Positions 1 to 64,000 of a stretch of 64,000 nucleotides of DNA are shown here, in pieces. Within the stretch, counting starts at the first letter, position 1. Every line of letters starts with the position of its first letter. The stretch is from an uncultured Azospirillum sp. (GTDB taxonomy: Bacteria > Pseudomonadota > Alphaproteobacteria > RF32 > CAG-239). The stretch lies in contig CAMYUM010000001.1 of assembly GCA_947301965.1 (NCBI GenBank), positions 190,731 through 254,730 on the forward strand. The letters are read 5' to 3'. Both the position numbers and the translations under genes were made by a program. Below the pieces are notes generated by a model, which ran no database searches, had not been told where the DNA came from, and saw only the letters and a list, made by a program, of their open reading frames with translations.

Positions 1-989
1 CCAACGAGATTATTTACGACGCCTCCGGATACAGGTGAACTTTCCGAACTGACGGTATTACCTATAAAGGTTCCACTTAACTCATTTATTTCACCAAAAT
101 TATATAACACGCCGCCGGATATATCTCCGCTTTGGGATTGGATTGTGTTGCCAATAAAATTTCCGGAAAGTGTGTTTATACTTCCACCGCCACCGACAAA
201 TATGGTTCCTTCTACTTCGCCACTTTCAGTGGTTGTCGAGTTTCCAAGAAAATCAGATAAGACATCTTGGATACTACCAACATTGTCAAGAGTTCCGCCG
301 CAAACTTGCGTATTAGCAGTTTCAGAGCTATTGTTTATAAAAACAGAATCTATATTTCCAATAGAAGCTCGCCAATTTGACAAAGCGCCACCATGAACTT
401 CAGCAACTGGTGATTTTGCACTATTATCAATAAACACGCCTGACACATTTCCTAATTTTGCGTCGTTGTAATTGGATAAAGCTCCGCCATATGCAGAAGA
501 AGTGCTGCTATCAATTGAATTGTTGATAAAGTCGGATTCAACATTTATGTCCGACTTATCTGAATGGTTATAGATTGCCCCGCCTTTGGCTGTTGTAGTT
601 AGATCTTGAAACACTTTGTTGTAAACATTTGTATCGGTTATTTCCGTAACACGAGCATCGGCCTGCTCATAGCCAGAAGAAGTATATTTATAGTATATGG
701 TTGCCGTTTCTTGGTTAGGTAAAACCATATTAAAACTGCCGGTCGCCCCATCAGCATTTGTTGAGTATGTTATGTGGTTATTATTTTTCAAGTTATTGGT
801 ATTAAGGTTGATTTTCCAATAACTGGTGTTTTTGCCATCAGTAGTGGTAAAATTATAATCAGAAGATGTTCCGGCAGTAATGTTATAGACACTGCCATCT
901 TTGTTCTCCGGTGTCCACTCTGCCCATGCCGGTGCACTTAAAAAAGTGGTGGTAAGTAAGACCGTTGCAACAAAGGAAAATTTGGTCAT
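1..989 (-). CDS. Pmp-like (polymorphic-membrane-protein-type repeat) secreted protein, N-terminal ~329 aa; gene continues past window start
   Basis: Minus-strand ATG at ~989 opens a frame with no stop down to position 1, so it is absent from the ORF track. My translation starts MTKFSFVATVLLTTTFLSAPAWA (a signal peptide). It then shows alternating GGA[ILV] motifs (GGAIYN, GGALSN x2, CGGTLDN, GGVLYN, GGVVNN) and FxxN motifs (FINNS, FIDNS, FINNS, FLGNS, FIGNT x2), typical of Chlam_PMP / autotransporter passenger repeats. Confidence 0.6.
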   Translation of the reverse strand, partial: MTKFSFVATVLLTTTFLSAPAWAEWTPENKDGSVYNITAGTSSDYNFTTTDGKNTSYWKINLNTNNLKNNNHITYSTNADGATGSFNMVLPNQETATIYYKYTSSGYEQADARVTEITDTNVYNKVFQDLTTTAKGGAIYNHSDKSDINVESDFINNSIDSSTSSAYGGALSNYNDAKLGNVSGVFIDNSAKSPVAEVHGGALSNWRASIGNIDSVFINNSSETANTQVCGGTLDNVGSIQDVLSDFLGNSTTTESGEVEGTIFVGGGGSINTLSGNFIGNTIQSQSGDISGGVLYNFGEINELSGTFIGNTVSSESSPVSGGVVNNLV

Positions 990-1076
990 GACAAAACTCC
1001 ATAAACAATGGTTTATAAACTATTGTTTATAATAGGATTTAATCGTTAAAAAGTGCTTAAAATCAATAGTTGAGGG

Positions 1077-1811
1077 TTATTTTTTGAATAAGCTGTATTG
1101 AGCATAAATGTTTTGCAAAGCCCCCATAAATTGTCTGTCCTCTAATATTTGAAAAGCCTTGTTGGAGTAGGGGTTGTCAAGCAATCGGAGAACAGACATG
1201 GTTGAAATTTTGTTCGGCAAAAAACGACGGCAAAAAGCGTAAGCTGCGGCTTCAAGATTGGCAACATCGTAACCGATAAATGATAACATTTTAGCAATAT
1301 CATTTTCTTCAGCAAAGCGGCTGCCGTACCATATACCGATATTGTTGGCCGCAAGTTCTTGCCACGGAAAAGCTTTGCCGGGGTCAGGTTTGCGGGTGGG
1401 GGCAATGTCGGAGTGTCCGACAATCATGTCAGGGGCAATATGCCAACGGTCAATAATTTCACGGCAGAGCAAAATGAGTGATTTAATCTGACGTTTGTTA
1501 AAAGCACTTTGTCCGAGTGAGCGGTGGCAAAGTTCAATGCCGATTGAACGTGAATTGATGTCATCAAGTCCGCGCCACGAACTTACACCGGCATGCCAGG
1601 CACGTTTGTCTTCAGAAACACATTGCCAAATGGTGCCGTCAAAATCAATTACATAATGAGAGCTCAGTTCTAGCTCATCAAGACGGGCTATGCCATCAAT
1701 TGCACCATGAGCCATGGAGTGAATGACAAGCATTTCTATCGGGTGAGCGCGTTCGTTAAAATGTTTTAGCGGGGCAGCATTACAGACAAATGGTAGATAG
1801 TTCAATTCCAA
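1077..1811 (-). CDS. ampD: N-acetylmuramoyl-L-alanine amidase AmpD (amidase_2/PGRP fold)
   Basis: 244 aa; LVIHSMA near the N-terminus and HSDIAPTRKPDPG resemble the AmpD family; overlaps the upstream pgeF by ~32 nt, same strand. Confidence 0.7.
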   Translation of the reverse strand: MELNYLPFVCNAAPLKHFNERAHPIEMLVIHSMAHGAIDGIARLDELELSSHYVIDFDGTIWQCVSEDKRAWHAGVSSWRGLDDINSRSIGIELCHRSLGQSAFNKRQIKSLILLCREIIDRWHIAPDMIVGHSDIAPTRKPDPGKAFPWQELAANNIGIWYGSRFAEENDIAKMLSFIGYDVANLEAAAYAFCRRFLPNKISTMSVLRLLDNPYSNKAFQILEDRQFMGALQNIYAQYSLFKK

Positions 1812-2544
1812 AATCTCCGGGTTGTTTAATCAGGTTTAAGTGGCAAAAACGACGATAACTGAAATAATGTTTGTCGTCGGAATAAGTATCTATTCCGGAC
1901 AGAGAAATGTCGCTTATACCAAGCAGTTCAATACGATGTTTGACATATTGTTCCAAGTTGCACAAATATTTTCCGTCGCCGATGGGCTCAAAAAATTGAG
2001 TGTTATCGGGAGATTGAGCAATGAATAAATCACGCATATCATCGCGGGTTTCAAAGTTTTGTTTTTGTAAACAGGGACCTGTAGCAACGGCAATGTCTTT
2101 GGGTTCTGCTCCGTGTTCAAGCATGAGTCTGACGGTGTTTTCAACTATTCCACCCAGAGCTCCGCGCCAACCGGCATGTGCGGCACCGATTATACCGTGT
2201 TTATAATCAGCTAAAAGAATCGGTATGCAGTCTGCAGTGGTTATACCTAAAACAATATTCGGTTTGTCGGTAACAACGCCATCGGCTTCAATTTGATATT
2301 GAGACGGTTGATCAAGATAAACAGCGGCTGATGTATGAGCCTGACACAGACGAACAACTCTTTGACCGGAAAGCCCATAATAAGCACCGACAACATCAAG
2401 GTTGCGTTTTAGGTTTTCAGGATTATCAGAACCGCGGTAGTTAAAATTGAGACTGTTGTAAATGCCTTTAGAAAAACCTCCGGTTCGCCCGAAAAAGGCG
2501 TGTTTGATTGCGGGGAGATTTGGGGCATTGTAAATGTGCGGCAT
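1780..2544 (-). CDS. pgeF: YfiH/PgeF family protein (LACC1/FAMIN-like purine nucleoside enzyme, peptidoglycan editing factor)
   Basis: 254 aa; DUF152-type sequence (HAGWRG, CIPILL, NLN.. motifs); start codon overlaps the deoA stop (TAATG). Confidence 0.7.
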   Translation of the reverse strand: MPHIYNAPNLPAIKHAFFGRTGGFSKGIYNSLNFNYRGSDNPENLKRNLDVVGAYYGLSGQRVVRLCQAHTSAAVYLDQPSQYQIEADGVVTDKPNIVLGITTADCIPILLADYKHGIIGAAHAGWRGALGGIVENTVRLMLEHGAEPKDIAVATGPCLQKQNFETRDDMRDLFIAQSPDNTQFFEPIGDGKYLCNLEQYVKHRIELLGISDISLSGIDTYSDDKHYFSYRRFCHLNLIKQPGDFGIELSTICL

Positions 2545-3854
2545 TATTCTATTACCTCAAAAACAGTTTTGGATTTGCGCGGTTTTTGTTCAGAAACGAC
2601 AATGTTGGAACGCAAAATGTCGGCGGCTTTTTGATATTCGACTTCAGTGTTGGCATGAATGTAGGCTAGCGGGGTTTGAGTGTCAACATAGTCACCGATT
2701 TGGCAAAAACCACTAAAACCGGTAGTGTGATCAATTTTTTGGTCAGGGCGAGTGCGTCCGCCTTTGAGTTCAATAATAGCAAGACCTATATTGCGGGTGT
2801 TCATGCCTGAGACATAACCGGAACATTCGGGAAATACCGGAAGTTTGAGACGGCTTTTGGGTAAATATTTTTCGGGCTTTTCAACAAAGTCTTTAGGCCC
2901 GCCGAGAGATGAAACCATGCGGGCAAAAGTTTCCAAAGCCAATCCGGAATCAATGTTTTTTTGCAGTTGTTTTTTGGCTGCAGAAACAGAAGGGAAAAGT
3001 TTTGACTGTACCAAAAGTTCAGCAGATAAAGTCATAGTAATTTCATGTAGGCGCGAATCGACATTGATATTTTTGAGATAATCAACTGATTCCTGAACCT
3101 CAACAGCATTGCCGACGGTGCTGCCCAAAACCTGATTCATGTCAGTCAAAATGGCTTTGGTGCCGGTGCCGGCGGCATTGGCAACATCAACAATGGAACG
3201 AGCCAAAGCGCGGGCATATTTAATGCTGCTCATAAAAGCACCATTACCGCATTTTAAGTCCATAATAAGATAGTCAAGTCCGGCGGCTAGTTTTTTGGAA
3301 AGAATGGAAGCGGTAATCAGAGGAATTGATTCTACCGTGGCGCAGACATCACGAATGGCATAAATTTTTTTGTCGGCAGGGGCAAGATGTCCGGTTTGAC
3401 CGATAATGGCACAACCGACTTTTTTGACGGTTTTTACAAACAGCTCATTGTCGGGGCAGGTTTTGTAGCCAAGTACAGAGTCAAGTTTATCAAGAGTGCC
3501 GCCGGTGTGTCCGAGACCGCGACCGGATATCATCGGAACAAATGCGCCGCAAGACGCAATCATTGGAGCCATTACCAAACTGATTTTGTCACCGACACCG
3601 CCGGTTGAGTGTTTGTCAACAACAGGTCCGTTAAGACCTTTCCATTTAAGAGTATCGCCGGAATCACGCATGTTGAGGGTTAAAGATGTAATTTCGTCTT
3701 TGCTCATGCCGTTAAGTAAAATTGCCATAGTCATGGCTCCGATCTGACTGTCGGCGATGGTGCCTTTGGTAATACCTTGAACAAAAAAACCGATTTCGTC
3801 CGAACTTAAAGGTTGACGGTCACGTTTTTTGCGAATGATTTCTTGTGGCAACAT
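2544..3854 (-). CDS. deoA: thymidine/pyrimidine-nucleoside phosphorylase
   Basis: 436 aa; HSTGGVGDK phosphate-binding motif and overall length typical of thymidine phosphorylase. Confidence 0.8.
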   Translation of the reverse strand: MLPQEIIRKKRDRQPLSSDEIGFFVQGITKGTIADSQIGAMTMAILLNGMSKDEITSLTLNMRDSGDTLKWKGLNGPVVDKHSTGGVGDKISLVMAPMIASCGAFVPMISGRGLGHTGGTLDKLDSVLGYKTCPDNELFVKTVKKVGCAIIGQTGHLAPADKKIYAIRDVCATVESIPLITASILSKKLAAGLDYLIMDLKCGNGAFMSSIKYARALARSIVDVANAAGTGTKAILTDMNQVLGSTVGNAVEVQESVDYLKNINVDSRLHEITMTLSAELLVQSKLFPSVSAAKKQLQKNIDSGLALETFARMVSSLGGPKDFVEKPEKYLPKSRLKLPVFPECSGYVSGMNTRNIGLAIIELKGGRTRPDQKIDHTTGFSGFCQIGDYVDTQTPLAYIHANTEVEYQKAADILRSNIVVSEQKPRKSKTVFEVIE

Positions 3855-3857
3855 AGG

Positions 3858-4595
3858 TTAATATCCTTTTTTGATGGTTTTGTTTATGTCGTCTAAAAGT
3901 GAGCTGGCACCAATGCGAAAATGTCTGGCATCAAGCGGCCATTTTGTACCCATTATGATTTGGGCCAAAGAAAAATATTGGCGAGCCTGTTCAAAGCTCT
4001 TTATGCCGCCGCTGGCCTTGAAGCCCACTTCGCGTTTGCTTGATTTGATGGTTTCCAAAATAACGTTGGCAGCTTCAGGAGTGGCAGAAACATCAGTTTT
4101 TCCGGTTGATGTTTTGAGAAAATCTATATCATATTCAAGACAAAGACGGCAGGCATCCTGGAGATGACGGATATGGGGAAAAGCTCCGCTTTCAAGAATG
4201 ATTTTGAGAGTAACTTTGTCGGTCAGACTGGTTATGGTATCGAGAAAAATGCGGCAGGCGTCAACATTGCCGTCCAAAAATGTTTTGTAAGGAAAAACGG
4301 CATCAATCTCATCTGCACCGGAAGAAACAGCTTTTTTAATTTCAGCGGCGACGGGGTCGGTTTTGATGTTTCCGTGCGGAAAGTTGACGACCGTAGCGAC
4401 TGAAACGTCGGTGTCCTTGAGGGCTTTGGCGGCAAGATGTACAAATTTCGGCCATACACAGACTGCGGCAACATGATAATCAGAGATTGCAGCTTTTTTG
4501 CAAAGATTGACCACGGTATCATCGCTATCGTTTTTGTTGAGAGAGGTTAAGTCAAGATTTGAAATGAGTTGTTTGGCCAGTTCAAAATCACGCAT
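3858..4595 (-). CDS. deoC: deoxyribose-phosphate aldolase
   Basis: 245 aa; DeoC-like TIM-barrel sequence; 3-nt gap to deoA. Confidence 0.8.
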   Translation of the reverse strand: MRDFELAKQLISNLDLTSLNKNDSDDTVVNLCKKAAISDYHVAAVCVWPKFVHLAAKALKDTDVSVATVVNFPHGNIKTDPVAAEIKKAVSSGADEIDAVFPYKTFLDGNVDACRIFLDTITSLTDKVTLKIILESGAFPHIRHLQDACRLCLEYDIDFLKTSTGKTDVSATPEAANVILETIKSSKREVGFKASGGIKSFEQARQYFSLAQIIMGTKWPLDARHFRIGASSLLDDINKTIKKGY

Positions 4596-4596
4596 G

Positions 4597-5397
4597 TTAT
4601 TTCTCCATAAAATAGGCTTTTATGAGTTTTGTGAGGTTTGTGGCTCCTTTGGAAGCACAGGCAAGAGTTTGTTCATGACTGAGTTTTTGTTTTTGCATGC
4701 CGGCTCCAAAATTGGTAATAACCGACATAGCCACGGTTTTTATACCGCAATATGATGCGGAAATAACCTCGGGAACCGTCGACATACCGACAGCGTCGGC
4801 GCCTAAAATGCGAAAAGCTTTGATTTCAGCGGGAGTTTCAAAGTTGGGGCCGGTAACAAAGATATATGTACCTTGATGGGTTTTTATTTTTAATTTGGTC
4901 GCAACCGATTTAAAACATTTGCGCATTTCGGTATCATAAGCAGAGGTCATATCAACAAAACGGGGACCAATCTTTTCATCATTTTCTCCAATGAGAGGAT
5001 TAAGTCCTGAAAAATTGATATGATCGGTAATAAACATAATTTCTCCGGGGAGAATTTTCGGGTTTAATGAACCGGCGGCATTGGTTATGATCAGCTGTTT
5101 TATGCCGACTTGTTTGAGCGAACTGATTACGTCTTTAATGATTGAGGGGTGATAACCTTCGTAAAGGTGAAAACGTCCCTGCATACACAAAACTTCGTGT
5201 TTGCCCAAGGTGCCGATAACCATCTGCCCTTTGTGCCCGGCTACGGTACTTGTTGGGAATCCTTGAATGTCGGAATATTTTATGACAAGAGGTTTTTTTA
5301 TGCTGTCGGCGACAGCTCCCAGGCCGGAGCCTAAAATGATGGCACAGTGAGGGTGGCGATTGAGCAAAAGTTTTTTGAATTGCCTGATATTAATCAT
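4597..5397 (-). CDS. punA: purine nucleoside phosphorylase (trimeric PunA type)
   Basis: 266 aa; AIILGSGLG and MSTVPEVI motifs of PNP family; 1-nt gap to deoC. Confidence 0.75.
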   Translation of the reverse strand: MINIRQFKKLLLNRHPHCAIILGSGLGAVADSIKKPLVIKYSDIQGFPTSTVAGHKGQMVIGTLGKHEVLCMQGRFHLYEGYHPSIIKDVISSLKQVGIKQLIITNAAGSLNPKILPGEIMFITDHINFSGLNPLIGENDEKIGPRFVDMTSAYDTEMRKCFKSVATKLKIKTHQGTYIFVTGPNFETPAEIKAFRILGADAVGMSTVPEVISASYCGIKTVAMSVITNFGAGMQKQKLSHEQTLACASKGATNLTKLIKAYFMEK

Positions 5398-5399
5398 GT

Positions 5400-5789
5400 T
5401 TAAAATTCCTCAAAAGCTTGCGGCAACAGTTCCGATATGCGGAAATGATGAAATTTTTTATCGGCATCGGTCAATATGATTTTGGTGTTTTTGTCGGAGA
5501 ATTCTTTTATCCTCTGAAGGCAGGCTCCGCAGGGCGTAATCATGCTTTTGCCGTCAGAAATTATGAGAATCTGCTTGATTTTGCGTCCGCCGTCCGCGAC
5601 CATGGTAGCAATGGCTCCGGCTTCGGCACAGGTGCCGCAGGGATAAGATATGTTTTCGACATTACATCCCCCATATATTTTTCCATTGTCAGCCAAAACG
5701 GCGGCGCCGACTCTAAATTTTGAATAAGGAGCATGAGCGTTCTGCATAGCGGTTTCGGCAATTTTGAAAAGTTGTTGAGTATTTTTCAT
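5400..5789 (-). CDS. cdd: cytidine deaminase
   Basis: 129 aa; CGTCAEAGAIA zinc-binding CDA motif; first gene of the minus-strand nucleoside operon. Confidence 0.8.
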   Translation of the reverse strand: MKNTQQLFKIAETAMQNAHAPYSKFRVGAAVLADNGKIYGGCNVENISYPCGTCAEAGAIATMVADGGRKIKQILIISDGKSMITPCGACLQRIKEFSDKNTKIILTDADKKFHHFRISELLPQAFEEF

Positions 5790-5909
5790 GTTATGACTTG
5801 ACCTTAAGCGTTTTATTAATCAATATGCTATTATAATATGCGGGTATTGTGAATATTTGGTAAATATATTTTTGTTTTTGTAATCCGATAACAGATAAAG
5901 AAGGTAAAC

Positions 5910-8900
5910 ATGTTGAAAAAAATAATTCTCGGACTGTTGATTTTGGTTGTGCTTGCGGTTGGTGGTGTGACCGTTTATCTTAATATGATAGATTGGAACC
6001 AACACAAAGCGGTTATTGCAAAGCAATTTTCAGAAGCAACCGGTAAAGAAGTGTCTTTTGACGGGGCGGTCAGTTTCAACCTGTTTCCTTCGCCGTATTT
6101 GGAAGCAACAGACATAAACATGTACAATGTTAACGCCGAAGGCCAAAGAATGGTGTTGGCAAAAATCAAAAAACTTGTTGCTCAGCTGTCATTGAATTCG
6201 CTGATAAGAGGTCGTTTTAATGTGGATAAGATGACAATTGTAAACCCGGAGATTTTTGTAGAACTGCTTGACGAAGGTGAACTGAATTGGGCATCAAACA
6301 AAGTTGAGAATCAGGATTTTGCGGTTAGTAATGTCGATGTTTCTTTCGGCAGTGTAATGCTGGAAGACGCAAAGGTTCATTTTGTGAGCAAAAAATATGA
6401 TTTTCATGTTGTTGCTGACGGGGTAAAAGCCGAAATAATCGCCGGCAGCATATTCGGGCCGTACCGTATTGAGGGAAGTTATGTAAAAGGCGACGTTCCC
6501 GGCGGTTTTGCATTAGACTTGGGCAAGTTCTCGGACAGTTTTGCAACGTCGATAAATGCCGTGTTGAGCCATCCGCAATCAGAGAGCTATGCACGTTTTG
6601 ACGGAACAGTTCTGTTGAAAAATGATGCAGTTAACGGCAATATTACGGTCGAATCAAAAAAGCCGGTTGATTTTCTGAATTCAACTTTTGAAAAAATTAA
6701 TTTGCCGGAAACCTATGAGCATCCTCTGGCTATGTCTTTGGCTCTCAAAAGTGATAAAAGCCAGATTACGCTGTCGAATGTGGTAATAAAATATGATAAG
6801 AGTGCCGGTGCCGGAAATATACTTATTCCGCGGTTGGAAGAAAAAATCGGTGATGAGGAGACAGAGCGGAGAAGGGTTGATGTTGCTTTTAATATGGCGG
6901 AATTTGATATTGTTCCGTTAATCAATGTGATGAAAGATTTTTGGAAGCAATTTGACGGAAAAGATTATATTCCCGAAACCGAATTTGACGTTATCGCCGA
7001 TTTGAAATCAGTAAAAACCTATTATAAAGACCAGGTTATTCGTGATTTGGATTTGAGTGTTGATTTTGTTGATAATGTTTTCACTTTGCGCAAATTTGCA
7101 GTCAGACTGCCGTTTGACGGTGTTGCAAAGGCAAAAGGAGAGTTATTCAGCGTTGAAAAAGTTTTGACCTATAATTTTGATGTTGAGGCCGAAACCACAG
7201 AGTTTGCAAAGACGGCGCAATGGCTGGGGTATGACGTTAAGCCTTTATCAAGTCAGCTGTATAAAAAAGCATCTACAAAATTTACGATTTCGGGAACACC
7301 GCAAACAGTAAAGATTTCTCCTTTTGTGTTTAATGTGGATAAGATCGGCATCAACGGAAAACTCGGTATTGTCAGAGGTGATGTCGATAAATACTTTGTT
7401 ATTGCTGAGGCTGACAATATTAATTTTGACAATTATGTTGAAAATATGCCGGAAGACGTTGCCGAAGGAAAGATTGATGAACAAATTCGTTATCGTTTCG
7501 GAAAACTTGCAGCGCTGAAAGATGTTGACGGACAGTTCAGACTGACACTTAATTCGGGAATTTGGGGGCAAATCCCGTTTGAGAAGCTGTATGCCGAAGG
7601 GGCGTTAAAGGAAGGAGTTCTTAAATTTAAGGAGCTGAGTGTCGGAGAGATGGCTTCGGCGCAGATGATGTTTAAGGGTGCTGTTTTGGGGTTCGGCGGT
7701 GAACCAGAGGTCAAAAATTTGTCGTATGATATTGATGTTAAGGATATGACAGCGTTTACCGAAAGAATGAAAATAAAGATGCCTTCGGTTGATTTGAAAA
7801 ATCTGTCAAAATTTAGCTCAGAAGGTGTGATTAGCGGTATGTTGTCAAGAGTGGCGCTGAAATCATCTTCAAAATTCGGCGACATTGATTTTTCATATGA
7901 CGGTGAAATTGCAAGAAATGAAGATAATTTTGAATTTGGCGGTAAGCTTGATTTACGCAGCAATGATTTTGTAAGGATGCTGAATAATTTTTCGGTCAAC
8001 TATCATCCCGAATATCCGCTCGGATTGTTTAAAATCACAACAGATGTGCGGGGCAATAAAAATACGGTGTTGCTGAAAAATGCTGATGCCAATATAGGAT
8101 CAAACAATTTTAAGGGCGAGTTGCTGTATTCCGTAAACGGAAGCAATAAGCAGCTGAAAACCAATTTGAATATAAACAATATAGAGTTGGAAAAATTCTT
8201 CTATAATACCGGAGCTAAAGCGGAAGTAAGTTCTTTTCGCTCAAAGGGTGAAAAGGTACCATTTTTGAGCAAGCCGGTTTTGAGCAAGGCAAATATAAAT
8301 TATGACTGGCTGAAAAATTGGGATGTTGAGGCGAAAGTTGTTGCCGGAAAATTGTCGTTGTACGGAGAAGCCTTATCAAACGCTTCGTGGGGTATGAAAC
8401 TTAATAAGCAAGTGCTAAAAATTATAGAATTTAAGGCCGATGACGGAGAGGGAGCGGTTAGCGGCGATATTGAATTGAACATTCCGAACAAAAATGCCTT
8501 GAGCGGAAAAATGGGGCTGTATAACATTGACCTTAATCAGGAAAAATGGAACGGGTTGAATTATGGTCTCAAAAAAGGCGTGCTTACGGCTGATTTCAGC
8601 TTTAATACCGGTGCGACATCAGTTGATGAACTGTTGACGCAGTTCAGCGGAAAAGGAACGTTTACGATAAACAAGCCGTTAGTAAAAGGTTGGGATCTCG
8701 AAACAATTGAAACTGATTTGGACAGTCGTGCGACCACCGACGGTCTGAAGATGATGTTGCAAGAAAATTTGAGCCGCGGAGAAACAGCGTTTGATATTTT
8801 TGAAGGAGCTTTTGAGGTCAATAATGGTAATTATAGGATTTATAATACCTCATTTGTATCAGATGTGTACAATGTTGGTGCGGTAGCTCAGGGGAATTTT

Positions 8901-9977
8901 GGTGATTGGACGCAAACGGCAAAATTCCAGGTTTCGTTTAAGGAAAATCAGTCTTTATCAGGTTTCGGATTTTCGCTGGACGGGGCAACAAATGCTCCTT
9001 CACTCGATGTTGATATAGAGGCTCTGTCGGATATGTATATATCCAGAGAAAAAGAAATGATAGCCGAAGCTAAAGCTGCGGAGAATGCAAAAGTTGAGAA
9101 GTACAGGGCTTTGATGGGACTGCAGCAGGAATATGTCGAGAAGTCACGGATAAAATTGGACGAGGCGATTGTTCCGGATTTTGAGGCTTGTAGCGCAAGA
9201 GCCGAAGACGAGAAAATGAAGGTGGCATATGCCCGGATAGGAGAAGAAATAAAATTAATAGAAACCGAAATCAAAGATATTAAAGCCCAGAAAAATATGG
9301 CGGTTGTTACCGATGATGTGATTGCCGATTTGCAAAAACGAAATGATATTTTAGTTGACAAGATTAAAAAGCTTGCGCTCGATTTGAAAGTTTTGCGGGC
9401 GCAAGATGTTCGCCTGCGGGTAAAAGATTATTATGCAAAAGTTTCGGAACGGGCAGGGCAGGTGCAAGAGGCCTATTCAAAATATGCGGATGCAAATGGA
9501 GACTTTGGAAATAGGCTGGCCGCTTTTAATGCACAATATTCTTTAGAGCAGGATCCGAAAGCTCGCGCTATTCGTCAAAAGTTGGACCGTTTGATGTCTG
9601 AAGTTGATACACTAAAACGCCAAGTCGAAAGAGATAATATCGCCGCCAAAAATGTTGATGATGTGGCTTTGTTGGAAGGTTATGCAACAAGCTTTGCCGA
9701 GGCGTATCATCATATTGATAAAAATATTGAGGAGATGAAAAGCTCAATTGATGAGTATGTCCAGTATGTTGAAGCAACAATATCGGCAGAAGAAAAAGCT
9801 TATTATAAAAAGATACATGATGAAAAAGCAAAGCAGAAAATTACCGAAAACGTGGGTACAATAGCAACATCTGACGGCAGAACAGTTACGATAAGACGAA
9901 ATCTTGAGGAAATTGAACGAACCGAAGAACTGATTAAGCAAGAGGGGCGCAGAGTGCTTGATTTCAGCAATGACTGA
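5910..9977 (+). CDS. AsmA-family outer-membrane biogenesis protein with ~350-aa C-terminal coiled-coil extension
   Basis: 1355 aa; N-terminal TM anchor then AsmA-like N-domain (…ATGKEVSFDGAVSFNLFPSPYLEATDINMYNV); AsmA-like C-region around aa 700-1000; last ~350 aa (nt ~8940-9977) are E/K/A-rich heptad-like sequence. Confidence 0.6.
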   Translation: MLKKIILGLLILVVLAVGGVTVYLNMIDWNQHKAVIAKQFSEATGKEVSFDGAVSFNLFPSPYLEATDINMYNVNAEGQRMVLAKIKKLVAQLSLNSLIRGRFNVDKMTIVNPEIFVELLDEGELNWASNKVENQDFAVSNVDVSFGSVMLEDAKVHFVSKKYDFHVVADGVKAEIIAGSIFGPYRIEGSYVKGDVPGGFALDLGKFSDSFATSINAVLSHPQSESYARFDGTVLLKNDAVNGNITVESKKPVDFLNSTFEKINLPETYEHPLAMSLALKSDKSQITLSNVVIKYDKSAGAGNILIPRLEEKIGDEETERRRVDVAFNMAEFDIVPLINVMKDFWKQFDGKDYIPETEFDVIADLKSVKTYYKDQVIRDLDLSVDFVDNVFTLRKFAVRLPFDGVAKAKGELFSVEKVLTYNFDVEAETTEFAKTAQWLGYDVKPLSSQLYKKASTKFTISGTPQTVKISPFVFNVDKIGINGKLGIVRGDVDKYFVIAEADNINFDNYVENMPEDVAEGKIDEQIRYRFGKLAALKDVDGQFRLTLNSGIWGQIPFEKLYAEGALKEGVLKFKELSVGEMASAQMMFKGAVLGFGGEPEVKNLSYDIDVKDMTAFTERMKIKMPSVDLKNLSKFSSEGVISGMLSRVALKSSSKFGDIDFSYDGEIARNEDNFEFGGKLDLRSNDFVRMLNNFSVNYHPEYPLGLFKITTDVRGNKNTVLLKNADANIGSNNFKGELLYSVNGSNKQLKTNLNINNIELEKFFYNTGAKAEVSSFRSKGEKVPFLSKPVLSKANINYDWLKNWDVEAKVVAGKLSLYGEALSNASWGMKLNKQVLKIIEFKADDGEGAVSGDIELNIPNKNALSGKMGLYNIDLNQEKWNGLNYGLKKGVLTADFSFNTGATSVDELLTQFSGKGTFTINKPLVKGWDLETIETDLDSRATTDGLKMMLQENLSRGETAFDIFEGAFEVNNGNYRIYNTSFVSDVYNVGAVAQGNFGDWTQTAKFQVSFKENQSLSGFGFSLDGATNAPSLDVDIEALSDMYISREKEMIAEAKAAENAKVEKYRALMGLQQEYVEKSRIKLDEAIVPDFEACSARAEDEKMKVAYARIGEEIKLIETEIKDIKAQKNMAVVTDDVIADLQKRNDILVDKIKKLALDLKVLRAQDVRLRVKDYYAKVSERAGQVQEAYSKYADANGDFGNRLAAFNAQYSLEQDPKARAIRQKLDRLMSEVDTLKRQVERDNIAAKNVDDVALLEGYATSFAEAYHHIDKNIEEMKSSIDEYVQYVEATISAEEKAYYKKIHDEKAKQKITENVGTIATSDGRTVTIRRNLEEIERTEELIKQEGRRVLDFSND

Positions 9978-10078
9978 TAATTTATTGGGATAATGAATAA
10001 ATAATATGTTGTTTAATTAGTTTTTTAGGTGTTATACTATCCCTTATATAAATTAATTATGAATTTAGGAGAGTTTTA

Positions 10079-10972
10079 ATGTATAGAAAACCAGAAGTTT
10101 GTATTCTTCCGGTAGCGGGTTTGTCAACTCGTAATTTGCCTGCAACAAAAGTTTTACATAAAGGATTTTTGACATTGAACAGCCTACCGATTATTCAGTA
10201 TGCGGTGGATGCCTGTGCGGAAATCGGAATAAAGGAAATTGTTTTTATATATAGTGATCAGTCATGCAAGCATTTGTTTGAGGCATATTATAAACCTTAT
10301 CCTTGGCTTGAAAATCATTTGCGCGAAAAAGGAAAACTGGATTTGCTGAAAGTAATTGAAAGCATTATTCCGGAGGGAATGAAGTTTAGTTTTGCCGAAC
10401 AAAAAGAACCTAAAGGCAATGGACACGCCGTTCTGATGGCAAAGGATATTGTCGGAAGCCGCGATTTTGTTGTGATGTGGCCGGATGATGTTTATATTAA
10501 TACTCACGACGGAGCCGGGGTTTTGCGCCAACTGCTTGATGTGTATGAGCAAGAAGGCGGAATGGTGGAAAATATTATGGAGTTTCCGCGCGAACAGATG
10601 GTTCGTTACGGAGCATTGATTGGTGCGGTCAGAGAAGGGCGTATTGTCAGAGCCAAGGGAAAAATTGAAAAACCGGCTTTGGAAGATGTGCCTTCAAATT
10701 ATGCAAGTATGGGACCGTATATTTTGCCAAATGAAATTATGGATATTTTGCCGGAAGTTAAAAAGGGTACAAACGGCGAAATTAATCTGGCAGATGCCAT
10801 GGGTTTGGCGGCACAAAGAGGCATGAAATTGACCGGAGTTTTATGTGACGTTATGCGTTTGGACTGTGGTACCAATGCAGAATTGGCAAAAGCAAATTTG
10901 AAGCTGACATTAATGCAAAATCCTGATTTAAGGGCGTATTGCAAAGAATTGCTGGAAACAATGTTTGTATAA
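10079..10972 (+). CDS. galU: UTP--glucose-1-phosphate uridylyltransferase
   Basis: 297 aa; ILPVAGLSTRNLPATK and KGNGHAV motifs of GalU. Confidence 0.75.
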   Translation: MYRKPEVCILPVAGLSTRNLPATKVLHKGFLTLNSLPIIQYAVDACAEIGIKEIVFIYSDQSCKHLFEAYYKPYPWLENHLREKGKLDLLKVIESIIPEGMKFSFAEQKEPKGNGHAVLMAKDIVGSRDFVVMWPDDVYINTHDGAGVLRQLLDVYEQEGGMVENIMEFPREQMVRYGALIGAVREGRIVRAKGKIEKPALEDVPSNYASMGPYILPNEIMDILPEVKKGTNGEINLADAMGLAAQRGMKLTGVLCDVMRLDCGTNAELAKANLKLTLMQNPDLRAYCKELLETMFV

Positions 10973-10974
10973 AA

Positions 10975-10997
10975 GATGCCGCTTTGCGGCATTTTTT
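10975..10997 (+). terminator. rho-independent terminator after galU
   Basis: gatgccgctttgcggcatc-like hairpin followed by tttttt. Confidence 0.5.
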
Positions 10998-11088
10998 ATA
11001 CAGCAAATATCAGATAATTGACAAATTAAAATAAAAGTAATAGCATCCTGCCATTACTTTTATTATTCAGGATTTAAATAATTATTGT

Positions 11089-11496
11089 ATGGATTTTAAA
11101 ACTTTATTCAGGAAAATCCGTAGACGTGTATGCGGATGTAAGTTGGTTGTTATTGATGCCCAGGGTAGCCAAGTGTTGGTTCTGGACAGAAATAAAAACG
11201 TCGGATGCTTGGAAGGAGAAGCCTTTGACGTAGTCATGAAACCCGGTGTAATGATTTGGGCTTTTTCGGGAGGGGATATGTCACTATTCAAAGTGTCTCC
11301 CGGGTCATACAAGAACAAGGATCAAAGTGCCAGACTGCTGTATTATGATGAGAAGCGGCACATGTGGATTGCTCGTTTGAAAAATGATACGAGTTTGGTG
11401 TTTTTTGATGCCGATTATCATCGTTATCAGCTAGGGGATACCGTGGTGGTGGATTTCTTCGGGCAGAAGGCCCTGATATCGCGTTTTGTGATGTAA
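11089..11496 (+). CDS. hypothetical protein (135 aa)
   Basis: Clean ORF between galU and rplY; no family recognised. Confidence 0.4.
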   Translation: MDFKTLFRKIRRRVCGCKLVVIDAQGSQVLVLDRNKNVGCLEGEAFDVVMKPGVMIWAFSGGDMSLFKVSPGSYKNKDQSARLLYYDEKRHMWIARLKNDTSLVFFDADYHRYQLGDTVVVDFFGQKALISRFVM

Positions 11497-11661
11497 ACTT
11501 AACAAACTTAGGTAAAAAGGGGGTGGCTGAAAAGCTTATCCCCTTTTTGTTAACTAAAAAGTGCTTGAAAAAAAATAAATATGGGTATAGAAGGGTTTTG
11601 TTCGGTGAGCACCCCTGGAGGCTTGCCGAAGATTTTAAGTTAATTTTTTAAGGAAAAACAA

Positions 11662-11952
11662 ATGGTAGATATTACATTTAATGCTGAAAAGCGCGAAAAA
11701 GCAGGTAAGGGGGCAGCTAGAGCATGTCGTCGTGAGGGACGTGTTCCTGCCGTTATTTATGGTAACAAGCAGGAACCGGTTATGATCAGCCTGCACCCGG
11801 TTGAGCTTGAAAAAGCTTTGGATATGGTTGGTTTTTATGATGCCGATATTGAAATTGTTGTCGACGGTAAGAAAATTAAAGTTACTTGCCAAGATGTACA
11901 ATTCCATCCGGTTTCTGACATGCCAATTCACGTTGACTTTCTTAGAAAATAA
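11662..11952 (+). CDS. rplY: 50S ribosomal protein L25, short form without the C-terminal CTC domain
   Basis: 96 aa; MVDITFNAEKREKAGKGAARACRREGRVPAVIYG matches the L25 N-domain; stops after HVDFLRK; rplY-pth-ychF order conserved. Confidence 0.75.
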   Translation: MVDITFNAEKREKAGKGAARACRREGRVPAVIYGNKQEPVMISLHPVELEKALDMVGFYDADIEIVVDGKKIKVTCQDVQFHPVSDMPIHVDFLRK

Positions 11953-11964
11953 TCTGTAGAAATG

Positions 11965-12030
11965 TTTCGGAGCGTCGAAATCCGGGCGATGATTGTAGTT
12001 GTCTCGGTGTCGCGCTCCGAAAAATTTTTA
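11965..12030 (+). other. perfect 10-bp inverted repeat (TTTCGGAGCG … CGCTCCGAAA) with ~38-nt loop and trailing T-run between rplY and pth
   Basis: Seen directly in sequence at ~11965-11974 and ~12013-12022, followed by aaattttta. Confidence 0.5.
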
Positions 12031-12044
12031 AACGGTGTGATAAA

Positions 12045-12614
12045 ATGTTTTTGATTGTCGGTTTAGGTAATCCCGGGGCTGAATATGTTGCTACCCGTCA
12101 TAATGTCGGTTTTATGACAGTTGATGCTATTGCCGAAAAATATGGGTTTAGTCCGTGGCGTGATAAATTTGATGGATTGATTGCTGAGGGGTGTATCGGC
12201 GATGAAAAAGTCTATTTGTTAAAACCTCAGACTTTCATGAATTTGTCCGGAAACTCGGTAGTGAAGGCGGCAATGTTTTATAAAATATTACCTGATCATA
12301 TTGTAGTCATACATGATGATATGGATTTGGGGATTGATAAGATAAAAGCCAAAACCGGTGGTGGATCAGGCGGACATAACGGAATTAAGAGTATAGATTC
12401 ACACATAACAAACGCCTATCATCGTGTGCGAATCGGTGTCGGACATCCGAGTGGCAATGATGGCGATGTAGTGAATCATGTGTTGTCACGATTTTCAAAA
12501 ATTGAAGCGGAGAGTCTCGGCAAAAATATAAAAATTGTTGCAGATAATATTGAAATTTTATTGAAAGACGGAGTGCCGGCATTCAGCAATAAAATCGGAA
12601 TGTTAAAGGCATAG
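12045..12614 (+). CDS. pth: peptidyl-tRNA hydrolase
   Basis: 189 aa; MFLIVGLGNPGAEYVATRHNVGF canonical Pth N-terminus. Confidence 0.85.
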   Translation: MFLIVGLGNPGAEYVATRHNVGFMTVDAIAEKYGFSPWRDKFDGLIAEGCIGDEKVYLLKPQTFMNLSGNSVVKAAMFYKILPDHIVVIHDDMDLGIDKIKAKTGGGSGGHNGIKSIDSHITNAYHRVRIGVGHPSGNDGDVVNHVLSRFSKIEAESLGKNIKIVADNIEILLKDGVPAFSNKIGMLKA

Positions 12615-12626
12615 AAGGAGAGTATT

Positions 12627-13736
12627 ATGGGGTTTAATTGCGGTATTGTGGGATTGCCTAATGTCGGAAAGTCTACGTTGTTTAATGCGCTGACACAAAC
12701 GATAGCAGCACAGGCGGCAAATTTTCCTTTTTGTACAATAGAACCCAATACCGGTCGGGTGGCTGTTCCTGATGAGCGTTTGGATAAACTGGTTGAGTTG
12801 GTAAAACCTAAAAATGTTGTACCGACACAATTGGAATTTGTTGATATTGCCGGCTTGGTAAAAGGAGCATCAAAAGGTGAAGGACTGGGAAACCAGTTTT
12901 TGGCCAACATTCGCGAAGTTGATGCCATAATACATGTTTTGCGTTGTTTTGAAGACGACAATATTACCCATGTTGAAGGCAGTGTTGATCCGATACGTGA
13001 TGCTGAAATTGTAGAAACCGAACTGATGATTGCCGATTTGGAATCTTTGGAAAAACGCTATGAGCAAACAGTCAAGAAGGCGCGCGGCGGAGACAAAGAA
13101 TCAATTGTTCGTCAGGCAGTTATGGAGCCGATTATTGAAGCCCTGAAGTCAGGCAAACCGGCGAGAGCGGCAGCGCCCGACGCAAGCAATAAAGATGCGG
13201 TCAAAGAGTATAAAATGTTGCAACTGTTGACTTCAAAGCCGGTTTTGTATGTTTGTAATGTTGATGAAAATTCTGCCGCTACGGGGAACAAGTTTTCGGA
13301 GCAGGTTGAAAAGAAAGCAGCTGCAGAAGGTGCAAAAGCGGTTATTATTTCGGCGGCGATTGAGTCTGAAGTTGCGCAATTGGATAATAAAGAAGAGCAA
13401 AAAGAATTTTTGGAAACCTTAGGACTGAAAGAGACCGGTTTGGCCAGAATTATCCGCGCCGGATATGATTTACTCGGTTTGCAAACTTATTTTACCGCCG
13501 GTCCGAAAGAAGTAAGAGCGTGGACTTTTGTTAAAGGTTCAAAGGCTCCGCAATGCGCCGGAATTATTCACTCCGATTTTGAAAGAGGGTTTATTCGGGC
13601 AGAAACAATTTCGTACAACGACTATGTAAGTCTGGGCGGAGAACAGGCTTGCAAAGAGGCGGGAAAAATGCGTTCCGAAGGTAAGGATTATGTGGTGCAA
13701 GACGGTGATTTGATGAACTTCTTGTTTAATGTATAA
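12627..13736 (+). CDS. ychF: ribosome-binding ATPase YchF
   Basis: 369 aa; [19 protein letters not shown]-loop and C-terminal TGS-like domain. Confidence 0.9.
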
Positions 13737-13772
13737 AAAAGGCGGAGACTTAAAAAGGTCTCCGTTTTTTTA
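13737..13772 (+). terminator. rho-independent terminator after ychF
   Basis: ggcggagac ttaaaaag gtctccg followed by ttttttt. Confidence 0.6.
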
Positions 13773-13781
13773 TGCGCTCAA

Positions 13782-13811
13782 CTTGACTCCGGGGGTGGTG
13801 GCTTCCTATAT
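13782..13811 (+). promoter_or_regulatory. RpoH (sigma-32)-type heat-shock promoter upstream of clpB
   Basis: CTTGAC (13782-13787), a 17-nt spacer, then CCTATAT (13805-13811). This matches the alphaproteobacterial sigma-32 consensus CTTG-N17-CYTATNT, and it sits ~20 nt upstream of the clpB RBS. Confidence 0.45.
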
Positions 13812-13832
13812 AATTGATAGGAGATGAGAGCC

Positions 13833-16391
13833 ATGAATTTAGAAAAATTTACTACACGTTCGCAAGAAATTATAAAGTCAGCTTATGATACGGCAGTTGC
13901 CGGAAAGCGGCAATATGTTACGGCATTGGAAATTTTGCAGGCAATTTTGACTGCGAGAGATGCGGTTATTGATAAATTGATAGTCGATGCCGGCGGCAAT
14001 ATTGATGCTTTGAGAAAAGACACAGAAAATGAAGTTAATAAGGTTGCGCAAGTGTCGGGCAATGTGCAAACAGTCGTTTCACAAGATTTTAATGAAGTTA
14101 CCTTGGCGGCGGAAAATATCGCGACAAAAGCAAATGATAAGTTTGTTACGGTTGAAAGGTTGTTGCAGGCATTGGCAATGACCGCCGGGAACAAAGCTTA
14201 TGATTTGTTAAAGTCAAACGGAGTAAATGCTCAAAAGTTAAATTTGGCAATTTCTAATTATCGTCAGGGAAGATTGGCTGATAGTGAAAGCGCGGAAGAT
14301 AATTTTGAAGCATTGAAAAAATATGCAATTGATATTACCGCCAAAGCTAAAGAAGGAAAACTTGATCCGGTTATCGGGCGTGATGCAGAAATCAGAAGAA
14401 CAATTCAAGTGCTTTCCCGCCGTACCAAGAACAATCCGGTATTGATTGGTGAGCCGGGGGTAGGCAAAACCGCAATTGTCGAAGGTTTGGCAATGCGTAT
14501 TGTTAATAACGATGTGCCGGAAAGTTTGAAAGGAAAACGCTTGTTGGCTTTGGATATGGGAGCATTGATTGCAGGTGCAAAGTTCAGAGGTGAATTTGAA
14601 GAGCGCTTGAAAGCAGTGCTGAAAGATGTTGAGGCGGCTAACGGTGGTATAATTCTGTTTATTGATGAAATGCACACCATTGTCGGGGCCGGAGCAAACG
14701 AGGGTTCAATGGACGCTTCAAACCTCTTGAAACCAGCATTAGCGCGGGGCGAGTTGCATTGTTTGGGAGCGACGACATTATCGGAATATAAAAAGTATGT
14801 AGAAAAAGATGCAGCTTTGGCAAGGCGTTTTCAGCCGGTATTTGTAGCCGAACCGGGAATTGAGGAAAGTATTTCAATTTTACGCGGAATTAAAGAAAAA
14901 TTTGAACTGCACCACGGAGTCAGAATATCCGATAGTGCATTGATTGCGGCAGTTACACTTTCCAACAGATATATAAGTGACAGATTTTTGCCGGATAAGG
15001 CGATTGACTTAATGGACGAGGCGGCAAGTTCACTGCGTATGGCGATTGATTCAAAGCCGGAGGAATTAGATGGTTTGGATCGTAAAATCTTGCAGCTTAA
15101 AATTGAGAGAGAGGCTTTGAAGAAGGAAAAAGATGATAATTCTAAAAAGCGTTTGGTCGAAATTGAAAAAGAAATTGCCGATGAGGAAGAAAAGGCAAAT
15201 GCTTTGTCCGCAAAATGGAAAGCCGGGAAAAAGGCTTTGGCTGATTTGACTGAAGTGAAAGATAAGTTGGATAAGGCTAGAAATGAAGCAATTATTGCCC
15301 AGCGTAACGGACAGTTTGAAAAGGCTGGTCAGTTACAATACGGGGAAATTCCTCAACTGGAAAAACAACTGCATGAGTTGGAGGATTTGGCAAAACAACA
15401 AAAGGGTGATGCCGAGCATGTTGTTACCGATACCGCTATTGCCGAAGTGGTTTCAAAGTGGACAGGAATTCCGGTTGATAAAATGCTGGAAGGCGAAAAA
15501 GACAAGCTGTTGAAAATGGAAGAGTTTTTGGCACAACGCGTAGTCGGTCAAAAGGAAGCTATTAGTGCGGTAGCTAATGCGGTACGTCGTTCACGTGCAG
15601 GAATCAGCGACCACAAGCAACCTATTGGTTCATTTTTGTTTTTGGGTCCGACCGGTGTCGGCAAGACAGAGTTAAGCAAAGCTTTGGCAGAGTTTTTGTT
15701 TAATGATGAAAATGCAATGTTTCGTGTCGATATGTCGGAGTACATGGAAAAGCATGCGGTGGCTCGTCTTATCGGTTCTCCTCCGGGATATGTCGGATAT
15801 GAAGAAGGTGGCGCATTGACGGAATCTGTTCGACGCAGACCATATCAGGTAATTTTGTTTGATGAGGTTGAAAAGGCTCATCCCGATGTGTTTAATATTT
15901 TGTTGCAGGTGCTTGATGACGGGCGTCTGACTGATAGCAAAGGTCGTACCGTTGATTTTAAGAACACGATTATTATCATGACTTCTAACTTGGGTTCGGA
16001 TATCTTAATGCGCGGAGGCTCCAAAGAAGAGGTTATGAATGTGGTTAAAGGTGCTTTCAGACCGGAGTTTATTAACCGTATTGATGAGATAAGCGTATTT
16101 GATAAGCTGAGTAAAGATGATATTAAACAAATTGCTAAAATTCAGCTGCGTAATATTGAAAAGCGGTTGGAAGAAAAAAATATTAAGTTGCATTTTAGTG
16201 ATGAGGCAATTAGTTGGATCAGCAAAAACGGATATGATGAAAATTTCGGTGCACGTCCGCTAAAACGTTTGCTTAAAACACAGGTTGAAAATCAATTGGC
16301 GCTTAAAATATTGAATAATGAAATCGCAGACAATGATACAGCAGAAATTGTTGTTAAAGATAATGCTCTGGAGATAGAAAAAGTTGATTGA
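13833..16391 (+). CDS. clpB: ATP-dependent chaperone ClpB
   Basis: Two AAA+ modules with a coiled-coil middle domain. The ORF track starts at 13824 (MRAM…), but the ATG at 13833 (MNLEKFT…) has a better-spaced RBS (aggaga) and matches the usual ClpB N-terminus. Confidence 0.9.
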
Positions 16392-16818
16392 TAATTATTT
16401 GTATGAAAAAGCGGTAAATATTGCCGAAACATTTGATGTCGCCTCGGCAAGAGATTGTGTGGTCGTGTACTCAATCAGTTTTTTGCCGACCAAAGGAAAT
16501 AAAGATGCTGCTTTTGCTTATATTAAGAACAATCCGTCATCAATAATGATTGACCAAACTCCATGCGGAAAAGCGCTGAATGAACTGTTTGGCAATGATG
16601 CTGATTTTGATGATGAAGATAAACAGAAGGTAGCAAAAGTGTGGGCTATAGCGTCAAAGCGGTTTATTGCGCAAGCCAGCGGAAATATTACAGCCTTTGT
16701 AAAAAATGCCGATGCTCGCAGTGTGTTCCGTAGTGTGGAACTACCGGCAATTCTTAAAAACGATAGGATTAAAACAATAAACGGAGTTGATAAAAATCAG
16801 TTTACTTTTTCAGACTGA
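16384..16818 (+). CDS. hypothetical protein (144 aa), possibly translationally coupled to clpB
   Basis: Starts at a TTG overlapping the clpB stop by 8 nt; weak RBS; first in-frame ATG is 53 codons in; converges and overlaps the M23 peptidase gene by 22 nt. No family recognised. Confidence 0.3.
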
Positions 16819-18212
16819 GCTGTTTGCTCTTGAGCCAGTTTTTCTGATTTTTGCATATCAGCCAACATATTTTTGCGGGTCTCATCAATTTTGCTGACCT
16901 GATGTTTGAAGTTAGTCAGGTTTTTGCCGGTAAGATTGTTAGCGGCCGTAGCTTTGATGGTCAGAGGATTAACTCTTTGACCGTTACGGATTACTTCATA
17001 ATGCAAGTGGGCTCCAGTAGAACGCCCTGATGATCCGACATATCCGATGGTTTGTCCTTTTTTGACGCGAGTTCCGACATGAATGCCGCGCGCATAACCG
17101 TTCATATGTCCATAGGCAGTTGAGTATTCACTATTATGGCGGATGCGGATATAATTGCCATATCCGTTACGATATTGAGCAACTTCGACAACTCCATCTC
17201 CGGCGGCATATATTGCGGAGCCTCTCGGAGCGGGATAATCAACACCCCAGTGAGTGCGAATGTCTTTGTAAATAGGGTGACGGCGGCGACCAAAATATGA
17301 TGATATGCGGCTGCTTTGATGAGCCATGGGACGACGGCTGAGAAGGTTTTTCTTGATGGCATTGCCTTTGGGGGTGTAATAGTCAACATTGCCGCCGGCA
17401 TCTTTAAAGCGATAAAGCTCCATTTTGTTTTTGCCTAAAGAGATGGAGGCATAAATTATGTTGCCGTTTTTAGCAATGCTGCCATCGGGTAACAGGTAGT
17501 TTTTGTACATGATTTCGTAGGTGTCACCCTTTTTGATGTCGCGTCGAAAATCAACTCCGGCAGAAAATATATGAATGAAATTAGCAACAATACGACTGGG
17601 TACGCCATTGTTGTGCATTGAAGCGGAAACGGTACCGTTAATTTGTCCGGAAACTGATTTTATTTCTTCAATCAGTTCATCTCTGTCAACGCGTGCGGAG
17701 TAGGTGTTATCATCATTAATGGCAACATTCAGGTGTTGTCCGCCTCTTAATGTTGAGGCGAGAGATTTTACCATATATGATCCGTCAATGGTTGCGGTTT
17801 CAATCTCAATTTTTTGGCCGGCACGTAAGTCACGAGGATCAAAAACTTTGCGAATTGATACAAAAACATCGTTGGCGTGTTTGTAGTCAACCCCCATTTC
17901 GGTTAAGATGCTGAGTAATGTATCACCGGATTTTACTTCAATAGTGTATTTGCCGTCGTGGGGAATAGGGTGTCTTTCGGCCTCTTCTTCAGAGATAATG
18001 GTTTCTTCTTCAAAACCATCGTTTTCAACATCATTTTCAAGAACGGCCATGGGCGCAGAATTTGATATTGATGCTTTTACGGAAGTGTTTTTGGCAACAA
18101 CAAAGATAAGCGCCAAAGCCACAGCAAAAGTAGAGCAAAATGTAACTAAACACTGCTTGGTTTTGATAGACGGATAAATTTGTTGCACAAATTCTTTAAG
18201 CAAAAACAACAC
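16797..18212 (-). CDS. M23-family metallopeptidase (MepM/NlpD-like) with LysM-like domain and N-terminal membrane anchor
   Basis: 471 aa; C-terminal M23 signature (GHMNGYARGIHVG…GYVGSSGRSTGAHLHYEV); YTIEVKSGDTLLSIL LysM-like segment; TM helix at aa ~20-40. Confidence 0.7.
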   Translation of the reverse strand: MLFLLKEFVQQIYPSIKTKQCLVTFCSTFAVALALIFVVAKNTSVKASISNSAPMAVLENDVENDGFEEETIISEEEAERHPIPHDGKYTIEVKSGDTLLSILTEMGVDYKHANDVFVSIRKVFDPRDLRAGQKIEIETATIDGSYMVKSLASTLRGGQHLNVAINDDNTYSARVDRDELIEEIKSVSGQINGTVSASMHNNGVPSRIVANFIHIFSAGVDFRRDIKKGDTYEIMYKNYLLPDGSIAKNGNIIYASISLGKNKMELYRFKDAGGNVDYYTPKGNAIKKNLLSRRPMAHQSSRISSYFGRRRHPIYKDIRTHWGVDYPAPRGSAIYAAGDGVVEVAQYRNGYGNYIRIRHNSEYSTAYGHMNGYARGIHVGTRVKKGQTIGYVGSSGRSTGAHLHYEVIRNGQRVNPLTIKATAANNLTGKNLTNFKHQVSKIDETRKNMLADMQKSEKLAQEQTAQSEKVN

Positions 18213-18327
18213 CTTTTCAATTCGCTACTTATATCAGCGGTACTCTAGCATACAGAGCAGAAAATACCAGTTAAAAATACAGGATATCCTATACTTTTAT
18301 TTTTTTAAAATATTATGAAAAAAATAC

Positions 18328-18356
18328 TTGCAAATAAAAAAAATGTTAGTTATAAG
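18328..18356 (+). promoter_or_regulatory. sigma-70-like promoter for tRNA-Asp
   Basis: TTGCAA (18328-18333), a 17-nt A-rich spacer, then TATAAG (18351-18356), ~15 nt upstream of the tRNA 5' end. Confidence 0.35.
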
Positions 18357-18371
18357 GAATAACAAATTTAC

Positions 18372-18448
18372 TGGGGGTGTAGCTCAGTTGGTTAGAGCGC
18401 CTGCCTGTCACGCAGGAGGTCGCGAGTTCGAGCCTCGTCACTCCCGCC
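18372..18448 (+). tRNA. tRNA-Asp (anticodon GTC)
   Basis: Cloverleaf read by eye: acceptor GGGGGTG/CACTCCC, D-arm GCTCAGTTGGTTAGAGC, anticodon loop CTGTCAC, T-arm GGTCGCGAGTTCGAGCCTCG, encoded CCA. Confidence 0.85.
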
Positions 18449-18452
18449 ATTA

Positions 18453-18480
18453 AAAAATCCGCCGAAAAGGCGGTTTTTTT
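18453..18480. terminator. bidirectional rho-independent terminator (tRNA-Asp / grx-like gene)
   Basis: aaaaaatccgccgaaaaggcggttttttt: GC stem flanked by an A-run and a T-run. Confidence 0.6.
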
Positions 18481-18481
18481 A

Positions 18482-18847
18482 TTAGAGTTTCGGATAAAAG
18501 GCTTTTTTTAAGCCAACTTTGTTTTCAATTCCCCAACCCATGACCAATTTGTTGTTGAATATAATTATCGGGGTACCGACAGTGTTTTTGTGAAATTTGT
18601 ATTTTTCAAGATAATGTTTGAGGATTTTGATATTTTCCATATCGTAGGAAATATCTATTTGAGTCACCCGCAAAGAAGGGTTTTTTACAAGAAGGTCGTT
18701 GTTAATAAAATCAACCGCCTTTTCGCAATGAGAGCATCCCTGTTGGGTAAAAATGATAATGTCGGCATCAATATCTTGTTTAGAAGTTTTGCTGCAAGAA
18801 CAAAGCGTGAGAATGGTTACAAACAGTATATAAAAAATATTTTTCAT
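18482..18847 (-). CDS. thioredoxin-fold (glutaredoxin-like, CSHC active site) lipoprotein
   Basis: 121 aa; lipoprotein-type signal (MKNIFYILFVTILTLCSC); QQGCSHCEKAVDFIN CxxC motif in a glutaredoxin-like context. Confidence 0.5.
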   Translation of the reverse strand: MKNIFYILFVTILTLCSCSKTSKQDIDADIIIFTQQGCSHCEKAVDFINNDLLVKNPSLRVTQIDISYDMENIKILKHYLEKYKFHKNTVGTPIIIFNNKLVMGWGIENKVGLKKAFYPKL

Positions 18848-18959
18848 AGCGGTTCCTCAAAACATACTCGGCTAATATTAAAAAAACAAAACTAAATTTC
18901 AAGGCTTTTTAATCTATTTTTTATTTTTTGTGATTATGTTATAACTTTGGAGGTGGGTT

Positions 18960-19319
18960 ATGGCAAAAATAGTTCAGAAAATATCGTCAATTGTTGCAAA
19001 GACGGGCAGAGTTTTCAGGCATCATAAAATTACGATGAACGAAACATCGGCAAAAAGATTGCAGCGTATGATTTTTGAGGCCAGAACCGCAAAGAAAAAC
19101 GGGGATTGTACACCGACTTATGTAAAAATTGCCGAACAAATGAAGGCTCCTCAAAATCAGGTGTTTAATATGGCAATTTATGATTTGGTTAAGATTGCAA
19201 ACAATTCAAGAAGATATAAAAGTGAAATTATAAAAACTATGCAGGATTATGCCGCCGCAGGAGAAAATCCTCCCGAACGTCGCGAAACCGTGCTGAAAAA
19301 AATATCTGAAATAAAATAA
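18960..19319 (+). CDS. hypothetical protein (119 aa, basic)
   Basis: Clean ORF with RBS (ggaggtgggtt atg) and its own terminator; no family recognised. Confidence 0.4.
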   Translation: MAKIVQKISSIVAKTGRVFRHHKITMNETSAKRLQRMIFEARTAKKNGDCTPTYVKIAEQMKAPQNQVFNMAIYDLVKIANNSRRYKSEIIKTMQDYAAAGENPPERRETVLKKISEIK

Positions 19320-19320
19320 A

Positions 19321-19351
19321 AAAAATCCCTCCGAGAAGGAGGGATTTTTTG
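19321..19351. terminator. bidirectional rho-independent terminator
   Basis: aaaaaatccctccgagaaggagggatttttt. Confidence 0.6.
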
Positions 19352-19363
19352 TTGTCGGTTAAT

Positions 19364-20176
19364 TTATTTAATAACTTTACCGTCCAGAGAATATTTTTCA
19401 ATCTGGGCGTCTTTGGCGATGTCGGTCATAACGCTTTTGAGAGCATCACGAGCTAAAATGCCTTTCATCTGGTTTTCGGCATCTTTGTATGACAACGGTT
19501 TGCTGTCACGTACATCATCAACCATGATGATATGATAGCCGAATTGGGTCTTTATCGGTTTTTGTGAGAATTGGCCTCTCTTCATTGAAAAAGCGGCATT
19601 TCCGAAGTCAGGGACCATCATATCTTTGGTGAAATAGCCAAGATCAATCTTTTTCTCTTTGGAATATTTACGAGCCAAATCATCAAATTTTTCGCCTTTT
19701 TTAATACGCTCAATAATGTCGTTGGCGATGGTCTCGTTTTCAACCAAAATGTGACGAGCTTTCATTTCTTTCTCGGAAACGAAGTTGGTTTTATACTGGT
19801 TGTAGAGATTTTTCAAATCGTTTTCGGTGATTTTTTTATCGAGTTCCTGGCGAATAAAGATTTTGCTGGCGATGTCATTGCCGGCAACTTGTATTTGTTT
19901 TTTGTATTCTTCGGAGTTTCTTACGCCGGATTTGTCTGCTGCCTGTTGAACAACTTTGCTGCTGACCCAAGCGTTAAGAGCTTTTTCATAAAAGGCATCC
20001 CATTTTTCCTGATTGTGGATTTGCGGAGTGCCGTCATAAATGGCTTTAATTTCAGCGACTGTGATTTTTTCACCGTTTACAACACCGGCAATACCGCCTT
20101 TGCCCTCGGCGTTGGCGTTAAACGGGTTCAAAACGGCAAGGGATAAAGCAATAGCCGCAATATATTTGGTTTTCAT
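19364..20176 (-). CDS. PpiC/parvulin-type peptidyl-prolyl cis-trans isomerase (SurA-like, periplasmic)
   Basis: Signal peptide MKTKYIAAIALSLAVLNPFNANA; parvulin domain (ARHILV…GYHIIMV). Track start 20191 (MGGTLM) rejected: GGGAGGA RBS is correctly spaced for the ATG at ~20176. Confidence 0.65.
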   Translation of the reverse strand: MKTKYIAAIALSLAVLNPFNANAEGKGGIAGVVNGEKITVAEIKAIYDGTPQIHNQEKWDAFYEKALNAWVSSKVVQQAADKSGVRNSEEYKKQIQVAGNDIASKIFIRQELDKKITENDLKNLYNQYKTNFVSEKEMKARHILVENETIANDIIERIKKGEKFDDLARKYSKEKKIDLGYFTKDMMVPDFGNAAFSMKRGQFSQKPIKTQFGYHIIMVDDVRDSKPLSYKDAENQMKGILARDALKSVMTDIAKDAQIEKYSLDGKVIK

Positions 20177-20344
20177 TAATGTTCCTCCCAAAAAAATAAA
20201 ACTGGTTTAGTTATACCTTAAAATAAAAAATTTCCAAGAAAAATATTTAGATAAAGTTTATAAGTCGGGGCAAACTATTGACTTTATATATTATAAACAT
20301 TAAATGTAAGGTTGACTTATAATATTTAAAAGGTGGTTTTGTCT

Positions 20345-23068
20345 ATGATTGGTAAAATTGCAAAGGCGTTTTTTGGCAGTGCCAATGACCGTTTTATAAA
20401 AAAACAATATAAATTAGTAAATAAAATAAACTCATTGGAACCGTCAATGGAGGCCTTGAGCGATGAGGAGTTGCGCAATAAAACCGTTGAGTTTCGTGAC
20501 CGTTTAAAGCTTGGTGAAACTCTTGATGACTTGTTGCCTGAAGCGTTTGCTGTTGTGCGTGAGGCAGCTAAGAGAACTCTCGGACAGCGCCATTACGACG
20601 TACAGTTAATCGGCGGTCTTGTGTTGCATAAAGGTATGATTGCCGAAATGAAAACCGGTGAAGGTAAAACCTTGGTGGCGACGTTGGCGGCTTATTTGGA
20701 AGCGTTGCCGGGAACCGGCGTGCATATTGTTACGGTAAACGATTATTTGGCAAAGCGTGATGCCGAGTGGATGGGACAGATATATCGCTTTTTGGGGCTG
20801 ACGGTGGATTATATCGTACATGAAAAAAATGACGATGAGCGCCGCGCTGCCTACGCTTGTGATATTATATACGGAACGAATAACGAACTCGGGTTTGACT
20901 ATCTGCGCGATAATATGAAATTTAATCTCGCCGAAATGGTGCAAAGACCTTTCAATTTTGCGATTGTCGATGAGGTGGATTCGATTTTGATTGATGAGGC
21001 CAGAACACCTTTGATTATTTCGGGTGCGGCGGAAGATTCATCAGAAAAATATGTATCGGTTAACAGCATTATCCCGAGTTTGGTCGAAAGCGATTATGAA
21101 AAAGACGAAAAAGCCAAAAGCGTGGTTTTGACCGAAAGCGGTATGGAACACGTTGAAAAGCTTTTGAAAGAAAACGGCCTGATTAAAGAGGGCGGTTTGT
21201 ATGATGTCGGCAATGTTTCGCTGGTGCAACATGTTAATAATGCTTTACGTGCTCACAAAATGCAAACGCGCGATGTTGACTATATTGTGAAAGACGGCAA
21301 GGTAGTGATTATTGACGAGTTTACCGGCCGCATGATGGAAGGACGTCGCTATTCTGATGGTTTGCACCAGGCTATTGAAGCCAAAGAAGGAGTTAAAATT
21401 CAGTCGGAAAACCAGACTTTGGCATCAATCACTTTCCAAAATTATTTTCGTTTGTATCCGAAACTGTCGGGTATGACCGGTACGGCTATGACCGAAGAAG
21501 CAGAGTTTGTTGATATTTATGGCTTGTCGTGTATTGAAATTCCGACGAATCGTCCGATTAAGCGTGAAGACCTGCATGACGAAATTTATATGACGGCGGC
21601 CGAAAAATATGATGCAATTATTAAAACGATTTTGGAATGTCATGAGAAAGGACAGCCGGTTTTGGTCGGTACAACCTCAATTGAAAAATCAGAACTGGTT
21701 GCCGATTTGCTGAGTAAAAGAAGCAAAGTAAAATTTGAAGTGTTGAATGCTCGTCACCATGAACGCGAGGCGGCAATTGTCGCCCAGGCCGGTGTTTCGG
21801 GAGCAATTACAATTGCAACTAATATGGCCGGTCGCGGTACCGATATTCAACTTGGCGGTAATTTGGATATGCGTCTTAAAAATATGCTCAAGGGCGACGA
21901 AACCAAAGAGCAGATAGATGAGCTGAAAGCCAAATTGAAAAAAGAAATAGAGGAGGATAAGGCTAAAGTTATTGCCGCCGGCGGTTTGTTTATTTTGGGT
22001 ACGGAACGTCATGAAAGTCGCCGAATCGATAACCAATTGAGAGGTCGTTCCGGTCGACAGGGTGACCCGGGAACATCAAAATTTTTCCTGTCGATGGAAG
22101 ATGATTTGATGCGCATTTTCGGATCAGAAAGAATGTCGGCAATGCTTACTAAAATGGGAATGCCGAAGGGGGAACCTTTGGTCCATCCGTGGATAAGCAA
22201 AGCTCTTGAAAAGGCTCAACAGAAAGTTGAAGAACGTAACTTTGATATTCGTAAGAACCTACTCAAATATGACAATGTGATGAATGACCAAAGAAAGGTT
22301 GTTTATGAGCAACGTCGTGAGCTGATGATGGCAGAAGATGTTAGCGATACGGTTCGTGATATGCGTGCAGAATATTTGGGTGATGTTATTTCGACCTATA
22401 TTCAGCCGGGAACAGCTCCGAATGAGTGGAAGATTGATGAGCTTAAGCAAGAAATCGGGAGAATTACTGGCTTTCTGCTGCCAGTTGATGAGTGGAGTAA
22501 AGAAGCGGAAATTGACAGCGATGTTATGGAGCAAAGGATTGTCGATACAACCGAAAAATTATTACAAGAAAAGAACGCCGGTCTGCCGGAAGAAATTGTT
22601 CATATGGTTGAAAAAAATATTTTGCTGCAAGTGCTGGATCAGCTGTGGAAAGAGCATATTGCAAGTCTTGACTATATGAGATATACAATTGTTTTACGTG
22701 CATACGGGCAAAAAGATCCGTTGAACGAATATAAAAAAGAAGCGTTCAATATGTTCTCGGATATGCTGGATATGTTAAGAGAACGCGTAACATTCATTAC
22801 ATGTCGTGTTCAAATTCAACCGCAGAATGCCGAAGATTTGCAATTGCGCAGTACCCCGACGAGAATGCAGGAAGTACACGAAACCCCGCAAAATCTGTTA
22901 GGAGGGAATCGTCCGGAACCGCAAGAAAGAAACGTGCCGTTCAAATACGTGAAAACAGAAATTGATCCTAATGACCCAAGCACGTGGGGCAAAGTTTCGC
23001 GTAACGAGCCGTGTCCATGTGGAAGTGGTTTGAAATATAAACATTGTCACGGAAAGATTGCTGTTTGA
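20345..23068 (+). CDS. secA: preprotein translocase ATPase SecA
   Basis: The track start at 20333 is GTG. The ATG at 20345 ([12 protein letters not shown]…) is the canonical SecA N-terminus. The C-terminal zinc motif [14 protein letters not shown] is present. Confidence 0.9.
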
Positions 23069-23075
23069 TAAATTA

Positions 23076-23105
23076 AGGTCGCCTTGTAATGGGCGGCCTT
23101 TTTTA
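23076..23105 (+). terminator. rho-independent terminator after secA
   Basis: aaggtcgccttgtaatgggcggcctttttt. Confidence 0.55.
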
Positions 23106-23169
23106 ACCTGAATTTAAGATGTGTATATATACAATACTATCACTTATTAATAACTGGAAAGGTCATGAA

Positions 23170-24276
23170 ATGAAAAAATATATACTTAGTTTGTTTTTGA
23201 TTGTGGCCCTTGTTGGCTGTGGAGAGAAAGCAGAAACCTCCAAAAAAATTGAAAAACCAACCATCAAAATTGGTGCGCAACTTCCTTTGAGTGGAGAATA
23301 TGCTCGCATCGGCTCTGCCAATCAACAGGCAATTATGATGGCTTTGGAAAAATGGAAAAACAAAAATACCAAGTATAATTATGACGTGGTATTTGAAGAT
23401 GACCAAATGTCGACCGCTCGCGCGGCAGTTGTTGCAAATAAACTTATTTCAAGTGACAAGGTTAAAGCCATTATTTCTACTTGGGGGATTGTTGGTCCGG
23501 TTGTTGCCAATATCGCTGATCAAAACAAAGTTTTGAGCATGGCTTGTGCCGGCATGAAAGAAATTACCACTCCATACTATTCTTTTAATCATTTTACCCA
23601 AGATGACAAATTGGCAGAAAAGCTAATTCCGTTGTTGAAGGAAAATAATGTAAATTCTGTGGTATTGGTATATACGGCAGCCGCTGCCTATGACGAAAAA
23701 GCCAAAGTTATGGAAGCAAAGTTGAAAGAAAGCAATATTGATGTTTTGGCTGTTGAAAGATATAATATTCAAGAAAATGATTTTAGAATATCAATATATA
23801 AAATGGAGGAACTCAATCCTGATGCATATATAAATTTTGTTCTTATGCCGGGAACCCCAAGTTTTATCAGACAGTTTAACGAAATTACCAAAGGCAATCG
23901 TATGATGGTAGGCTTGCACGTTTTCAACGAAATGCCATCTCAATATTGGCCGATGGTTGAAGGATTATATTCAGTTAGAGATTCCAATGGAACTGCCGAG
24001 TTTAGCAAATCTTTCAAAGAGAGAACTCAAGTTGATAATCAGCCATGCAATGGCAACCATTTTGACAATTTAGATTTGTTAATTTGGGCATTTGAAAATA
24101 CGCCACTTCGTGAAGGCGAAAAACTTCCGAATACTGAAGATGTTGTAAAAACGCTCCACGGAATAAAAAATTGGTATGGTGCTGTTGGAGAAATTTCGGT
24201 TGAAGATTCAGGCTTGATTAACTCTGAAGCAATATTAGAGATATATAGAGATGGCAAACCTGTAATTGTTGAATAA
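23170..24276 (+). CDS. ABC-transporter substrate-binding lipoprotein, type-I periplasmic binding fold (Leu/Ile/Val-binding-like), orphan
   Basis: Start MKKYILSLFLIVALVGCGEK (lipobox LVGC) with RBS ggaaagg. ANF_receptor-like composition. No permease or ATPase gene lies adjacent. Confidence 0.55.
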   Translation: MKKYILSLFLIVALVGCGEKAETSKKIEKPTIKIGAQLPLSGEYARIGSANQQAIMMALEKWKNKNTKYNYDVVFEDDQMSTARAAVVANKLISSDKVKAIISTWGIVGPVVANIADQNKVLSMACAGMKEITTPYYSFNHFTQDDKLAEKLIPLLKENNVNSVVLVYTAAAAYDEKAKVMEAKLKESNIDVLAVERYNIQENDFRISIYKMEELNPDAYINFVLMPGTPSFIRQFNEITKGNRMMVGLHVFNEMPSQYWPMVEGLYSVRDSNGTAEFSKSFKERTQVDNQPCNGNHFDNLDLLIWAFENTPLREGEKLPNTEDVVKTLHGIKNWYGAVGEISVEDSGLINSEAILEIYRDGKPVIVE

Positions 24277-24306
24277 TAAAATTCGCAGTTGCTGTTTAGT
24301 TTTGAA

Positions 24307-24335
24307 AAGCCGCTCTAATCAAGCGGCTTTTTAAT
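24307..24335. terminator. bidirectional terminator between SBP gene and glycosylase gene
   Basis: aaagccgct ctaatca agcggcttttt. Confidence 0.5.
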
Positions 24336-24344
24336 TTTCTGTGT

Positions 24345-24905
24345 TTATTTGTCCTTATCAATTTTATAATATGATGGGATATCAGGTTGCAAACCTCCGC
24401 AAATGATATTTTTCTTACTAAAACATATAAATTGTAATAAGGCATATTCCCACTCTTTAAGCTTTGTTTTGTCTGGTATTGAGGCATTAGCTGGACTTGT
24501 AGAGGGAAGTTGTCGGTATATTCGGTCGTTTAGATATTCTGCATTATATTTTTCAAAATATTTTTGTGCCTTTTTGCCATTAAATAAAACATACTGGACA
24601 GATTGAAATTTAGAAAAATCATTGTATTGCTCTTTTTTTATTTTTGAATCTAAACTTCCTTCTCTTTCGCATACTGATAAAGCATCCCACAGTCCAATAT
24701 TATATTTTTGCAAGAGCTGTTTCTTTTCGTCTTTAGTTTTTAATTCGTTGCTTTTATTTAATATTTTTTCAATATACGACCAAAACTTATTATGAGGATT
24801 TGCATAATACATTTGCTCATAAATAGATTGTTCCCCTGGCATTGTGCCGACAATTAAAATGCGCGTATTTTCATTTATCCATGGTTCTAAACATTTCTTT
24901 TTCAT
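24345..24905 (-). CDS. DNA-deoxyinosine (hypoxanthine-DNA) glycosylase, UDG superfamily family 6
   Basis: 186 aa. ILIVGTMPGEQSI…MYYANPHNKFW and LWDALSVCEREGSLDSKI match the characteristic motifs of the hypoxanthine-DNA-glycosylase family as I recall them. Confidence 0.6.
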   Translation of the reverse strand: MKKKCLEPWINENTRILIVGTMPGEQSIYEQMYYANPHNKFWSYIEKILNKSNELKTKDEKKQLLQKYNIGLWDALSVCEREGSLDSKIKKEQYNDFSKFQSVQYVLFNGKKAQKYFEKYNAEYLNDRIYRQLPSTSPANASIPDKTKLKEWEYALLQFICFSKKNIICGGLQPDIPSYYKIDKDK

Positions 24906-24920
24906 ATTATTCTCCTATGC

Positions 24921-25310
24921 TTATTGCTTCTTTTTAGCTTTGGTTTCTATAACGTTGTAATTGTAACAAGCCCAAATCAAAGCAATTAACCAACCGACGA
25001 ATGTCCATCCAGCAAGAAGGTTTAACAAAAAAACAGGTAAGATTTGATTATGATTCCTGTACAAAGCTATAAAATAAGGGATAAAATATATAAATGTTAA
25101 AACAACCTCAGCAATTATAAATACTGAAATAAAAACAACTTTAGAAGTTACTTCAATTTCAACGCCGTGAAGGTCAACCCAAAAAGGAGGTTCAATTCCA
25201 TAAAAAATATTAATCGGAACTAATGATTCTAGGATTATCAATATACACGAGATAATAAATGTCCAGTCTTTAGTATTTAAACTTTCTTCTTTAATCTCTT
25301 TCTTTTTCAT
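24921..25310 (-). CDS. small membrane protein of the superinfection-immunity (Imm_superinfect-like) family
   Basis: 129 aa with 3 predicted TM helices. The C-terminal YFIPYFIALYRNHNQI…LNLLAGWTFVGWLIALIWA matches the signature of that family (…GWTxxGWxxALIWA). Confidence 0.45.
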   Translation of the reverse strand: MKKKEIKEESLNTKDWTFIISCILIILESLVPINIFYGIEPPFWVDLHGVEIEVTSKVVFISVFIIAEVVLTFIYFIPYFIALYRNHNQILPVFLLNLLAGWTFVGWLIALIWACYNYNVIETKAKKKQ

Positions 25311-25604
25311 ATTCTTTTTTCTTTATATTATTCCGAGCTAATATAAAAAGTTTATCATCTGTTAATTATATTTCAATAGGTTTTATCTGTAGAACAATTA
25401 ACAAAGAATTATTGATGTTCATAGTATTTTGGAAACCAAGTGGAAATAACGCCTCATTTTTCTCTTGACTCTGATAATTAATCTGTTATGTTGAGCGCAG
25501 TTTCAATGATTTTTCATTGTGAGTTTTTGTTTTAACCACTCTACGGAGTGCCGCCAGTCAGCGAGGGTTCGCACACTGGCGTGCAATAGTTTGTATAGGT
25601 TTGT

Positions 25605-26981
25605 ATGTTCGAAAATTTGACAGATAAACTGGGCAGCGTGTTTGCCAAAATAACCTCAAGAGGTGTCTTGAATGAAAAAGACATTGATGAGGCTATGCGC
25701 GAAATTCGTGTTGCGTTATTGGAGGCAGATGTTGCTCTGCCGGTAGTCAAAGAGTTTATTGCCAAAGTTAAAGAACAGGCTCTGGGCGAGAAGGTTATTC
25801 GCTCAATTCAGCCCGGGCAGATGGTGATTAAAATTGTTCACGATGAATTGGTAAAAGTTTTGGGAGCAGATGAAAGTTCCTTAAACTTTAATGTGGTACC
25901 TCCAGCGGTTATTTTAATGACCGGTTTGCAAGGTTCCGGCAAAACAACAACCTCCGCAAAATTAGCCAAGATGTTGGGTAAAAAGCGTAAAGTTATGTTG
26001 GCATCGTTGGACGTTTATCGTCCGGCCGCTCAGGAGCAGTTGGCACAATTGGCAGATCAAATCGGCGGTTCAAGTTTGCCGATTGTGCAATGGCAGAAAC
26101 CGTTGGAAATTACAAGGCGGGCATTAGATGCAGCTAAAAAAGGCGGCTATGATGTTTTGATTTTGGACTCAGCCGGACGTTTACATATTGATAATGATTT
26201 GATGAATGAGTTGGTTGAAGTTAAAAAAATTGCAACTCCGGCGGAAATTTTGTTGGTGGCCGATGCAATGATGGGGCAAGATGCTTGCAATGTTGCAAAA
26301 GAGTTCAATGAAAAACTCGGTGTTACCGGAATCGTACTGACGCGAATCGACGGCTCATCACGTGCCGGTGCGGCTTTGTCAATGCGTATGGTGGCACAGG
26401 TGCCGGTCAAGTTTTTGGGTACCGGAGAAAAGATTGATGAATTTGAAGAATTTCATCCAGACCGCATTGCCGGACGTATTTTAGGACAAGGCGATGTAAT
26501 CAGTTTGGTCGAAAACGCAATTGAAAAAATTGATCGTGAAGAAGCTGACAAGATGGCACAACAAATGATGAAAGGTAAGTTTGATCTTGATGATTTGTTG
26601 AGCCAGTTGAGGCAAATTCAAAAACTGGGCAGTTTGGGCGGAATAATGTCGATGATCCCTGGGATGTCCAAGTTTAAAAATCAAATAGAAAATGCCGGAA
26701 TCGGTGACAATCTTATTAAAAAGCAAGAAGCAATTATTCTTTCAATGACAAAACTGGAAAGAAAATCTCCGGATGTGATTAAAGCTTCACGCAAAAAAAG
26801 AATTGCCGCCGGTGCAGGTGTGGAAGTTCATGAGGTCAATAAGCTCTTAAAACAATATGAGCAGATGGCCGGAATGATGAAAAAATTCGGCAACGGCGGC
26901 TTGAGCGGCATGATGTCGATGATGAAAAAATTTCCGATGGGCAATTTGCACGGAGGAATGGGAAACAGGTTTCCGTTTTAA
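25605..26981 (+). CDS. ffh: signal recognition particle protein Ffh
   Basis: 458 aa; N/G domains (GLQGSGKTTT) and Met-rich M domain. Confidence 0.9.
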   Translation: MFENLTDKLGSVFAKITSRGVLNEKDIDEAMREIRVALLEADVALPVVKEFIAKVKEQALGEKVIRSIQPGQMVIKIVHDELVKVLGADESSLNFNVVPPAVILMTGLQGSGKTTTSAKLAKMLGKKRKVMLASLDVYRPAAQEQLAQLADQIGGSSLPIVQWQKPLEITRRALDAAKKGGYDVLILDSAGRLHIDNDLMNELVEVKKIATPAEILLVADAMMGQDACNVAKEFNEKLGVTGIVLTRIDGSSRAGAALSMRMVAQVPVKFLGTGEKIDEFEEFHPDRIAGRILGQGDVISLVENAIEKIDREEADKMAQQMMKGKFDLDDLLSQLRQIQKLGSLGGIMSMIPGMSKFKNQIENAGIGDNLIKKQEAIILSMTKLERKSPDVIKASRKKRIAAGAGVEVHEVNKLLKQYEQMAGMMKKFGNGGLSGMMSMMKKFPMGNLHGGMGNRFPF

Positions 26982-27032
26982 GCCATTAGGGCGGAAATTG
27001 TTTTTTTAATTTAATTTAGAAAGGAATATAAA

Positions 27033-27419
27033 ATGGCAGTTCGTATCAGATTATCTCGCGGAGGTTCTAAAAAGCGTCCGTTTTATCGTATTGTGGCAGC
27101 TGATTCAAGAGCTCCTCGCGATGGTAGATTTATTGAAAAACTCGGAACATACAATCCATTGTTGCCTCAAGACCATGAGCAAAGATTGGTTGTTAATGCT
27201 GAGAGAGTTAAATATTGGCTCGGTATCGGTGCTTTGCCGACAGAAAGATTGGCAAAATTGTTCTCTAATCTTGGTTTGACTAAGGCTCCGACAATACATG
27301 AACAACCGAAAAAATCTGCTCCTAAAGCTAAAGCTGTTGAGAGAATGAAAGCTAAAGAAGAAGCTGCTAAGGCTGCTGCCGAAGCTACATCTGCGGCAAC
27401 CGAAGGAAGTGCAGAATAA
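27033..27419 (+). CDS. rpsP: 30S ribosomal protein S16 with Ala/Lys/Glu-rich C-terminal tail
   Basis: [21 protein letters not shown]…; ~45-aa low-complexity tail. Confidence 0.9.
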
Positions 27420-27434
27420 TTTAAGGATTTTTAG

Positions 27435-27980
27435 ATGCAGAATCGTTCAAAAATTTGTCTGGGTGCAGTTGTCGGTGTCCACGGTATTAAGGGTGAAGTA
27501 AAAGTAAAAAGCTTTACCGAACAAGATCGTAATATCGACAAGTATGGCGTGTTGACGGATCAAAAAGGGCGATCTCTGGAAATAAAAGTAGTCGGTCATT
27601 CGAAAGAATTATTGCGAGTTAAAATTAAGGGAGTTGATGATAGAAATCTTGCGCAGACATTTATCGGAACGCAATTGTTTGCGGAACGTGATGTGCTGCC
27701 ACCACTGACCAATAAAGAAGAGTTTTACCAGGCAGATTTGATCGGTCTAGACGTTCGCGAAGCTGCTTCGGGTAATGTGGCAGGCAAGATTGTGGGAATT
27801 TATAACTTTGGTGCGGGCGATATTCTGGAAATCAAAGTTAAACAAAGCGGAAAACTTGAAATGATTCCTTTTAATCACGCATATGTGCCGACGGTCAATA
27901 TCGAAGATGGTTATATTATTGTAAATTCTGTTTCAATGCAGTTTGAACCGGAAGATGGAGAAGAAGGTGCTGAAAGCTAA
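27435..27980 (+). CDS. rimM: ribosome maturation factor RimM
   Basis: 181 aa; RimM N-domain and PRC barrel. Confidence 0.8.
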   Translation: MQNRSKICLGAVVGVHGIKGEVKVKSFTEQDRNIDKYGVLTDQKGRSLEIKVVGHSKELLRVKIKGVDDRNLAQTFIGTQLFAERDVLPPLTNKEEFYQADLIGLDVREAASGNVAGKIVGIYNFGAGDILEIKVKQSGKLEMIPFNHAYVPTVNIEDGYIIVNSVSMQFEPEDGEEGAES

Positions 27981-28659
27981 AATCTTTACCATTTTTCCCG
28001 AAATTTTCCCAGGTTTTTTGGGCTATTCTTTAACCGGAAAAGCTCTGGATGAAGGGGTTTGGACAATTGAAACAATTAATATCAGGGACTATGCAACAGA
28101 CAAGCACGGTTCGGTTGATGATACACCTTGCGGAGGCGGGGCAGGAATGGTAATGCGCCCGGATATTTTGGGGGCGGCAATCAAAGCCAATTATTCAAAA
28201 GGAAGAATTTTGGCGATGAGCCCGAAGGGGAAACCTCTTACGCAAGAAATGGTCAAAGAACTGGCGCAGGAAGATGAAATAGCAATTGTCTGCGGCCGTT
28301 TTGAGGGGATAGATGAGAGAGTCATTGAAGCTTATGGAATAGAGGAAGTAAGCATCGGTGATTATGTCTTGACCGGCGGTGAGCAGGCAGCACAGATTTT
28401 GCTTGATGCGGTGGTGCGTTTGTTGCCCGGAGTATTGGGAAATTCCGAATCAACATTGTCAGAAAGTTTTGAGGACAATTTGTTGGAGTATCCGCAATAT
28501 ACTCGTCCGACAGAATGGGAAGGACGCAAGGTGCCTGAAGTGTTATTGGGCGGCCATCATAAAAAAATCAGTGATTGGCGTAAGGAACAAGCAATAAAAA
28601 CCACTCAAGAGAGAAGACCGGACCTATGGAAAAAATATCTTGACTCTAAAAGGGTTTAA
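27955..28659 (+). CDS. trmD: tRNA (guanine37-N1)-methyltransferase TrmD
   Basis: KIFTIFPEIF… SPOUT-class sequence. The start is ambiguous: ATG at 27943 or 27955, or GTG at 27967 behind GGAGAAGAAGG. All candidates overlap the rimM 3' end. Confidence 0.85.
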   Translation: MEKKVLKAKIFTIFPEIFPGFLGYSLTGKALDEGVWTIETINIRDYATDKHGSVDDTPCGGGAGMVMRPDILGAAIKANYSKGRILAMSPKGKPLTQEMVKELAQEDEIAIVCGRFEGIDERVIEAYGIEEVSIGDYVLTGGEQAAQILLDAVVRLLPGVLGNSESTLSESFEDNLLEYPQYTRPTEWEGRKVPEVLLGGHHKKISDWRKEQAIKTTQERRPDLWKKYLDSKRV

Positions 28660-28699
28660 GCATAGAAAGTAACAAACATTTTAAGAAAAGGTAACAGTT

Positions 28700-29086
28700 A
28701 TGAACATTTTGAAAGAAGTTGAAAAAGAGCAGATTGCAAAGCTCAGCGAAGGAAAGAACTTTCCTGAGTTTAAGGCAGGCGATACTTTGAGAGTTCACAC
28801 CAAAGTTAAAGAAGGTGACAGAGAACGTATTCAGGTTTATGAAGGCGTTTGCATTGCCCGTAAAAATGATGGTTTGAATTCTTCATTTACCGTTCGTAAA
28901 ATCTCTTTCGGTGAGGGCGTAGAGCGTGTATTTCCGCTGTATTCACCGAATATTGCCAAGATTGAGGTTTCTCGTATCGGTAAAGTTCGTCGTGCAAAAT
29001 TGTATTTCTTACGTGCTTTGCGCGGTCGTTCGGCTCGTATTGCCGACGATTTGTCTGCTTCTGCAAAGGCTAAAGACGCAGAATAG
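28700..29086 (+). CDS. rplS: 50S ribosomal protein L19
   Basis: 128 aa; canonical L19 sequence. Confidence 0.9.
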
Positions 29087-29107
29087 TTTTTAGCAAAAGC
29101 TTGTTTG

Positions 29108-29146
29108 ATAATCAGCCGCTTTATTTTTAGAGCGGCTGATTTTTTG
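29108..29146 (+). terminator. rho-independent terminator after rplS (stem ATCAGCCGC/GCGGCTGAT)
   Basis: gataatcagccgctttatttttagagcggctgattttttg. Confidence 0.6.
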
Positions 29147-29439
29147 TCTAAACGGATCAAAAAGAGAATCGTGAATTTGACTCAACGGGAGTCAGAGCAA
29201 GCGATTCCGGTTTTGTAAAAAAATAAAAAAATATGATTTTTTTGCTTGCATTATAATATTGAATATGTTACAAAGCGCACACATTAACTGGGTGGACAGG
29301 AAGAATTAGTCCATTCGGTTGTAATAAAAAATATCCCGCAAATCCTTGAATTTTATAGGTTTTTGCATAGGTTAATTGTTTAGTCGGCCAGTTCGCTAAA
29401 TGCGAATCGTGCCGTCTAGTTATAGGAAAAGTATTTAAA

Positions 29440-29751
29440 ATGATGGATACACAAAATATAAGAATTCGCCTCAAGGCTTTTGATCATCGTTTGCTCGATT
29501 TATCTACAACAGAAATCGTTCATACAGCCAAAAGAACAGGGGCAAATGTAAGAGGTCCGATACCTCTTCCGACACGAATTGAGAAGTTTACGGTTAACCG
29601 TTCTCCCCACGTAGATAAAAAATCTCGTGAGCAGTTCGAAATCAGAACCCACAAAAGACTTCTTGACATCGTTGACCCAACACCGCAAACCGTAGATGCT
29701 TTGATGAAGCTTGATTTGGCAGCCGGTGTTAATGTCGAAATTAAACTGTAA
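29440..29751 (+). CDS. rpsJ: 30S ribosomal protein S10
   Basis: [14 protein letters not shown]… canonical; ~350-bp untranslated leader upstream; no tuf upstream. Confidence 0.9.
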
Positions 29752-29843
29752 TTGTTTGTTATAAATAATTACCCGTAATAATAAAGCAATGTTGGCTTTC
29801 GTGAAATAAAGTTAGTCAACCTATTGAAAAGGAAAAAATAAAA

Positions 29844-30563
29844 ATGCGTACTGGTTTGATCGCAAAAAAATTGGGAATGTCCCGTATTTTTGAAGCAAAC
29901 GGAACTCATGTACCGGTTACTGTTTTGAGTGTTGACAATCTTCAGGTTGTTGCAGTTAAGACAAAAGAAAAAGACGGCTATGATGCTGTTCAGCTCGGTA
30001 CCGGTGCTGTTAAAGCCAAGAATGTTTCAAAAGCTTTGAAAGGACATTTTGCCAAGGCTAATGTTGAGCCTAAAAAGAAATTGGGTGAGTTCAGAGTTTC
30101 TGAAGACTGCCTGCTTTCTGTCGGTTCTGAATTATCTGTAGAACATTTTGTCTGCGGACAATATGTTGATGTTTGTGCAACCTCTTTAGGTAAGGGTTTT
30201 GCCGGTGTTATGAAACGTCATAACTTTGCCGGTTTGGAAGCCAGCCACGGTGTTTCTATTTCTCACCGTTCACATGGTTCTACAGGTCAAAGACAGGACC
30301 CGGGTAAAGTATTCAAAGGCAAAAAGATGGCCGGCCACATGGGTGCTGAACGCGTAACCGTTCAAAACCTGAAAGTTGTGGCTATTGATGCTGACAAAGG
30401 TTTGATTATGGTTAAGGGCGGTGTTCCCGGCGGTGAAAACGCTTGGGTTCGTGTTACCGATGCCGTTAAGAAAACAGCTAATGTAAAGCTTCCTTTGCCT
30501 GCTGGTTTGAAAAAAGTTGATGCACCTGTCGCAGTTAAAGCTGAAACAGCTGATAATGCATAA
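29844..30563 (+). CDS. rplC: 50S ribosomal protein L3
   Basis: 239 aa; canonical L3. Confidence 0.9.
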
Positions 30564-30571
30564 GATAAAGG

Positions 30572-31201
30572 ATGAAAGTTATGAAACAGGACATCTTAAG
30601 TTTAGATAATAAAAACGTTGGTTCAATTGAACTTAATGAATCGATTTTCGGTTTGGAAGTCAGAGCTGATGTTTTACAAAGGGTTGTAAGATGGCAATTA
30701 GCCAAAATGCAAGCCGGCACCCACAAAACCAAGGGTCGCTCGGAAGTTGCTTTGACACCTTCGAAACCTTTCAAACAAAAAGGTTCCGGTAATGCCCGTC
30801 AAGGTAGCCGTAAGGGTACTCAGTTTAGAAAGGGTGGAGTTGTGTTTGGTCCGGTTGTTCGTGACCAGTCACATGAGTTGACCAAGAAATTCAGACAACT
30901 GGGTCTGAAGATTGCTCTTTCTTCAAAAGTGAAGGAAGGCAACTTGGCAGTTATTGACGAAGCAAAATTGTCTTCTCCAAAGACTAAAGATTTGCAAAGC
31001 AAGTTGAATAATTTGGGATGGAACAATTGTTTGTTTATCGCCGGTAACGAAGTAGATATTAATTTTGCTTTGGCATCACGCAATATTGCCGGTGTAGATG
31101 TTTTGCCGACAATGGGTGCCAATGTATATGACATCTTAAGAAGAGACAAACTGGTGTTGACTAAAGACGCCGTTAACTGCTTGGAGGAAAGACTGAAATG
31201 A
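30572..31201 (+). CDS. rplD: 50S ribosomal protein L4
   Basis: 209 aa. Confidence 0.9.
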
Positions 31202-31515
31202 AAAAGAGTGCAAAAGCCAACAATGTAGTTGCGTCAATGTACGACACATTGGTTCGTCCGGTAATCACTGAGAAGTCTATGCTTGCGTCTGAGAACGGAA
31301 AGATTGTTTTTAAAGTTCCCGCTGATGCCAGCAAAGAAGCCATTAAGGCTGCCGTAGAAGCTATTTTTAGCGTAAAGGTCGTTAAAGTGAATACTATTCG
31401 TCAGTTTGGCAAGGTTAAAAGATTTAAAGGTTATGTCGGACAACGTTCTGACTATAAAAAAGCTTTGGTTACTCTTGCCGAAGGTCAAAATATTGATGTT
31501 ACAACAGGAATTTAA
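31198..31515 (+). CDS. rplW: 50S ribosomal protein L23
   Basis: 105 aa; overlaps rplD by 4 nt. Confidence 0.9.
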
Positions 31516-31518
31516 AAG

Positions 31519-32352
31519 ATGGTATTAAAAACATTTAAGCCCACATCTCCTGGACTTCGTCAATTGGTTATTGTTGACAGAACAGAGCTTTATAAAGGAG
31601 CTCCGGAGAAGTCTTTGACAACAGGTCTTACTAAGACCGGTGGGCGTGATAATTTCGGACATGTTACAAGTCGGAGAAAGGGCGGCGGACACAAACGCAA
31701 GCTCAGAATTATCGACTTTAAGCGTAATAAGTTTGATATGGAAGCTACAGTTGAGAGAATCGAATATGATCCGAATCGTTCTTCTTTCATTGCATTGATT
31801 TGCTATAAAGATGGCGAGAAGGCTTATATTTTGGCTCCGCAAAGATTGAAGGCCGGCGACAAGATTATTTCAGCTCAAAAGGCTGATATTAAACCCGGTA
31901 ATGCTATGCCTTTGAAAAATATGCCGGTTGGTACAATTATTCACAACGTTGAGTTGCGTTCAGGTAAAGGCGGACAATTGGTTCGTTCAGCCGGATGCTA
32001 TGCTCAAGTTGTTGGTAAAGATGCCGGCTATGCTCAATTGAAACTGAGCTCCGGAGAATTGAGAATTGTTCGTGAAGAGTGCTTGGCTACTGTCGGTGCT
32101 GTTTCAAATCCGGACAATCAAAACAAATCCTTGGGTAAAGCCGGTCGTGCTCGTTGGTTAGGTATGCGTCCGGTATCTCGTGGTGTTGCCATGAACCCGG
32201 TTGATCACCCGATGGGTGGTGGTGAAGGTCGCACATCAGGCGGTCGTAACCCGACTACTCCGTGGGGTAAACCTACCAAGGGTGGAAAAACTCGTTCTAA
32301 CAAGAAGACCGATCGCTTTATTATGCGTTCGCGTCATGATAATAAGAAATAA
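31519..32352 (+). CDS. rplB: 50S ribosomal protein L2
   Basis: 277 aa. Confidence 0.92.
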
Positions 32353-32366
32353 AGGGAGATAAGCTA

Positions 32367-32645
32367 ATGACACGTTCAGTATGGAAAGGACCGTTCGTTG
32401 ATGGATATCTTCTGAAGAAAGCTGATGCGGCCAGAACTTCATCTCGTAATGAAGTTATTAAAATTTGGTCTCGCAGATCCACAATGTTGCCGCAATTTGT
32501 CGGTTTGACATTTGGTGTTCACAATGGTCATAAGTTTATCCCGGTTTTGGTTACGGAAGATATGGTAGGCCACAAGTTCGGTGAATTTGCTCCTACTCGT
32601 ACATTCTACGGCCACGCCGCTGATAAAAAAGCAAATAGGAGTTAG
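32367..32645 (+). CDS. rpsS: 30S ribosomal protein S19
   Basis: 92 aa. Confidence 0.92.
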
Positions 32646-32647
32646 TA

Positions 32648-33022
32648 ATGGGAAAGTCTAAGAATACTAGAAGTCTCGCTGCAAATCAGGCTCAGGCCGT
32701 TTGCAACTCATTGCGTACTAGCCCGCAAAAACTTAACCTAGTTGCTCAAACTATTCGCGGTTTAAGCGTTGAAAAGGCTGTTGCAGAACTCACTTTCTCA
32801 AAGAAGAGAATTGCAAAGTCGGTTTTGAAAGTTTTGCAGTCTGCGATTGCAAATGCTGAAAACAATCATCAGTTAAACATTGATAAGCTTTATGTTAGTG
32901 AAGCTTATTGCGGAAAAAGTTTGGTAATGAAACGCATGCACGCACGCGGTCGCGGAAGAGGAGCTCGAATTTTGAAGCCGTTCTCCAACATTACTATTGT
33001 TGTAACCGAGCGTGGGGAGTAA
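32648..33022 (+). CDS. rplV: 50S ribosomal protein L22
   Basis: 124 aa. Confidence 0.9.
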
Positions 33023-33026
33023 GTTT

Positions 33027-33695
33027 ATGGGACAGAAAGCAAATCCTACAAGTCTTCGTTTAGGAGTTAACCGTACTTGGGACTCTCGTTGGTATGCGGA
33101 TGATAACTATGCCGAATATCTGCACGAAGATGTTAAAATTAAAGAATTCTTGAAAGAGAAACTGGCTCAAGCCGGTATCAGCAAGATTGTGATTGAACGT
33201 CCTGCCAAAAAAGCCAGAGTTACCATTCATTCGGCAAGACCTGGTATTGTTATTGGTAAGAAGGGTCAAGACATTGAAGCTTTGAGAAAAGAAATTCAAG
33301 CTTTGACTTCTTCAGAGGTTCAATTGAACATTTTGGAAGTAAGAAAACCTGAGTTGGATGCTCAGCTCGTTGCTGACAGCGTTGCTCAACAGTTGGAAAG
33401 ACGTATTGCTTTCCGCCGTGCAATGAAACGCGTTATGCAATCTGCTTTGCGTCTTGGCGCTGAAGGTATTAAGGTTAGCTGCAGTGGTCGTTTAGGCGGC
33501 GCTGAAATTGCAAGAACAGAACAATACCGTGAAGGTCGTGTTCCTTTGCATACACTGCGTGCTGACATTGACTATGCAACTTCAACAGCTCATACAACTT
33601 ATGGTGCTTGTGGCGTTAAAGTTTGGATCTATAAGGGTGAAATTATGGCTCATGATCCGATGGCTCAAGACAAAAAGTTGGCTGACAATAAGTAA
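33027..33695 (+). CDS. rpsC: 30S ribosomal protein S3
   Basis: Start [13 protein letters not shown] (track's 33012 start overlaps rplV; 33027 has the RBS and canonical N-terminus). Confidence 0.9.
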
Positions 33696-33714
33696 ACTTT
33701 GAGGTTATAAGAAA

Positions 33715-34143
33715 ATGTTAAGTCCAAAAAGATTAAAATTCCGCAAGCAGCACAAGGGTCGTATTCACGGCTTGGCTAAAGGCGGCTCGGAATTGAGTTT
33801 CGGAACATATGGATTGAAGGCTCTGACACCTGATCGTATTACAGCTCGCCAAATTGAGGCGGCTCGTCGTGCGATTACCCGTGAAATGAAGAGAGCCGGA
33901 AGAGTATGGATTCGAATTTTTCCAGATGTACCAGTATCTGATAAGCCAGCCGAAGTTCGTATGGGTAAAGGTAAAGGCTCAATCGAGTATTGGTGCGCCA
34001 GAGTGAAACCAGGCAGAATTATGTTTGAAATCGATGGAATTCCTGAAGAATTGGCTCGTTCAGCTTTTGCATTGGGCGCTGCCAAACTTCCGATTAAGAC
34101 AAAGTTTGTAAAACGCCTCAATTCTGACCAAGGAGTAGCATAA
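33715..34143 (+). CDS. rplP: 50S ribosomal protein L16
   Basis: 142 aa. Confidence 0.92.
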
Positions 34144-34144
34144 G

Positions 34145-34342
34145 ATGGCAAAAATTAAAGAACTTCGCTCTTTGAGTGTTGATGAATTGGAAGCTAAGTT
34201 GCTTGAAGCTAAAAAAGAGCAATTTAACTTGAGAGTTCAGCACTCAACCGGACAGTTGCAAAATACGGCAAGTATGCGCAAAGTCCGTCGCGATATTGCA
34301 AAAATCAATACGCTTTTAGCCGAGCGTAAGAAGAATAGTTAG
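34145..34342 (+). CDS. rpmC: 50S ribosomal protein L29
   Basis: 65 aa. Confidence 0.88.
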
Positions 34343-34353
34343 GAGAAAAAGAT

Positions 34354-34593
34354 ATGCCTAAAAGAATTCTTCAAGGTGTTGTAGTTAGTGATAAACAGGA
34401 CAAAACCGTTGTCGTTAAAGTTGAACGTCAGGTTATGCACCCTGTTTATCGTAAATTCATTAAGAAGAGCAAAAAATATGCTGCTCATGATGAAAACAAC
34501 CAGTTCAAGATTGGTGATGAGGTTAAGATTATTGAGTCTAAACCATATTCAAAAACCAAAGCTTGGACAGTGTTAGTTGATAACGCCGAATAG
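34354..34593 (+). CDS. rpsQ: 30S ribosomal protein S17
   Basis: 79 aa. Confidence 0.9.
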
Positions 34594-34608
34594 AGAAGGA
34601 ATAAGAAA

Positions 34609-34977
34609 ATGATACAAATGCAAACCAACCTGGATGTTGCAGATAACTCAGGAGCACGTCAGGTGCAGTGCATAAAGGTTCTGGGCGGTTCTAAAAGAAT
34701 GCATGCAACCGTCGGTGACGTAATCGTAGTATCGATTAAAGATGCATTGCCGAAAGGACGCGTTAAGAAAGGTGACGTCCATAAAGCAGTTATCGTTCGC
34801 ACCGCAAGCGACATCAGACGTAAAGACGGTTCTATAATCCGTTTTGATTCTAATGCCGCCGTTCTGATTAACAAGGATGGAGAACCAATCGGTACTCGTA
34901 TTTTTGGTCCTGTTACCAGAGAGTTGCGTGCAAAGAAATTTATGAAAATAATTTCATTAGCACCGGAGGTATTATAA
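34609..34977 (+). CDS. rplN: 50S ribosomal protein L14
   Basis: 122 aa. Confidence 0.92.
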
Positions 34978-35297
34978 TGAACCTTAAATTAAAAATTAAA
35001 AAAGGTGATCAGGTTATTGTTTTGTCAGGTGATGACAAAGGCAAAACCGGTGAAGTAGTGAGAGCTATGCCTAAAGAAGGTAAAGTTGTTGTTCAAGGAA
35101 TTAACCTTGTAAAACGTCATACCAAACCGAGCCAAGCTTCGGCCGGCGGCATCATTACTAAAGAAGCACCGATTCATGTTTCTAATGTTGCATTGATTGA
35201 TTCAAAGAGCGGCAAAGGAACCAAAGTAGGATATAAGGAAGTTAGCGGACGCAAAGTTCGTTTTGCTCGTAAATCCGGTGAAGTAATCGATAAATAA
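34977..35297 (+). CDS. rplX: 50S ribosomal protein L24
   Basis: 106 aa; KOW motif. Confidence 0.9.
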   Translation: MNLKLKIKKGDQVIVLSGDDKGKTGEVVRAMPKEGKVVVQGINLVKRHTKPSQASAGGIITKEAPIHVSNVALIDSKSGKGTKVGYKEVSGRKVRFARKSGEVIDK

Positions 35298-35310
35298 GGG
35301 ATTTTGAAAA

Positions 35311-35850
35311 ATGACAAATTTTGAAAAGTTATATAATGAGGTCATTAAGAAAGCTCTTGTGGAAAAATTCGGTTACACCAATCCACACGAGATTCCTAAG
35401 CTGACCAAAATTGTCTTGAACATGGGCGTTAGTGACGCTGTTACAGACAAAAAGAAATTGAACAATGCCGCAGATGAAATGGGACAGATCGCCGGACAGA
35501 AGGCTATCATTACTCATGCTCGTAAGTCTATTGCTACATTCAAAGTAAGAGAAGGCATGCCTTTAGGATGCAAAGTTACTTTGAGACGCGATAAGATGTA
35601 TGAATTCTTGGAGAGACTGGTTAATATGGCTCTTCCTCGAATCAGAGACTTTCACGGTATTCAAGGAAAGAATTTTGATGGTCGCGGCAATTTTGCTTTC
35701 GGCATTAAAGAGCAAATTATCTTTCCGGAAATCAACTATGAAAAAGTTGATGCCGTTCGCGGTATGGATATCGTTATCTGCACTTCAGCTAAGACTAATG
35801 AAGAAGCAAAAGAGCTTCTGACCAGTTTTAACTTACCGATTAAGAACTAA
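35311..35850 (+). CDS. rplE: 50S ribosomal protein L5
   Basis: 179 aa. Confidence 0.92.
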
Positions 35851-35863
35851 GCGGAGATAAAAT

Positions 35864-36169
35864 ATGGCAAAAACAAGTTCAGTTTACAGAAACTTAAAAA
35901 GAGTCGCCAAGGCCCAAAAATTTGCTGCTCGTCGCAACAAATTGGTCGCGGAGATTAAAGATAAAAATACTTCTCCTGAAGAACGCTTCAAGAAAGTATT
36001 AAAATTAGCAGAATTGCCGCGTAGTTCTTCTCGTGTTCGCATTAAGAACCGTTGTGAGAATACCGGTCGTTCACGCGGGGTATATCGCAAATTTAAGCTT
36101 TGCCGTAATGAATTGAGAAGAATGGCAAGCTTTGGCGAAATCCCCGGTTTGGTTAAATCAAGCTGGTAG
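35864..36169 (+). CDS. rpsN: 30S ribosomal protein S14 (long form)
   Basis: 101 aa ending …PGLVKSSW. Confidence 0.9.
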
Positions 36170-36186
36170 TAGGAGGTTAGTTAGAT

Positions 36187-36585
36187 ATGTCTATGTCTGA
36201 TCCTTTGGGCGATATGCTCACACGCATTAGAAACGCACAAAGCGCGAAGAAAAAGGAAGTTATATCTCCTGCTTCTCGCCTGCGTGAAAGCGTATTAGAA
36301 GTTTTGAAAAAAGAAGGCTATATCTTGGGTTATGAAAGATATAACGTTAAAGCCGGTATTGATGAACTTCGCATTCAGTTGAAGTACTTTGAAGGTGCTT
36401 CCGTAATTAAGGAAATTTACCGTGTATCTACTCCGGGTCGTCGCGTATATTCGAGCGTTAAAGATTTGCCGAGAGTTTACAACGGTTTGGGAATTTCAAT
36501 CGTTTCTACTCCGCAAGGAGTTATGAGCGACAGCGATGCCAGAAAGGCTAATGTCGGCGGTGAAATTCTTTGTCAGGTATTTTAA
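36187..36585 (+). CDS. rpsH: 30S ribosomal protein S8
   Basis: [17 protein letters not shown] canonical. Confidence 0.92.
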
Positions 36586-36597
36586 GGGAGAATTGGT

Positions 36598-37137
36598 ATG
36601 TCTAGAGTTGGAAAGTATCCAGTTGTTATCCCTGCCGGTGTTGAAGTTAAAATTGAAAACAACAAGGTTATTGTTAAAGGTAAAAACGGAGAGTTGTCTT
36701 TTACTTTTGATGATGGTCACGTCAGCACTAAATTGGAAGAAAACAAAGTTGTGGTTACTCCTTTGAGCGAATCACAACAAGCGAGAGCTTTGTGGGGAAC
36801 AACCCGTGCTCAAATTAATTCAATTGTCAAAGGTGTAAGCGAAGGCTTTACCAAACAATTGGAATTGATTGGCGTTGGTTATAAAGCCAGAATGGAAGGC
36901 TCTAAAAAATTGGTATTGTCTTTGGGTTTTTCTCATGATGTGATTTATGAGGCACCCGAAGGTATTAAAATTACATGCGTTTCACCGACACAATTAACTA
37001 TTTTCGGTGCAAATAAGCAGCTTGTCGGTCAGGTCGCCGATAAAATTCGTGAGTACAGAAAACCGGAACCGTATAAAGGTAAAGGTGTAAGATATACAAA
37101 CGAGTATGTTCGTCGTAAAGAAGGCAAGAAGAAGTAA
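36598..37137 (+). CDS. rplF: 50S ribosomal protein L6
   Basis: 179 aa. Confidence 0.92.
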
Positions 37138-37148
37138 GGAATAATTTA

Positions 37149-37511
37149 ATGAATACGCCAAGAAAATTGTTTAAGAAAAGACAAGCACGCGTTAGAACAG
37201 CTTTGAGAAACTCTGCAAACGGCAAAATGAGATTGTCGGTTTTTCGCAGTGGTAAGCATATCTACGCACAAATCATTGACGACATTAAAGGCGCAACCGT
37301 AGCTTCGGCTTCTACTTTGGATAAAGAAGTAAGAGCTAACATTCAGAAGACTTCTACTGTTGCCGCAGCAGGTGTTATTGGTAAAACTGTTGCTGAGAGA
37401 GCATTGAAGGCCGGTGTAAGTGAAGTGGTTTTTGACCGCGGCGGTTACATTTATCATGGTCGCGTTAAGGCTTTGGCCGATGCTGCTCGTGAAGCTGGTT
37501 TGAAATTCTAA
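37149..37511 (+). CDS. rplR: 50S ribosomal protein L18
   Basis: 120 aa. Confidence 0.9.
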
Positions 37512-37521
37512 GGAGGTTGAT

Positions 37522-38085
37522 ATGACACAAGCTGTAGATCGTCGTAAAACAGAAAAGAAAGAAGAATTGGTTGAGAGACTGGTTCATATTAACCGTGTAG
37601 CCAAAACCGTTAAAGGCGGACGCACAATGTCTTTTGCTGCTGTCGTAGTAGTCGGAGACCAGAAAGGTCGCGTCGGTTTCGGTTCGGGTAAAGCTGCCGA
37701 AGTTCCGGAAGCTATTACCAAAGCTACAAATGAAGCTAAGAAAAATCTCGTTCGTATTCCTTTGCGCGAAGGCAGAACATTGCACCACGATGCACATGGT
37801 CGCTATGGCGCAGGTAAAGTAATTTTGAGAACAGCTCCTGCCGGTACCGGTGTTATTGCCGGTGGTCCGATGCGTGCAATTTTCGAAGTTTTGGGTGTAC
37901 AGGACGTGGTTGCAAAATCGCTGGGTTCTAACAACCCTTACAATATGATTAAGGCTACTTTTGATGCCTTGCTTTCTATCCATTCTCCGAGAATGGTTGC
38001 AGCAAAGCGTGGTAAAAAGGTCGGCGATATTGTAAGTCGTAGAGAAGGCGCAGCCGGTGTAAAATTGGAAAAAGAGGAGGCTTAA
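37522..38085 (+). CDS. rpsE: 30S ribosomal protein S5
   Basis: 187 aa. Confidence 0.92.
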
Positions 38086-38088
38086 TCA

Positions 38089-38271
38089 ATGGCAAAGAAA
38101 ACTATAAAAGTTAAGCAAATCGGTAGTCCAATCGGTCGTCCGGCAAAACAAAAAGCCATTCTTGTCGGACTTGGCTTGAACAAAATGAACAAGGTTGTTG
38201 AGTTGGAAGACACTGCGGCAATCAGAGGGATGGTTAACAAAATTCCTCATTTGGTTCAAATCGTAGATTAA
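38089..38271 (+). CDS. rpmD: 50S ribosomal protein L30
   Basis: 60 aa. Confidence 0.88.
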
Positions 38272-38275
38272 TAGT

Positions 38276-38308
38276 CAGGGCGGTGGTCTTTCGGACCACC
38301 AAGCCCGC
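38276..38308 (+). other. GC-rich intra-operon hairpin between rpmD and rplO (no T-run)
   Basis: cagggcGGTGGTCtttcgGACCACCaagcccgctg: a 7-bp perfect core stem plus imperfect outer pairing; no U-tract follows, so it is probably not a terminator. Confidence 0.3.
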
Positions 38309-38321
38309 TGAAAAATGTTAG

Positions 38322-38786
38322 GTGAAGAAAATGAAACTTAATGAATTAAAAGACAACTATGGAGCAACCAAAAACCGCATTAGAGTTGGTCGTGGTATCG
38401 GAAGCGGCAAAGGCAAGACTTCAAGCCATGGTCAAAAAGGTCAGAAGGCTCGTAGCGGCGTTGCTATCAATGGTTTTGAAGGCGGTCAGATGCCGATTTA
38501 CCGCAGACTCCCGAAACGCGGTTTTAAAAACCCGTTTGCTAAGCAGTTTGTGGTTGTAAATTTGGATACATTGCAAACCGCTATTGATGCCGGAAAATTA
38601 AAAGCAGACAAAATTGATTTGGAAGCTTTGACCAAAGCCGGTATTGTTAACAGAACTTATGACGGTGTTCGTTTGTTGGCTCGCGGTGCAGTTACGAGCG
38701 CAGTTAACGTTTCAGTAAATTCAGCTTCCAAGGCTGCTGTCGCTGCAATCGAAAAAGCCGGCGGAAAAGTAAACATTGTTGCTTAA
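38322..38786 (+). CDS. rplO: 50S ribosomal protein L15
   Basis: 154 aa; [19 protein letters not shown]. Confidence 0.92.
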
Positions 38787-38803
38787 GTTGTTTTAGCAAA
38801 CAT

Positions 38804-38838
38804 AAAAAAGGGCGGTTGAAATAACCGCCTTTTTTTTG
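38804..38838. terminator. bidirectional rho-independent terminator directly after rplO
   Basis: aaaaaagggcggttgaaataaccgccttttttttg (A-run, 8-bp GC stem, T-run). Confidence 0.6.
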
Positions 38839-38842
38839 ATTT

Positions 38843-39565
38843 TTATTCAAACAAATAGCCGTTGTATATGATTTTGGTAACATAAAATTGTCGACACATT
38901 CCGGCACCGGGGATGCCACCATATAATTGTTTGGTGTGGACATCGCCTCGTTTGGTGGCGGTTTCAATATTAAAATATGAAAATTTTCCAGTTCCTTTCC
39001 AGTCCATAAGGTATCCTTCAAATTCGGCGACATCACCTTTTTTTAAGAGGGCAATGGCACGACGTATGGCGGTTGTTGCCGGAATGACGTGATTGTTGTT
39101 AATTTCGTCATGGTTTATGATTGGATTGTCTTTGTATAAATATGTATAAACGAGGGCGCGTTCACTATGTTTGAACTTGATTTTGCGCAAGTTGTCAGGA
39201 TCAGAAGTTGCACCATGTGCAATGGATATGTCAACGGAAGCCACGGCATTATATAGTTTTGTGGCCTCCTTGCCGGCGGAATGGTACCATGTGTTAATCA
39301 AGCCATCGTTCCAATCTACCCAGATGATGCGGCCTTTTACGTGGTATTTGGTACGCAGACAATATTCAATATTATAGCCGTTGATATAAGTTTTTTGCCA
39401 AGGTTGGTTGCCCAAGTCTTCAAAAGTCTCGATAAGTTCGGCGGAAGATGAAGATACGGGTTTTCCCCACAGTTTAGAATATAACGCGAGTTTGGAAATG
39501 TGAAAAATGCCGATAACTGTAATAATGCCGGCAATTAAAATTTGTTTTTTGGTCAGCTTAATCAT
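38843..39565 (-). CDS. hypothetical membrane-anchored protein (~240 aa) inserted between rplO and secY on the opposite strand
   Basis: Clean 741-nt ORF. Its N-terminal TM helix is ILIAGIITVIGIF. The track start at 39583 is a TTG, so the ATG at ~39565 (MIKLTKKQ…) is more likely. It shares the bidirectional terminator with rplO. No family recognised. Confidence 0.5.
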   Translation of the reverse strand: MIKLTKKQILIAGIITVIGIFHISKLALYSKLWGKPVSSSSAELIETFEDLGNQPWQKTYINGYNIEYCLRTKYHVKGRIIWVDWNDGLINTWYHSAGKEATKLYNAVASVDISIAHGATSDPDNLRKIKFKHSERALVYTYLYKDNPIINHDEINNNHVIPATTAIRRAIALLKKGDVAEFEGYLMDWKGTGKFSYFNIETATKRGDVHTKQLYGGIPGAGMCRQFYVTKIIYNGYLFE

Positions 39566-39681
39566 TTTTATATCTTCAGTCAAACAAGTCGGATTGTAGC
39601 TTATACAGGTTTATTTCGGGTTAATAAAAATAGTTTTTATGCAGATGAAAGCCATAAAAATTGAGGATAAAGAAAAATTTG

Positions 39682-39709
39682 TTGCCAAAAATTTATTTTT
39701 GTGTATTAC
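39682..39709 (+). promoter_or_regulatory. candidate sigma-70 promoter for secY-adk-rpsM-rpsK-rpoA
   Basis: TTGCCA, a 16-nt spacer, then TATTAC, ~60 nt upstream of the secY ATG. This is weak, but it is needed if transcription stops at the rplO terminator. Confidence 0.25.
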
Positions 39710-39771
39710 ATTGTTTTCCAAATGGGCTGTTTATGCCCAGAATCAGGTATTTTAAAGATAAGGAAATAAAA

Positions 39772-41127
39772 ATGGTATCACTTGCAGAAAAAATGGCTGC
39801 CAACCTTGATATGTCGGCATTTAGTAAAGCCGAAGAACTAAAGAAAAGATTGTGGTTTACAATTCTTGCCCTGATTGTTTTCCGTTTGGGAACTTTTATT
39901 CCGTTGCCGGGTATTGATCCGCATATTTTAGCGGAGATTTTTGATCGAAATTCAAACGGAATTTTGGGTATGTTTAATATGTTTGCCGGCGGTGCGTTGG
40001 CTCGTATGACAATTTTTGCATTGAATATTATGCCGTATATCTCGGCATCAATTATTTTGCAATTAGGACAGTCAATTGTTCCGTCTTTGGCCGCTTTGAA
40101 AAAAGAAGGCGAGGCCGGACATCGCAAGATGGTACACTATACCAAAGTTTTGACAGTATTTATTACCATTGTCCAAGGTTATGGTATTGCCGTCGGTCTT
40201 GAAGGAATGACCGGTGGAGCCAATGTTTCTGCCGTAGTTATGCCGGGCTTTGTTTTCAGATTTACAACGGTTGTTTCTTTGGTCGGCGGTACAATGTTTA
40301 TTGTATGGTTGGGAGATCAAATTACATCGCGCGGTGTCGGCAACGGTTCATCATTGATCATTACCGTAGGTATTATTGCCAATATTCCGAGTGCTTTGGC
40401 TCAAACCTTTGAGTTGGGGCGTGTCGGGTCAATGTCAATTTGGTTGATTTTGATGCTGATGTTTATGGTTTTGGCTTTGGTATATATAATTGTGTTTGTT
40501 GAAAGAGCACAAAGAAAAATTGTTATCCAGTATCCAAAGCGTCAAATGGGTATGAAAATGACTTCTGCCGAAAGCTCGCATCTGCCTCTGAAAATTAACC
40601 CTACCGGAGTTATCCCGCCGATTTTTGCAAGCTCGCTGTTGTTATTGCCGATTACTATTGCCAACTTTTCTGCAAATAACGGACCGGCATGGGTGCAGAC
40701 TTTGAGCCGCTTGCTCGGTCACGGACAACCCTTATATTTGGCTTTGTATGCCTCATTGATTATCTTTTTTGCATTCTTCTACACCGCTGTTGTGTTCAAC
40801 CCAGAAGATACGGCGGATAATTTGAAGAAGCACGGAGGCTTTATTGCCGGAATTCGTCCGGGTAAAAATACAGCCGAGTATCTTGATTATGTTATTACCA
40901 GATTGACGGTGTTGGGTGCTTTTTATCTGACGGCATTGTGTATTTTGCCGGAAGTGCTGATTGCAAAACTGTCAGTACCATTTGTTTTGGGCGGAACGAC
41001 TCTGTTGATCGTGGTTCAAGTTACTATGGATTTTGTTACTCAAGTTCAAACACATCTTATTGCTTATCAGTACGAAGGGTTGTTGAAAAAAGCCGCCCTC
41101 GTTAACAAGAAAGGCAAAAGAAGATAA
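39772..41127 (+). CDS. secY: preprotein translocase subunit SecY
   Basis: The track start at 39661 is too far upstream. The ATG at 39772 (MVSLAEKMAANL…ELKKRLWFTILALIVFRLGTFIPLPGID) has an AAGGA RBS and a canonical SecY N-terminus. There are 10 TM segments. Confidence 0.9.
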   Translation: MVSLAEKMAANLDMSAFSKAEELKKRLWFTILALIVFRLGTFIPLPGIDPHILAEIFDRNSNGILGMFNMFAGGALARMTIFALNIMPYISASIILQLGQSIVPSLAALKKEGEAGHRKMVHYTKVLTVFITIVQGYGIAVGLEGMTGGANVSAVVMPGFVFRFTTVVSLVGGTMFIVWLGDQITSRGVGNGSSLIITVGIIANIPSALAQTFELGRVGSMSIWLILMLMFMVLALVYIIVFVERAQRKIVIQYPKRQMGMKMTSAESSHLPLKINPTGVIPPIFASSLLLLPITIANFSANNGPAWVQTLSRLLGHGQPLYLALYASLIIFFAFFYTAVVFNPEDTADNLKKHGGFIAGIRPGKNTAEYLDYVITRLTVLGAFYLTALCILPEVLIAKLSVPFVLGGTTLLIVVQVTMDFVTQVQTHLIAYQYEGLLKKAALVNKKGKRR

Positions 41128-41798
41128 TGTTTGTAAACAGTAATAAGGGAATGCACCTGGTTATTACAGGTGCTCCCGGAACCGGCAAAGGTACTCAGGC
41201 CGGTGTTTTGAAACGCAAATACGGCATCTGTCATTTGTCTGCCGGAGAGATGTTGCGTGAAGAAATCAGAAAAGGAACTCCGGTTGGGAAAAAGTTGGAG
41301 CCTTTATTGGCAAAGGGTAATTTTGCTCCCGATGAACTGATTATTGAAATGGTTTCCAGCCGAATCGAAGAAGATGATTGCAAAAAAGGTTTTATTCTGG
41401 ATGGTTTTCCACGTACGCTTAATCAGGCCGGTGTGCTTGATGAAATGCTGAATGCAAAGGGAATAAAGCTTGATGCCGTTTTGGAGATTTTGGTGCCCGA
41501 CGAGATTATTATTGAAAGAATTTTGGGGCGCTACACCTGTGTAACCTGCGGTGAAAGCTATAGTGATAAGTTCCATAAGCCGAAAGTTGAAGGCGTATGT
41601 GATATCTGCGGCGGCAGGAAGTTCTCTAAACGACTCGATGATACAAAAGAAACCATTGAAAGACGTTTGGAAAAATACAGAAACTTTACGTATCCAACAA
41701 TAGAATATTATCGTCAGAAAGGCGTTTTGGTAAGCGTTGACGGCAATGGAACCGTTAATGTGGTGGCAGAGCGGATTGATAAGCTTTTGAGGCGATAA
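41127..41798 (+). CDS. adk: adenylate kinase (zinc-lid type)
   Basis: ITGAPGTGKGTQA P-loop; CVTCGESY…CDICGG lid; TAATG overlap with secY. Alternative start at MHLV (~41151). Confidence 0.88.
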   Translation: MFVNSNKGMHLVITGAPGTGKGTQAGVLKRKYGICHLSAGEMLREEIRKGTPVGKKLEPLLAKGNFAPDELIIEMVSSRIEEDDCKKGFILDGFPRTLNQAGVLDEMLNAKGIKLDAVLEILVPDEIIIERILGRYTCVTCGESYSDKFHKPKVEGVCDICGGRKFSKRLDDTKETIERRLEKYRNFTYPTIEYYRQKGVLVSVDGNGTVNVVAERIDKLLRR

Positions 41799-41919
41799 AA
41801 ATTTTTTAACGAAAGCATAAACTTAAGGGTTGACACGAACAAATATTAGCATATAATCCGCTTAATTTTGAAAAGTGGTGATCAACTTTTTAATATTAAT
41901 TTTTTAATGGAGATGAAAT

Positions 41920-42288
41920 TTGGCTCGTATAGCTGGTGTAAATATTCCGACTGCCAAAAGAATTGAAATCGCTTTGACATACATATTTGGTATCGGTAGA
42001 AAAAATGCTCAAGATATTTGTGCAAAATCGGGAGTCAACCCGGATGCGCGCGTTAGCGATATGTCTGAAGAAGATATCGCAAAAGTGCGCGAAGTGATTG
42101 ACCGTGACTACCTCGTAGAAGGTGAGTTGCGTCGTGAAGTTGGCGTTAACATCAAAAGACTTATGGATCTTGGATGTTACAGAGGTTTGAGACATCGTAA
42201 AGGTTTGCCGGTACGCGGACAAAGCACAAAGCAAAATGCCCGTACTCGTAAAGGTAAACGTAAGACTGTCGCCAATAAGAAGAAATAG
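41920..42288 (+). CDS. rpsM: 30S ribosomal protein S13
   Basis: [10 protein letters not shown]… canonical. Confidence 0.92.
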
Positions 42289-42305
42289 TAAGAGGTAGGT
42301 TCCCA

Positions 42306-42689
42306 ATGGCAAAAGCAATACAAAAGAAAAAAGAAAAGAAGAATATCACAGCCGGTGTTGCACATGTGAATTCTACTTTCAATAATACTCGTATTACAAT
42401 TACTGACGCTCAAGGCAATACCGTTTCATGGGCTACCGCAGGCGCACAAGGTTTTAAGGGTTCTCGTAAGTCTACTCCTTATGCCGCCCAGGTTGCTGCA
42501 GAAGATGCCGGTAAAAAAGCTATGGAATGCGGCGTAAAAACTCTGGAAGTTGAAGTTAAAGGTCCGGGGTCAGGTCGCGAATCAGCTATCAGAGCCTTGC
42601 AGGTTGTCGGTTTTACCATCACAACTATTCGTGATGTTACTCCGATTCCACATAACGGCTGCCGTTTGCGCAAACGTCGCCGCGTATAA
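42306..42689 (+). CDS. rpsK: 30S ribosomal protein S11
   Basis: 127 aa. Confidence 0.92.
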
Positions 42690-42778
42690 TATATCTGGAT
42701 AGTAGGGCTTAAGTATCAGCCCTGCCATCTTTTGATTTTCGTAAAATAGCATATGCACTAAAAAATGAGGGTATCCCA

Positions 42779-43789
42779 GTGATTCAAAAGAATTGGCAAG
42801 AACTTATTAAACCGACTAATTTAGAAGTTGTTCCCAGCGATGGCGGAAACAAAGCTAAAATAGTGGTAGAACCATTAGAGAGAGGCTTTGGTCTCACTCT
42901 TGGTAACGCATTGAGACGGGTTTTGTTGTCTTCTTTGCAAGGCGGAGCTGTTACCGCCATTAAAATTGACGGCGTTTTGCATGAATTTTCAGTTATTCCG
43001 GGTGTCCGCGAAGATGTTACGGATATTGTACTGAACATTAAATGCTTGGCTGTTGCTGTTCATAGTGAAGGCACAAAATCTATGACTTTGAAAGCCGAAG
43101 GTCCTTGTGTGGTTACCGCAGCAATGATTGAAACCGGTCACGATGTTGAAATTATGAATCCGGATTTGGTTATTTGTAACCTTGATGCCGGTGCTAAAAT
43201 CAATATGGAATTGACTGTCGGAACCGGTAAGGGCTATGTTCCGGCCAGCCAAAATAAACCGGCCGATGCTCCTATCGGATTGATTCCGGTTGATGCGATT
43301 TATTCTCCGATTAAACGCGTTTCATACCGTGTCGACAATACTCGTGTCGGACAAGTTACCGACTATGATAAGCTGACTTTGGTTGTTGAAACCAACGGTG
43401 TGGTTACTCCGGAAGATGCAGTAGCATTTGCTGCCCGTATCTTGCAAGATCAGTTGAAACCGTTTATCAATTTTGATGAGCCGGAAAACGAAGTTGAAGC
43501 AGAAAAAGAAGAATTGCCGTTCAACAAGAATTTGTTGAAGAAGGTTGAAGAACTCGAACTTTCTGTTCGTTCGGCTAACTGCCTGAAGAATGATAATATC
43601 GTTTATATCGGTGATTTGGTTCAAAAGACTGAGGCAGAAATGCTCCGTACACCGAACTTTGGTCGTAAATCTTTGAACGAAATCAAAGAGGTGCTGGCTA
43701 AAATGGGTATTCATCTCGGTATGGAAACACCAGGTTGGCCGCCGGAGAATATTGAGGAGTTGATTAAGAGGGTTGACGACCATTTCTAG
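42779..43789 (+). CDS. rpoA: DNA-directed RNA polymerase subunit alpha
   Basis: 336 aa; NTD and CTD canonical. Confidence 0.92.
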
Positions 43790-44032
43790 AAAACTCGTAT
43801 AACGGTCAACTAATACAAAAACTTCATCAGCCGGTTCGGTCATGTACGTCTATGTACACTCCTCGCCGGCTGATTTGTTTTTTATTATTTGCCTCGTTCT
43901 ACGAGTTTTTTCGATATTGAGGAAAAAGAGAGAAATTTTTCTCTCTTTTTATTTTGACTTTATCTAAACCATTCTTTGCATTTTGTGAGGGCAAAAGGTG
44001 TTTTTTATTATTTGCCTCGTTCTCCGAGTTTT
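43790..44032. repeat. structured intergenic repeat element, copy 1 (starts at rpoA stop, ends at dtd stop)
   Basis: Its first ~100 nt are ~95% identical to 54704-54805. It carries a 9-bp perfect hairpin (ATCAGCCGG at 43826-43834 / CCGGCTGAT at 43866-43874) with a T-run. It also has two copies of TTATTATTTGCCTCGTTCT[AC]CGAGTTTT and an AAAAAGAGAGAAA/TTTCTCTCTTTTT palindrome (43923-43950). Confidence 0.8.
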
Positions 44033-44470
44033 CTAGCGTTCGAGAACGAATGTGACCGGACCGTCGTTAATCAGGCTAACTTGCATATCGGCCTGAAAAA
44101 TGCCGTTTTCGGTCGGGACGCCATGGTTTTTGAGTTGAGAGGAAAAGTATTCGTATAAGGGTTTGGCCTCTTCCGGGCGGGCGGCATTGTCAAATCCGGG
44201 GCGGTTGCCTTGAGAGCAGTCTCCGGCAAGTGTAAATTGAGAGATTACGAGGGCAGAGCCTTTGATATCTTTGACAGAAAGGTTCATTTTGCCTTGTTGA
44301 TCTTCAAATATACGCAGGTCAGAGGCTTTTCGTGCCAGATATTCAGCCTGTTTCGGGGCGTCTCCTTTTGCAATGCCGATAAAAATAAGCAAGCCTTGTC
44401 CAATTTGTCCGACTACTTGGTCGTTGACGGCGACAGAGGCTTTTTTGACACGTTGCAGCAATAGTTTCAT
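44033..44470 (-). CDS. dtd: D-aminoacyl-tRNA deacylase
   Basis: 145 aa; SQFTLAGD…GNRPGF Dtd motifs; sits on the opposite strand between rpoA and rplQ. Confidence 0.8.
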
Positions 44471-44674
44471 GTGTTTTTCTCCTGTGTTTCAGAGTGGAGG
44501 ATATTGGTTAAAATATTATTATAAAAATGCTTGCAAATATGAAAAATATTATATATATTGCGCTTGCGTTGAAAGTGATTCGACGTAAAACCGATATGTA
44601 TGAAGGTAGTATCGGTACGGAATTATCCGCTTTGCCAGTCAAAGCACAACATTATAAAATGAAAGGAAAATGCC

Positions 44675-45301
44675 ATGAGACATGGTGATGCACATAAAAA
44701 ATTTAATATGCCGACCAGCCAGAGAAGAGCTTTGTTTTCTAATCTTACCTGCGCTTTGTTGACACACGAACAAATTAAAGTTACTTTGCCGCGCGCTAAA
44801 GAGTTGAGAACATTTGCCGATAACATGATTACTTTTGGTAAAAAAGGCGATTTGAACAGCCGTCGTTTGGCATTGGCCTTTTTGCGTGATGAAGAAGTTG
44901 TTGCAAAGTTGTTTTCGACTTTGGCAGAGCGTTACAAAAACCGCAATGGCGGTTATACCCGCGTTTTGAAAGCCGGCATTCGTTACGGCGATGCTGCTCC
45001 GATGGCGATTGTTGAGTTGGTTGACAGAGATGTTAAGGCCAAGGGTGCTAAAGATTTGGCTCGCGTAGCTGCTGAAAAGGCTGCTGCTGAAGCTGAGGAA
45101 AAAGCAGCCGAAGCAGAGGCTAAAAAAGCCGAGAAAAAGGCTGAAAAGAAAACCGAAAAGAAAGCAGAAAAGTCGGTAGAGAAAAAAGCTGAAAAGAAGG
45201 CAGTAGAAAAGAAAACCGAAAAGAAAGCCGAGAAGCCTGCAGAAAAGAAAGCTAAAGCTCCGGTAAAAGCTAAAAAAACTACCAAAACAGCTGAAAAATA
45301 A
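44675..45301 (+). CDS. rplQ: 50S ribosomal protein L17 with ~90-aa Lys/Ala/Glu-rich C-terminal extension
   Basis: N-terminal 118 aa canonical L17; then (A/T)EKK-type imperfect repeats encoded by tandem gctgaaaagaaa-like units (nt ~45030-45301). Confidence 0.88.
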
Positions 45302-45318
45302 TCAGCGAATCGGATTAA

Positions 45319-45393
45319 AGATAAAAGGATGGCAAAAGCCATCCTTTTTGTTATAAAAAAACACCGGGCAGTTTGATCTGCGCGGTGTTTTTT
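45319..45393. terminator. two consecutive hairpin terminators after rplQ / before lipoprotein gene
   Basis: aaaggatggcaaaagccatcctttttg and aaaaaaacaccgggcag…ctgcgcggtgttttttg. Confidence 0.55.
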
Positions 45394-45413
45394 GAAAGAG
45401 GGTAGGAAAACGA

Positions 45414-46694
45414 TTATCGGTCGTAGAAAACAAGTCCAATGTTGAACTGTGCCTTACACTCGAGTTTGTCAAAATCGGCCATTACGTAGCGAATTAAACG
45501 GTAACCGACGTATTTGCCATTTTCGTTCTCTCCTGATTGATTTTGTATGAGCTCCTGTTCATCCGAGAAACGGAAGTTTTGGAATGTTGGAACAGGAAAG
45601 TCGCATTGCAGATAACCATCATAATAAAATGAAGCATCGCTATAGACTTCCATATCAAAATCAAAGAAGTTGTAAACGATATTGAGCATACGGTAATATC
45701 TTATTGTTTGTACGTACGGGACAATATACATATCGATAGCATTATAGACATCTCCCAGTTCGTATGAAACAATTTCGACAGTTTCAGGTTGCTGACCATG
45801 AAATATTATGCTCTTCATTTGGTCTTCAATGTAGGCATAAACCGGAACTTCAACAACTTCCGTCTTGACCTGACCATCCGACCACCACCGCTTGATTTGC
45901 AATCGAGAATGAACTTGGTCTCCTGAAGTGTAATAGGATGATGACAAGAGTTCACTCTTTTTAACGTAAGCTTCAAAGGCATCACCAAATGGAGTCTGTA
46001 AAATGACTTTAGCTTTGAGGGTGTAAGTTTCGCCGTTCAAATCAACTGAGATAGAATGGTCAATTTGTCTGCGAGCAAAAACCGTCAGGCTTTCATCGTT
46101 GATAGATTCAAGCTTGGAGATTTCCATACCTTTGTCTTTGAGATTTTGGATTTTGTGGTAGGGCATGAGTTCTCGGCTGATGCCATCGTCATAGACGGCA
46201 ACCTCATACTCAAGCTCGTATTCAAAAGAAAAATCCTCAAAGTTAACGGTATAAACCATTACGGAGTCAGTGATGGTGACGTAACCATCTTGACGAGTAC
46301 CTTTAACACGATACGAGATGTCGGTAGTGTAATCCCCAATATCAAAGTACGTGTTGTTGATTGTAATTGTAGTGTCGGTGTTGTGAAACACGTCTTTCAA
46401 GAGTACAGTAACGACGTCTCCGTCATCACCGGAAGCTCGAGTCTTGGGCGCAGTCTTGGTTTGGACCTTAATCCAAGATTCGTAGGAGAGCTCGGTACCG
46501 GAAATTGAGGCTCCGGTCTCGGTAGTGCCTGAAAGTTGTTGAGCAGTAACCTTGTTAGCAAGGCCGGTGTCAATAACTTTGCTTTCGATGACTTCCTGGT
46601 TTGCAGGGTCAAGGGGGTCCTCGCATGATGTAAACATCATGGCGGCCAAAAACACAGTTGCTGTGATAATCGGCCAAAACTTGATAGTTTTCAT
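45414..46694 (-). CDS. hypothetical secreted protein / lipoprotein (426 aa)
   Basis: Signal peptide MKTIKFWPIITATVFLAAMMFTSCEDP… with a Cys followed by an acidic stretch. The mature protein is Y/D/E-rich and probably beta-rich. It lies downstream of the two Cys-rich genes on the same strand. No family recognised. Confidence 0.5.
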   Translation of the reverse strand: MKTIKFWPIITATVFLAAMMFTSCEDPLDPANQEVIESKVIDTGLANKVTAQQLSGTTETGASISGTELSYESWIKVQTKTAPKTRASGDDGDVVTVLLKDVFHNTDTTITINNTYFDIGDYTTDISYRVKGTRQDGYVTITDSVMVYTVNFEDFSFEYELEYEVAVYDDGISRELMPYHKIQNLKDKGMEISKLESINDESLTVFARRQIDHSISVDLNGETYTLKAKVILQTPFGDAFEAYVKKSELLSSSYYTSGDQVHSRLQIKRWWSDGQVKTEVVEVPVYAYIEDQMKSIIFHGQQPETVEIVSYELGDVYNAIDMYIVPYVQTIRYYRMLNIVYNFFDFDMEVYSDASFYYDGYLQCDFPVPTFQNFRFSDEQELIQNQSGENENGKYVGYRLIRYVMADFDKLECKAQFNIGLVFYDR

Positions 46695-46904
46695 ACCTTT
46701 TGATATTAATTGTTAATAATAAATTTGTTGCCATAAAAATTGTAGAAAATAATTTGATTAAACTGTTCCGTTTATGGTCCGGTAGACCTTTAATGTAAAA
46801 TTTTGGAGTCTATTTACGCATTATGCATCACATGATAAACCAGAGTAGGTTAAAAAATGGTGAAGGTCAATATTGAGAGGTGAGTAGCCGCATAGTTATA
46901 AACA

Positions 46905-46943
46905 AAAAAAAGAGAGAAGATTCGATCTTCTCTCTTTTTGGGT
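46905..46943. terminator. bidirectional terminator after Cys-rich gene B
   Basis: aaaaaaaagagagaagattcgatcttctctctttttgg (11-bp stem flanked by an A-run and a T-run). Confidence 0.6.
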
Positions 46944-46961
46944 TTTTGTAACAGGGTATGC

Positions 46962-49487
46962 TTATTCACAAGTCATAAGCTGAACAGTAGAACGGTTGTC
47001 ATGGTTACAACTTTGATAAGTCATCTCGCAGAGATTGTTTACATATGTTTGTCGATCTCCGCAATTAGTTCCGCTGGTGCAGACCTGTTTTTTGGAGGTA
47101 TAATCAACAGATCTCAAGTAACCTTTATTTCCGGAAACAGTATATGTGCATGCCATGTAGGCTTGCGAATCGTATATATGAGCATCTCTGTTACCATTGC
47201 ATCCACATCTGAGCAATCTGACGTGGTTATGACGCTGGTAGTCAACTTTGTCTACCATTGAACATTTTTTGAGAATTTTGTTACGACCTTCCAAAATGCG
47301 GGCACTATTGTCGGTAACCTGTATTTTACTACCGGTAGTTAAACCAATTGTGTATTGGGCCGAATTGTTGGGGTTGTAAAGATACCAGTCAAGAGCGTTA
47401 GACAAGTTTAAGGTTAAACCTCTTGCACGGTAAGCGCCTTGAGCCCAACCAACCTGAAGATTGGTGTAAACACTGGCCGGAGAAGAGCTCGAAGGTCCGT
47501 AAAATCTGAAGGTTTTGTTGACAAGAGATGCTGATGGTAAGTGATCTTTATCAGAACAACTTTTTCCGGTCTCAGCATCTTTTATTGTCCAATTGTAGCG
47601 GTTTTGATAGGTATCACGCTCGTTACCGATCTGGAATTTGTTAACCGCAAAGACCTGACCCTCACCAAGAGTGATTGAGTTGGTAACATCTTTCGAGCTA
47701 ATATCGGTCAAAGTTCCTCGACCAAAGTACGAAGATTCGCTGTTGAACGAGTATCCGGAGGATAGAAATCGGTTTCTGTTAACTAGTTCTCCTGAAATGT
47801 TAACTTCACCGGTTCCTGTTAACGTGAGGGTTCCATAATTCCAAAGTGTTCCGCTGACAGTCAAGATTCCGTTATCAACAGTTAAAGCACGGTAGGAAGA
47901 AGTTGATTGAGGGAATCTGAGTTCGATTCCCTTGAAATTAAGGGGATCGGTATTTGCTTGCGAATCATTGCTCGGAAATGTCGATGCCGTGTATGTAATC
48001 ACCGGGGTGCCACTGCAGTTATTTTTGGCGTTGTCGGCAATAGGATCATCGCCGAAAGTTTCAAGATACTGGGCGGCTGAAATATAGGTTTTAGCCTTAG
48101 AGCCTACGAGCCCGGCGTAACCAGTGGTAGTATTCGTCGTAGTTATATCTCTGGTGTGAGTGCATACGGCTAGCATTTCTCTGCCGCCACCGCCGTTGCC
48201 TCGAGCACAACCATATCGTGTGAGGTTACTGTACGGTTGATCAAGATATTGACATGGAATAGGCCCTATGTGTGAGAACGTCCATTCGCTGCCAAGATCA
48301 TGATGTTGCCATACGCCACAGTTTGTGCAAACACAACTGTCATCATCCTGGTAGAATGGATTTTCGCGAGGAGTAACGTTATCCTTGCACTCACGCCTTA
48401 TGCAAACGGTTGTTGTGTGAGAGCTGCTTGAAGAGCTATTACTACCAGCTGTACTTATGGTTACACTGTCAGCTACAATTGCTTTGGTTGCAGTACTGGT
48501 ATTACCATTACCATCTACAACTGTGGTAGCGGTCAATACACCATACTGGGTATCATTAGTGGCTTTTAATAACTCTTTGATTGCACCGGAACATGTGTCT
48601 TTGGTGCACTTGCCGTTAACAACGGTGTATCCCGATTTGCAAGAAGTGGCTCTGTAGCGTTCACTATTGCCACCGGTACATCCCTTTTCAGTACGGCATT
48701 TGACGTAATTTACCACTTCACTGGGGAGCTCTGTATAAGGGTAAGTTGTGGCATCGCACTGACAGCAGTCGGAAACGTATTGCAGTCCATCTTCGTCAGT
48801 ACAAGTTGTGGCACTTCCGGGAACACCATAACTACAGGTTGTTTTAAGGATAGTTTCGTTACATTCACATTTTGTAAAGTGTTCATCGCCATCAGGAGCG
48901 TCCTGGCATCTGATACCACCAGCTTTCATACCTTTGGCCTGGCAGATCTCTACAGTACGGGGATAGGTGACAGGATTACACAAACAACCTTTGTAAAGCG
49001 AGGTTGTAACTAAGGCATCGTTTTTGTATTGTCTAAAATAGCAGATGCCGTTTGCGTAATCACCACGAGCGTTTTCATACGAAGTACCGTTGCTGAGGCG
49101 AGTACAGTTGTCCCCACTTTCATAATAATCAAACTCATCGGGGCATCCACATTTTAGCAAATTACCGCATCGATCAAGTATGATGTTGGTGCTGTCGCAT
49201 TGGGAGGTATATTCAGCGTCGCAACATAATACCCAGTTGTTGTCATAAGGACAGTAGTCACCGATATGTTTTGGGGTGACACATTCAGTTCTTTTGACGG
49301 TATAGCCCGCTTCTTTGCATTTTTGTTCAAGTTCGTTAGCATCAGGGATAATATCATCAGGATTAACGCTTCCATCTCCACACTCGCCGGAGGGGAGAAA
49401 ACAAACGCTGGCGTTGGTACTTAAAGACCAAAAACAGCAACAGCCGACAAGCAATGCGGCCATTAGATATTTATACGATTTTTTCAT
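46962..49487 (-). CDS. large cysteine-rich secreted protein, paralog B (841 aa)
   Basis: Signal peptide MKKSYKYLMAALLVGCCCFWSLSTNA. About 34 Cys lie in the first ~330 aa with conserved spacing (CPYDNNWVLCC, CGNLLKCGC, YPRTVEIC, TKCEC, CSYGVP, TYPYTELPSEV, NGKC). An S/T/N linker follows, then a second Cys cluster. A ~400-aa Cys-free region carries NISGEL/VSGTL repeats. A small C-terminal Cys cluster ends in MTCE. It is about 50% identical to the product of 49655..52183. Confidence 0.7.
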   Translation of the reverse strand: MKKSYKYLMAALLVGCCCFWSLSTNASVCFLPSGECGDGSVNPDDIIPDANELEQKCKEAGYTVKRTECVTPKHIGDYCPYDNNWVLCCDAEYTSQCDSTNIILDRCGNLLKCGCPDEFDYYESGDNCTRLSNGTSYENARGDYANGICYFRQYKNDALVTTSLYKGCLCNPVTYPRTVEICQAKGMKAGGIRCQDAPDGDEHFTKCECNETILKTTCSYGVPGSATTCTDEDGLQYVSDCCQCDATTYPYTELPSEVVNYVKCRTEKGCTGGNSERYRATSCKSGYTVVNGKCTKDTCSGAIKELLKATNDTQYGVLTATTVVDGNGNTSTATKAIVADSVTISTAGSNSSSSSSHTTTVCIRRECKDNVTPRENPFYQDDDSCVCTNCGVWQHHDLGSEWTFSHIGPIPCQYLDQPYSNLTRYGCARGNGGGGREMLAVCTHTRDITTTNTTTGYAGLVGSKAKTYISAAQYLETFGDDPIADNAKNNCSGTPVITYTASTFPSNDSQANTDPLNFKGIELRFPQSTSSYRALTVDNGILTVSGTLWNYGTLTLTGTGEVNISGELVNRNRFLSSGYSFNSESSYFGRGTLTDISSKDVTNSITLGEGQVFAVNKFQIGNERDTYQNRYNWTIKDAETGKSCSDKDHLPSASLVNKTFRFYGPSSSSPASVYTNLQVGWAQGAYRARGLTLNLSNALDWYLYNPNNSAQYTIGLTTGSKIQVTDNSARILEGRNKILKKCSMVDKVDYQRHNHVRLLRCGCNGNRDAHIYDSQAYMACTYTVSGNKGYLRSVDYTSKKQVCTSGTNCGDRQTYVNNLCEMTYQSCNHDNRSTVQLMTCE

Positions 49488-49529
49488 GATGAACCTCCCT
49501 TATTTAACACTATGCGCGCATTATATTTC

Positions 49530-49558
49530 ATTATACGTTAAAAAACAGTAAAAGTCAA
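49530..49558 (-). promoter_or_regulatory. consensus sigma-70 promoter of Cys-rich gene B
   Basis: Read on the minus strand: TTGACT, a 17-nt spacer (tttactgttttttaacg), then TATAAT. A ~45-nt leader leads to the AAGGGAGG RBS and the ATG at 49487. Confidence 0.55.
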
Positions 49559-49589
49559 TATAAAGCGGGTTAGAATCGATTATTTGGAT

Positions 49590-49632
49590 CTTAAAAACAA
49601 AATCGATATAGATTGCAGTCTATACCGATTTT
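49590..49632 (-). terminator. rho-independent terminator of Cys-rich gene A
   Basis: AAAATCGATATAGA ttgcag TCTATACCGATTTT: a 14-bp stem with one mismatch, followed on the minus strand by TTTTGTTTTT. Confidence 0.55.
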
Positions 49633-49654
49633 GTTTGTAGAGAATAGTATGCTA

Positions 49655-52183
49655 TTATTCGTATTCGGAGTCTTCACAAGTGAGCATAACTCCGGTTTTG
49701 GGGCCAAAGTAGTCTTCGTCATGGCCTCTTGAATAGCTAAAGCTGCAGCCACTACCAAAAGTTGTCTTTATGTTGACACAATCACCGTCAGGTTTGACGG
49801 TTACTGTAGAGCTAGAACTTTCGCGAGAAACATAGCCACTGCTACCTATTGAACAAGCATAGTAAGATGATAACCCAAGAGGAGAGTTATCTCCGCTTGA
49901 CGTTATACAACTATCGGCTTGACAATCTAAGAAACGATGTCGGTCTCGTCCGAAATAGACGGTATCTGTCATTTTGCACCAACCATAGGATGTGTTGTAT
50001 CCGGCCCAGATGCGGGCGTAGTTACCATAACCATAGTCGGTTGAATATATCTTACTGCCGGTGGTCAGATTAATGTAATAATTTCTGGAATTACCATACA
50101 AGTTCCAGTCAAGATTGCCGGACATACGAAGGGTTAAGAAACTGGTGCGTAAGGTTTTGCCCGGTATGTAACCGAGATAAAGGTTGGTGTAGATATTGGC
50201 AGTGTTTGATGATGAAGGACCTTCAAAATCTACAGTTGTATAATAGGGGTAGGCAAGAGGCAATGATTGGCCGACAATATCGGTGGTAATGCTGGGATGA
50301 GAACTTCTATACTGATCAGTAGCTGAAGAAATGGCCAAAGTGGAAACCCTGAACTCTTGTCTGGGGCCAAAGCTAAAGCTTGCCGGTGTTCTGTTTCTGT
50401 ATTTTTCCGGGATTAAAATATTAATAGTTCCGGAAGAATATGATGATGATTCGTTATATGAATACCCTGAGGAATCAAAAGTATCCATGATTTGCAGTGT
50501 TCCGGAAATATTAACATTGCCATTGCTTGAAGGTGACGACAGATTTATCGGACCATAGGCATTGAGAGTTCCGGTTATGTTCAATCCGCCTTCGTTCAAG
50601 ACAAGTTTGCGATAAGATTTGGTTGTGCTTGAAAACTTTAGATTGACATTAGAAAAACTGATTGTTTGGTTGCTGGCAGATTCAGAGTCATTAGCCGGGA
50701 AATTCGATGCCGTGTAAGTTATGGTCGGCGTGTTTTTGCAAACAGTTCGGGCGGTAGCTGCGGCAGGATCGTTATTTACTACCGAATTCAAAAATTGAGT
50801 TGCCGAAATATATTGTGTGGCTTTAGAATTAGCCAGCCCCTTATAAGTAGTCGAAGTTGAAGAATTGCTTACTGTTACGACATCCGTACACTTGGCCGTC
50901 ATGCTTCGACCATAGAAATCACGAGGGCAAACGGTATCATATGCACTGTTGGGATAAATACGGTTATAATCACACGGGAGATAATAGTTGCACATTTCAA
51001 GTGCATCTGCGTTCATGTGATTTTCGAGACAACAGTTTGTGCATGTGCAGTTTTCAGTATCTTCATAATATGGAATTGTCTGGGGCGAAACACAAGTGCG
51101 TTGGCGACACATTCGAGTTGAGCCTGTATTGGTTGATGAACTATTGGTGCTGGCAGTAGAAATAGTTACATCATCAGCAACGATGGCTTTAGTGGCATTA
51201 CTGGTGTTGCCATCAGCATCAACAACGCCACTAGATGTCAATAAACCGTACGCTGTGTTTGGATTGTATTTTAAGTAGGTCTTAAGTGCATTTAAACAAG
51301 ATACCTGTTCGCACTTGCCGTTTCTGACTTCATATCCTGGTTTGCAAGTTTCTGCTTTGTAGCGATTGCTGCTTCCGCCGATGCAGCCTTGAGCCGCGCG
51401 ACAAGCGGTATAAGTGTCAACTTCCGGCGGTATTTCGGTATAAGGATATGTTGACGAACTACAAGAGCAACATGCAGAAGTGTATTGCACGCCTTCTTCT
51501 GATGTACATATCTGAGCGGTCGGGGGAACACCGTAGGTACACGATGACTTAAGAATAGTGCTGGTGCATAAACACTTTGTATAATGTTTTTTTCCGTTAC
51601 TGTCTTGACACATGGTTCCACCACCAACCATATTGCGGGCAGCACAAATACTATCCGTACGCGGGTAAACTGTGTCATCGCAAATACACCCGGTATATAG
51701 AGGTACGGTATTTAGCTGGTTGTTAACATAGGTTGGGAGGTAACAAATGCCGTTATCATAATCACCCTGGCTATTTTGGTATTCCGTACCGGTGCTGTAT
51801 CGTGCGCAGCCGGTATTATTTTCATTATAGTCGTACTCTTCAGCGCAGCCACATTTTACGAGTGTGCCGCATATGTCGACAACAATATTAGTGCTTTCAC
51901 ATTGCAAAGTGTAATCAGGAGTACAACACATTACCCAGTTGTTGTCATAAGGACAAAAAGCACCGATTTTTTGGGGAGAAACACAAGCGGACTTGGCAAC
52001 AATATAGCCGTCGGCAGCACATTTACTGGCAAGATCATCAACGTCAACATCTGCGCCGGCAACTTCGGAGTCTGCACAATTGCCTCGGGGGAGAAAACAT
52101 ACATTAGCATTGGCTGATATAGCCCAGAAACAGCCGCATGCAATCAGCGTTAAGGCTGTCAGATATTTGAATGATTTTGTCAT
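49655..52183 (-). CDS. large cysteine-rich secreted protein, paralog A (~842 aa from MTKSF start)
   Basis: The track gives 49655..52225, but the upstream ATG (MKYSAHVV…) lies inside the -10 box of the duplicated promoter. The start at ~52183 (MTKSFKYLTALTLIACGCFWAISANA) has a GGGGAGA RBS and aligns with the paralog B N-terminus. Domain layout is the same as B (CPYDNNWVMCC, CGTLVKCGC, YPRTDSIC, TKCLC, CTYGVP, TYPYTEIPPEV, NGKC). Confidence 0.7.
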   Translation of the reverse strand: MTKSFKYLTALTLIACGCFWAISANANVCFLPRGNCADSEVAGADVDVDDLASKCAADGYIVAKSACVSPQKIGAFCPYDNNWVMCCTPDYTLQCESTNIVVDICGTLVKCGCAEEYDYNENNTGCARYSTGTEYQNSQGDYDNGICYLPTYVNNQLNTVPLYTGCICDDTVYPRTDSICAARNMVGGGTMCQDSNGKKHYTKCLCTSTILKSSCTYGVPPTAQICTSEEGVQYTSACCSCSSSTYPYTEIPPEVDTYTACRAAQGCIGGSSNRYKAETCKPGYEVRNGKCEQVSCLNALKTYLKYNPNTAYGLLTSSGVVDADGNTSNATKAIVADDVTISTASTNSSSTNTGSTRMCRQRTCVSPQTIPYYEDTENCTCTNCCLENHMNADALEMCNYYLPCDYNRIYPNSAYDTVCPRDFYGRSMTAKCTDVVTVSNSSTSTTYKGLANSKATQYISATQFLNSVVNNDPAAATARTVCKNTPTITYTASNFPANDSESASNQTISFSNVNLKFSSTTKSYRKLVLNEGGLNITGTLNAYGPINLSSPSSNGNVNISGTLQIMDTFDSSGYSYNESSSYSSGTINILIPEKYRNRTPASFSFGPRQEFRVSTLAISSATDQYRSSHPSITTDIVGQSLPLAYPYYTTVDFEGPSSSNTANIYTNLYLGYIPGKTLRTSFLTLRMSGNLDWNLYGNSRNYYINLTTGSKIYSTDYGYGNYARIWAGYNTSYGWCKMTDTVYFGRDRHRFLDCQADSCITSSGDNSPLGLSSYYACSIGSSGYVSRESSSSTVTVKPDGDCVNIKTTFGSGCSFSYSRGHDEDYFGPKTGVMLTCEDSEYE

Positions 52184-52222
52184 GGCCAATCTCCCCAATA
52201 ATACCACGTGCGCACTATACTT

Positions 52223-52251
52223 CATTATACGTTAAAAAACAGTAAAAGTCA
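52223..52251 (-). promoter_or_regulatory. consensus sigma-70 promoter of Cys-rich gene A (duplicate of the gene B promoter)
   Basis: The same TTGACT-tttactgttttttaacg-TATAAT sequence as at 49530-49558. The duplicated block extends ~80 nt. Coordinates are +/-1 nt. Confidence 0.55.
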
Positions 52252-52392
52252 ATAATAAGCGGTATAGAATCGGGAAAAAGGGAGACGATTACGAAAAATT
52301 TCCGATATTGCAAAAATCGCTTGAAAATGAATCAATTCGTGCTAAATTAGGGGCGAAATTTTTTAATGCCCGTGCGGGGCGTTCCGCACTAA

Positions 52393-53421
<1,029 letters not shown>

Positions 53422-53494
53422 TTCCGATTGTTGCAAAATGAGACCGGCAGTAATCCTGCCGGTCTATGTTTAAAAAGATTAAAGGATAAATAAT

Positions 53495-54703
53495 ATGAAT
53501 TATAAAACTATTGATGATTTGGGCAATTTGCAGGGCAAAGTCGCTATGCTGCGTGCTGATTTGAATGTGCCGATGAGTGAGGATTTTAAGGTTACAAATA
53601 CCGCCCGTATTGATCGTACGGTTCCGACAATCAAAGAATTGATGAGCAAAGGGGCAAAAGTAGTTGTGATTTCGCACTTCGGCCGTCCGGAAGGCAAAGG
53701 CGACATGAAAAACTCCCTACAACATATTGTCGGTGATTTGCAGAGGGCCTTAGGCAAAAAAGTTGTGTTTGTTGACGATTGTATCGGTGAAAAAGTCAGC
53801 GCCGCTGTTGCCAAAATGAGCAATGACGAAGTTTTGTTGCTTGAAAATCTACGTTTTTATGACGAGGAAAAGAAAGGCAATGAAGATTTTGCCAGAGAGT
53901 TGGTTAAACCGGCAGATGTTTATGTTTCAGACGCTTTTTCAACTGCTCACCGCGCCCATGCATCAATGGTTGCTGCCGTAAAAGAACGCCCTTCGGCAAT
54001 GGGTCGTTTGATGGAAGAGGAAGTTAAGGCTCTTGAGGGAGCTTTATCAAACCCAACTCGCCCGTTGATTGCGATTGTTGGTGGTTCAAAGGTTTCTACC
54101 AAATTGGATTTGCTTAATAATTTGGTTAAGAAAGTTGATAAGTTGGTTATTTCCGGTGGTATGGCTCATACTTTTATGAAAGCCAGCGGAATTGACGCCG
54201 TCAATGAGACAAATTCTTTGGTGCAAATGGATATGATTGATACCGCAAAAGAAATTATGTCCGTTGCAAAAGCTAATAACTGCGAAATTGTTCTTCCGGA
54301 TGATGTGGTTGTTGCTAAAGAGTTTGCGGTTAATGCCGAACATAAAACCGTCGGAGTGAATGAAATTCCGACAGATGGCGGTCATTTGCTTGATGTCGGC
54401 GAAAAAACCATTGCTTCAATCAACGCTAAACTTGATGAGTGCAAAACTCTGGTTTGGAACGGACCGCTCGGCGTGTTTGAGATGAAACCGTTCGACAATG
54501 CCACCAACAAAGTTGCTCAACATGCGGCAGAATTGACATCCGCCGGAAAACTTATGTCAGTAGCCGGTGGCGGTGATACGGTCTCGGCTTTGGAAAATGC
54601 CGGCGTGGCCAATAAATTTTCCTACATTTCCACTGCAGGCGGAGCTTTTCTGGAGTGGATGGAGGGGAAGGAGTTGCCCGGAGTTGCCGTATTAAAAAAA
54701 TAA
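53495..54703 (+). CDS. pgk: phosphoglycerate kinase
   Basis: 402 aa; canonical PGK. Confidence 0.9.
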   Translation: MNYKTIDDLGNLQGKVAMLRADLNVPMSEDFKVTNTARIDRTVPTIKELMSKGAKVVVISHFGRPEGKGDMKNSLQHIVGDLQRALGKKVVFVDDCIGEKVSAAVAKMSNDEVLLLENLRFYDEEKKGNEDFARELVKPADVYVSDAFSTAHRAHASMVAAVKERPSAMGRLMEEEVKALEGALSNPTRPLIAIVGGSKVSTKLDLLNNLVKKVDKLVISGGMAHTFMKASGIDAVNETNSLVQMDMIDTAKEIMSVAKANNCEIVLPDDVVVAKEFAVNAEHKTVGVNEIPTDGGHLLDVGEKTIASINAKLDECKTLVWNGPLGVFEMKPFDNATNKVAQHAAELTSAGKLMSVAGGGDTVSALENAGVANKFSYISTAGGAFLEWMEGKELPGVAVLKK

Positions 54704-54968
54704 AACTCGTATAACGGTCAACTAATACAGAAACTTCATCAGCCGGTTCGGTCATGTACGTCTATGTACACTCCTCGCCGGCTGATTTGTTTCTTATTAT
54801 TTGACTCGTTCTCCGAGTTTTTTAAGCATTAAACAAGAGGAAAAATTCATGTACTACTGGTTACACTAAAATTTTTCCTCTTTTTATTTTGACTTTATCT
54901 AAACGGTTCTTCGCGTCTTAAGCTAAAGTGTTTCTTATTATTTGCCTCGTTCTTCGAGTTTTCTCGGC
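54704..54968. repeat. structured intergenic repeat element, copy 2 (starts at pgk stop)
   Basis: AACTCGTATAACGGTCAACTAATACAgAAACTTCATCAGCCGG…CCGGCTGATTTG is shared with copy 1. It also has two TTATTATTTG[AC]CTCGTTCT[CT]CGAGTTTT modules. The middle hairpin has a different sequence (AAGAGGAAAAATT…AATTTTTCCTCTT) but the same position and shape. Confidence 0.8.
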
Positions 54969-54981
54969 ACATATTTATAAA

Positions 54982-55016
54982 AAAAGCACCGTGTTTGGAC
55001 GGTGCTTTTTTTGAAC
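54982..55016. terminator. bidirectional terminator between repeat copy 2 and eno
   Basis: aaaaaaagcaccgtgtttggacggtgctttttttg. Confidence 0.6.
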
Positions 55017-55030
55017 ATTATCTTGAAAGA

Positions 55031-56335
<1,305 letters not shown>

Positions 56336-56472
56336 CTAGAATAGTAGTCTGCCATTTTGGGAGATTTGTCAATAGCCGCATTTAGTTTTTGTTAAAACTT
56401 TGCAAAAAATATTTGCTCTAACTATAAGAAGTATCTAAAATTTTTGGTGTAATAACCCGAAAGGAGCAGAAA

Positions 56473-56928
56473 ATGTTTTCGGATAAATGGCATCATCGTT
56501 TTATGGAAGTGGCAAAATTGATTGCCAGTTGGTCAAAAGACACCAGCACCAAAACCGGTGCAGTGGTAGTCGGACCGGATAGAGAAATAAGGGCTACCGG
56601 CTATAACGGACTGGTTCGCGGAGTTGACGACAATATTCCCGAAAGATTGGAAAGACCGACCAAGTATGATTTTTTTGAGCATGCGGAACGTAATGCTATA
56701 TATAATGCCTGCTTGACCGGAACCAGTTTGAAAGGCTGTGTGCTTTATGCGACTCATCCGCCGTGCACCGATTGTGCGCGTGCAATTATTCAGGCCGGAA
56801 TTAAGATGGTGGTTACCAATGAGATGAAAATTGACGGCAACACCCCCAGCGGCACATGGCGTGACAAATTATGCTATTCCGAGCAGATGTTTCAAGAAGC
56901 CGGTGTTGAGTATAAGGTATTAAAGTAG
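56473..56928 (+). CDS. dCMP (deoxycytidylate) deaminase, ComEB-like
   Basis: HAERNAI…PCTDCARAI zinc motif of the CMP/dCMP deaminase family; 151 aa. Confidence 0.65.
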   Translation: MFSDKWHHRFMEVAKLIASWSKDTSTKTGAVVVGPDREIRATGYNGLVRGVDDNIPERLERPTKYDFFEHAERNAIYNACLTGTSLKGCVLYATHPPCTDCARAIIQAGIKMVVTNEMKIDGNTPSGTWRDKLCYSEQMFQEAGVEYKVLK

Positions 56929-56931
56929 ATA

Positions 56932-57465
56932 TTACCATTTTTCCCAGTGAATTTTTTCGGGTTTGTAGCGGTCTTGGGGCTGTATTGGAGTTTCGGCGGG
57001 GTAACCCATAATGATAATGGCAATCGGTCTAATGTGCTGGGGTAAATCTAAAAGTTCACGTAATCCGTCAATAACCAACGGCATGGGAGATGCTCCGCAA
57101 AAACAGGAGCCGATGCCTTTGGCATGAGCAGCAAGCATAAGGTTTTCGGCGGCCAAAGAGCAATCTATATCGGCATAGTCCCATTTTTCACCGTCTTTGT
57201 TGCGGCTGAATGTTTGTTCGGTGTCGCCGCAGACAATAATTGCACATGCTGCTTCGTCGGCAAAAGAGGTCCAGCGTTGGACCGAGCGAAGGGAACTCAA
57301 GGCGTTGCGGTCTTCAATAACCAAAAATTCCCACGGCTGTTTGTTATGAGCTGAAGGAGCATGTTGTGCAGCTTTGATTATGTCTTCAATATCCTGATGA
57401 GAGATTTTTTGGTTTTTATATTTACGAACAGAACGTCGTGTCAGAAGTCCCTGATATAATTCCAT
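56932..57465 (-). CDS. nitroreductase-family protein
   Basis: LTRRSVRKY…PSAHNKQPWEF nitroreductase N-terminal motif; 177 aa. Confidence 0.6.
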   Translation of the reverse strand: MELYQGLLTRRSVRKYKNQKISHQDIEDIIKAAQHAPSAHNKQPWEFLVIEDRNALSSLRSVQRWTSFADEAACAIIVCGDTEQTFSRNKDGEKWDYADIDCSLAAENLMLAAHAKGIGSCFCGASPMPLVIDGLRELLDLPQHIRPIAIIIMGYPAETPIQPQDRYKPEKIHWEKW

Positions 57466-57474
57466 GTTTTACTC

Positions 57475-58080
57475 CTAATTTGTTTTTGATTGTATTTTTT
57501 CAAAGCGTGGTAAGACATAGTTTTCAATTATAAAAGCAATTGAACGGTTGACCATTTTGTCGGTATGACTGATTGTTTTAACCAAATTATCAAACTCGGA
57601 TTTTTGAGGATTACGATTGGCAAGCTGTCCGTAAAGTGTGGCCAAATCGGAAAGAGAATCGAGAATTTGGGCAATATAATTAGGACATTTTATATTTTCG
57701 CGGCCGCCCCAAAAGCCTTCAAGCCAGCCGTTTTCTACCAATTCACGCCGTTCAATGCAGGTCGAAACAATATCTTTATCGGTTTTAATTTTGAACGGGG
57801 AAAGCTCAATTTTGTTGAGCTTTACTTGTTCAAATATGTCGTCCCAAAGTCCCATAAAAAATTTGAAAAACAGTTCGGCCTCTTCTTTGGTCTGAAGGCG
57901 AGGCTGCTGATTTTGCGGCCACAGAGAAGATATGACATCAGTAGGGCGCAGGTCAAGATTGGGACTGCATATGGCACCGGCAAAACGAAGTTTTATCAGC
58001 GCCAATTTGGCGGGGCATTGGTAGTGTTCAAGCAATTTTGTGAATTTATCATCACCAATATATTTATTTTGGCTTTGCAT
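57475..58080 (-). CDS. hypothetical protein (201 aa), co-oriented with nitroreductase
   Basis: Clean ORF 9 nt upstream of the nitroreductase gene; no family recognised. Confidence 0.45.
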   Translation of the reverse strand: MQSQNKYIGDDKFTKLLEHYQCPAKLALIKLRFAGAICSPNLDLRPTDVISSLWPQNQQPRLQTKEEAELFFKFFMGLWDDIFEQVKLNKIELSPFKIKTDKDIVSTCIERRELVENGWLEGFWGGRENIKCPNYIAQILDSLSDLATLYGQLANRNPQKSEFDNLVKTISHTDKMVNRSIAFIIENYVLPRFEKIQSKTN

Positions 58081-58125
58081 TTTTTACTTCTTCATATTAA
58101 ATTGTTAGGCAGTATTTTTAATGTA

Positions 58126-58455
58126 ATGGAGATTTTAAAATTGTCTAGGGTAAAAATGGTCGTTTTGTGTATGCTGTTGTTTGCGCTTGGAGCTTGTTCT
58201 CTGACGGAGCCTTTCGTGGATCGACGACGAGAGGCGGGAAGACCAAAGGACAATTTGTATGTCGGAAGTTCAAAGCCTGATGCACCGGTGGTATGTTATA
58301 ACGGTTTAATAACCAAGTTTGATGAGGTGCAAAAGATGGCTGATGCCGAATGTGTCAAGCATGATACGGGAATATCGGCAAGGCTTGATGATGAAGAAAT
58401 TTTTGCGTGCCGAATTATAACTCCGACAAAAGCTAAATTTCAATGTGTAAGATAA
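58126..58455 (+). CDS. small Cys-containing lipoprotein (~109 aa)
   Basis: MEILKLSRVKMVVLCMLLFALGACS (lipobox LGAC). Four more Cys in the mature part. This is the 3' portion of track ORF 57565..58455, whose 5' part overlaps the minus-strand gene and is rejected. Alternative start ATG at ~58156. Confidence 0.5.
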   Translation: MEILKLSRVKMVVLCMLLFALGACSLTEPFVDRRREAGRPKDNLYVGSSKPDAPVVCYNGLITKFDEVQKMADAECVKHDTGISARLDDEEIFACRIITPTKAKFQCVR

Positions 58456-58465
58456 AAAGAGAAGA

Positions 58466-60199
58466 ATGATGACTTGTGTTTTAGATGAAAAAATAAATAA
58501 AAAGTTAGAAAAAGTTTTTAATGAATTAGGGTTTGATAGCAAATATGCAACAGTAAAGAATTCGGATCGTCCGGATTTAAGTGATTTTCAGTGTAACGGG
58601 GCTCTGGCGTTGGCAAAAATTGAAAAAAAGAACCCTCGTCAAATCGGTGAAATGATTGCGGCAAAACTGTCTGAGGATGCTGATTTTGCAAAGGTTTCCG
58701 TTGACGGACCGGGCTTTTTGAACATAACGCTGAAAGATGAAACCATAGCGGCCTTGATGGACGAGATTGCGCAAGACGAACGTTTCGGCTGTGCCAAAGT
58801 TGCAACTCCGAAGACCATAGTTATGGATTACGGCGGGCCGAATGTGGCAAAAGAAATGCATGTCGGGCATTTGCGCTCGGGAGTTATCGGCGAATCGATG
58901 CGCAGAATCGAGGAATTTGTCGGAAATAAGCCGATTTCAGATGTGCATTTCGGAGATTGGGGAACGCCAATCGGTATGATTTTGGCGGAAGTTATTGCTC
59001 ATGACGGCAATCTCAATAAGATGGAAAGCTATGATATTGCCGAAATTACCGCTTTTTATAAAAAAGCTAATATTCGTTGCAAGGAAGATGAAAAAGCTAA
59101 AGAGACAGCGAGAATTATTACGGCTAAATTTCAAGACGGAGATGCCGAATATACAAAAGCATGGAAGCATATCCGCAAAGTTTCGGTAGATGCGGTTAAG
59201 GAAAATTATAAAGAATTGGGTGTGCATTTTGATTTGTGGCTAGGCGAATCTGATGCGCATAAAACTTGTTTTGAAATCAAAAAGATTGCGGAAGAAAAGG
59301 GGCTTTTGGAGTTTGATGACGGGGCGTATATTATCCGCCTTGATGAAGGAAACAAGCCTAAACCGCCGGTTATTATCGAGAAATCGGACGGAGGATTTAC
59401 TTATCAGGCAACCGATATTGCGACTATCAAAATGAGAGTTGATGACTTGAAAGCTGACGAAATTGTTTATTTTGTAGATAAGCGGCAGTCATTGCATTTT
59501 GAGCAGGTTTTTGAAACGGTGGAAAAACTAGGAATTGCGCCGAATGTAAAACTGTTGCATATCGGATTTGGAACGGTAAACGGAGCTGACGGAAAACCGT
59601 TTAAGACTCGCGACGGCGGAGTGATGAATCTGTCGGATATGATTAAAATGTCAAAAGAAAAAGTTGCAGAGTCAATGCCAAAGGCGGGAGCAGAAAGCGG
59701 TTTTAGTCAAGAGGAGCTTGACAGACTGATTTCACAAGTGGCAGTCGGAGCCATAAAGTTTCAGGATTTGAAAAACAATATTGCTTCGGGCTATATTTTT
59801 GAATTGGATGATTTTGCTAATTTTGAAGGTAAAACCGGTCCGTATATACAATATGCGGTGGCAAGAATTAATTCGGTAATGCGTAAAAATGCCGAAATTA
59901 AGCCGGGCAAAATTGTGATTACGAATCAGGAAGAAAGAAATTTGGCGTTGAAAATCGCACAGTTGAGTAATGTGGTTATGCGTTGTGAGGCAGAAAAAGA
60001 GCCGAGTATCATTTCTGATTATGTATATAATTTGGCACAGGCTTTCAGCAGTTTTTATAATACATCGCCGATTAAAGGAGCCGAAAATGCTCAAATAGCG
60101 GGTTCTCGCGCGGCATTAGCAAAATTGACCCGCGATATATTGATAAAACTTTTATATCTTTTAGGAATCGAAGCACCGGAAGTTATGCCCAAGGCATAG
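58466..60199 (+). CDS. argS: arginine--tRNA ligase
   Basis: 577 aa; HVGHLRSGVIGES (HIGH-type) motif and ArgRS anticodon-binding C-terminus. Confidence 0.88.
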   Translation: MMTCVLDEKINKKLEKVFNELGFDSKYATVKNSDRPDLSDFQCNGALALAKIEKKNPRQIGEMIAAKLSEDADFAKVSVDGPGFLNITLKDETIAALMDEIAQDERFGCAKVATPKTIVMDYGGPNVAKEMHVGHLRSGVIGESMRRIEEFVGNKPISDVHFGDWGTPIGMILAEVIAHDGNLNKMESYDIAEITAFYKKANIRCKEDEKAKETARIITAKFQDGDAEYTKAWKHIRKVSVDAVKENYKELGVHFDLWLGESDAHKTCFEIKKIAEEKGLLEFDDGAYIIRLDEGNKPKPPVIIEKSDGGFTYQATDIATIKMRVDDLKADEIVYFVDKRQSLHFEQVFETVEKLGIAPNVKLLHIGFGTVNGADGKPFKTRDGGVMNLSDMIKMSKEKVAESMPKAGAESGFSQEELDRLISQVAVGAIKFQDLKNNIASGYIFELDDFANFEGKTGPYIQYAVARINSVMRKNAEIKPGKIVITNQEERNLALKIAQLSNVVMRCEAEKEPSIISDYVYNLAQAFSSFYNTSPIKGAENAQIAGSRAALAKLTRDILIKLLYLLGIEAPEVMPKA

Positions 60200-60258
60200 G
60201 AAAAATATTTTATTAAGGCAGATATTATATTACTATAAGTCGGTATACTGAAGGAGAT

Positions 60259-60978
60259 ATGATGTTCGAAACGCAAGAAACAGAACCGATTATTGAGTTG
60301 GAAAAAGTCGGTATTCGCTACGGTCGGGGACCGGAAGTCTTGAGCAATATAGATTTATCATTACAGCGCGGATCTTTCCATTTTTTGACGGGAAAAAGCG
60401 GAGCCGGAAAAACATCATTGTTAAGCATGATGTATTTGTGGCAGAAACCGAGCCGCGGGCGTTTGAGTATTTTCGGAAATAATGTTAATTTTGCCAACCG
60501 TAATTCTTTGTCGTTGTTCAGACGCAGAATCGGTGTGGTATTTCAAGATTTCAGGCTGTTGGAACATGTTTCGGCGTTTGATAATGTTGCATTGCCGTTA
60601 AGAGTGAGCGGTATGAACGAAAAAGAAATCCGTAAACGTGTTAACGAATTGTTGAAATGGGTTGAAATTGACCGCAGCACTTCGGCAATAACCTCAACCC
60701 TTTCCGGTGGTGAAAAACAGCGCGTGGCGATTGCCCGAGCGGTAATAAACAGACCGGATATTTTGTTGGCTGATGAGCCGACGGGTAATGTCGATAATGA
60801 TATTGCTACGAAATTGATGAAGCTGTTTGTTGAGTTGAACAAGCTGGGTACAACGGTGGTAATTGCTACTCACAATGAAAATTTAATCAATGAATTTAAG
60901 TATCCGTGCATTTGTCTCAAAAACCATAATTTGACAATAGTTCCGGCGGGAGAAAGAAAAAATGATATGGAAATTTAA
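60259..60978 (+). CDS. ftsE: cell-division ATP-binding protein FtsE
   Basis: Walker A GKSGAGKTS, LSGGEKQR signature; precedes ftsX. Confidence 0.85.
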   Translation: MMFETQETEPIIELEKVGIRYGRGPEVLSNIDLSLQRGSFHFLTGKSGAGKTSLLSMMYLWQKPSRGRLSIFGNNVNFANRNSLSLFRRRIGVVFQDFRLLEHVSAFDNVALPLRVSGMNEKEIRKRVNELLKWVEIDRSTSAITSTLSGGEKQRVAIARAVINRPDILLADEPTGNVDNDIATKLMKLFVELNKLGTTVVIATHNENLINEFKYPCICLKNHNLTIVPAGERKNDMEI

Positions 60979-61876
60979 AAGTTCTCGTCATCAGGAATTG
61001 CCTTTGTCGAAAGATAGTTCAAATCTGTTTTTGAAAATTATGATTTCAATTTCAGTATTTTTGTTTGCGGTGACGTTGGCTGGAGTATTGGCGATTAATT
61101 CTATGTTGGTTAACTGGAATGCCAGCATTTTGGGTTCGTTGACGGTGCAAATTGTGCCGGTAAGCAATTCGGACCGCCAAAAGGCACACGAAGAAATGTT
61201 GGAACAGGAGCAAAGGGCGGTAGCATTATTGTCAGCGATGCCGGAAGCCAAAAAAGTTACAGCTTTAAGCGAAGATCAATTGCAACGTCTGTTGCGTCCG
61301 TGGCTGGGCGATGATGTCGATATAAACGAATTGCCGATGCCGAGGTTGATTGATGTTAGACTAAAATCAGGGGCTGAAATTAATTTTAAACAGTTGGCGG
61401 AAAAGCTGGCAACAGTGGCTCCACAAGCATCATTGGATAATCACAAATTGTGGTTGAATAAACTGATAAATTTTGCGGCAGGGTTAAAAGTTTTGGCACT
61501 GGCGGTTTTGTTATTGGTAATCGGTGTAACATCAGGGGCGATATTCTATACTACGCAAACCAGCTTGGGGCTGCACCGAGATGTGATTGAGATTTTGCAC
61601 ATTATGGGAGCAAAAGATACATATATTGCACAGCAATATGCCGGAAGAACCGCATGGTTGGGAGCAGTCGGCGGTATAATAGGAGTGGCATTGGCTGTGC
61701 CGGTTATATTTTTGATTGCTCACCTGGCTCATCAAATAGAAGGCGGGATTATTGATGAGGCTCGCTTATCAATGGGATCTTGGCTGGCAATAGTAAGTTT
61801 GCCGGTGTTTTCATCGTTGGTGGCAATGCAAACCGCTTATTATACCGTAAAACGTACTTTAGAAAGAATGATGTAG
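60962..61876 (+). CDS. ftsX: cell-division permease-like protein FtsX
   Basis: 304 aa; 4 TM segments; overlaps ftsE by 17 nt. Confidence 0.8.
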   Translation: MIWKFKSSRHQELPLSKDSSNLFLKIMISISVFLFAVTLAGVLAINSMLVNWNASILGSLTVQIVPVSNSDRQKAHEEMLEQEQRAVALLSAMPEAKKVTALSEDQLQRLLRPWLGDDVDINELPMPRLIDVRLKSGAEINFKQLAEKLATVAPQASLDNHKLWLNKLINFAAGLKVLALAVLLLVIGVTSGAIFYTTQTSLGLHRDVIEILHIMGAKDTYIAQQYAGRTAWLGAVGGIIGVALAVPVIFLIAHLAHQIEGGIIDEARLSMGSWLAIVSLPVFSSLVAMQTAYYTVKRTLERMM

Positions 61877-61879
61877 GTA

Positions 61880-62446
61880 ATGATTAAAAGACTTTTAGTT
61901 TTATTGTTAATTTTCTTTTTGATTTGGGTCATCGGGTTTGAAATCTTTGATTATCACATTAATCATTTTAAGCGCACAGATGATGACAAGGCCGATGCCA
62001 TCGTTGTTTTGACCGGAGGAAGAAATCGTCTGAAAGAGGCCGTAAAGTTATTAAACGCAAAACGGGCAGATCGACTTTTTGTATCAGGAGTTTTCAAAGG
62101 AACATCGCTGAAAGAATTACAGAACCGCGAAGATGTCGAAATTTTTGATTCGGAGCAGGTAACGCTGGATAAAAAGTCAACAAACACGGTTGAAAACGCT
62201 AGAGAAACAGCAGAGTGGATCAGGGAACGCGAAATTCATTCAATATATTTGGTGACATCAAATTATCATATGCCGAGAAGCATGGTTGAGTTTAAGTATT
62301 ATTGCCCGAAACTTAAAATTATTCCATATCCGGTTTATTCGGATAAGGTAGCGAGATTATGGTGGAAAAACTGGCATAGTTTTTCGTTGTTGATCAACGA
62401 ATATAATAAATTTTTGTATGTTTGGTTTTTTGACGGTGTATTTTAA
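61880..62446 (+). CDS. DUF218 (YdcF/SanA/ElyC-family) protein
   Basis: VLTGGRNRLKEAVKLL…NTVENARETAEWIR…YLVTSNYHMPRS motifs. Confidence 0.6.
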   Translation: MIKRLLVLLLIFFLIWVIGFEIFDYHINHFKRTDDDKADAIVVLTGGRNRLKEAVKLLNAKRADRLFVSGVFKGTSLKELQNREDVEIFDSEQVTLDKKSTNTVENARETAEWIREREIHSIYLVTSNYHMPRSMVEFKYYCPKLKIIPYPVYSDKVARLWWKNWHSFSLLINEYNKFLYVWFFDGVF

Positions 62447-63218
62447 AAAGGAGACTAAGATGTTGTTCATACGCTCATTGCTCAGCAATATTTGGATTTA
62501 TGGCGTAATCGGTTTCGGAGTGGTATTTTGCAGCATATTCGGCTGGTTTATGCCGCAAAAATGGCATGTTTTTTGGTGGGGACGTATGATGTGTCCGGCG
62601 GTTATGTGGGGCATGAGAGTTTTTGGCGGATTGAAAATTGAAGTGCGCGGCAAACAATATCTGAAGCAAAAGGCGATTTATGCGTGCAAACACGAATCGG
62701 CTGCAGAAACATATTTTTTGGCAGCAGTAGTCAATAAAGCAACTATGGTGTTGAAAAAAGAACTTACATATATTCCGTTTTTTGGCTGGGCGCAGGCAAT
62801 GTACGGGTGTATTGCGGTTGATCGTTCGGCTGGTGCGAGTGCAATGAAAAAAATGTTATCCAGTGCCAAAAAAGTAATGAGCACAGGGCGTCCGTTGGTT
62901 ATTTTTCCTGAGGGACACAGAGTTCCGGCAGGAACGGGTTTGAAATATAAACCCGGTTTTTTGTTTTTGGCACAGAATTTAAAATTACCGGTAGTTCCGG
63001 TAGCTTTGAACAGCGGTATGTTTTGGCCGCGCAGTTCATTTAGGCATATTCCGGGAAAAATTGTGGTCGAATTTTTGCCTCCGATTGAAGTTGGGGGAGA
63101 TAAAAATGAAAGCATTGAAAAAATTCAGAAATGCATTGAAGACAAATGTTATGAGTTGAATCAGGAAGCAATGCGTGACTATCCGGCATGTAAAGTTAAC
63201 TATTTCGGAAAAAATTAA
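62418..63218 (+). CDS. plsC: lysophospholipid (1-acyl-sn-glycerol-3-phosphate) acyltransferase
   Basis: CKHESAAE (HxxxxD-like with E) and VIFPEGHRV acyltransferase motifs; N-terminal TM. Start may be the ATG at ~62460 (MLFIRSLL). Confidence 0.6.
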   Translation: MFGFLTVYFKKETKMLFIRSLLSNIWIYGVIGFGVVFCSIFGWFMPQKWHVFWWGRMMCPAVMWGMRVFGGLKIEVRGKQYLKQKAIYACKHESAAETYFLAAVVNKATMVLKKELTYIPFFGWAQAMYGCIAVDRSAGASAMKKMLSSAKKVMSTGRPLVIFPEGHRVPAGTGLKYKPGFLFLAQNLKLPVVPVALNSGMFWPRSSFRHIPGKIVVEFLPPIEVGGDKNESIEKIQKCIEDKCYELNQEAMRDYPACKVNYFGKN

Positions 63219-63760
63219 TTTTCAAAAGTCAAAAACCAAAATTTGGCAATGCCGTAACGGCGCTCGTCAACGAGTTTGAGCGGTTGCGGAATTTCAATTT
63301 TTTCGTCGGCAGCGGTTTCGATTACACATATGCCGTCAGGTGCCAACCAGTTGTTTTTGAGTATTGATAACAAGGCTTGTTTGCTTAAGCCTTTGTGATA
63401 TGGTGCGTCCATGAAAATGATATCAAACACCTGTTTCGGGCGTGGTAGTGATGCGGCATCGGCGCGTATCAGAGTTATTTTGTCTTTTTCGTTGGGAAAA
63501 AGAGCAACATTTTTTGCGGCGGAGGCGGTATCTATATCAATTAAGGCAACACTTCGGGCGCCGCGGGATACGGCTTCAAGTCCGAAAGCACCGCTACCGG
63601 TGAAAATATCGGCGAGATTGATTTGATCCCAGGGTTTGTTGAGTTTTGAATATAAAATATTAAAAACGGACTCACGGGCTTTGTCCGAAGTCGGGCGAAT
63701 GTCATCGGTTTTGGGAGATAGAAGGTTTTTACCTCGATATGTTCCGCCGATAATTCTCAT
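63215..63760 (-). CDS. rsmD: 16S rRNA (guanine966-N2)-methyltransferase RsmD
   Basis: MRIIGGTYRGKNL…FMDAPY (DPPY-variant) motifs. Confidence 0.75.
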   Translation of the reverse strand: MRIIGGTYRGKNLLSPKTDDIRPTSDKARESVFNILYSKLNKPWDQINLADIFTGSGAFGLEAVSRGARSVALIDIDTASAAKNVALFPNEKDKITLIRADAASLPRPKQVFDIIFMDAPYHKGLSKQALLSILKNNWLAPDGICVIETAADEKIEIPQPLKLVDERRYGIAKFWFLTFEN

Positions 63761-63762
63761 AG

Positions 63763-64000
63763 CTCAAATTTTCCGCCGAGTTGTTCTTTTAAGACTTTAT
63801 GAGGAACTTCTTTGACTTCACCTTTTTTGAGGCTGCCAAGTTGGAACGGACCGTAAGACAAACGGATTAAACGAGCAACTTCAAGGCCGATATATTGCAT
63901 GAGACGGCGAATTTCTCGGTTTTTGCCTTCAGACAGAGTAATTGTCAGCCAGGTGTTAGTGCCTTGGGTGCTATCAATAACAATTTTGACGGGACCATAG
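63763..64000 (-). CDS. pseudouridine synthase (RsuA/RluB family), C-terminal 79 aa only; gene continues past window end
   Basis: My translation of the minus strand gives …TITLSEGKNREIRRLMQYIGLEVARLIRLSYGPFQLGSLKKGEVKEV…FEL*. Confidence 0.55.

What the first reader, a model, noticed from the sequence alone, without database searches (positions are those of the whole stretch)
24296..25604. Two-gene accessory insert in front of ffh: hypoxanthine-DNA glycosylase plus a superinfection-immunity-type membrane protein
- A convergent pair of genes lies between an orphan SBP gene and ffh.
- One is a family-6 UDG-like deoxyinosine glycosylase (motifs MPGEQSI…YYANPHNKFW, LWDALSVCEREGSLDS).
- The other is a 129-aa 3-TM protein ending …RNHNQI…LAGWTFVGWLIALIWA, the signature I associate with phage-type superinfection-immunity proteins.
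- The pair is bounded by a hairpin terminator on the left (24307-24335) and a 290-bp AT-rich non-coding stretch on the right.
- This looks like a remnant of a mobile or phage-derived defence/repair module rather than core genome.
Basis: partly seen in the sequence, partly recalled or inferred. Interest (0 to 1): 0.5.

Follow-up and report, generated by a model that had tools for sequence, protein, structure and literature searches.

The report
Strain-variable gene islet between secA and ffh
Two small genes in front of ffh, a hypoxanthine-DNA repair glycosylase and a membrane protein related to phage T4's superinfection-immunity protein, are real accessory genes in a gene-swapping hot spot of a gut or rumen alphaproteobacterium, and this is an ordinary kind of variable region, not a prophage remnant.

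Summary
Both genes exist and both HMMs hit. The 186-aa ORF scores 143.9 bits against TIGR04274 (cutoff 80). The 129-aa ORF scores 60 bits against PF14373 (cutoff 27.9) and keeps the equivalents of T4 Imm R33 and W50.

Two details of the description are wrong. The genes are tandem on the minus strand (imm-like then hdg, 15-nt spacer, Shine-Dalgarno site), not convergent. Only the left 146 bp of the "AT-rich stretch" is AT-rich. The right 148 bp is the conserved ffh promoter plus a structured ffh-leader RNA.

"Accessory insert" is supported:
- The two genes have the lowest GC of 62 genes in the window.
- Six related species have an empty secA-ffh gap, and none of 80 species representatives carries the Imm gene.
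- A same-species contig (98% nt identity in both flanks) carries a different cassette.
- Synonymous divergence of the cassette is decoupled from that of the flanks.

"Phage or mobile remnant" is not supported. There is no integrase, tRNA, flanking repeat or phage gene, and no close relative in viral contigs. Both genes are under purifying selection (dN/dS about 0.2).

Best reading: cargo of a recombination hot spot, made of a BER glycosylase plus a domesticated phage-entry blocker. Both are known families, so interest is low.

The parts
23067..25456 (.). Variable cassette (2,390 bp, GC 0.329) between the secA stop codon and the conserved ffh promoter.
   Evidence: Identity to the same-species contig L005 is 98.0% up to 23066 and again from 25457. 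In between, only the hdg segment aligns, at 85%. The empty-site genome L014 aligns only to the two edges. GC.
23075..23104 (+). Hairpin plus T-run after secA (AAGGTCGCCttgtaatGGGCGGCCTTTTTT), the likely secA terminator.
   Evidence: Read directly from the sequence (output). The consensus scan did not call it. Empty-site genomes have an equivalent hairpin in the same place.
23119..24276 (+). Orphan substrate-binding lipoprotein gene (Peripla_BP_6). The likely true start is the ATG at 23167 (MKKYILSLFLIVALVGC lipobox).
   Evidence: PF13458 scores 113.5 bits. No ABC permease or ATPase gene is adjacent. Among relatives it is present only in L008/L009, and it is split in L008.
24302..24334 (.). Bidirectional intrinsic terminator shared by the SBP gene (+) and the imm-hdg operon (-).
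   Evidence: 13-pair stem, 7-nt loop and T-run on the + strand, with an A-run 5' of the stem (I19). It is homologous to the secA/hdg terminator of L005.
24345..24905 (-). hdg: family-6 UDG-superfamily DNA-deoxyinosine (hypoxanthine) glycosylase, 186 aa. It has a C-terminal extension of about 22 aa shared only with the P0006/L005 lineage.
   Evidence: TIGR04274 scores 143.9 bits against a cutoff of 80, and PF03167 scores 38 bits. All 38 invariant columns of a 9-sequence cross-phylum alignment are kept. The closest solved structure is 2l3f_A (E 7e-24). dN/dS is 0.17-0.20.
24921..25310 (-). imm-like gene: 129-aa inner-membrane protein. An N-terminal extra TM helix and a short loop precede a T4-Imm-type core (residues about 57-116).
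   Evidence: PF14373 scores 60 bits against 27.9, and PHROG 1039 scores 69 bits. It is 33% identical to T4 Imm over 64 aa (E 2e-12), with T4 R33 aligned to R85 and W50 to W102. Hydrophobic segments are 15-40, 52-84 and 90-116. dN/dS is 0.17-0.22.
25311..25456 (-). AT-rich (GC 0.247) upstream region of the imm-hdg operon, with a promoter-like site (TCTACA-17-TATAAT, 25393 to 25365 on the minus strand).
   Evidence: The region is collinear with L008. In L001 a YpsA/SLOG-like gene is inserted within this stretch.
25457..25604 (+). Conserved ffh promoter (TTGACT-16-TATGTT, 25465-25492), the CAATGAtttttCATTG palindrome (25504-25519) and a structured ffh leader (25537-25581). This is the right border of the cassette, not part of the insert.
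   Evidence: The stretch is 77-98% identical across all species that share the locus. Rfam RF01793 'ffh' scores 29.1 bits (gathering 35), E 0.0011, at 25552-25581. Covariation: 97.5% of cells paired and 7 of 16 pairs with compensatory changes.

Best explanation
The finding is the cargo of a small recombination hot spot, not a prophage scar.

In this group of uncultured gut and rumen Alphaproteobacteria, the gap between the core genes secA and ffh is a site where short gene cassettes are gained, lost and swapped. The window's allele (23067-25456) holds an orphan binding-protein gene and a two-gene minus-strand operon. That operon is transcribed from a promoter in the AT-rich 146 bp upstream of the first gene and stops at the shared hairpin at 24302-24334.

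Gene 1 is an inner-membrane protein whose core is homologous to phage T4 Imm. By analogy (inferred), it sits in the membrane and blocks genome entry of some tailed phages by binding their tape-measure protein. Gene 2 is a family-6 UDG-superfamily enzyme that (inferred from equivalog membership) removes hypoxanthine, the deamination product of adenine, to start base-excision repair.

The two are co-transcribed and travel together in several lineages. Nothing shows that they need each other, because hdg occurs alone elsewhere. The cassette has no mobility genes of its own. It most likely spreads among related species by homologous recombination through the conserved secA and ffh flanks.
For: Shown:
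- Gene families.
- Operon anatomy: same strand, 15-nt spacer with an SD site, a promoter-like site and a terminator.
- Hot spot: in 16 species representatives the secA-ffh gap holds nothing (6), an Elm1-like gene, Elm1 plus a 1088-aa gene, or hdg plus an ATPase fragment plus Elm1.
- Within-species polymorphism: L005 is 98.0% nt identical in both flanks, with breakpoints exactly at the secA stop codon and at 25457.
- Atypical composition: z = -3.5 and -3.7.
- Cassette history decoupled from the flanks. Against L008, dS is 0.59 for hdg and 0.39 for imm, versus 1.43 for ffh and 1.72 for secA. Against L005, dS is 0.46 for hdg versus 0.15 for secA and 0.32 for ffh.
- The flanks themselves are mosaic: L012 is 82.5% identical on the secA side and 93.9% on the ffh side.
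- Purifying selection on both genes (dN/dS about 0.2).
- The pair sits at the same site in at least five contig lineages.
- No mobility hallmarks, and no close relatives in viral contigs.

From the literature:
- T4 Imm binds the tape-measure protein gp29, and R33A and W50A reduce its exclusion activity (bioRxiv 10.64898/2026.03.06.709160).
- Family 6 UDG excises hypoxanthine and lacks uracil activity (PMC8307549, PMC5387724).
Against: - Neither function was tested.
- PF14373 is a 42-residue membrane domain, and homology to T4 Imm does not prove an exclusion function in a non-phage gene. The extra N-terminal TM helix has no counterpart in T4 Imm.
- The structure model is of low confidence (pLDDT 57.7).
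- The lower dS of the cassette could be partly an effect of its extreme AT bias.
- The relatives are metagenome contigs and MAGs, so mis-binning and unseen second copies elsewhere in the genomes cannot be excluded.
- Recombination through the flanks is inferred from mosaic identities, not observed.
Confidence: 0.7

Rival explanations
1. Prophage or mobile-element remnant: the pair is what is left of an integrated phage or island that once carried a superinfection-exclusion 'moron' gene and a repair gene.
For: - The Imm domain is typical of phages: 1489 phage records and PHROG 1039.
- The nearest Imm homologue outside the clade lies in a phage-like array of small genes with an HTH repressor and T5orf172 (L102).
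- GC is low.
- The allelic cassette in L005 contains a truncated defence ATPase.
Against: - No integrase, transposase, tRNA, att-like repeat or phage structural or regulatory gene is present in the window or in any of about 10 related loci.
- There are no close relatives in IMG/VR.
- hdg is almost absent from phages.
- Both genes are intact with dN/dS about 0.2.
- The same arrangement occurs at the same core-gene junction in lineages only 75-79% nt identical in the flanks.
Confidence: 0.12
2. A functional two-layer anti-phage module: the membrane protein blocks phage genome entry, and the glycosylase attacks phage DNA that carries deaminated or modified purines. It would act like the antiviral UDG-superfamily glycosylases Brig1 and Brig2.
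For: - UDG-superfamily glycosylases act in defence and tend to lie in A/T-rich, horizontally acquired regions (PMC11078745; bioRxiv 10.1101/2025.10.29.685425).
- hdg lies here next to an exclusion-type gene, in L005 next to a PtuA/AriA-like fragment, and in L095 among Mrr, WYL, T5orf172 and an integrase fragment.
- The linkage is tight and operon-like.
Against: - The protein is a high-scoring equivalog of the housekeeping family and keeps all invariant residues.
- PADLOC gives no hit for either gene.
- In other lineages hdg sits next to dtd and a nucleoside transporter without any defence gene.
- The Imm-hdg pairing is confined to one sub-clade.
Confidence: 0.1
3. Ordinary core genes: both are vertically inherited housekeeping genes of the clade that merely look odd in composition.
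For: - The position is conserved between secA and ffh in several lineages.
- Both genes are under purifying selection.
Against: - The Imm and SBP genes are absent from the site in all 80 species representatives, and the gap is empty in six.
- The cassette is polymorphic within a species.
- Its dS is decoupled from that of the flanks.
- Its GC is the lowest in the window.
Confidence: 0.04

Closest known systems
Family 6 of the UDG superfamily: hypoxanthine-DNA glycosylase (HDG; TIGR04274 DNA-deoxyinosine glycosylase; prototype Methanosarcina barkeri HDG)
   Same: - It matches the equivalog HMM over its full length, well above the cutoff.
- Motif A (GTMPG), N39-x-FW, LWD, CERxGSLDS and motif B (LPSTSPAN) are all kept.
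- The closest solved structure is the uncharacterised family member 2l3f.
   Different: - It has a C-terminal tail of about 22 residues, shared only with one sister lineage.
- It is encoded in a strain-variable, low-GC cassette and co-transcribed with a membrane protein. In other lineages the gene is free-standing.
Phage T4 Imm / Pfam PF14373 Imm_superinfect / PHROG 1039
   Same: - It is 33% identical to T4 Imm over 64 aa.
- The domain HMM scores above the gathering threshold.
- The residues equivalent to R33 and W50, needed for full T4 Imm exclusion activity, are conserved.
- Predicted helices match a TM helix followed by a helical hairpin.
   Different: - It is 129 aa rather than 83-94 aa, with an extra N-terminal TM helix and a loop of about 20 residues found only in this clade.
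- It is chromosomal, with no phage around it.
- It has no close relative in viral contigs.
Strain-variable islets at recombination hot spots between conserved core genes (often enriched in defence genes)
   Same: - It has fixed borders at two core genes and alternative cargo in close relatives, including an empty state.
- GC is low, and the divergence of the cargo is decoupled from that of the flanks.
- One allele contains a defence-ATPase fragment.
   Different: - It is very small (0-5.7 kb).
- No integrase or recombinase is present.
- Most of the cargo is not recognisable as defence: an SBP, an Elm1-like putative glycosyltransferase and a repair glycosylase.
Brig1/Brig2 antiviral UDG-superfamily glycosylases
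   Same: It belongs to the same superfamily, lies in an A/T-rich acquired region and has defence-type neighbours.
   Different: - It belongs to the repair family 6 by HMM.
- No defence phenotype is known for family 6.

Membership tests
UDG family 6 / TIGR04274 DNA-deoxyinosine glycosylase | Scores above the curated cutoff of the equivalog HMM over its full length | tested here: met
   143.9 bits against a cutoff of 80; residues 6-152 match profile positions 2-150 of 150.
UDG family 6 / TIGR04274 DNA-deoxyinosine glycosylase | UDG-superfamily domain with conserved motif A (G-x-x-P-G) and motif B (P-S-x-S-x-x-N) | tested here: met
   PF03167 scores 38 bits against 24.3. GTMPG and LPSTSPAN lie in invariant columns of a 9-sequence cross-phylum alignment.
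UDG family 6 / TIGR04274 DNA-deoxyinosine glycosylase | Excises hypoxanthine from DNA and lacks uracil-DNA glycosylase activity | not testable with these tools
   This is a biochemical property. Literature basis only: PMC8307549 and PMC5387724.
Imm_superinfect (PF14373) / T4 Imm | Domain HMM above the gathering score and significant pairwise similarity to T4 Imm | tested here: met
   60 bits against 27.9. BLASTP against T4 Imm gives E 2e-12 and 33% identity over 64 aa.
Imm_superinfect (PF14373) / T4 Imm | Conservation of residues shown to matter for T4 Imm exclusion (R33, W50) | tested here: met
   R85 and W102 align with T4 R33 and W50. W102 is invariant in the alignment.
Imm_superinfect (PF14373) / T4 Imm | Encoded by a phage or prophage and expressed to exclude superinfecting phage | tested here: not met
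   There are no phage genes within the 64-kb window around it. It has no close relative in IMG/VR. The flanks are secA and ffh in all lineages.
Imm_superinfect (PF14373) / T4 Imm | Blocks phage genome translocation by binding the tape-measure protein | not testable with these tools
   This needs phage challenge and binding assays. The mechanism is known only for T4.
Prophage remnant / integrative mobile element | Integrase, transposase or recombinase, or their fragments, at or near the insert | tested here: not met
   None appears among the ORFs of the cassette or its neighbours, nor in the related loci.
Prophage remnant / integrative mobile element | Insertion at a tRNA/tmRNA gene or flanking direct (att) repeats | tested here: not met
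   The only tRNA is 4.6 kb upstream of the cassette's left edge, at 18373-18449. No direct or inverted repeat brackets 23067-25456.
Prophage remnant / integrative mobile element | Atypical composition and presence/absence polymorphism among close relatives | tested here: met
   GC z-scores are -3.5 and -3.7. Empty sites and alternative cassettes occur in relatives. This feature is shared with non-mobile recombination hot spots, so it does not discriminate.
Known anti-phage defence systems (PADLOC-DB 2.0) | Either protein matches a model of a known or candidate defence system | tested here: not met
   No family matches either protein at E <= 0.1. The library dates from 2023 and may not include Brig-type glycosylases.
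Rfam RF01793 ffh motif (right border of the finding) | Bulged hairpin immediately 5' of ffh that reaches the gathering score | tested here: inconclusive
   29.1 bits against a gathering score of 35, E 0.0011. The position upstream of ffh and the covariation support a structured relative: 97.5% of cells paired and 7 of 16 pairs compensatory, against 20-46% in slid controls. No locus of the clade reaches gathering.

The most novel reading that the evidence does not exclude
The imm-like and hdg genes form a dedicated two-layer anti-phage operon. The membrane protein would block genome entry at the inner membrane. The family-6 glycosylase would have been recruited, like Brig1 and Brig2 from other UDG families, to create abasic sites in phage DNA containing inosine or modified purines that gets through. 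That would make family 6 UDG a third UDG lineage co-opted for immunity, and it would be the first case of an entry blocker genetically coupled to a DNA-targeting effector.
Probability: 0.08. Interest if true: 0.6.

Novelty: new member of a known kind. Interest (0 to 1): 0.2.

Why it matters
The practical value is modest. The locus gives a clean, well-bounded example of a micro hot spot between two essential genes (secA and ffh) in an uncultured gut and rumen alphaproteobacterial clade. It has empty, alternative and within-species polymorphic states that could serve as a strain marker.

It also shows that a T4-Imm-type protein can be kept under purifying selection as a chromosomal gene without any prophage. 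That is relevant to how often phage exclusion genes are domesticated by hosts.

If the speculative coupling of Imm and HDG were real, it would extend glycosylase-based immunity to UDG family 6. Present evidence does not favour that.

Tried and rejected
- Exact-sequence look-ups of both window proteins and of the 100%-identical P0005 found no record, so the source genome could not be named.
- Scans of IMG/VR viral contigs with each protein found no relative.
- A JGI metagenome scan with the alignment of the three full-length Imm-like proteins found nothing.
- PADLOC gave no hit for either gene.
- Plasmid searches gave only 19 and 22 distant hits among 72,556 records, so there is no plasmid link.
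- The repeat search found no att-like repeats at the cassette edges. The top 'repeat' is just the similar MKKK start of both genes.
- The structure prediction of the Imm-like protein came out at pLDDT 57.7. I used only its secondary structure and ran no fold search, because a low-confidence model gives meaningless matches.
- I tested whether hdg-Imm pairing is general. It is not: hdg homologues at 51-69% identity lie in four other contexts without Imm.
- I considered that the conserved GC-rich element before ffh might be SRP RNA, and rejected it. Rfam gives no SRP hit and instead a sub-threshold match to the ffh motif.
- Rfam at gathering threshold on the window and on seven related loci found only tRNAs.
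Full report
**1. What is in the sequence**

Between secA (20333-23068, +) and ffh (25605-26981, +) lie three ORFs:
- A 385-aa periplasmic-binding lipoprotein gene on the + strand (23119-24276).
- Two ORFs that are both on the minus strand: 24921-25310 (129 aa) followed by 24345-24905 (186 aa).

The two minus-strand ORFs are therefore tandem, not convergent with each other. Fifteen nucleotides separate them, and AGGAGA lies 5 nt before the second ATG. As a unit they converge on the binding-protein gene and diverge from ffh.

A 13-pair hairpin with a T-run lies at 24302-24334 and is preceded by an A-run. It can terminate both the + strand gene and the minus-strand pair. A promoter-like site (TCTACA-17-TATAAT) lies on the minus strand at 25393-25365, upstream of the 129-aa ORF.

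**2.

Both are positive.
- The 186-aa protein scores 143.9 bits against NCBIfam TIGR04274 (DNA-deoxyinosine glycosylase, equivalog, cutoff 80) over the whole profile. It scores 38 bits against Pfam UDG.
- It retains every invariant column of an alignment with homologues from Alphaproteobacteria, Flavobacterium and Clostridia. These include GTMPG, N-x-FW, LWD, CERxGSLDS and LPSTSPAN.
- Its nearest solved structure is the uncharacterised family member 2l3f (E 7e-24).
- The 129-aa protein scores 60 bits against Pfam PF14373 Imm_superinfect (gathering 27.9) and 69 bits against PHROG 1039, 'immunity to superinfection'.

I fetched T4 imm itself from NC_000866.
- The window protein is 33% identical to it over 64 residues (E 2e-12).
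- T4 R33 and W50 align with R85 and W102. A 2026 preprint reports that R33A and W50A reduce exclusion activity and that Imm acts by binding the tape-measure protein gp29.
- Compared with T4 Imm, the window protein carries an extra N-terminal hydrophobic helix (about 15-40) and a loop of about 20 residues. Only its two closest relatives share these.
- An AlphaFold model is of low confidence (pLDDT 57.7). Its secondary structure is H13-37, a β-hairpin at 43-54, H57-84 and a helical hairpin at 90-116, which agrees with the topology above. I did not use the model further.

**3. Composition**

The two genes have the lowest GC of 62 genes in the window: 0.299 and 0.292, against a mean of 0.42 and sd of 0.035. 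Their GC3 is 0.25 and 0.26 (profile).

The 294-bp non-coding stretch is two things:
- 25311-25456 has GC 0.247.
- 25457-25604 has GC 0.405.

**4. Is it accessory? An unbiased test**

I anchored on Ffh, not on the genes in question, and pulled 80 species representatives with 10-kb flanks. All are uncultured gut or rumen Alphaproteobacteria MAGs, variously labelled Rhodospirillales or 'Azospirillum sp.'.

Sixteen representatives keep ppiC-secA-[gap]-ffh-rpsP. Their gap holds one of the following:
- Nothing (189-283 bp) in six, including L014, whose Ffh is 94% identical.
- Only an Elm1-like gene of about 410 aa in seven.
- 753 bp with no ORF of at least 60 aa in one (L027).
- Elm1 plus a 1088-aa protein in one (L028). 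In L032 a related 1082-aa protein lies next to a shorter, 347-aa Elm1-like ORF.
- hdg plus an ATPase fragment plus Elm1 in one (L013).

None has the Imm or binding-protein gene.

The pair does occur in metagenome contigs found through the proteins themselves. It is always between secA and ffh (L001-L004, L008-L011, L104). That makes at least five contig lineages, whose flanks are only 75-79% nt identical to the window where contigs are long enough to measure (L001, L008).

The sharpest result is L005.
- It is 98.0% identical to the window over 17001-23066 and 25457-31000, so it is the same species.
- In between it has no binding-protein gene and no Imm, and its hdg allele is only 85% identical.
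- It also carries a 106-aa C-terminal fragment of a PtuA/AriA/GajA-type ATPase and the Elm1-like gene.

The variable cassette is thus 23067-25456. Its edges are the secA stop codon and the start of the conserved ffh promoter.

**5. How it got there**

There is no integrase, transposase or phage gene. The only tRNA is 4.6 kb upstream of the cassette's left edge, and no repeat brackets the cassette. Neither protein has a close relative in IMG/VR. Plasmid hits are few and distant.

Synonymous divergence is decoupled from the flanks.

| Comparison | hdg | imm | secA | ffh |
|---|---|---|---|---|
| dS, window vs L008 | 0.59 | 0.39 | 1.72 | 1.43 |
| dS, window vs L005 | 0.46 | absent from L005 | 0.15 | 0.32 |

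The flanks are themselves mosaic. L012 is 82.5% identical on the secA side and 93.9% on the ffh side. L014 is 80.3% and 88.5%.

I infer that cassettes are exchanged among related species by homologous recombination through the conserved flanks. This is an inference from identities, not an observation. The extreme AT bias may also depress dS somewhat.

Both genes are under purifying selection (dN/dS 0.17-0.22), so they are functional genes and not decaying remnants.

**6. Are the two genes a functional unit?**

They are co-transcribed by anatomy and travel together in one sub-clade. However, hdg occurs without Imm in several other settings:
- In the same species (L005).
- Next to dtd and a nucleoside transporter (L098, L099).
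- Next to APH and inositol-phosphatase genes (L092).
- In an island with Mrr, WYL, T5orf172 and an integrase fragment (L095).

The Imm domain itself is abundant in phages: 1489 records, at most 49% identical, covering only residues 51-120. Its nearest homologue outside the clade lies in a phage-like array of small genes with an HTH repressor (L102). By contrast, hdg is nearly absent from phages.

The simplest reading is that two independent cargo genes share a promoter. One is a repair glycosylase. The other is a phage-derived entry blocker that the host lineage has kept.

**7. The defence reading**

UDG-superfamily glycosylases (Brig1, Brig2) are now known as antiviral effectors in A/T-rich acquired regions. 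In three contexts hdg has defence-type neighbours: Imm here, a PtuA-like fragment in L005, and Mrr/WYL in L095.

Against this:
- The protein is a high-scoring equivalog of the repair family with all invariant residues.
- PADLOC has no hit.
- Other lineages keep the gene in housekeeping contexts.

I give this reading about 0.08-0.1.

**8. The right border**

The conserved 148 bp before ffh contains:
- The ffh promoter (TTGACT-16-TATGTT).
- A conserved palindrome, CAATGAtttttCATTG.
- A three-stem element at 25537-25581.

The core of that element matches Rfam RF01793 ('ffh' motif) at 29.1 bits, below the gathering score of 35, with E 0.0011. On 25 distinct sequences from the clade, 97.5% of cells pair and 7 of 16 pairs show compensatory changes. 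The slid controls pair at 20-46%.

The original description of the motif said it was absent from Rhodospirillales (PMC2704228). This clade has a divergent version with an added 5' hairpin. It is the border of the cassette, not part of it.

**9. Verdict**

The errors are the orientation of the pair and the nature of half of the non-coding stretch.
The region is accessory and partly phage-derived in ancestry, but it is not a mobile-element or prophage remnant.
- Both genes belong to known families, and the locus is an ordinary kind of recombination hot spot.
- Classification: new member of a known kind. Interest about 0.2.

Noticed in passing
window 25537-25581 (within the conserved block 25457-25604): A structured RNA lies immediately 5' of ffh: hairpin CACTC-nnnn-GAGTG followed by CGCCAGT..(GCGA-GGGT-TCGC)..ACTGGCG. 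It is a sub-threshold match to the Rfam ffh motif RF01793 (29.1 bits against 35, E 0.0011) and has strong covariation in 25 distinct sequences (7 of 16 pairs compensatory). The 2009 description said the motif was absent from Rhodospirillales. No locus of this clade reaches Rfam's gathering score.
   Followed up: yes
L036, L040, L041, L043, L050, L054, L070, L073, L079, L084, L089 and others, within 170 nt upstream of ffh: More distant species carry a second, different GC-rich conserved element before ffh (…GCAACGCGGTTTCGGGGCAG…GCTCAGGCCGCGCCTGCGTGCAATAG…). It sometimes occurs in tandem with the first element (L033, L034, L056, L066). Both end in the same GCGTGCAATAGT box. There is no Rfam hit at gathering.
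   Followed up: no
window 25504-25519: A perfect palindrome, CAATGA-tttt-TCATTG, lies between the ffh -10 box and the leader. It is conserved in nearly all species that share the secA-ffh arrangement. It may be an operator or a small hairpin.
   Followed up: no
L005:7670-7990 (same in L006, L007, L013): In the same-species alternative cassette, a 106-aa ORF directly upstream of hdg is the C-terminal fragment of a defence-type AAA ATPase. It scores 52.9 bits to PADLOC PtuA and also matches AriA, GajA and Pfam AAA_21. It is the remnant of a Septu/PARIS/Gabija-like gene at this hot spot.
   Followed up: partly
window 24345-24420 (C-terminus of hdg): The glycosylase has a C-terminal tail of about 22 residues (…FSKKNIICGGLQPDIPSYYKIDKDK) that runs almost into the terminator. 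Only the P0006/L005 lineage shares it, where it is conserved with substitutions. All other homologues end about 160-164 aa.
   Followed up: partly
L095:1-12492: An hdg homologue (63% identical) lies in a different island with ankyrin-repeat, Mrr-type restriction, WYL, T5orf172, Tlde1-domain, CAT and integrase-fragment genes. This looks like a defence or mobile context.
   Followed up: no
L008:6642-7711 versus L009:5038-6147: The orphan binding-protein gene is split into 78-aa and 290-aa ORFs in L008 but is intact (369 aa) in the near-identical L009. This suggests it is decaying in some strains. Window against L009 gives dN/dS 0.056.
   Followed up: partly
L001:6643-7068: In the L001/L002 lineage a 141-aa YpsA/SLOG-like gene (Pfam 19.6 bits, below the cutoff) is inserted exactly between the Imm promoter region and the ffh promoter. 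That is the same junction where the window cassette ends.
   Followed up: partly
L028:6559-9825 and L032 (secA-ffh gap): Two species carry a 1082-1088-aa ORF with no Pfam or PADLOC match in the same secA-ffh gap, next to the Elm1-like gene.
   Followed up: partly
window 18436-18483 versus L014:1953-1999 and L014:2160-2207: A 48-nt segment that overlaps the 3' end of tRNA-Asp (18373-18449) and extends just past it is present twice (91.7% identical) in L014, about 200 bp apart. It may be a duplicated tRNA 3' end or an att-like remnant, and it is unrelated to the finding.
   Followed up: no

Follow-up and report, generated by a model that had tools for sequence, protein, structure and literature searches.

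Tandem rod-hairpin repeats behind rpoA and pgk in rumen Alphaproteobacteria, a probable terminator-like repeat family

In an uncultured rumen alphaproteobacterium, the housekeeping genes rpoA and pgk are each trailed by a small array of hairpins, which raises the question of what these arrays are and how they came to stand at these two gene ends. The window analyzed here is the whole stretch of DNA, 64,000 nucleotides in length. An earlier note on it had described a structured element of about 250 nt in two copies and had offered three identities: a stacked terminator array, a MITE/REP-like mobile element, or a small RNA gene. The two copies were found where the note had placed them, and all the motifs quoted in it were confirmed by direct reading. 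Each array separates a pair of convergent genes (rpoA> <dtd and pgk> <eno; Table 1). Copy 1 begins at the first base after a stop codon, as noted; copy 2 begins at or within the pgk stop TAA, two bases of which are covered by its AAAACTCG (54702-54709). The rpoA-dtd spacer is wholly filled by the array, with nothing else present, and UAG-AAAACUCG at the rpoA stop is able to pair with CGAGUUUU-CUA at the distal array end.

Table 1. Array features in the window, and unit types found in related rumen Alphaproteobacteria
Feature	Position or length	Strand	Remarks
rpoA stop codon TAG	43787..43789	+	directly adjoins array copy 1
Array copy 1	43790-44032	+	from the first base after the rpoA stop TAG
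Unit A copy 1	43790..43911	+	~122-nt rod hairpin; -49.7 kcal/mol, z -9.0; model R1 140.6 bits
Unit A copy 1, left arm	43790-43825
Unit A copy 1, inner GC stem	43826-43834 / 43866-43874
Unit A copy 1, apical stem-loop TGTAC-N6-GTACA	43843-43858		invariant
Unit A copy 1, right arm (R_A module with T-run)	43875-43911
Unit B copy 1	43912..44032	+	left-truncated unit; absent as a block in same-species strains L012/L013/L016
Unit B copy 1, linker	43912-43922
Unit B copy 1, short AT-rich hairpin	43923-43950		tip lost
Unit B copy 1, R_B module TTTTATTTTGACTTTATCTAAAC	43947-43969
Unit B copy 1, variable spacer	43970-43998
Unit B copy 1, second R_A module	43999-44032
dtd stop codon	44033..44035	-	CTA on the + strand; bounds copy 1
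Array copy 2	54702 to ~54964-54968	+	starts inside the pgk stop TAA (54701-54703)
Unit A copy 2	54702..54823	+	rod hairpin as in copy 1; model R1 141.7 bits; 97% to copy 1
Unit A copy 2, apical stem-loop	54755-54770
Unit B copy 2	54824..54968	+	31 bits, partial match to model R1
Unit B copy 2, linker	54824-54834
Unit B copy 2, hairpin AAGAGGAAAAATT/AATTTTTCCTCTT	54835-54882		tip 54850-54865, one G>T change
Unit B copy 2, R_B	54882-54904
Unit B copy 2, spacer	54905-54928
Unit B copy 2, R_A module	54929-54964
Ordinary bidirectional intrinsic terminator	54979..55012	.	A-tract, GC hairpin, T-tract; between array and eno; -19.4 kcal/mol
Type A	124 nt		inner stem ATCAGCCGG/CCGGCTGAT; rpoA and pgk loci
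Type A'	109 nt		inner stem AAACCTCTTTTGT/ACAAAAGAGGTTT; rpoA locus
Type B'-rpoA	129 nt		outer stem CAAAATGCA/TGCATTTTG; rpoA locus
Type B'-pgk	127 nt		outer stem AAAACGCG/CGCGTTTT; pgk locus

The two copies show a mean column identity of 85% over 324 columns of a pairwise alignment that includes about 20-30 nt of flank on each side, and the first 122 nt of the rpoA and pgk arrays are 97% identical. The 26-mer AACTCGTATAACGGTCAACTAATACA occurs exactly twice, the 23-mer TTTTATTTTGACTTTATCTAAAC twice, and the 28-nt module TTATTATTTGNCTCGTTCTNCGAGTTTT four times (43882, 44005, 54794, and 54935), with zero occurrences expected in shuffles for each of them. The folding of both arrays is far above that of shuffled sequences (z = -8.2 and -8.3), with z values of about -8 on either strand. 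The repeat described in the earlier note is real, but its anatomy differs from the one given there: each array consists of one full unit (unit A) followed by one left-truncated unit (unit B).

Unit A is a single long imperfect palindrome, AAAACTCG...CGAGTTTT, that folds into a rod. The 9-bp GC stem with a 31-nt loop was correctly described, and it is the inner stem of this rod; what had been called the TTATTATTTG..CTCGTTCTNCGAGTTTT module is its right arm, here named R_A. Two details were revised. The ATGTAC-GTCT-ATGTAC direct repeat in the loop is better read as the inverted repeat TGTAC-N6-GTACA, which forms a 5-bp apical stem with a 6-nt loop. The CTCG/CGAG sequence, taken for a stand-alone mini-hairpin, is weak alone (-3.2 kcal/mol) and belongs to the right arm and base of the 120-nt rod. 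The unit ends (G)AAAACTCG / CGAGTTTT(C) are terminal inverted repeats around a short non-coding core, as in the structural definition of a MITE.

In unit B, the second hairpins of both arrays match those quoted in the note. The stem is unlike that of unit A in sequence, yet it is perfectly paired. The middle hairpin of copy 1 is a derivative without the tip, and the full version is present in relatives. The R_B module resembles R_A carrying an insertion of ~9 nt. One contig (L030) hinted that R_B derives from the 3' end of an FtsX/MacB gene; this was rejected, as R_B does not resemble the real FtsX gene that neighbors dtd in L047, and the L030 junction may be a chimera or a rearrangement.

Four unit types (A, A', B'-rpoA, and B'-pgk) were found in related rumen Alphaproteobacteria, and all share one common rod (-41 to -50 kcal/mol, z -9 to -10.6). 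They are 109-129 nt long with a GC content of 27-41%, and they fold equally well as DNA and as RNA. In each unit, a left arm leads into an inner stem that is variable but perfectly paired; the apical stem-loop follows, and the right arm ends in a U-run. The apical stem-loop has the consensus YA-UGUAC-nnCUnn-GUACA-C and is invariant in 12/12 distinct full units. These 12 units were aligned for the covariation analysis; they represent about four independent unit lineages, and the counts of events are therefore modest. RNAalifold predicted 36 pairs, of which 18 carry changes on both sides, compared with 1-7 compensated pairs in controls with slid partners. Likewise, 95.6% of the alignment cells are paired versus 37-52% in the slid controls, and the observed values were reached in 0/500 shuffles. 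The outer stem occurs in three compensated forms (CUCG/CGAG, CGCG/CGCG, and UGCA/UGCA), whereas the apical helix shows no variation while 18 other pairs covary. The base pairs are maintained by compensatory change beyond the controls, as expected of a structured RNA or DNA hairpin under constraint, and the covariation anticipated in the note is present across further copies. There are 19 G.U cells on the + strand against nine A.C cells (G.U on the - strand), which indicates no clear transcribed strand. Template switching at quasi-palindromes can yield compensated changes without selection (PMC8794818), and covariation by itself is therefore no proof of RNA function. Selection on the hairpin, template-switch correction, or the two together may maintain the symmetry of the arms.

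A structured non-coding repeat whose hairpins are maintained through compensatory change, as the note had held, is supported by these results, and the coding alternatives failed. The open reading frames through the element are not conserved, as noted earlier: unit B is missing in same-species strains, and the mini-ORF at the tip varies at codon positions 1-2 and not at position 3. The 41-codon ORF on the + strand is destroyed in copy 2 and in strains without unit B. The putative tip peptide M-Y-x-x-V-H varies at codon positions 1-2, and its conserved C falls on position 3. Only one unit type has a Shine-Dalgarno-like GAGG.

Searches with Dtd and Pgk homologues, together with their contigs, gave about 40 further loci. 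In pattern scans of the whole collection, the matches were limited to MAGs and contigs of rumen Alphaproteobacteria, all at the 3' ends of rpoA and pgk. The pattern was aimed at R_A, so copies with A' only would escape, and the metagenome collection is a subset, as the JGI contigs L012 and L035 carry the pattern yet were not returned. Two extra matches, in one cyanobacterium and one Bacteroidota genome, are 22-nt chance matches that the covariance model does not recognize. No third locus was found in the 64-kb window with the covariance model R1 run without filters, and no additional copies were found in 25 related loci (~243 kb) with the default filters, or in the window and all loci by blastn-short with the four unit types. 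The weak R1 matches are ordinary terminators. Searches for the tip by regular expression and with one mismatch allowed gave no match outside the arrays, and inside them the tip was always co-oriented with the upstream rpoA or pgk. The earlier note had itself named a count of only two copies genome-wide as a refutation, and a high-copy MITE is not supported by an element seen solely at the rpoA and pgk 3' ends in the window, the related loci, and the collection scans. Many short contigs end within the element, as expected for a repeat, which accounts for assemblies breaking right after rpoA.

Two outgroup species are without the element. The L032-34 species has ordinary terminators after rpoA and pgk, with an R_B-like stretch beyond the rpoA terminator, and in the P0146 species, pgk is followed by an ordinary terminator and by variable genes, without any array. 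A more distant relative, L047, carries B' at pgk. Judging from its sequence context, the pgk array is an acquisition into the 3'UTR, because it separates the pgk stop codon from a retained terminator and is absent in the two outgroup species. In L005, L006, L008, and L047, owing to a 7-nt deletion, pgk takes its last codon and its stop from the left arm and ends in VLKRA* and not VLKK*, which accounts for the differing annotated Pgk C-terminus (VLKK versus VLKRA). Apparent C-terminal extensions of Pgk (419-aa forms) are really miscalls of the N-terminal start site.

The units turn over within and between species. Based on 4-fold divergence in rpoA (0.25-0.38 between groups and <=0.05 within groups), the strains were divided into G1 (the window and L012), G2 (L031, L025, and L026), G3 (L017, L018, L021, and L004), and G4 (L002). 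The unit number differs within G1: the window has A+B, whereas L012 and likewise the same-species L013 and L016 have A alone, which fills their 120-nt rpoA-dtd spacer; the junction lies inside the repeated R_A module. Similarly, L006 has two units and L008 has one. The first-unit alleles A, A', and B' all occur in G2, and all three occur again in G3. L025 (A') and L026 (B') are identical across 392 nt of rpoA and from the next hairpin on, and the block of the first unit alone differs. Each allele is 97-100% identical across groups despite a synonymous divergence of 25-35%. For example, unit A of the window is identical to that of L031 at 122/122 positions and to that of L037 at 121/122; between these species, the 4-fold differences are 0.27 in rpoA, 0.44 in pgk, and 0.49 in dtd, and other spacers are 90-93% identical. 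The arrays are thus islands of identity, produced either by very strong constraint or by recent exchange among co-resident species. Exchange seems to be the more economical account on sequence grounds, because very different alleles substitute for one another. Assembly chimerism is an unlikely source of the allele sharing, as the left-junction k-mer common to the alleles is only ~11 nt and several alleles recur in four independent samples.

Here, we propose with moderate confidence that the arrays represent a lineage-specific, low-copy family of BOX/ERIC/MITE-like rod-hairpin repeats whose role is that of a (bidirectional) terminator and 3'UTR hairpin. Transcription would place the units at the 3' end of the upstream mRNA, where they would act as intrinsic, largely bidirectional terminators and as protective 3'-end hairpins. 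They stand head to tail in short arrays that run from the rpoA and pgk stop codons between convergent genes. Comparison of strains and species shows gain and loss of units through recombination between the direct repeats formed by the ~35-nt right-arm modules, and clean replacement of the first unit by the alternative types A, A', and B'. Units are also copied between the rpoA and pgk loci and shared among species. One unit seems to have replaced an ordinary rpoA terminator and to have been copied into the pgk 3'UTR; in the outgroup L032, an ordinary terminator stands where the rpoA array sits in the window.

A role in termination and stabilization is suggested by the position, the U-tracts, and the analogy with REP325 and SPRITE. 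The inner hairpin of unit A (-24.8 kcal/mol) is followed by UUUGUUUUUU and that of the reverse strand (-30.7 kcal/mol) by a U-run, giving the hairpin and U-run of an intrinsic terminator, and the B hairpins are trailed by UUUUAUUUU. A terminator scan flags 43893-43905 in the right arm of unit A and the tip-less B hairpin at 43923-43950. REP325 was reported as a dual terminator and stabilizer (bioRxiv 10.64898/2026.03.23.713779), and SPRITE elements are found near convergent gene ends (PMC3184786). Ordinary bidirectional terminators likewise present an A-tract, a hairpin, and a T-tract between convergent genes; compensatory evolution of terminator stems is documented (PMC5381666), and such hairpins can arise and be preserved through template switching (PMC8794818). 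The other gene ends in the window have ordinary A-tract/hairpin/T-tract terminators of 30-40 nt. The units stand apart from these: they have three to four times the length, recur at two loci and in tandem, share an invariant tip, and show a conservation far above that of the flanking synonymous sites. Several points weigh against the proposed terminator-like repeat family. The array is not needed for termination of pgk, because an ordinary terminator is retained there; a plain terminator has no need of an invariant 16-nt tip or of near-100% conservation at unpaired positions; the tip-less B hairpin persists; the G.U and A.C counts favor no strand clearly; and a restriction to two loci (window, related loci, and collection scans) is atypical of REP/MITE-type repeats. 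Among the three identities first offered, the stacked terminator array and the MITE/REP-like element each hold in part, whereas a stand-alone small RNA gene gains no support, as neither a conserved promoter nor an Rfam family was found.

The invariant tip may instead point to a functional RNA, in which the rod displays the apical stem-loop (UGUAC-nnCUnn-GUACA) to a protein or a partner RNA and termination is secondary; the units would then serve as regulatory modules in the 3'UTR or as precursors of small RNAs released, e.g., by RNase III. This is conceivable but somewhat unlikely. The complete lack of change in the tip of all 12 distinct full units amid 18 covarying pairs, and its confinement to the arrays in the orientation of the upstream gene, speak for this reading, as does the 97-100% conservation of whole units, including unpaired positions, at 25-35% synonymous divergence, a level of constraint like that on rRNA or tRNA. 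However, recent exchange explains the high conservation equally well, the very different A, A', and B' interchange at one site, units are dispensable in some strains, and the one tip-less unit is still conserved across species. No match to Rfam 15 was obtained at the gathering score, and the E-value thresholds gave sub-threshold generic hairpins only (e.g., sraA at 28.7 versus 56 bits and MIR840 at 24.5 versus 150 bits). Candidate internal promoters, TTGNCT-N17-(C/G)AGAAT-like at R_A and the linker and TTGACT in R_B, were rejected, as there is no conserved -10 element and the calls were inconsistent. If both exchange and tip reflect RNA function, the units would be a new 3'UTR regulatory motif common to a gene of the transcription machinery (in the ribosomal-protein operon) and a glycolysis gene.

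The terminal inverted repeats could be those of an active non-autonomous MITE, whose ends GAAAACTCG/CGAGTTTTC would be mobilized in trans by a transposase with insertion at TA and its duplication. We regard this explanation as unlikely. A TA duplication would explain the exact flanking by stop codons (TAG/TAA and the CTA of dtd), and at rpoA-dtd there is indeed a TA on both sides, TTTC[TA]GAAAACTCG...CGAGTTTTC[TA]GCG; yet these two TAs are the stop codons themselves, no empty rpoA-dtd site was found, and the right flank at pgk is TC or TT with no matching duplication. The size and rod structure agree with MITE definitions (PMC3184786), the presence of the element differs by species, the pgk copy is inserted upstream of an old terminator, and the identity islands cross species. 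On the other hand, dispersed copies in both orientations are a feature of MITEs, and only two loci in one orientation were found in the window, the ~243 kb of related loci, and the collection scans. Moreover, allele replacement removes the resident left arm rather than splitting it, and recombination between R modules explains the change in copy number. No transposase or integrase was found in the 64-kb window. A phage or plasmid origin found no match by blastn, and three pattern scans of viral contigs were empty.

The pattern of allele replacement could also reflect site-specific, horizontally exchanged hairpin cassettes, with a putative enzyme that reads the TGTAC-N6-GTACA tip and swaps or copies units at the stop codons of highly expressed genes. 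The tip would be recognized in folded single-stranded DNA or RNA, and whole units would be copied or swapped precisely. Such cassettes would explain the three first-unit alleles segregating within each of two species groups, the 97-100% allele identity across species with ~30% synonymous divergence, and the sharp edges of the replaced block in otherwise identical backgrounds. We consider this reading improbable; if exchange and tip do reflect dedicated machinery, the units would represent a novel type of mobile element, non-coding and targeted.

A DNA recombination site, in which the hairpin is recognized as single-stranded DNA or a cruciform by a site-specific recombinase (integron attC, Xer, or IS200/IS605-type) and which would make the rpoA and pgk 3' ends hotspots of cassette exchange, is very improbable: the units are imperfect palindromes of 109-129 nt that begin at stop codons and fold equally well as DNA, the differing allele block is sharply bounded in identical backgrounds, and variable genes lie just past the arrays in some strains, but the P0146 species has such genes after pgk without an array, no gene cassettes lie between units, and neither integrase nor recombinase was found in the 64-kb window. 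Membership in integron attC sites was also rejected by sequence: in place of RYYYAAC ... GTTRRRY, the left arm has (G/C)NATAAC and the right arm GTTCTNC, with pyrimidines where the R' consensus GTTRRRY has purines, and no ORFs lie between units.

The terminator-like repeat family belongs to the known class of small structured intergenic repeats (BOX, ERIC, Correia, and REP). BOX of Streptococcus pneumoniae (boxA-(boxB)n-boxC), SPRITE, and RUP are likewise modular non-coding repeats with a predicted stable RNA structure, and the internal number of BOX modules is variable, as is that of the units here. These three reach the order of a hundred copies per genome; there is no sequence relation, they belong to another phylum, and the units here were seen at two loci only. 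ERIC/IRU is an imperfect palindrome of ~127 bp that forms a long hairpin in transcribed intergenic regions and varies in presence between species. The long hairpin and the variable presence are shared with the units; sequence similarity is not, and the units differ in their tandem arrays, invariant apical loop, stop-codon abutment, and very low copy number. The Correia/NEMIS elements of Neisseria are 100-155 bp long with inverted ends and TA flanks, and they are co-transcribed, with the hairpin processed by RNase III. They differ from the units in their hundreds of copies, 26-bp terminal repeats, and IHF site; a TA duplication is seen here at one locus only, and it may consist of no more than the stop codons. 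The Rickettsia palindromic elements (RPE) are alphaproteobacterial palindromic repeats of 100-150 nt. They are numerous and typically lie in frame inside genes, whereas the units are outside coding sequence save in the pgk relatives with the 7-nt deletion. REP units are 20-40 nt long and number in the hundreds, with a GTAG-type head and an association with RAYT transposases. The units here, 110-130 nt, AT-rich, and low-copy, were rejected as members of the GC-rich REP/BIME class on size (109-129 nt), GC content, and copy number. The REP/BIME of Enterobacteria and Pseudomonas are mosaic-clustered palindromes enriched between convergent genes that work as terminators and mRNA stabilizers (PMC3184786; bioRxiv 10.64898/2026.03.23.713779), and REP is GC-rich and abundant (PMC3184786).

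The arrays offer a small, clean example of structured intergenic repeats arising and turning over in an uncultured gut and rumen lineage. The likeness of the dtd 3' end to a repeat module, pointed out in the earlier note, is judged to be incidental, because the matching stretch is short and lies in the coding sequence of the conserved Dtd C-terminus.

The array repeat, composed of head-to-tail rod-hairpin units that start at the stop codons of rpoA and pgk, interrupts short-read assemblies directly after rpoA or dtd, and many short metagenomic contigs of the related rumen Alphaproteobacteria (L010, L011, L014, L015, L020, and L024) terminate within the arrays. At one contig end (L030), a fragment of an FtsX-like ORF is fused straight to R_B, the right-arm module of the left-truncated unit B, beside dtd. 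In L047, a more distant relative, a real MacB/FtsX gene adjoins dtd, and its sequence showed no similarity to R_B. Either chimeric assembly or rearrangement at the array accounts for the junction in L030.

The DNA directly past the 3' ends of rpoA and pgk is also a hotspot of strain-to-strain variation in gene content. Among the variable genes are a 75-aa ORF, a 142-aa ORF, a peptidase S66, and a glycosyltransferase with a carrier protein; neither of the two small ORFs had a Pfam match. The stretch that begins with the 75-aa ORF was read by eye as putatively methyltransferase-like. Variation of this kind is present also in one species without arrays. In the outgroup L032, which has ordinary terminators at these sites, a noncoding stretch of ~300 nt separates rpoA from an HTH gene and contains a sub-threshold match to sRNA-Xcc1 (36 bits; gathering score, 53). 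An R_B-like sequence, TTTTTATTTTGCTTTACTTTTGGTTCTT, is found in L032 directly past the ordinary rpoA terminator.

In the window, dtd is placed on the minus strand between rpoA and rplQ (44033-45301); thus, the usual rpoA-rplQ order is broken, and rplQ is split from the alpha operon. The L17 protein encoded by rplQ is 208 aa long, and its C-terminal tail, rich in Lys, Ala, and Glu, is coded by 12-nt periodic repeats. The window also has two tandem paralogous genes followed by a third gene, all without Pfam domains, and the blocks ahead of the two paralogues are 86% identical to each other. This gene set is kept in relatives and is missing from the outgroups L032 and L047.

An AT-rich promoter-like block, TTAAAATATTAT...CTTGCAAAT...TATA, occurs twice in the window with 84% identity, and the two copies may represent a common strong-promoter/UP-element module. 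Elsewhere in the window, a small ORF with a superinfection-immunity domain (PF14373) is surrounded by housekeeping genes.

Positions of the features in the window and in related loci
Feature	Locus	Position	Strand	Size
Variable-gene region	L017	10465-12060		
Variable-gene region	L038	4456-5691		
Variable-gene region	L039-L046	4260-5700		
sRNA-Xcc1 match	L032	4907-4985	minus	
FtsX-like/R_B junction	L030	10525-10614		
AT-rich block upstream of tRNA-Asp	window	18305-18354		
tRNA-Asp	window	18373-18449		
PF14373 ORF	window	24921-25310	minus	129 aa
AT-rich block upstream of rplQ	window	44508-44557		
L17 tail repeats	window	45107-45268		
Third gene	window	45414-46694		426 aa
Tandem paralogue	window	46962-49487		841 aa
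Block ahead of paralogue	window	49505-49578		74 nt
Tandem paralogue	window	49655-52225		856 aa
Block ahead of paralogue	window	52199-52272		74 nt

Follow-up and report, generated by a model that had tools for sequence, protein, structure and literature searches.

Gene organisation and transcription signals

Two tandem genes, A and B, are located on the minus strand of the window (the whole 64,000-nucleotide stretch analysed, from an uncultured Azospirillum sp.) and are followed in the same orientation by a lipoprotein gene, L (Table 1). The neighbours of the locus are the housekeeping genes gap, pgk, rplQ and rpoA. Both large open reading frames lie where the original prediction had placed them, each with approx. 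6% cysteine (A, 841 aa and 51 Cys, 6.1%; B, 842 aa and 49 Cys when the start is set at 52183), and the co-oriented lipoprotein gene is likewise present (426 aa, 3 Cys). The start of B was chosen because of the ribosome-binding site and the promoter position, i.e., the listed ORF start at 52225 falls within the -10 box, and 52183 has a ribosome-binding site, GGGGAG, upstream of it.

Table 1. Features of the A-B-L locus, numbered from the first nucleotide of the window
Feature	Position	Strand	Description
Gene B	49655-52183	minus	842-aa secreted Cys-rich beta-helix protein, B-type paralog; ORF, start by ribosome-binding site and promoter position
Gene A	46962-49487	minus	841-aa secreted Cys-rich beta-helix protein, A-type paralog; ORF and AlphaFold model
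Gene L	45414-46694	minus	426-aa lipoprotein, partner of the Cys-rich proteins; two internal, mutually related domains
N-terminal domain of A	48588-49409	minus	Residues 27-300; 26 conserved Cys; tandem C..C..CxC modules
Right-handed parallel beta-helix of A (predicted)	47238-48107	minus	Residues ~461-750
Strain-variable cassette in A	47480-48600	minus	Residues ~296-670; sliding nucleotide identity 57-83% inside, 99-100% outside
Strain-variable cassette in L	45385-45980	minus	C-terminal domain, residues ~240-426; 59-75% nucleotide identity
B promoter block	52199-52272	minus	TTGACT-N17-TATAAT at 52252-52224
A promoter block	49505-49578	minus	TTGACT-N17-TATAAT at 49558-49530; 86% identical to B block over 74 nt
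L promoter motif	46842-46870	minus	Third, diverged copy; TTGACC-N17-TACTCT
Intrinsic terminator after B	49595-49636	minus	18-bp hairpin, -20.6 kcal/mol, z -7.8, then U-run
Intrinsic terminator after A	46907-46939	minus	15-bp hairpin and T-run
Two hairpins after L	45323-45393	minus	First followed by U7; second common to the convergent L17 gene

All of the sequence motifs that had been quoted (CPYDNNWV[LM]CC, CGxLxKCGC, YPRTxxIC, TKCxC, C[ST]YGVP, TYPYTE[LI]PxEV, NGKC, and C[TV]CTNC) occur in both A and B, and the TCE / SEYE ends are present as described. Several quantities require adjustment. A and B are 43% (BLASTP) or 45% (MAFFT) identical rather than approx. 50%; the first 330 residues contain 32 cysteines (29 of them in the mature protein) rather than approx. 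34; and the supposedly cysteine-free region of approx. 400 residues is instead cysteine-poor and about 250-300 residues long, with Cys491 and Cys644 of A inside it.

The TTGACT-N17-TATAAT promoter expected upstream of A and B was found (score 11/12). The two genes do share an upstream block, although it is not the identical one of approx. 80 nt that had been reported but one of 74 nt with 86% identity and an identical core of 34 nt. A 25-nt promoter motif matches three times in the window (0.00 expected), is identical at 25 of 25 positions upstream of A and B in two other genomes (L001 and L008), where it also precedes L, and is confined, in the window and two other genomes, to the regions upstream of A, B, and L. 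Each gene also has its own terminator, since a strong hairpin and U-run lie 3' of all three (z-scores -6.8 to -8.7). Judged by these signals, A, B, and L are three separate transcription units, which the shared 25-nt motif may co-regulate; this was counted in favour of a single module. The description of the genes as strongly expressed was overstated: it was derived only from the promoter consensus, and codon adaptation (0.59 for A and B, 0.57 for L) is at the low end among the genes of the window, in which ribosomal and glycolytic genes reach 0.65-0.79. Such low values fit poorly with an abundant coat protein.

A narrowly distributed family of cysteine-rich proteins

Searches of A, B, and L against Pfam, NCBIfam, PHROG, PADLOC, and PDB sequences returned no match, in keeping with the earlier failure to recognise the family; neither A nor B matched any Pfam-A family in hmmscan at E<=1, nor did 47 relatives match Pfam at E<=0.01. 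An exhaustive profile search of 1.84 billion proteins yielded only 59 representative clusters, and all those that could be placed by origin come from metagenome-assembled genomes of gut or rumen Alphaproteobacteria. No relatives were detected in 2.9 million viral contigs, which, together with the missing PHROG match and the housekeeping neighbours, argues against a phage tailspike or depolymerase. A-type and B-type orthologs are both present in two other genomes (B-type orthologs are P0007 and L001 7285-9831), a recurrence that bears out the proposed old duplication. On the basis of these searches, A and B are members of an undescribed, narrowly distributed family, the members of which are named CRPs here.

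In the N-terminal domain, 26 cysteines are conserved at >=85% in 47 sequences that share only approx. 27% identity. Conservation otherwise extends to Tyr, Gly, Pro, and a handful of hydrophobic or polar residues (V, F, K, N) but not to His. CxC and CC motifs are frequent in A and B, and CxxC occurs twice in each. The model of this domain is confident (pLDDT 89.7), and its predicted fold has no match among solved structures. Fold searches placed nothing but eukaryotic disulfide-rich modules (furin-like, EGF, and TNFR repeats) at the top, and none of these resemblances is significant. R-spondin furin-like repeats, the EGF modules of Pvs25, and TNFR cysteine-rich domains resemble A and B in consisting of small, disulfide-stapled beta-hairpin units in tandem, and the predicted model suggests that the cysteines of the N-terminal domain would likewise form disulfides. 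FeFe-hydrogenase genes adjoin the module in relatives, which makes a strictly anaerobic life probable for the organism. The window has no identified Dsb oxidase, its sole candidate being a weak Glrx-like CxxC lipoprotein; this and the probable anaerobic life were counted against the surface complex proposed below.

Further along A, the cysteines C362, C367, C385, C387, C390, C412, C427, and C442 are invariant in one alignment (A1). They are followed by the beta-helix that the original prediction had suspected, which is predicted to be right-handed and parallel (a pectate-lyase-like, three-stranded coiled beta-solenoid). The C-terminus of the AlphaFold model is a small cysteine-containing beta region, not a barrel.

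The signal-peptidase-I site, with cleavage between AxA and xVCF, is preserved wherever the N-terminus of a family member is intact, which substantiates the view that these are secreted proteins. The lipobox-like LVGC and LIAC of A and B are lost in wider relatives (e.g., P0075 and P0066), i.e., a conserved lipobox cysteine that would place A and B among lipoproteins is lacking. Neither a twin-arginine motif nor a further hydrophobic segment beyond the signal peptide was found in A or B. The proteins were rightly said not to be classic autotransporters: there is neither a barrel nor a membrane anchor, and the signs of an autotransporter or Pmp protein (a C-terminal barrel, GGA[ILV] or FxxN repeats) were not found, with no Pfam match and no GGA[ILV]. 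The TPS domain and adjacent Omp85-type TpsB of two-partner secretion were not found for A and B either, and no outer-membrane translocation or anchoring device (barrel, LPXTG, T9SS, or TPS signature) is recognisable in them.

Strain-level variation and the lipoprotein partner

Among strains of the same species, the locus is 99-100% identical in DNA, the exceptions being blocks with sharp edges in A, B, and L. The core of the A cassette (residues ~336-478) has three alleles in three strains, with cysteine positions kept; the first half of the A helix, which falls within the cassette, is 62-83% identical; the 3' part of B is 77-91% identical; and the extreme C-terminus is 97-99% identical. Outside its cassette, L is 100% identical in nucleotide sequence, and in the strains compared its variable part changes along with that of A. 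Overall, variation is concentrated distally, behind a conserved N-terminus. Relative to L001, housekeeping neighbours show 94-99% protein identity (dN 0.006-0.04), whereas A, B, and L show 59-71% (dN 0.20-0.35), and in L009 PGK is approx. 93% identical (estimated by eye), whereas identity drops to 27% for the CRP located there. Hypervariability is the one feature that points to surface exposure, and a route across the outer membrane may likewise be supposed. A role at the surface or in host interaction, proposed earlier from a single sequence in which strain-level cassettes could not be detected, is strengthened by them and is plausible. The part of that proposal that linked the locus to distant genes is not supported: no evidence connects it with the Pmp-like fragment (3-989), 45 kb distant, or with the CxxC lipoprotein (18482-18847), 27 kb distant, and neither of the two is found at the conserved loci elsewhere.

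Instead, sequence comparison indicates that the real partner of A and B, overlooked in the original prediction, is L. It is predicted to be lipidated, with the signal peptide MKTIKFWPIITATVFLAAMMFTS directly before the cysteine of a lipobox (FTSC), and this residue, Cys24, is invariant in 26 homologs. The partnership is deduced from conserved adjacency and a natural fusion. A Cys-rich gene adjoins L in the window and in L001, L008, L009, L010, L011/L012, L003, L014, and L017, which amounts to at least seven independent loci at three different chromosomal positions; in P0036 (a cluster of 21 member sequences), CRP residues 12-182 are fused to L residues 66-290. Homologs of L are also found on their own, in a Bacteroidota-like context, and thus L is not strictly dependent on CRPs. 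Physical contact between CRP and L may be supposed.

A putative variable surface complex and its alternatives

There is roughly an even chance, in our estimation, that A and B, as paralogous CRPs, act with L as one cell-surface module; the complex would most likely be disulfide-scaffolded, antigenically variable, and exposed at the surface. After cleavage by signal peptidase I behind AxA, a CRP would retain the invariant xVCF N-terminus, and its N-terminal ~275 residues would form a rigid series of small beta-hairpin modules, stapled by approx. 13 disulfides from the 26 cysteines. This conserved domain might be a docking or stalk element that binds the conserved N-terminal domain of L or fills the same anchoring role. 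The distal part, with disulfide-scaffolded loops (residues ~340-480), the right-handed beta-helix, and the small C-terminal cysteine cluster, would face outward and offer a binding surface that is adhesin-like or protective; phages, host immunity, or predators would exert the pressure under which recombination diversifies it. The top structural matches are adhesins. The beta-solenoid adhesins compared (the L. reuteri SRRP binding region (5nxk), Bordetella Vag8, Fusobacterium Fap2, H. pylori VacA p55, and Haemophilus Hap) are only 6-14% identical to A and B in sequence; they have neither a 26-Cys N-terminal domain nor a dedicated lipoprotein partner, whereas A and B lack an LPXTG anchor, autotransporter barrel, TPS domain, or TpsB partner.

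A and B could alternatively be secreted polysaccharide-active enzymes (lyase, hydrolase, or depolymerase) that serve to feed on plant or mucin glycans in the gut, with a catalytic helix and a cysteine domain that stabilises it or binds carbohydrate. However, neither A and B nor any of the 47 relatives is hit by a lyase or hydrolase model of Pfam or NCBIfam, and the top structural matches are adhesins. Beyond the N-terminal domain, not one D, E, K, R, or H reaches >=50% in the consensus of the family, and the only invariant acidic residues in the helix among seven close relatives are D625 and D700; moreover, the first half of the helix is a recombination cassette, which would be unusual for an active site. 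Lyases and GH28-type enzymes are thus an unlikely model.

The cysteine density, the Sec export, and the lack of an outer-membrane export signal would also suit periplasmic structural proteins that are cross-linked by disulfides and stiffen the wall, as in chlamydial OmcB/OmcA or planctomycete cysteine-rich wall proteins, with L as the membrane anchor. A and B do share with OmcB/OmcA the character of a large, Cys-rich, Sec-exported Gram-negative envelope protein whose gene adjoins a lipoprotein gene, an arrangement that recalls the chlamydial omcB-omcA operon. Nevertheless, the OmcB precedent invoked earlier is an analogy only, as no Pfam match to chlamydial or planctomycete cysteine-rich envelope families was obtained (A and B at E<=1; for OmcB/OmcA, also the 47 relatives at E<=0.01) and no sequence relationship to OmcB/OmcA exists. 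Moreover, L is not Cys-rich, the architecture (a novel hairpin array and a beta-helix) is different, and the 26 cysteines are located within one compact, confidently folded domain, which suggests bonds within rather than between molecules. Sharply bounded strain cassettes, which set this locus apart from OmcB/OmcA, would be hard to explain in a protein buried in the periplasm, and a wall function appears decidedly unlikely.

The conserved N-terminus, the variable distal regions, the covariation of L with A, and the different lengths of the C-terminal regions among family members (600-1080 aa) recall a polymorphic-toxin or bacteriocin-like competition system, in which the N-terminus would serve trafficking, the distal parts would be effectors, and L would be related to immunity or a receptor. 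No toxin, immunity, or defence model matches, however, and the variable part consists of a beta-helix and its loops, unlike a compact C-terminal toxin domain; the nearly invariant extreme C-terminus is equally at odds with such a system. L is an exported 426-aa lipoprotein that also occurs alone in other phyla, and the module is found at a fixed housekeeping position, with no signs of mobile elements and no homolog in viral contigs; only a slim chance is left to this explanation. Although the inferred anaerobic lifestyle and the frequent CxC and CC motifs would suit extracytoplasmic metallo- or redox proteins with Zn or Fe-S bound by the conserved cysteines, this is highly improbable, given a Sec-type signal peptide without a twin-arginine motif (cofactor-loaded proteins are normally exported via Tat), no conserved His or acidic partner, an even number of conserved cysteines (26), and a hairpin-rich fold like that of the eukaryotic disulfide modules, non-significant as those resemblances are.

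For a variable surface complex of CRPs and L, Giardia VSPs and ciliate surface antigens, the Cys-rich variable surface coats of gut protists, offer an analogy. A and B resemble them in the dense conserved cysteine scaffold with variable sequence, in the fixed ends and variable middle, and in the gut habitat, to which protease resistance is relevant. In contrast, the protist proteins are eukaryotic, CXXC-rich, and attached through a membrane segment or GPI, whereas A and B have two CxxC motifs each, no hydrophobic segment past the signal peptide, and no homology to Giardia VSPs at E<=1; in addition, their variation is allelic between strains and not a switching of repertoire. Tentatively, and with considerable doubt, it may be envisaged that uncultured anaerobic gut and rumen Alphaproteobacteria coat themselves with a new surface complex, in which a secreted protein with a new fold of approx. 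13 disulfides, placed on a dedicated lipoprotein, would carry disulfide-scaffolded loops and a beta-helix that recombination reshuffles between strains, and would be exported by an unrecognised secretion route. If true, the cysteine-rich variable coats of gut protists would have an equivalent among bacteria.

Architecture of the cysteine-rich proteins and their family

The tandem paralogous genes A and B, which encode the putatively secreted cysteine-rich beta-helix proteins (CRPs), and the neighbouring lipoprotein gene L are co-oriented in the ORF list and lie between rplQ and gap. The listed start of B (52225) was reset to 52183, since the ATG at 52225 falls within the -10 hexamer, and the ATG at 52183 has a GGGGAG ribosome-binding site ahead of it; the resulting length fits the one guessed in the original prediction.

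Features of the A/B/L locus, its surroundings and related contigs (window positions unless a contig is named)
Feature	Position	Strand	Description
L	45414-46694	minus	426 aa, 3 Cys
A	46962-49487	minus	841 aa, 51 Cys (6.1%)
B	49655-52183	minus	842 aa, 49 Cys (5.8%)
rplQ	44675-45301	plus	ribosomal protein L17
gap	52414-53421		
dtd	44033-44470; L001 15052-15489		
Variable block in A	48600-47480		residues ~296-670, 57-83% identity
Variable block in L	45980-45385		residues ~240-426, 59-75% identity
Variable 3' part of B			77-91% identity
Leader block of L	46733-46787	minus	~55 nt
Predicted lipoprotein	18482-18847	minus	121 aa, LTLC|S, CSHC motif
Fragment at window start	3-989	minus	N-terminal part of secreted protein
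ORF before secY	38843-39583	minus	246 aa
GerE-type regulator gene	L001 1975-2595; L013 1820-2440; L011 7177-7797		206 aa
Junction without the regulator gene	56928-56932		
Lone L homolog	L005-L007, 10001-11299		36% identical to L
P0124	L016 8001-9899		repeated Cys modules

The anatomy of A and B described from the sequence proved right, and every cysteine motif quoted at that stage was found in both proteins. Several figures had to be lowered: A and B are 43% (BLASTP) or 45% (MAFFT) identical rather than approx. 50%, 29 cysteines instead of approx. 34 were counted in the mature part of the first ~330 aa, and the Cys-poor stretch covers approx. 250-300 aa and not approx. 400. The cysteines are clustered at residues 1-300, 360-445 and 740-841. 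Across the wide family, the signal peptide always ends in AxA followed by xVCF, whereas several members lack the lipobox-like Cys that A and B have; A and B are thus predicted to be substrates of signal peptidase I, and their assignment as lipoproteins was rejected. Their sequences contain neither a twin-arginine motif nor a second hydrophobic segment.

The N-terminal domain (N-domain) keeps 26 Cys at 85% or more in 47 sequences of approx. 27% identity, and the other kept residues are chiefly Tyr, Gly and Pro, with a few V, F, K and N. Profile-profile comparison indicates that its sub-segments are tandem related 4-Cys modules (C..C..CxC), with probabilities of 90% for residues 127-183 vs. 181-219, 83% for 96-130 vs. 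127-183, and 68% for 181-219 vs. 217-265. Two more distant proteins, P0124 and P0125, consist nearly entirely of repeated 'C..GY..C..CPY(D/N)..C' modules, i.e., the first module of the A/B N-domain, and one of them has a gene with a faint Lcl_C match downstream. Because these proteins are built of that module, the Cys module is probably used as a mobile repeat unit outside the A/B architecture. In the predicted full-length model of A (overall pLDDT 66.7; 421 of 841 residues at 70 or above, mostly 170-350 and 460-750), the distal part is a right-handed beta-helix. As anticipated when a classic autotransporter was discounted, neither a barrel nor an anchor follows the helix in this model or in the A and B sequences.

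A, B and L gave no meaningful match in Pfam, NCBIfam, PHROGs, PADLOC or PDB sequences, the A/B and L family profiles matched nothing in the PDB, and 47 relatives of A and B are all devoid of Pfam domains. The family, which had not been recognised at first reading, accordingly matches no known one in the databases, and literature searches returned no description of it. A word-indexed search of 5.8 billion proteins returned only 7 clusters, and an exhaustive profile search of 1.84 billion representatives returned 59 matches at E<=1e-3 (18 of them reaching E<=1e-30), most of which, at 600-1080 aa, have only the N-terminal ~330 residues in common. A further homolog search with the wide-alignment profile added little and yielded no new taxon names, a genome-collection scan with the alignment of close relatives (A1) matched only two GTDB representative genomes, and the viral contigs scanned held no relative. 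Where a source is named, it is a MAG with the label Rhodospirillales or Alphaproteobacteria, and several of these are 'RUG' rumen genomes.

The putative partner L and the organisation of the locus

The L family comprises at least 37 clusters; the lipobox Cys is invariant in 26 homologs, and alignment reveals two related internal domains. In addition to the window and strains L014 and L017, a CRP gene lies next to L at the same gap/rplQ site in L001 (GCA_030523445.1) and L008 (RUG10691), as a B-A-L trio, and in L009, as a single CRP with a convergent L; it also does so beside an FeFe-hydrogenase cluster (L010 and L003) and at a third chromosomal position (L011 and L012). Contig L013 carries a tandem CRP-CRP pair. 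Moreover, the two proteins are naturally fused in one lineage (cluster P0036, 21 member sequences), in which residues 12-183 align to A 12-182 (31% identity, E 6e-15) and residues 199-426 to L 66-290 (40% identity, E 3e-49). That the CRP N-domain and L may act jointly is best supported by this Rosetta-stone fusion combined with the conserved adjacency of the two genes at three chromosomal positions.

A lone L homolog, with no Cys-rich neighbour, occurs among Bacteroidota-like genes (DUF5686, Tricorn-like protease and GH20). The residues directly after the lipobox Cys of L are acidic (CEDP, CSSDE, CSSDDD) and appear to resemble Bacteroidota surface-lipoprotein export signals; taken together, these observations hint at a possible transfer between gut phyla.

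A strong hairpin with a U-run lies directly after each of the three genes (z-scores -6.8 to -8.7), as had been foreseen for A and B, so A, B and L are predicted to be three separate transcription units. The upstream block shared by A and B, which was claimed to be identical over approx. 80 nt, is indeed duplicated and carries TTGACT-N17-TATAAT in its core; nonetheless, it is 74 nt long at 86% identity, and only a 34-nt core is identical. A diverged third copy of the motif with the same spacer (TTGACC-N17-TACTCT) lies upstream of L, and a degenerate 25-mer occurs at exactly three places in the 64-kb window, upstream of A, B and L, vs. 0.00 expected. Contigs L001 and L008 carry the same three promoter motifs. 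The strong expression put forward in the original prediction was not borne out: codon adaptation of A, B and L is low (0.57-0.59 vs. 0.65-0.79 for ribosomal and glycolytic genes), which does not support very high expression.

An Rfam scan across the locus gave sub-threshold chance matches only. The block in the 5' leader of L, GTCTACCGGACnATAAACGGAACAGTTT...CTACAnnTTTTAT, is kept in the window, L001, L008 and the far more distant L009 (L proteins approx. 33% identical), and is missing from L002, L003 and L010. Nothing in Rfam matches it, and a structured RNA was rejected given a weak consensus fold (-5.8 kcal/mol); the block could serve as a leader element or be bound by a regulator.

Other features were noted around the locus. 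The L17 protein is 208, 184, 201 and 168 aa long across related genomes; repeats with a 12-nt period encode its long, Lys/Ala/Glu-rich C-terminal tail. In related genomes, the cytidine deaminase and nitroreductase genes flank a GerE-type response-regulator gene (in L011, it is immediately upstream of the CRP gene), which is missing from that junction in the window. The ORF before secY, which runs against the ribosomal-protein genes that surround it, has no Pfam match; a similar uncharacterised 240-aa gene occupies its place in L001.

Divergence and strain-variable cassettes

When the window is compared with L001, the housekeeping neighbours reach 94-99% protein identity (dN 0.006-0.04, dN/dS 0.016-0.05), a range that leaves out dtd (79%, dN 0.12), whereas the values for A, B and L are 59%, 66% and 71%, respectively (dN 0.20-0.35, dN/dS approx. 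0.14-0.155). The gene dtd may have been carried along by recombination at the variable locus. In L009, the CRP at the same site is 27% identical, and PGK is approx. 93% identical as judged by eye rather than computed.

L014 and L017 are strains of the same species, with dtd and rplQ 98-99% identical to the window in DNA, and their locus is 99-100% identical outside sharply bounded blocks. Within the A block, the core (residues ~336-478) differs among all three strains, at 61-78% identity, and its eight Cys are invariant in A1. The A cassette of L014 is no copy of other known alleles (55-58% identity) or of B (just 40%), and gene conversion from B was rejected as its source on the latter ground. 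In exposed bacterial surface antigens, a mosaic of this kind is the product of recombination under diversifying selection. By analogy, we infer that the pattern at this locus reflects recombination under diversifying selection on exposed surface proteins. Contigs L002, L004, L014 and L018 begin or end exactly at the locus, as would be expected if the variable cassettes and the repeated promoter block interrupt assembly.

The proposed surface module and its alternatives

On the basis of the sequences and the model of A, A and B are rated as putative secreted beta-helix surface proteins that have a Cys-rich domain of a new kind and L as their dedicated lipoprotein partner. The overall explanation, in which a disulfide-stalk CRP and L form a variable surface module, has about an even chance of being correct. 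The CRP would be exported by Sec and cut by signal peptidase I, its N-terminal stalk would fold oxidatively with approx. 13 disulfides and associate with L, and the loop region and beta-helix would be displayed at the cell surface, forming a variable face for binding or protection. No recognisable device for crossing the outer membrane was found for the CRP, and no Dsb-type oxidase was found among 20 further window ORFs searched or seen in the window. The sole candidate in the window is the predicted lipoprotein with the CSHC motif, which lies 27 kb away from A, B and L and may be a periplasmic thiol-disulfide oxidoreductase; its resemblance to the Glutaredoxin-like domain PF05768 is weak, and the match (E 9e-4) does not reach the Pfam cut-off. 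The fragment at the window start, which runs off the end, appears Pmp-like by eye (GGALSN and F[IV][DN]NS repeats) and has no Pfam match at E<=1e-3. The proposed link between these two proteins and the locus found no support, the fragment having no conserved linkage to A, B and L.

The distal half of A and B is like beta-solenoid surface proteins at the level of fold only; when tested for membership, A and B belonged to none of the autotransporter, TPS, OmcB, VSP, lyase or phage tailspike families. That A and B are glycan-degrading enzymes is unlikely, since no charged residue is kept in the distal half of the family consensus, which argues against a conserved active site. It is quite unlikely that they are periplasmic disulfide-cross-linked wall proteins of the OmcB type; the original parallel with Chlamydia holds as an analogy, and not as membership of the OmcB family. 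A polymorphic toxin-like system is very unlikely, and metal binding by the conserved Cys is highly improbable. The surface module is the preferred reading; its widest form, a novel type of bacterial surface coat that is scaffolded by disulfides, recombines and takes an unrecognised export route, is tentative and rather doubtful.

If the model is true, a new fold and a new two-component surface module would join the few known bacterial disulfide-rich envelope structures, and the oxidation and export of a protein with approx. 50 Cys by an anaerobe would call for an explanation. Even if its role is ordinary adhesion, the N-domain, which has no Pfam, NCBIfam or PDB counterpart, merits family definition. 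The locus would also give access to the cell surface of an alphaproteobacterial lineage of gut and rumen that is known from metagenomes only, with practical uses such as markers for strain typing and candidates for phage receptors and adhesins.
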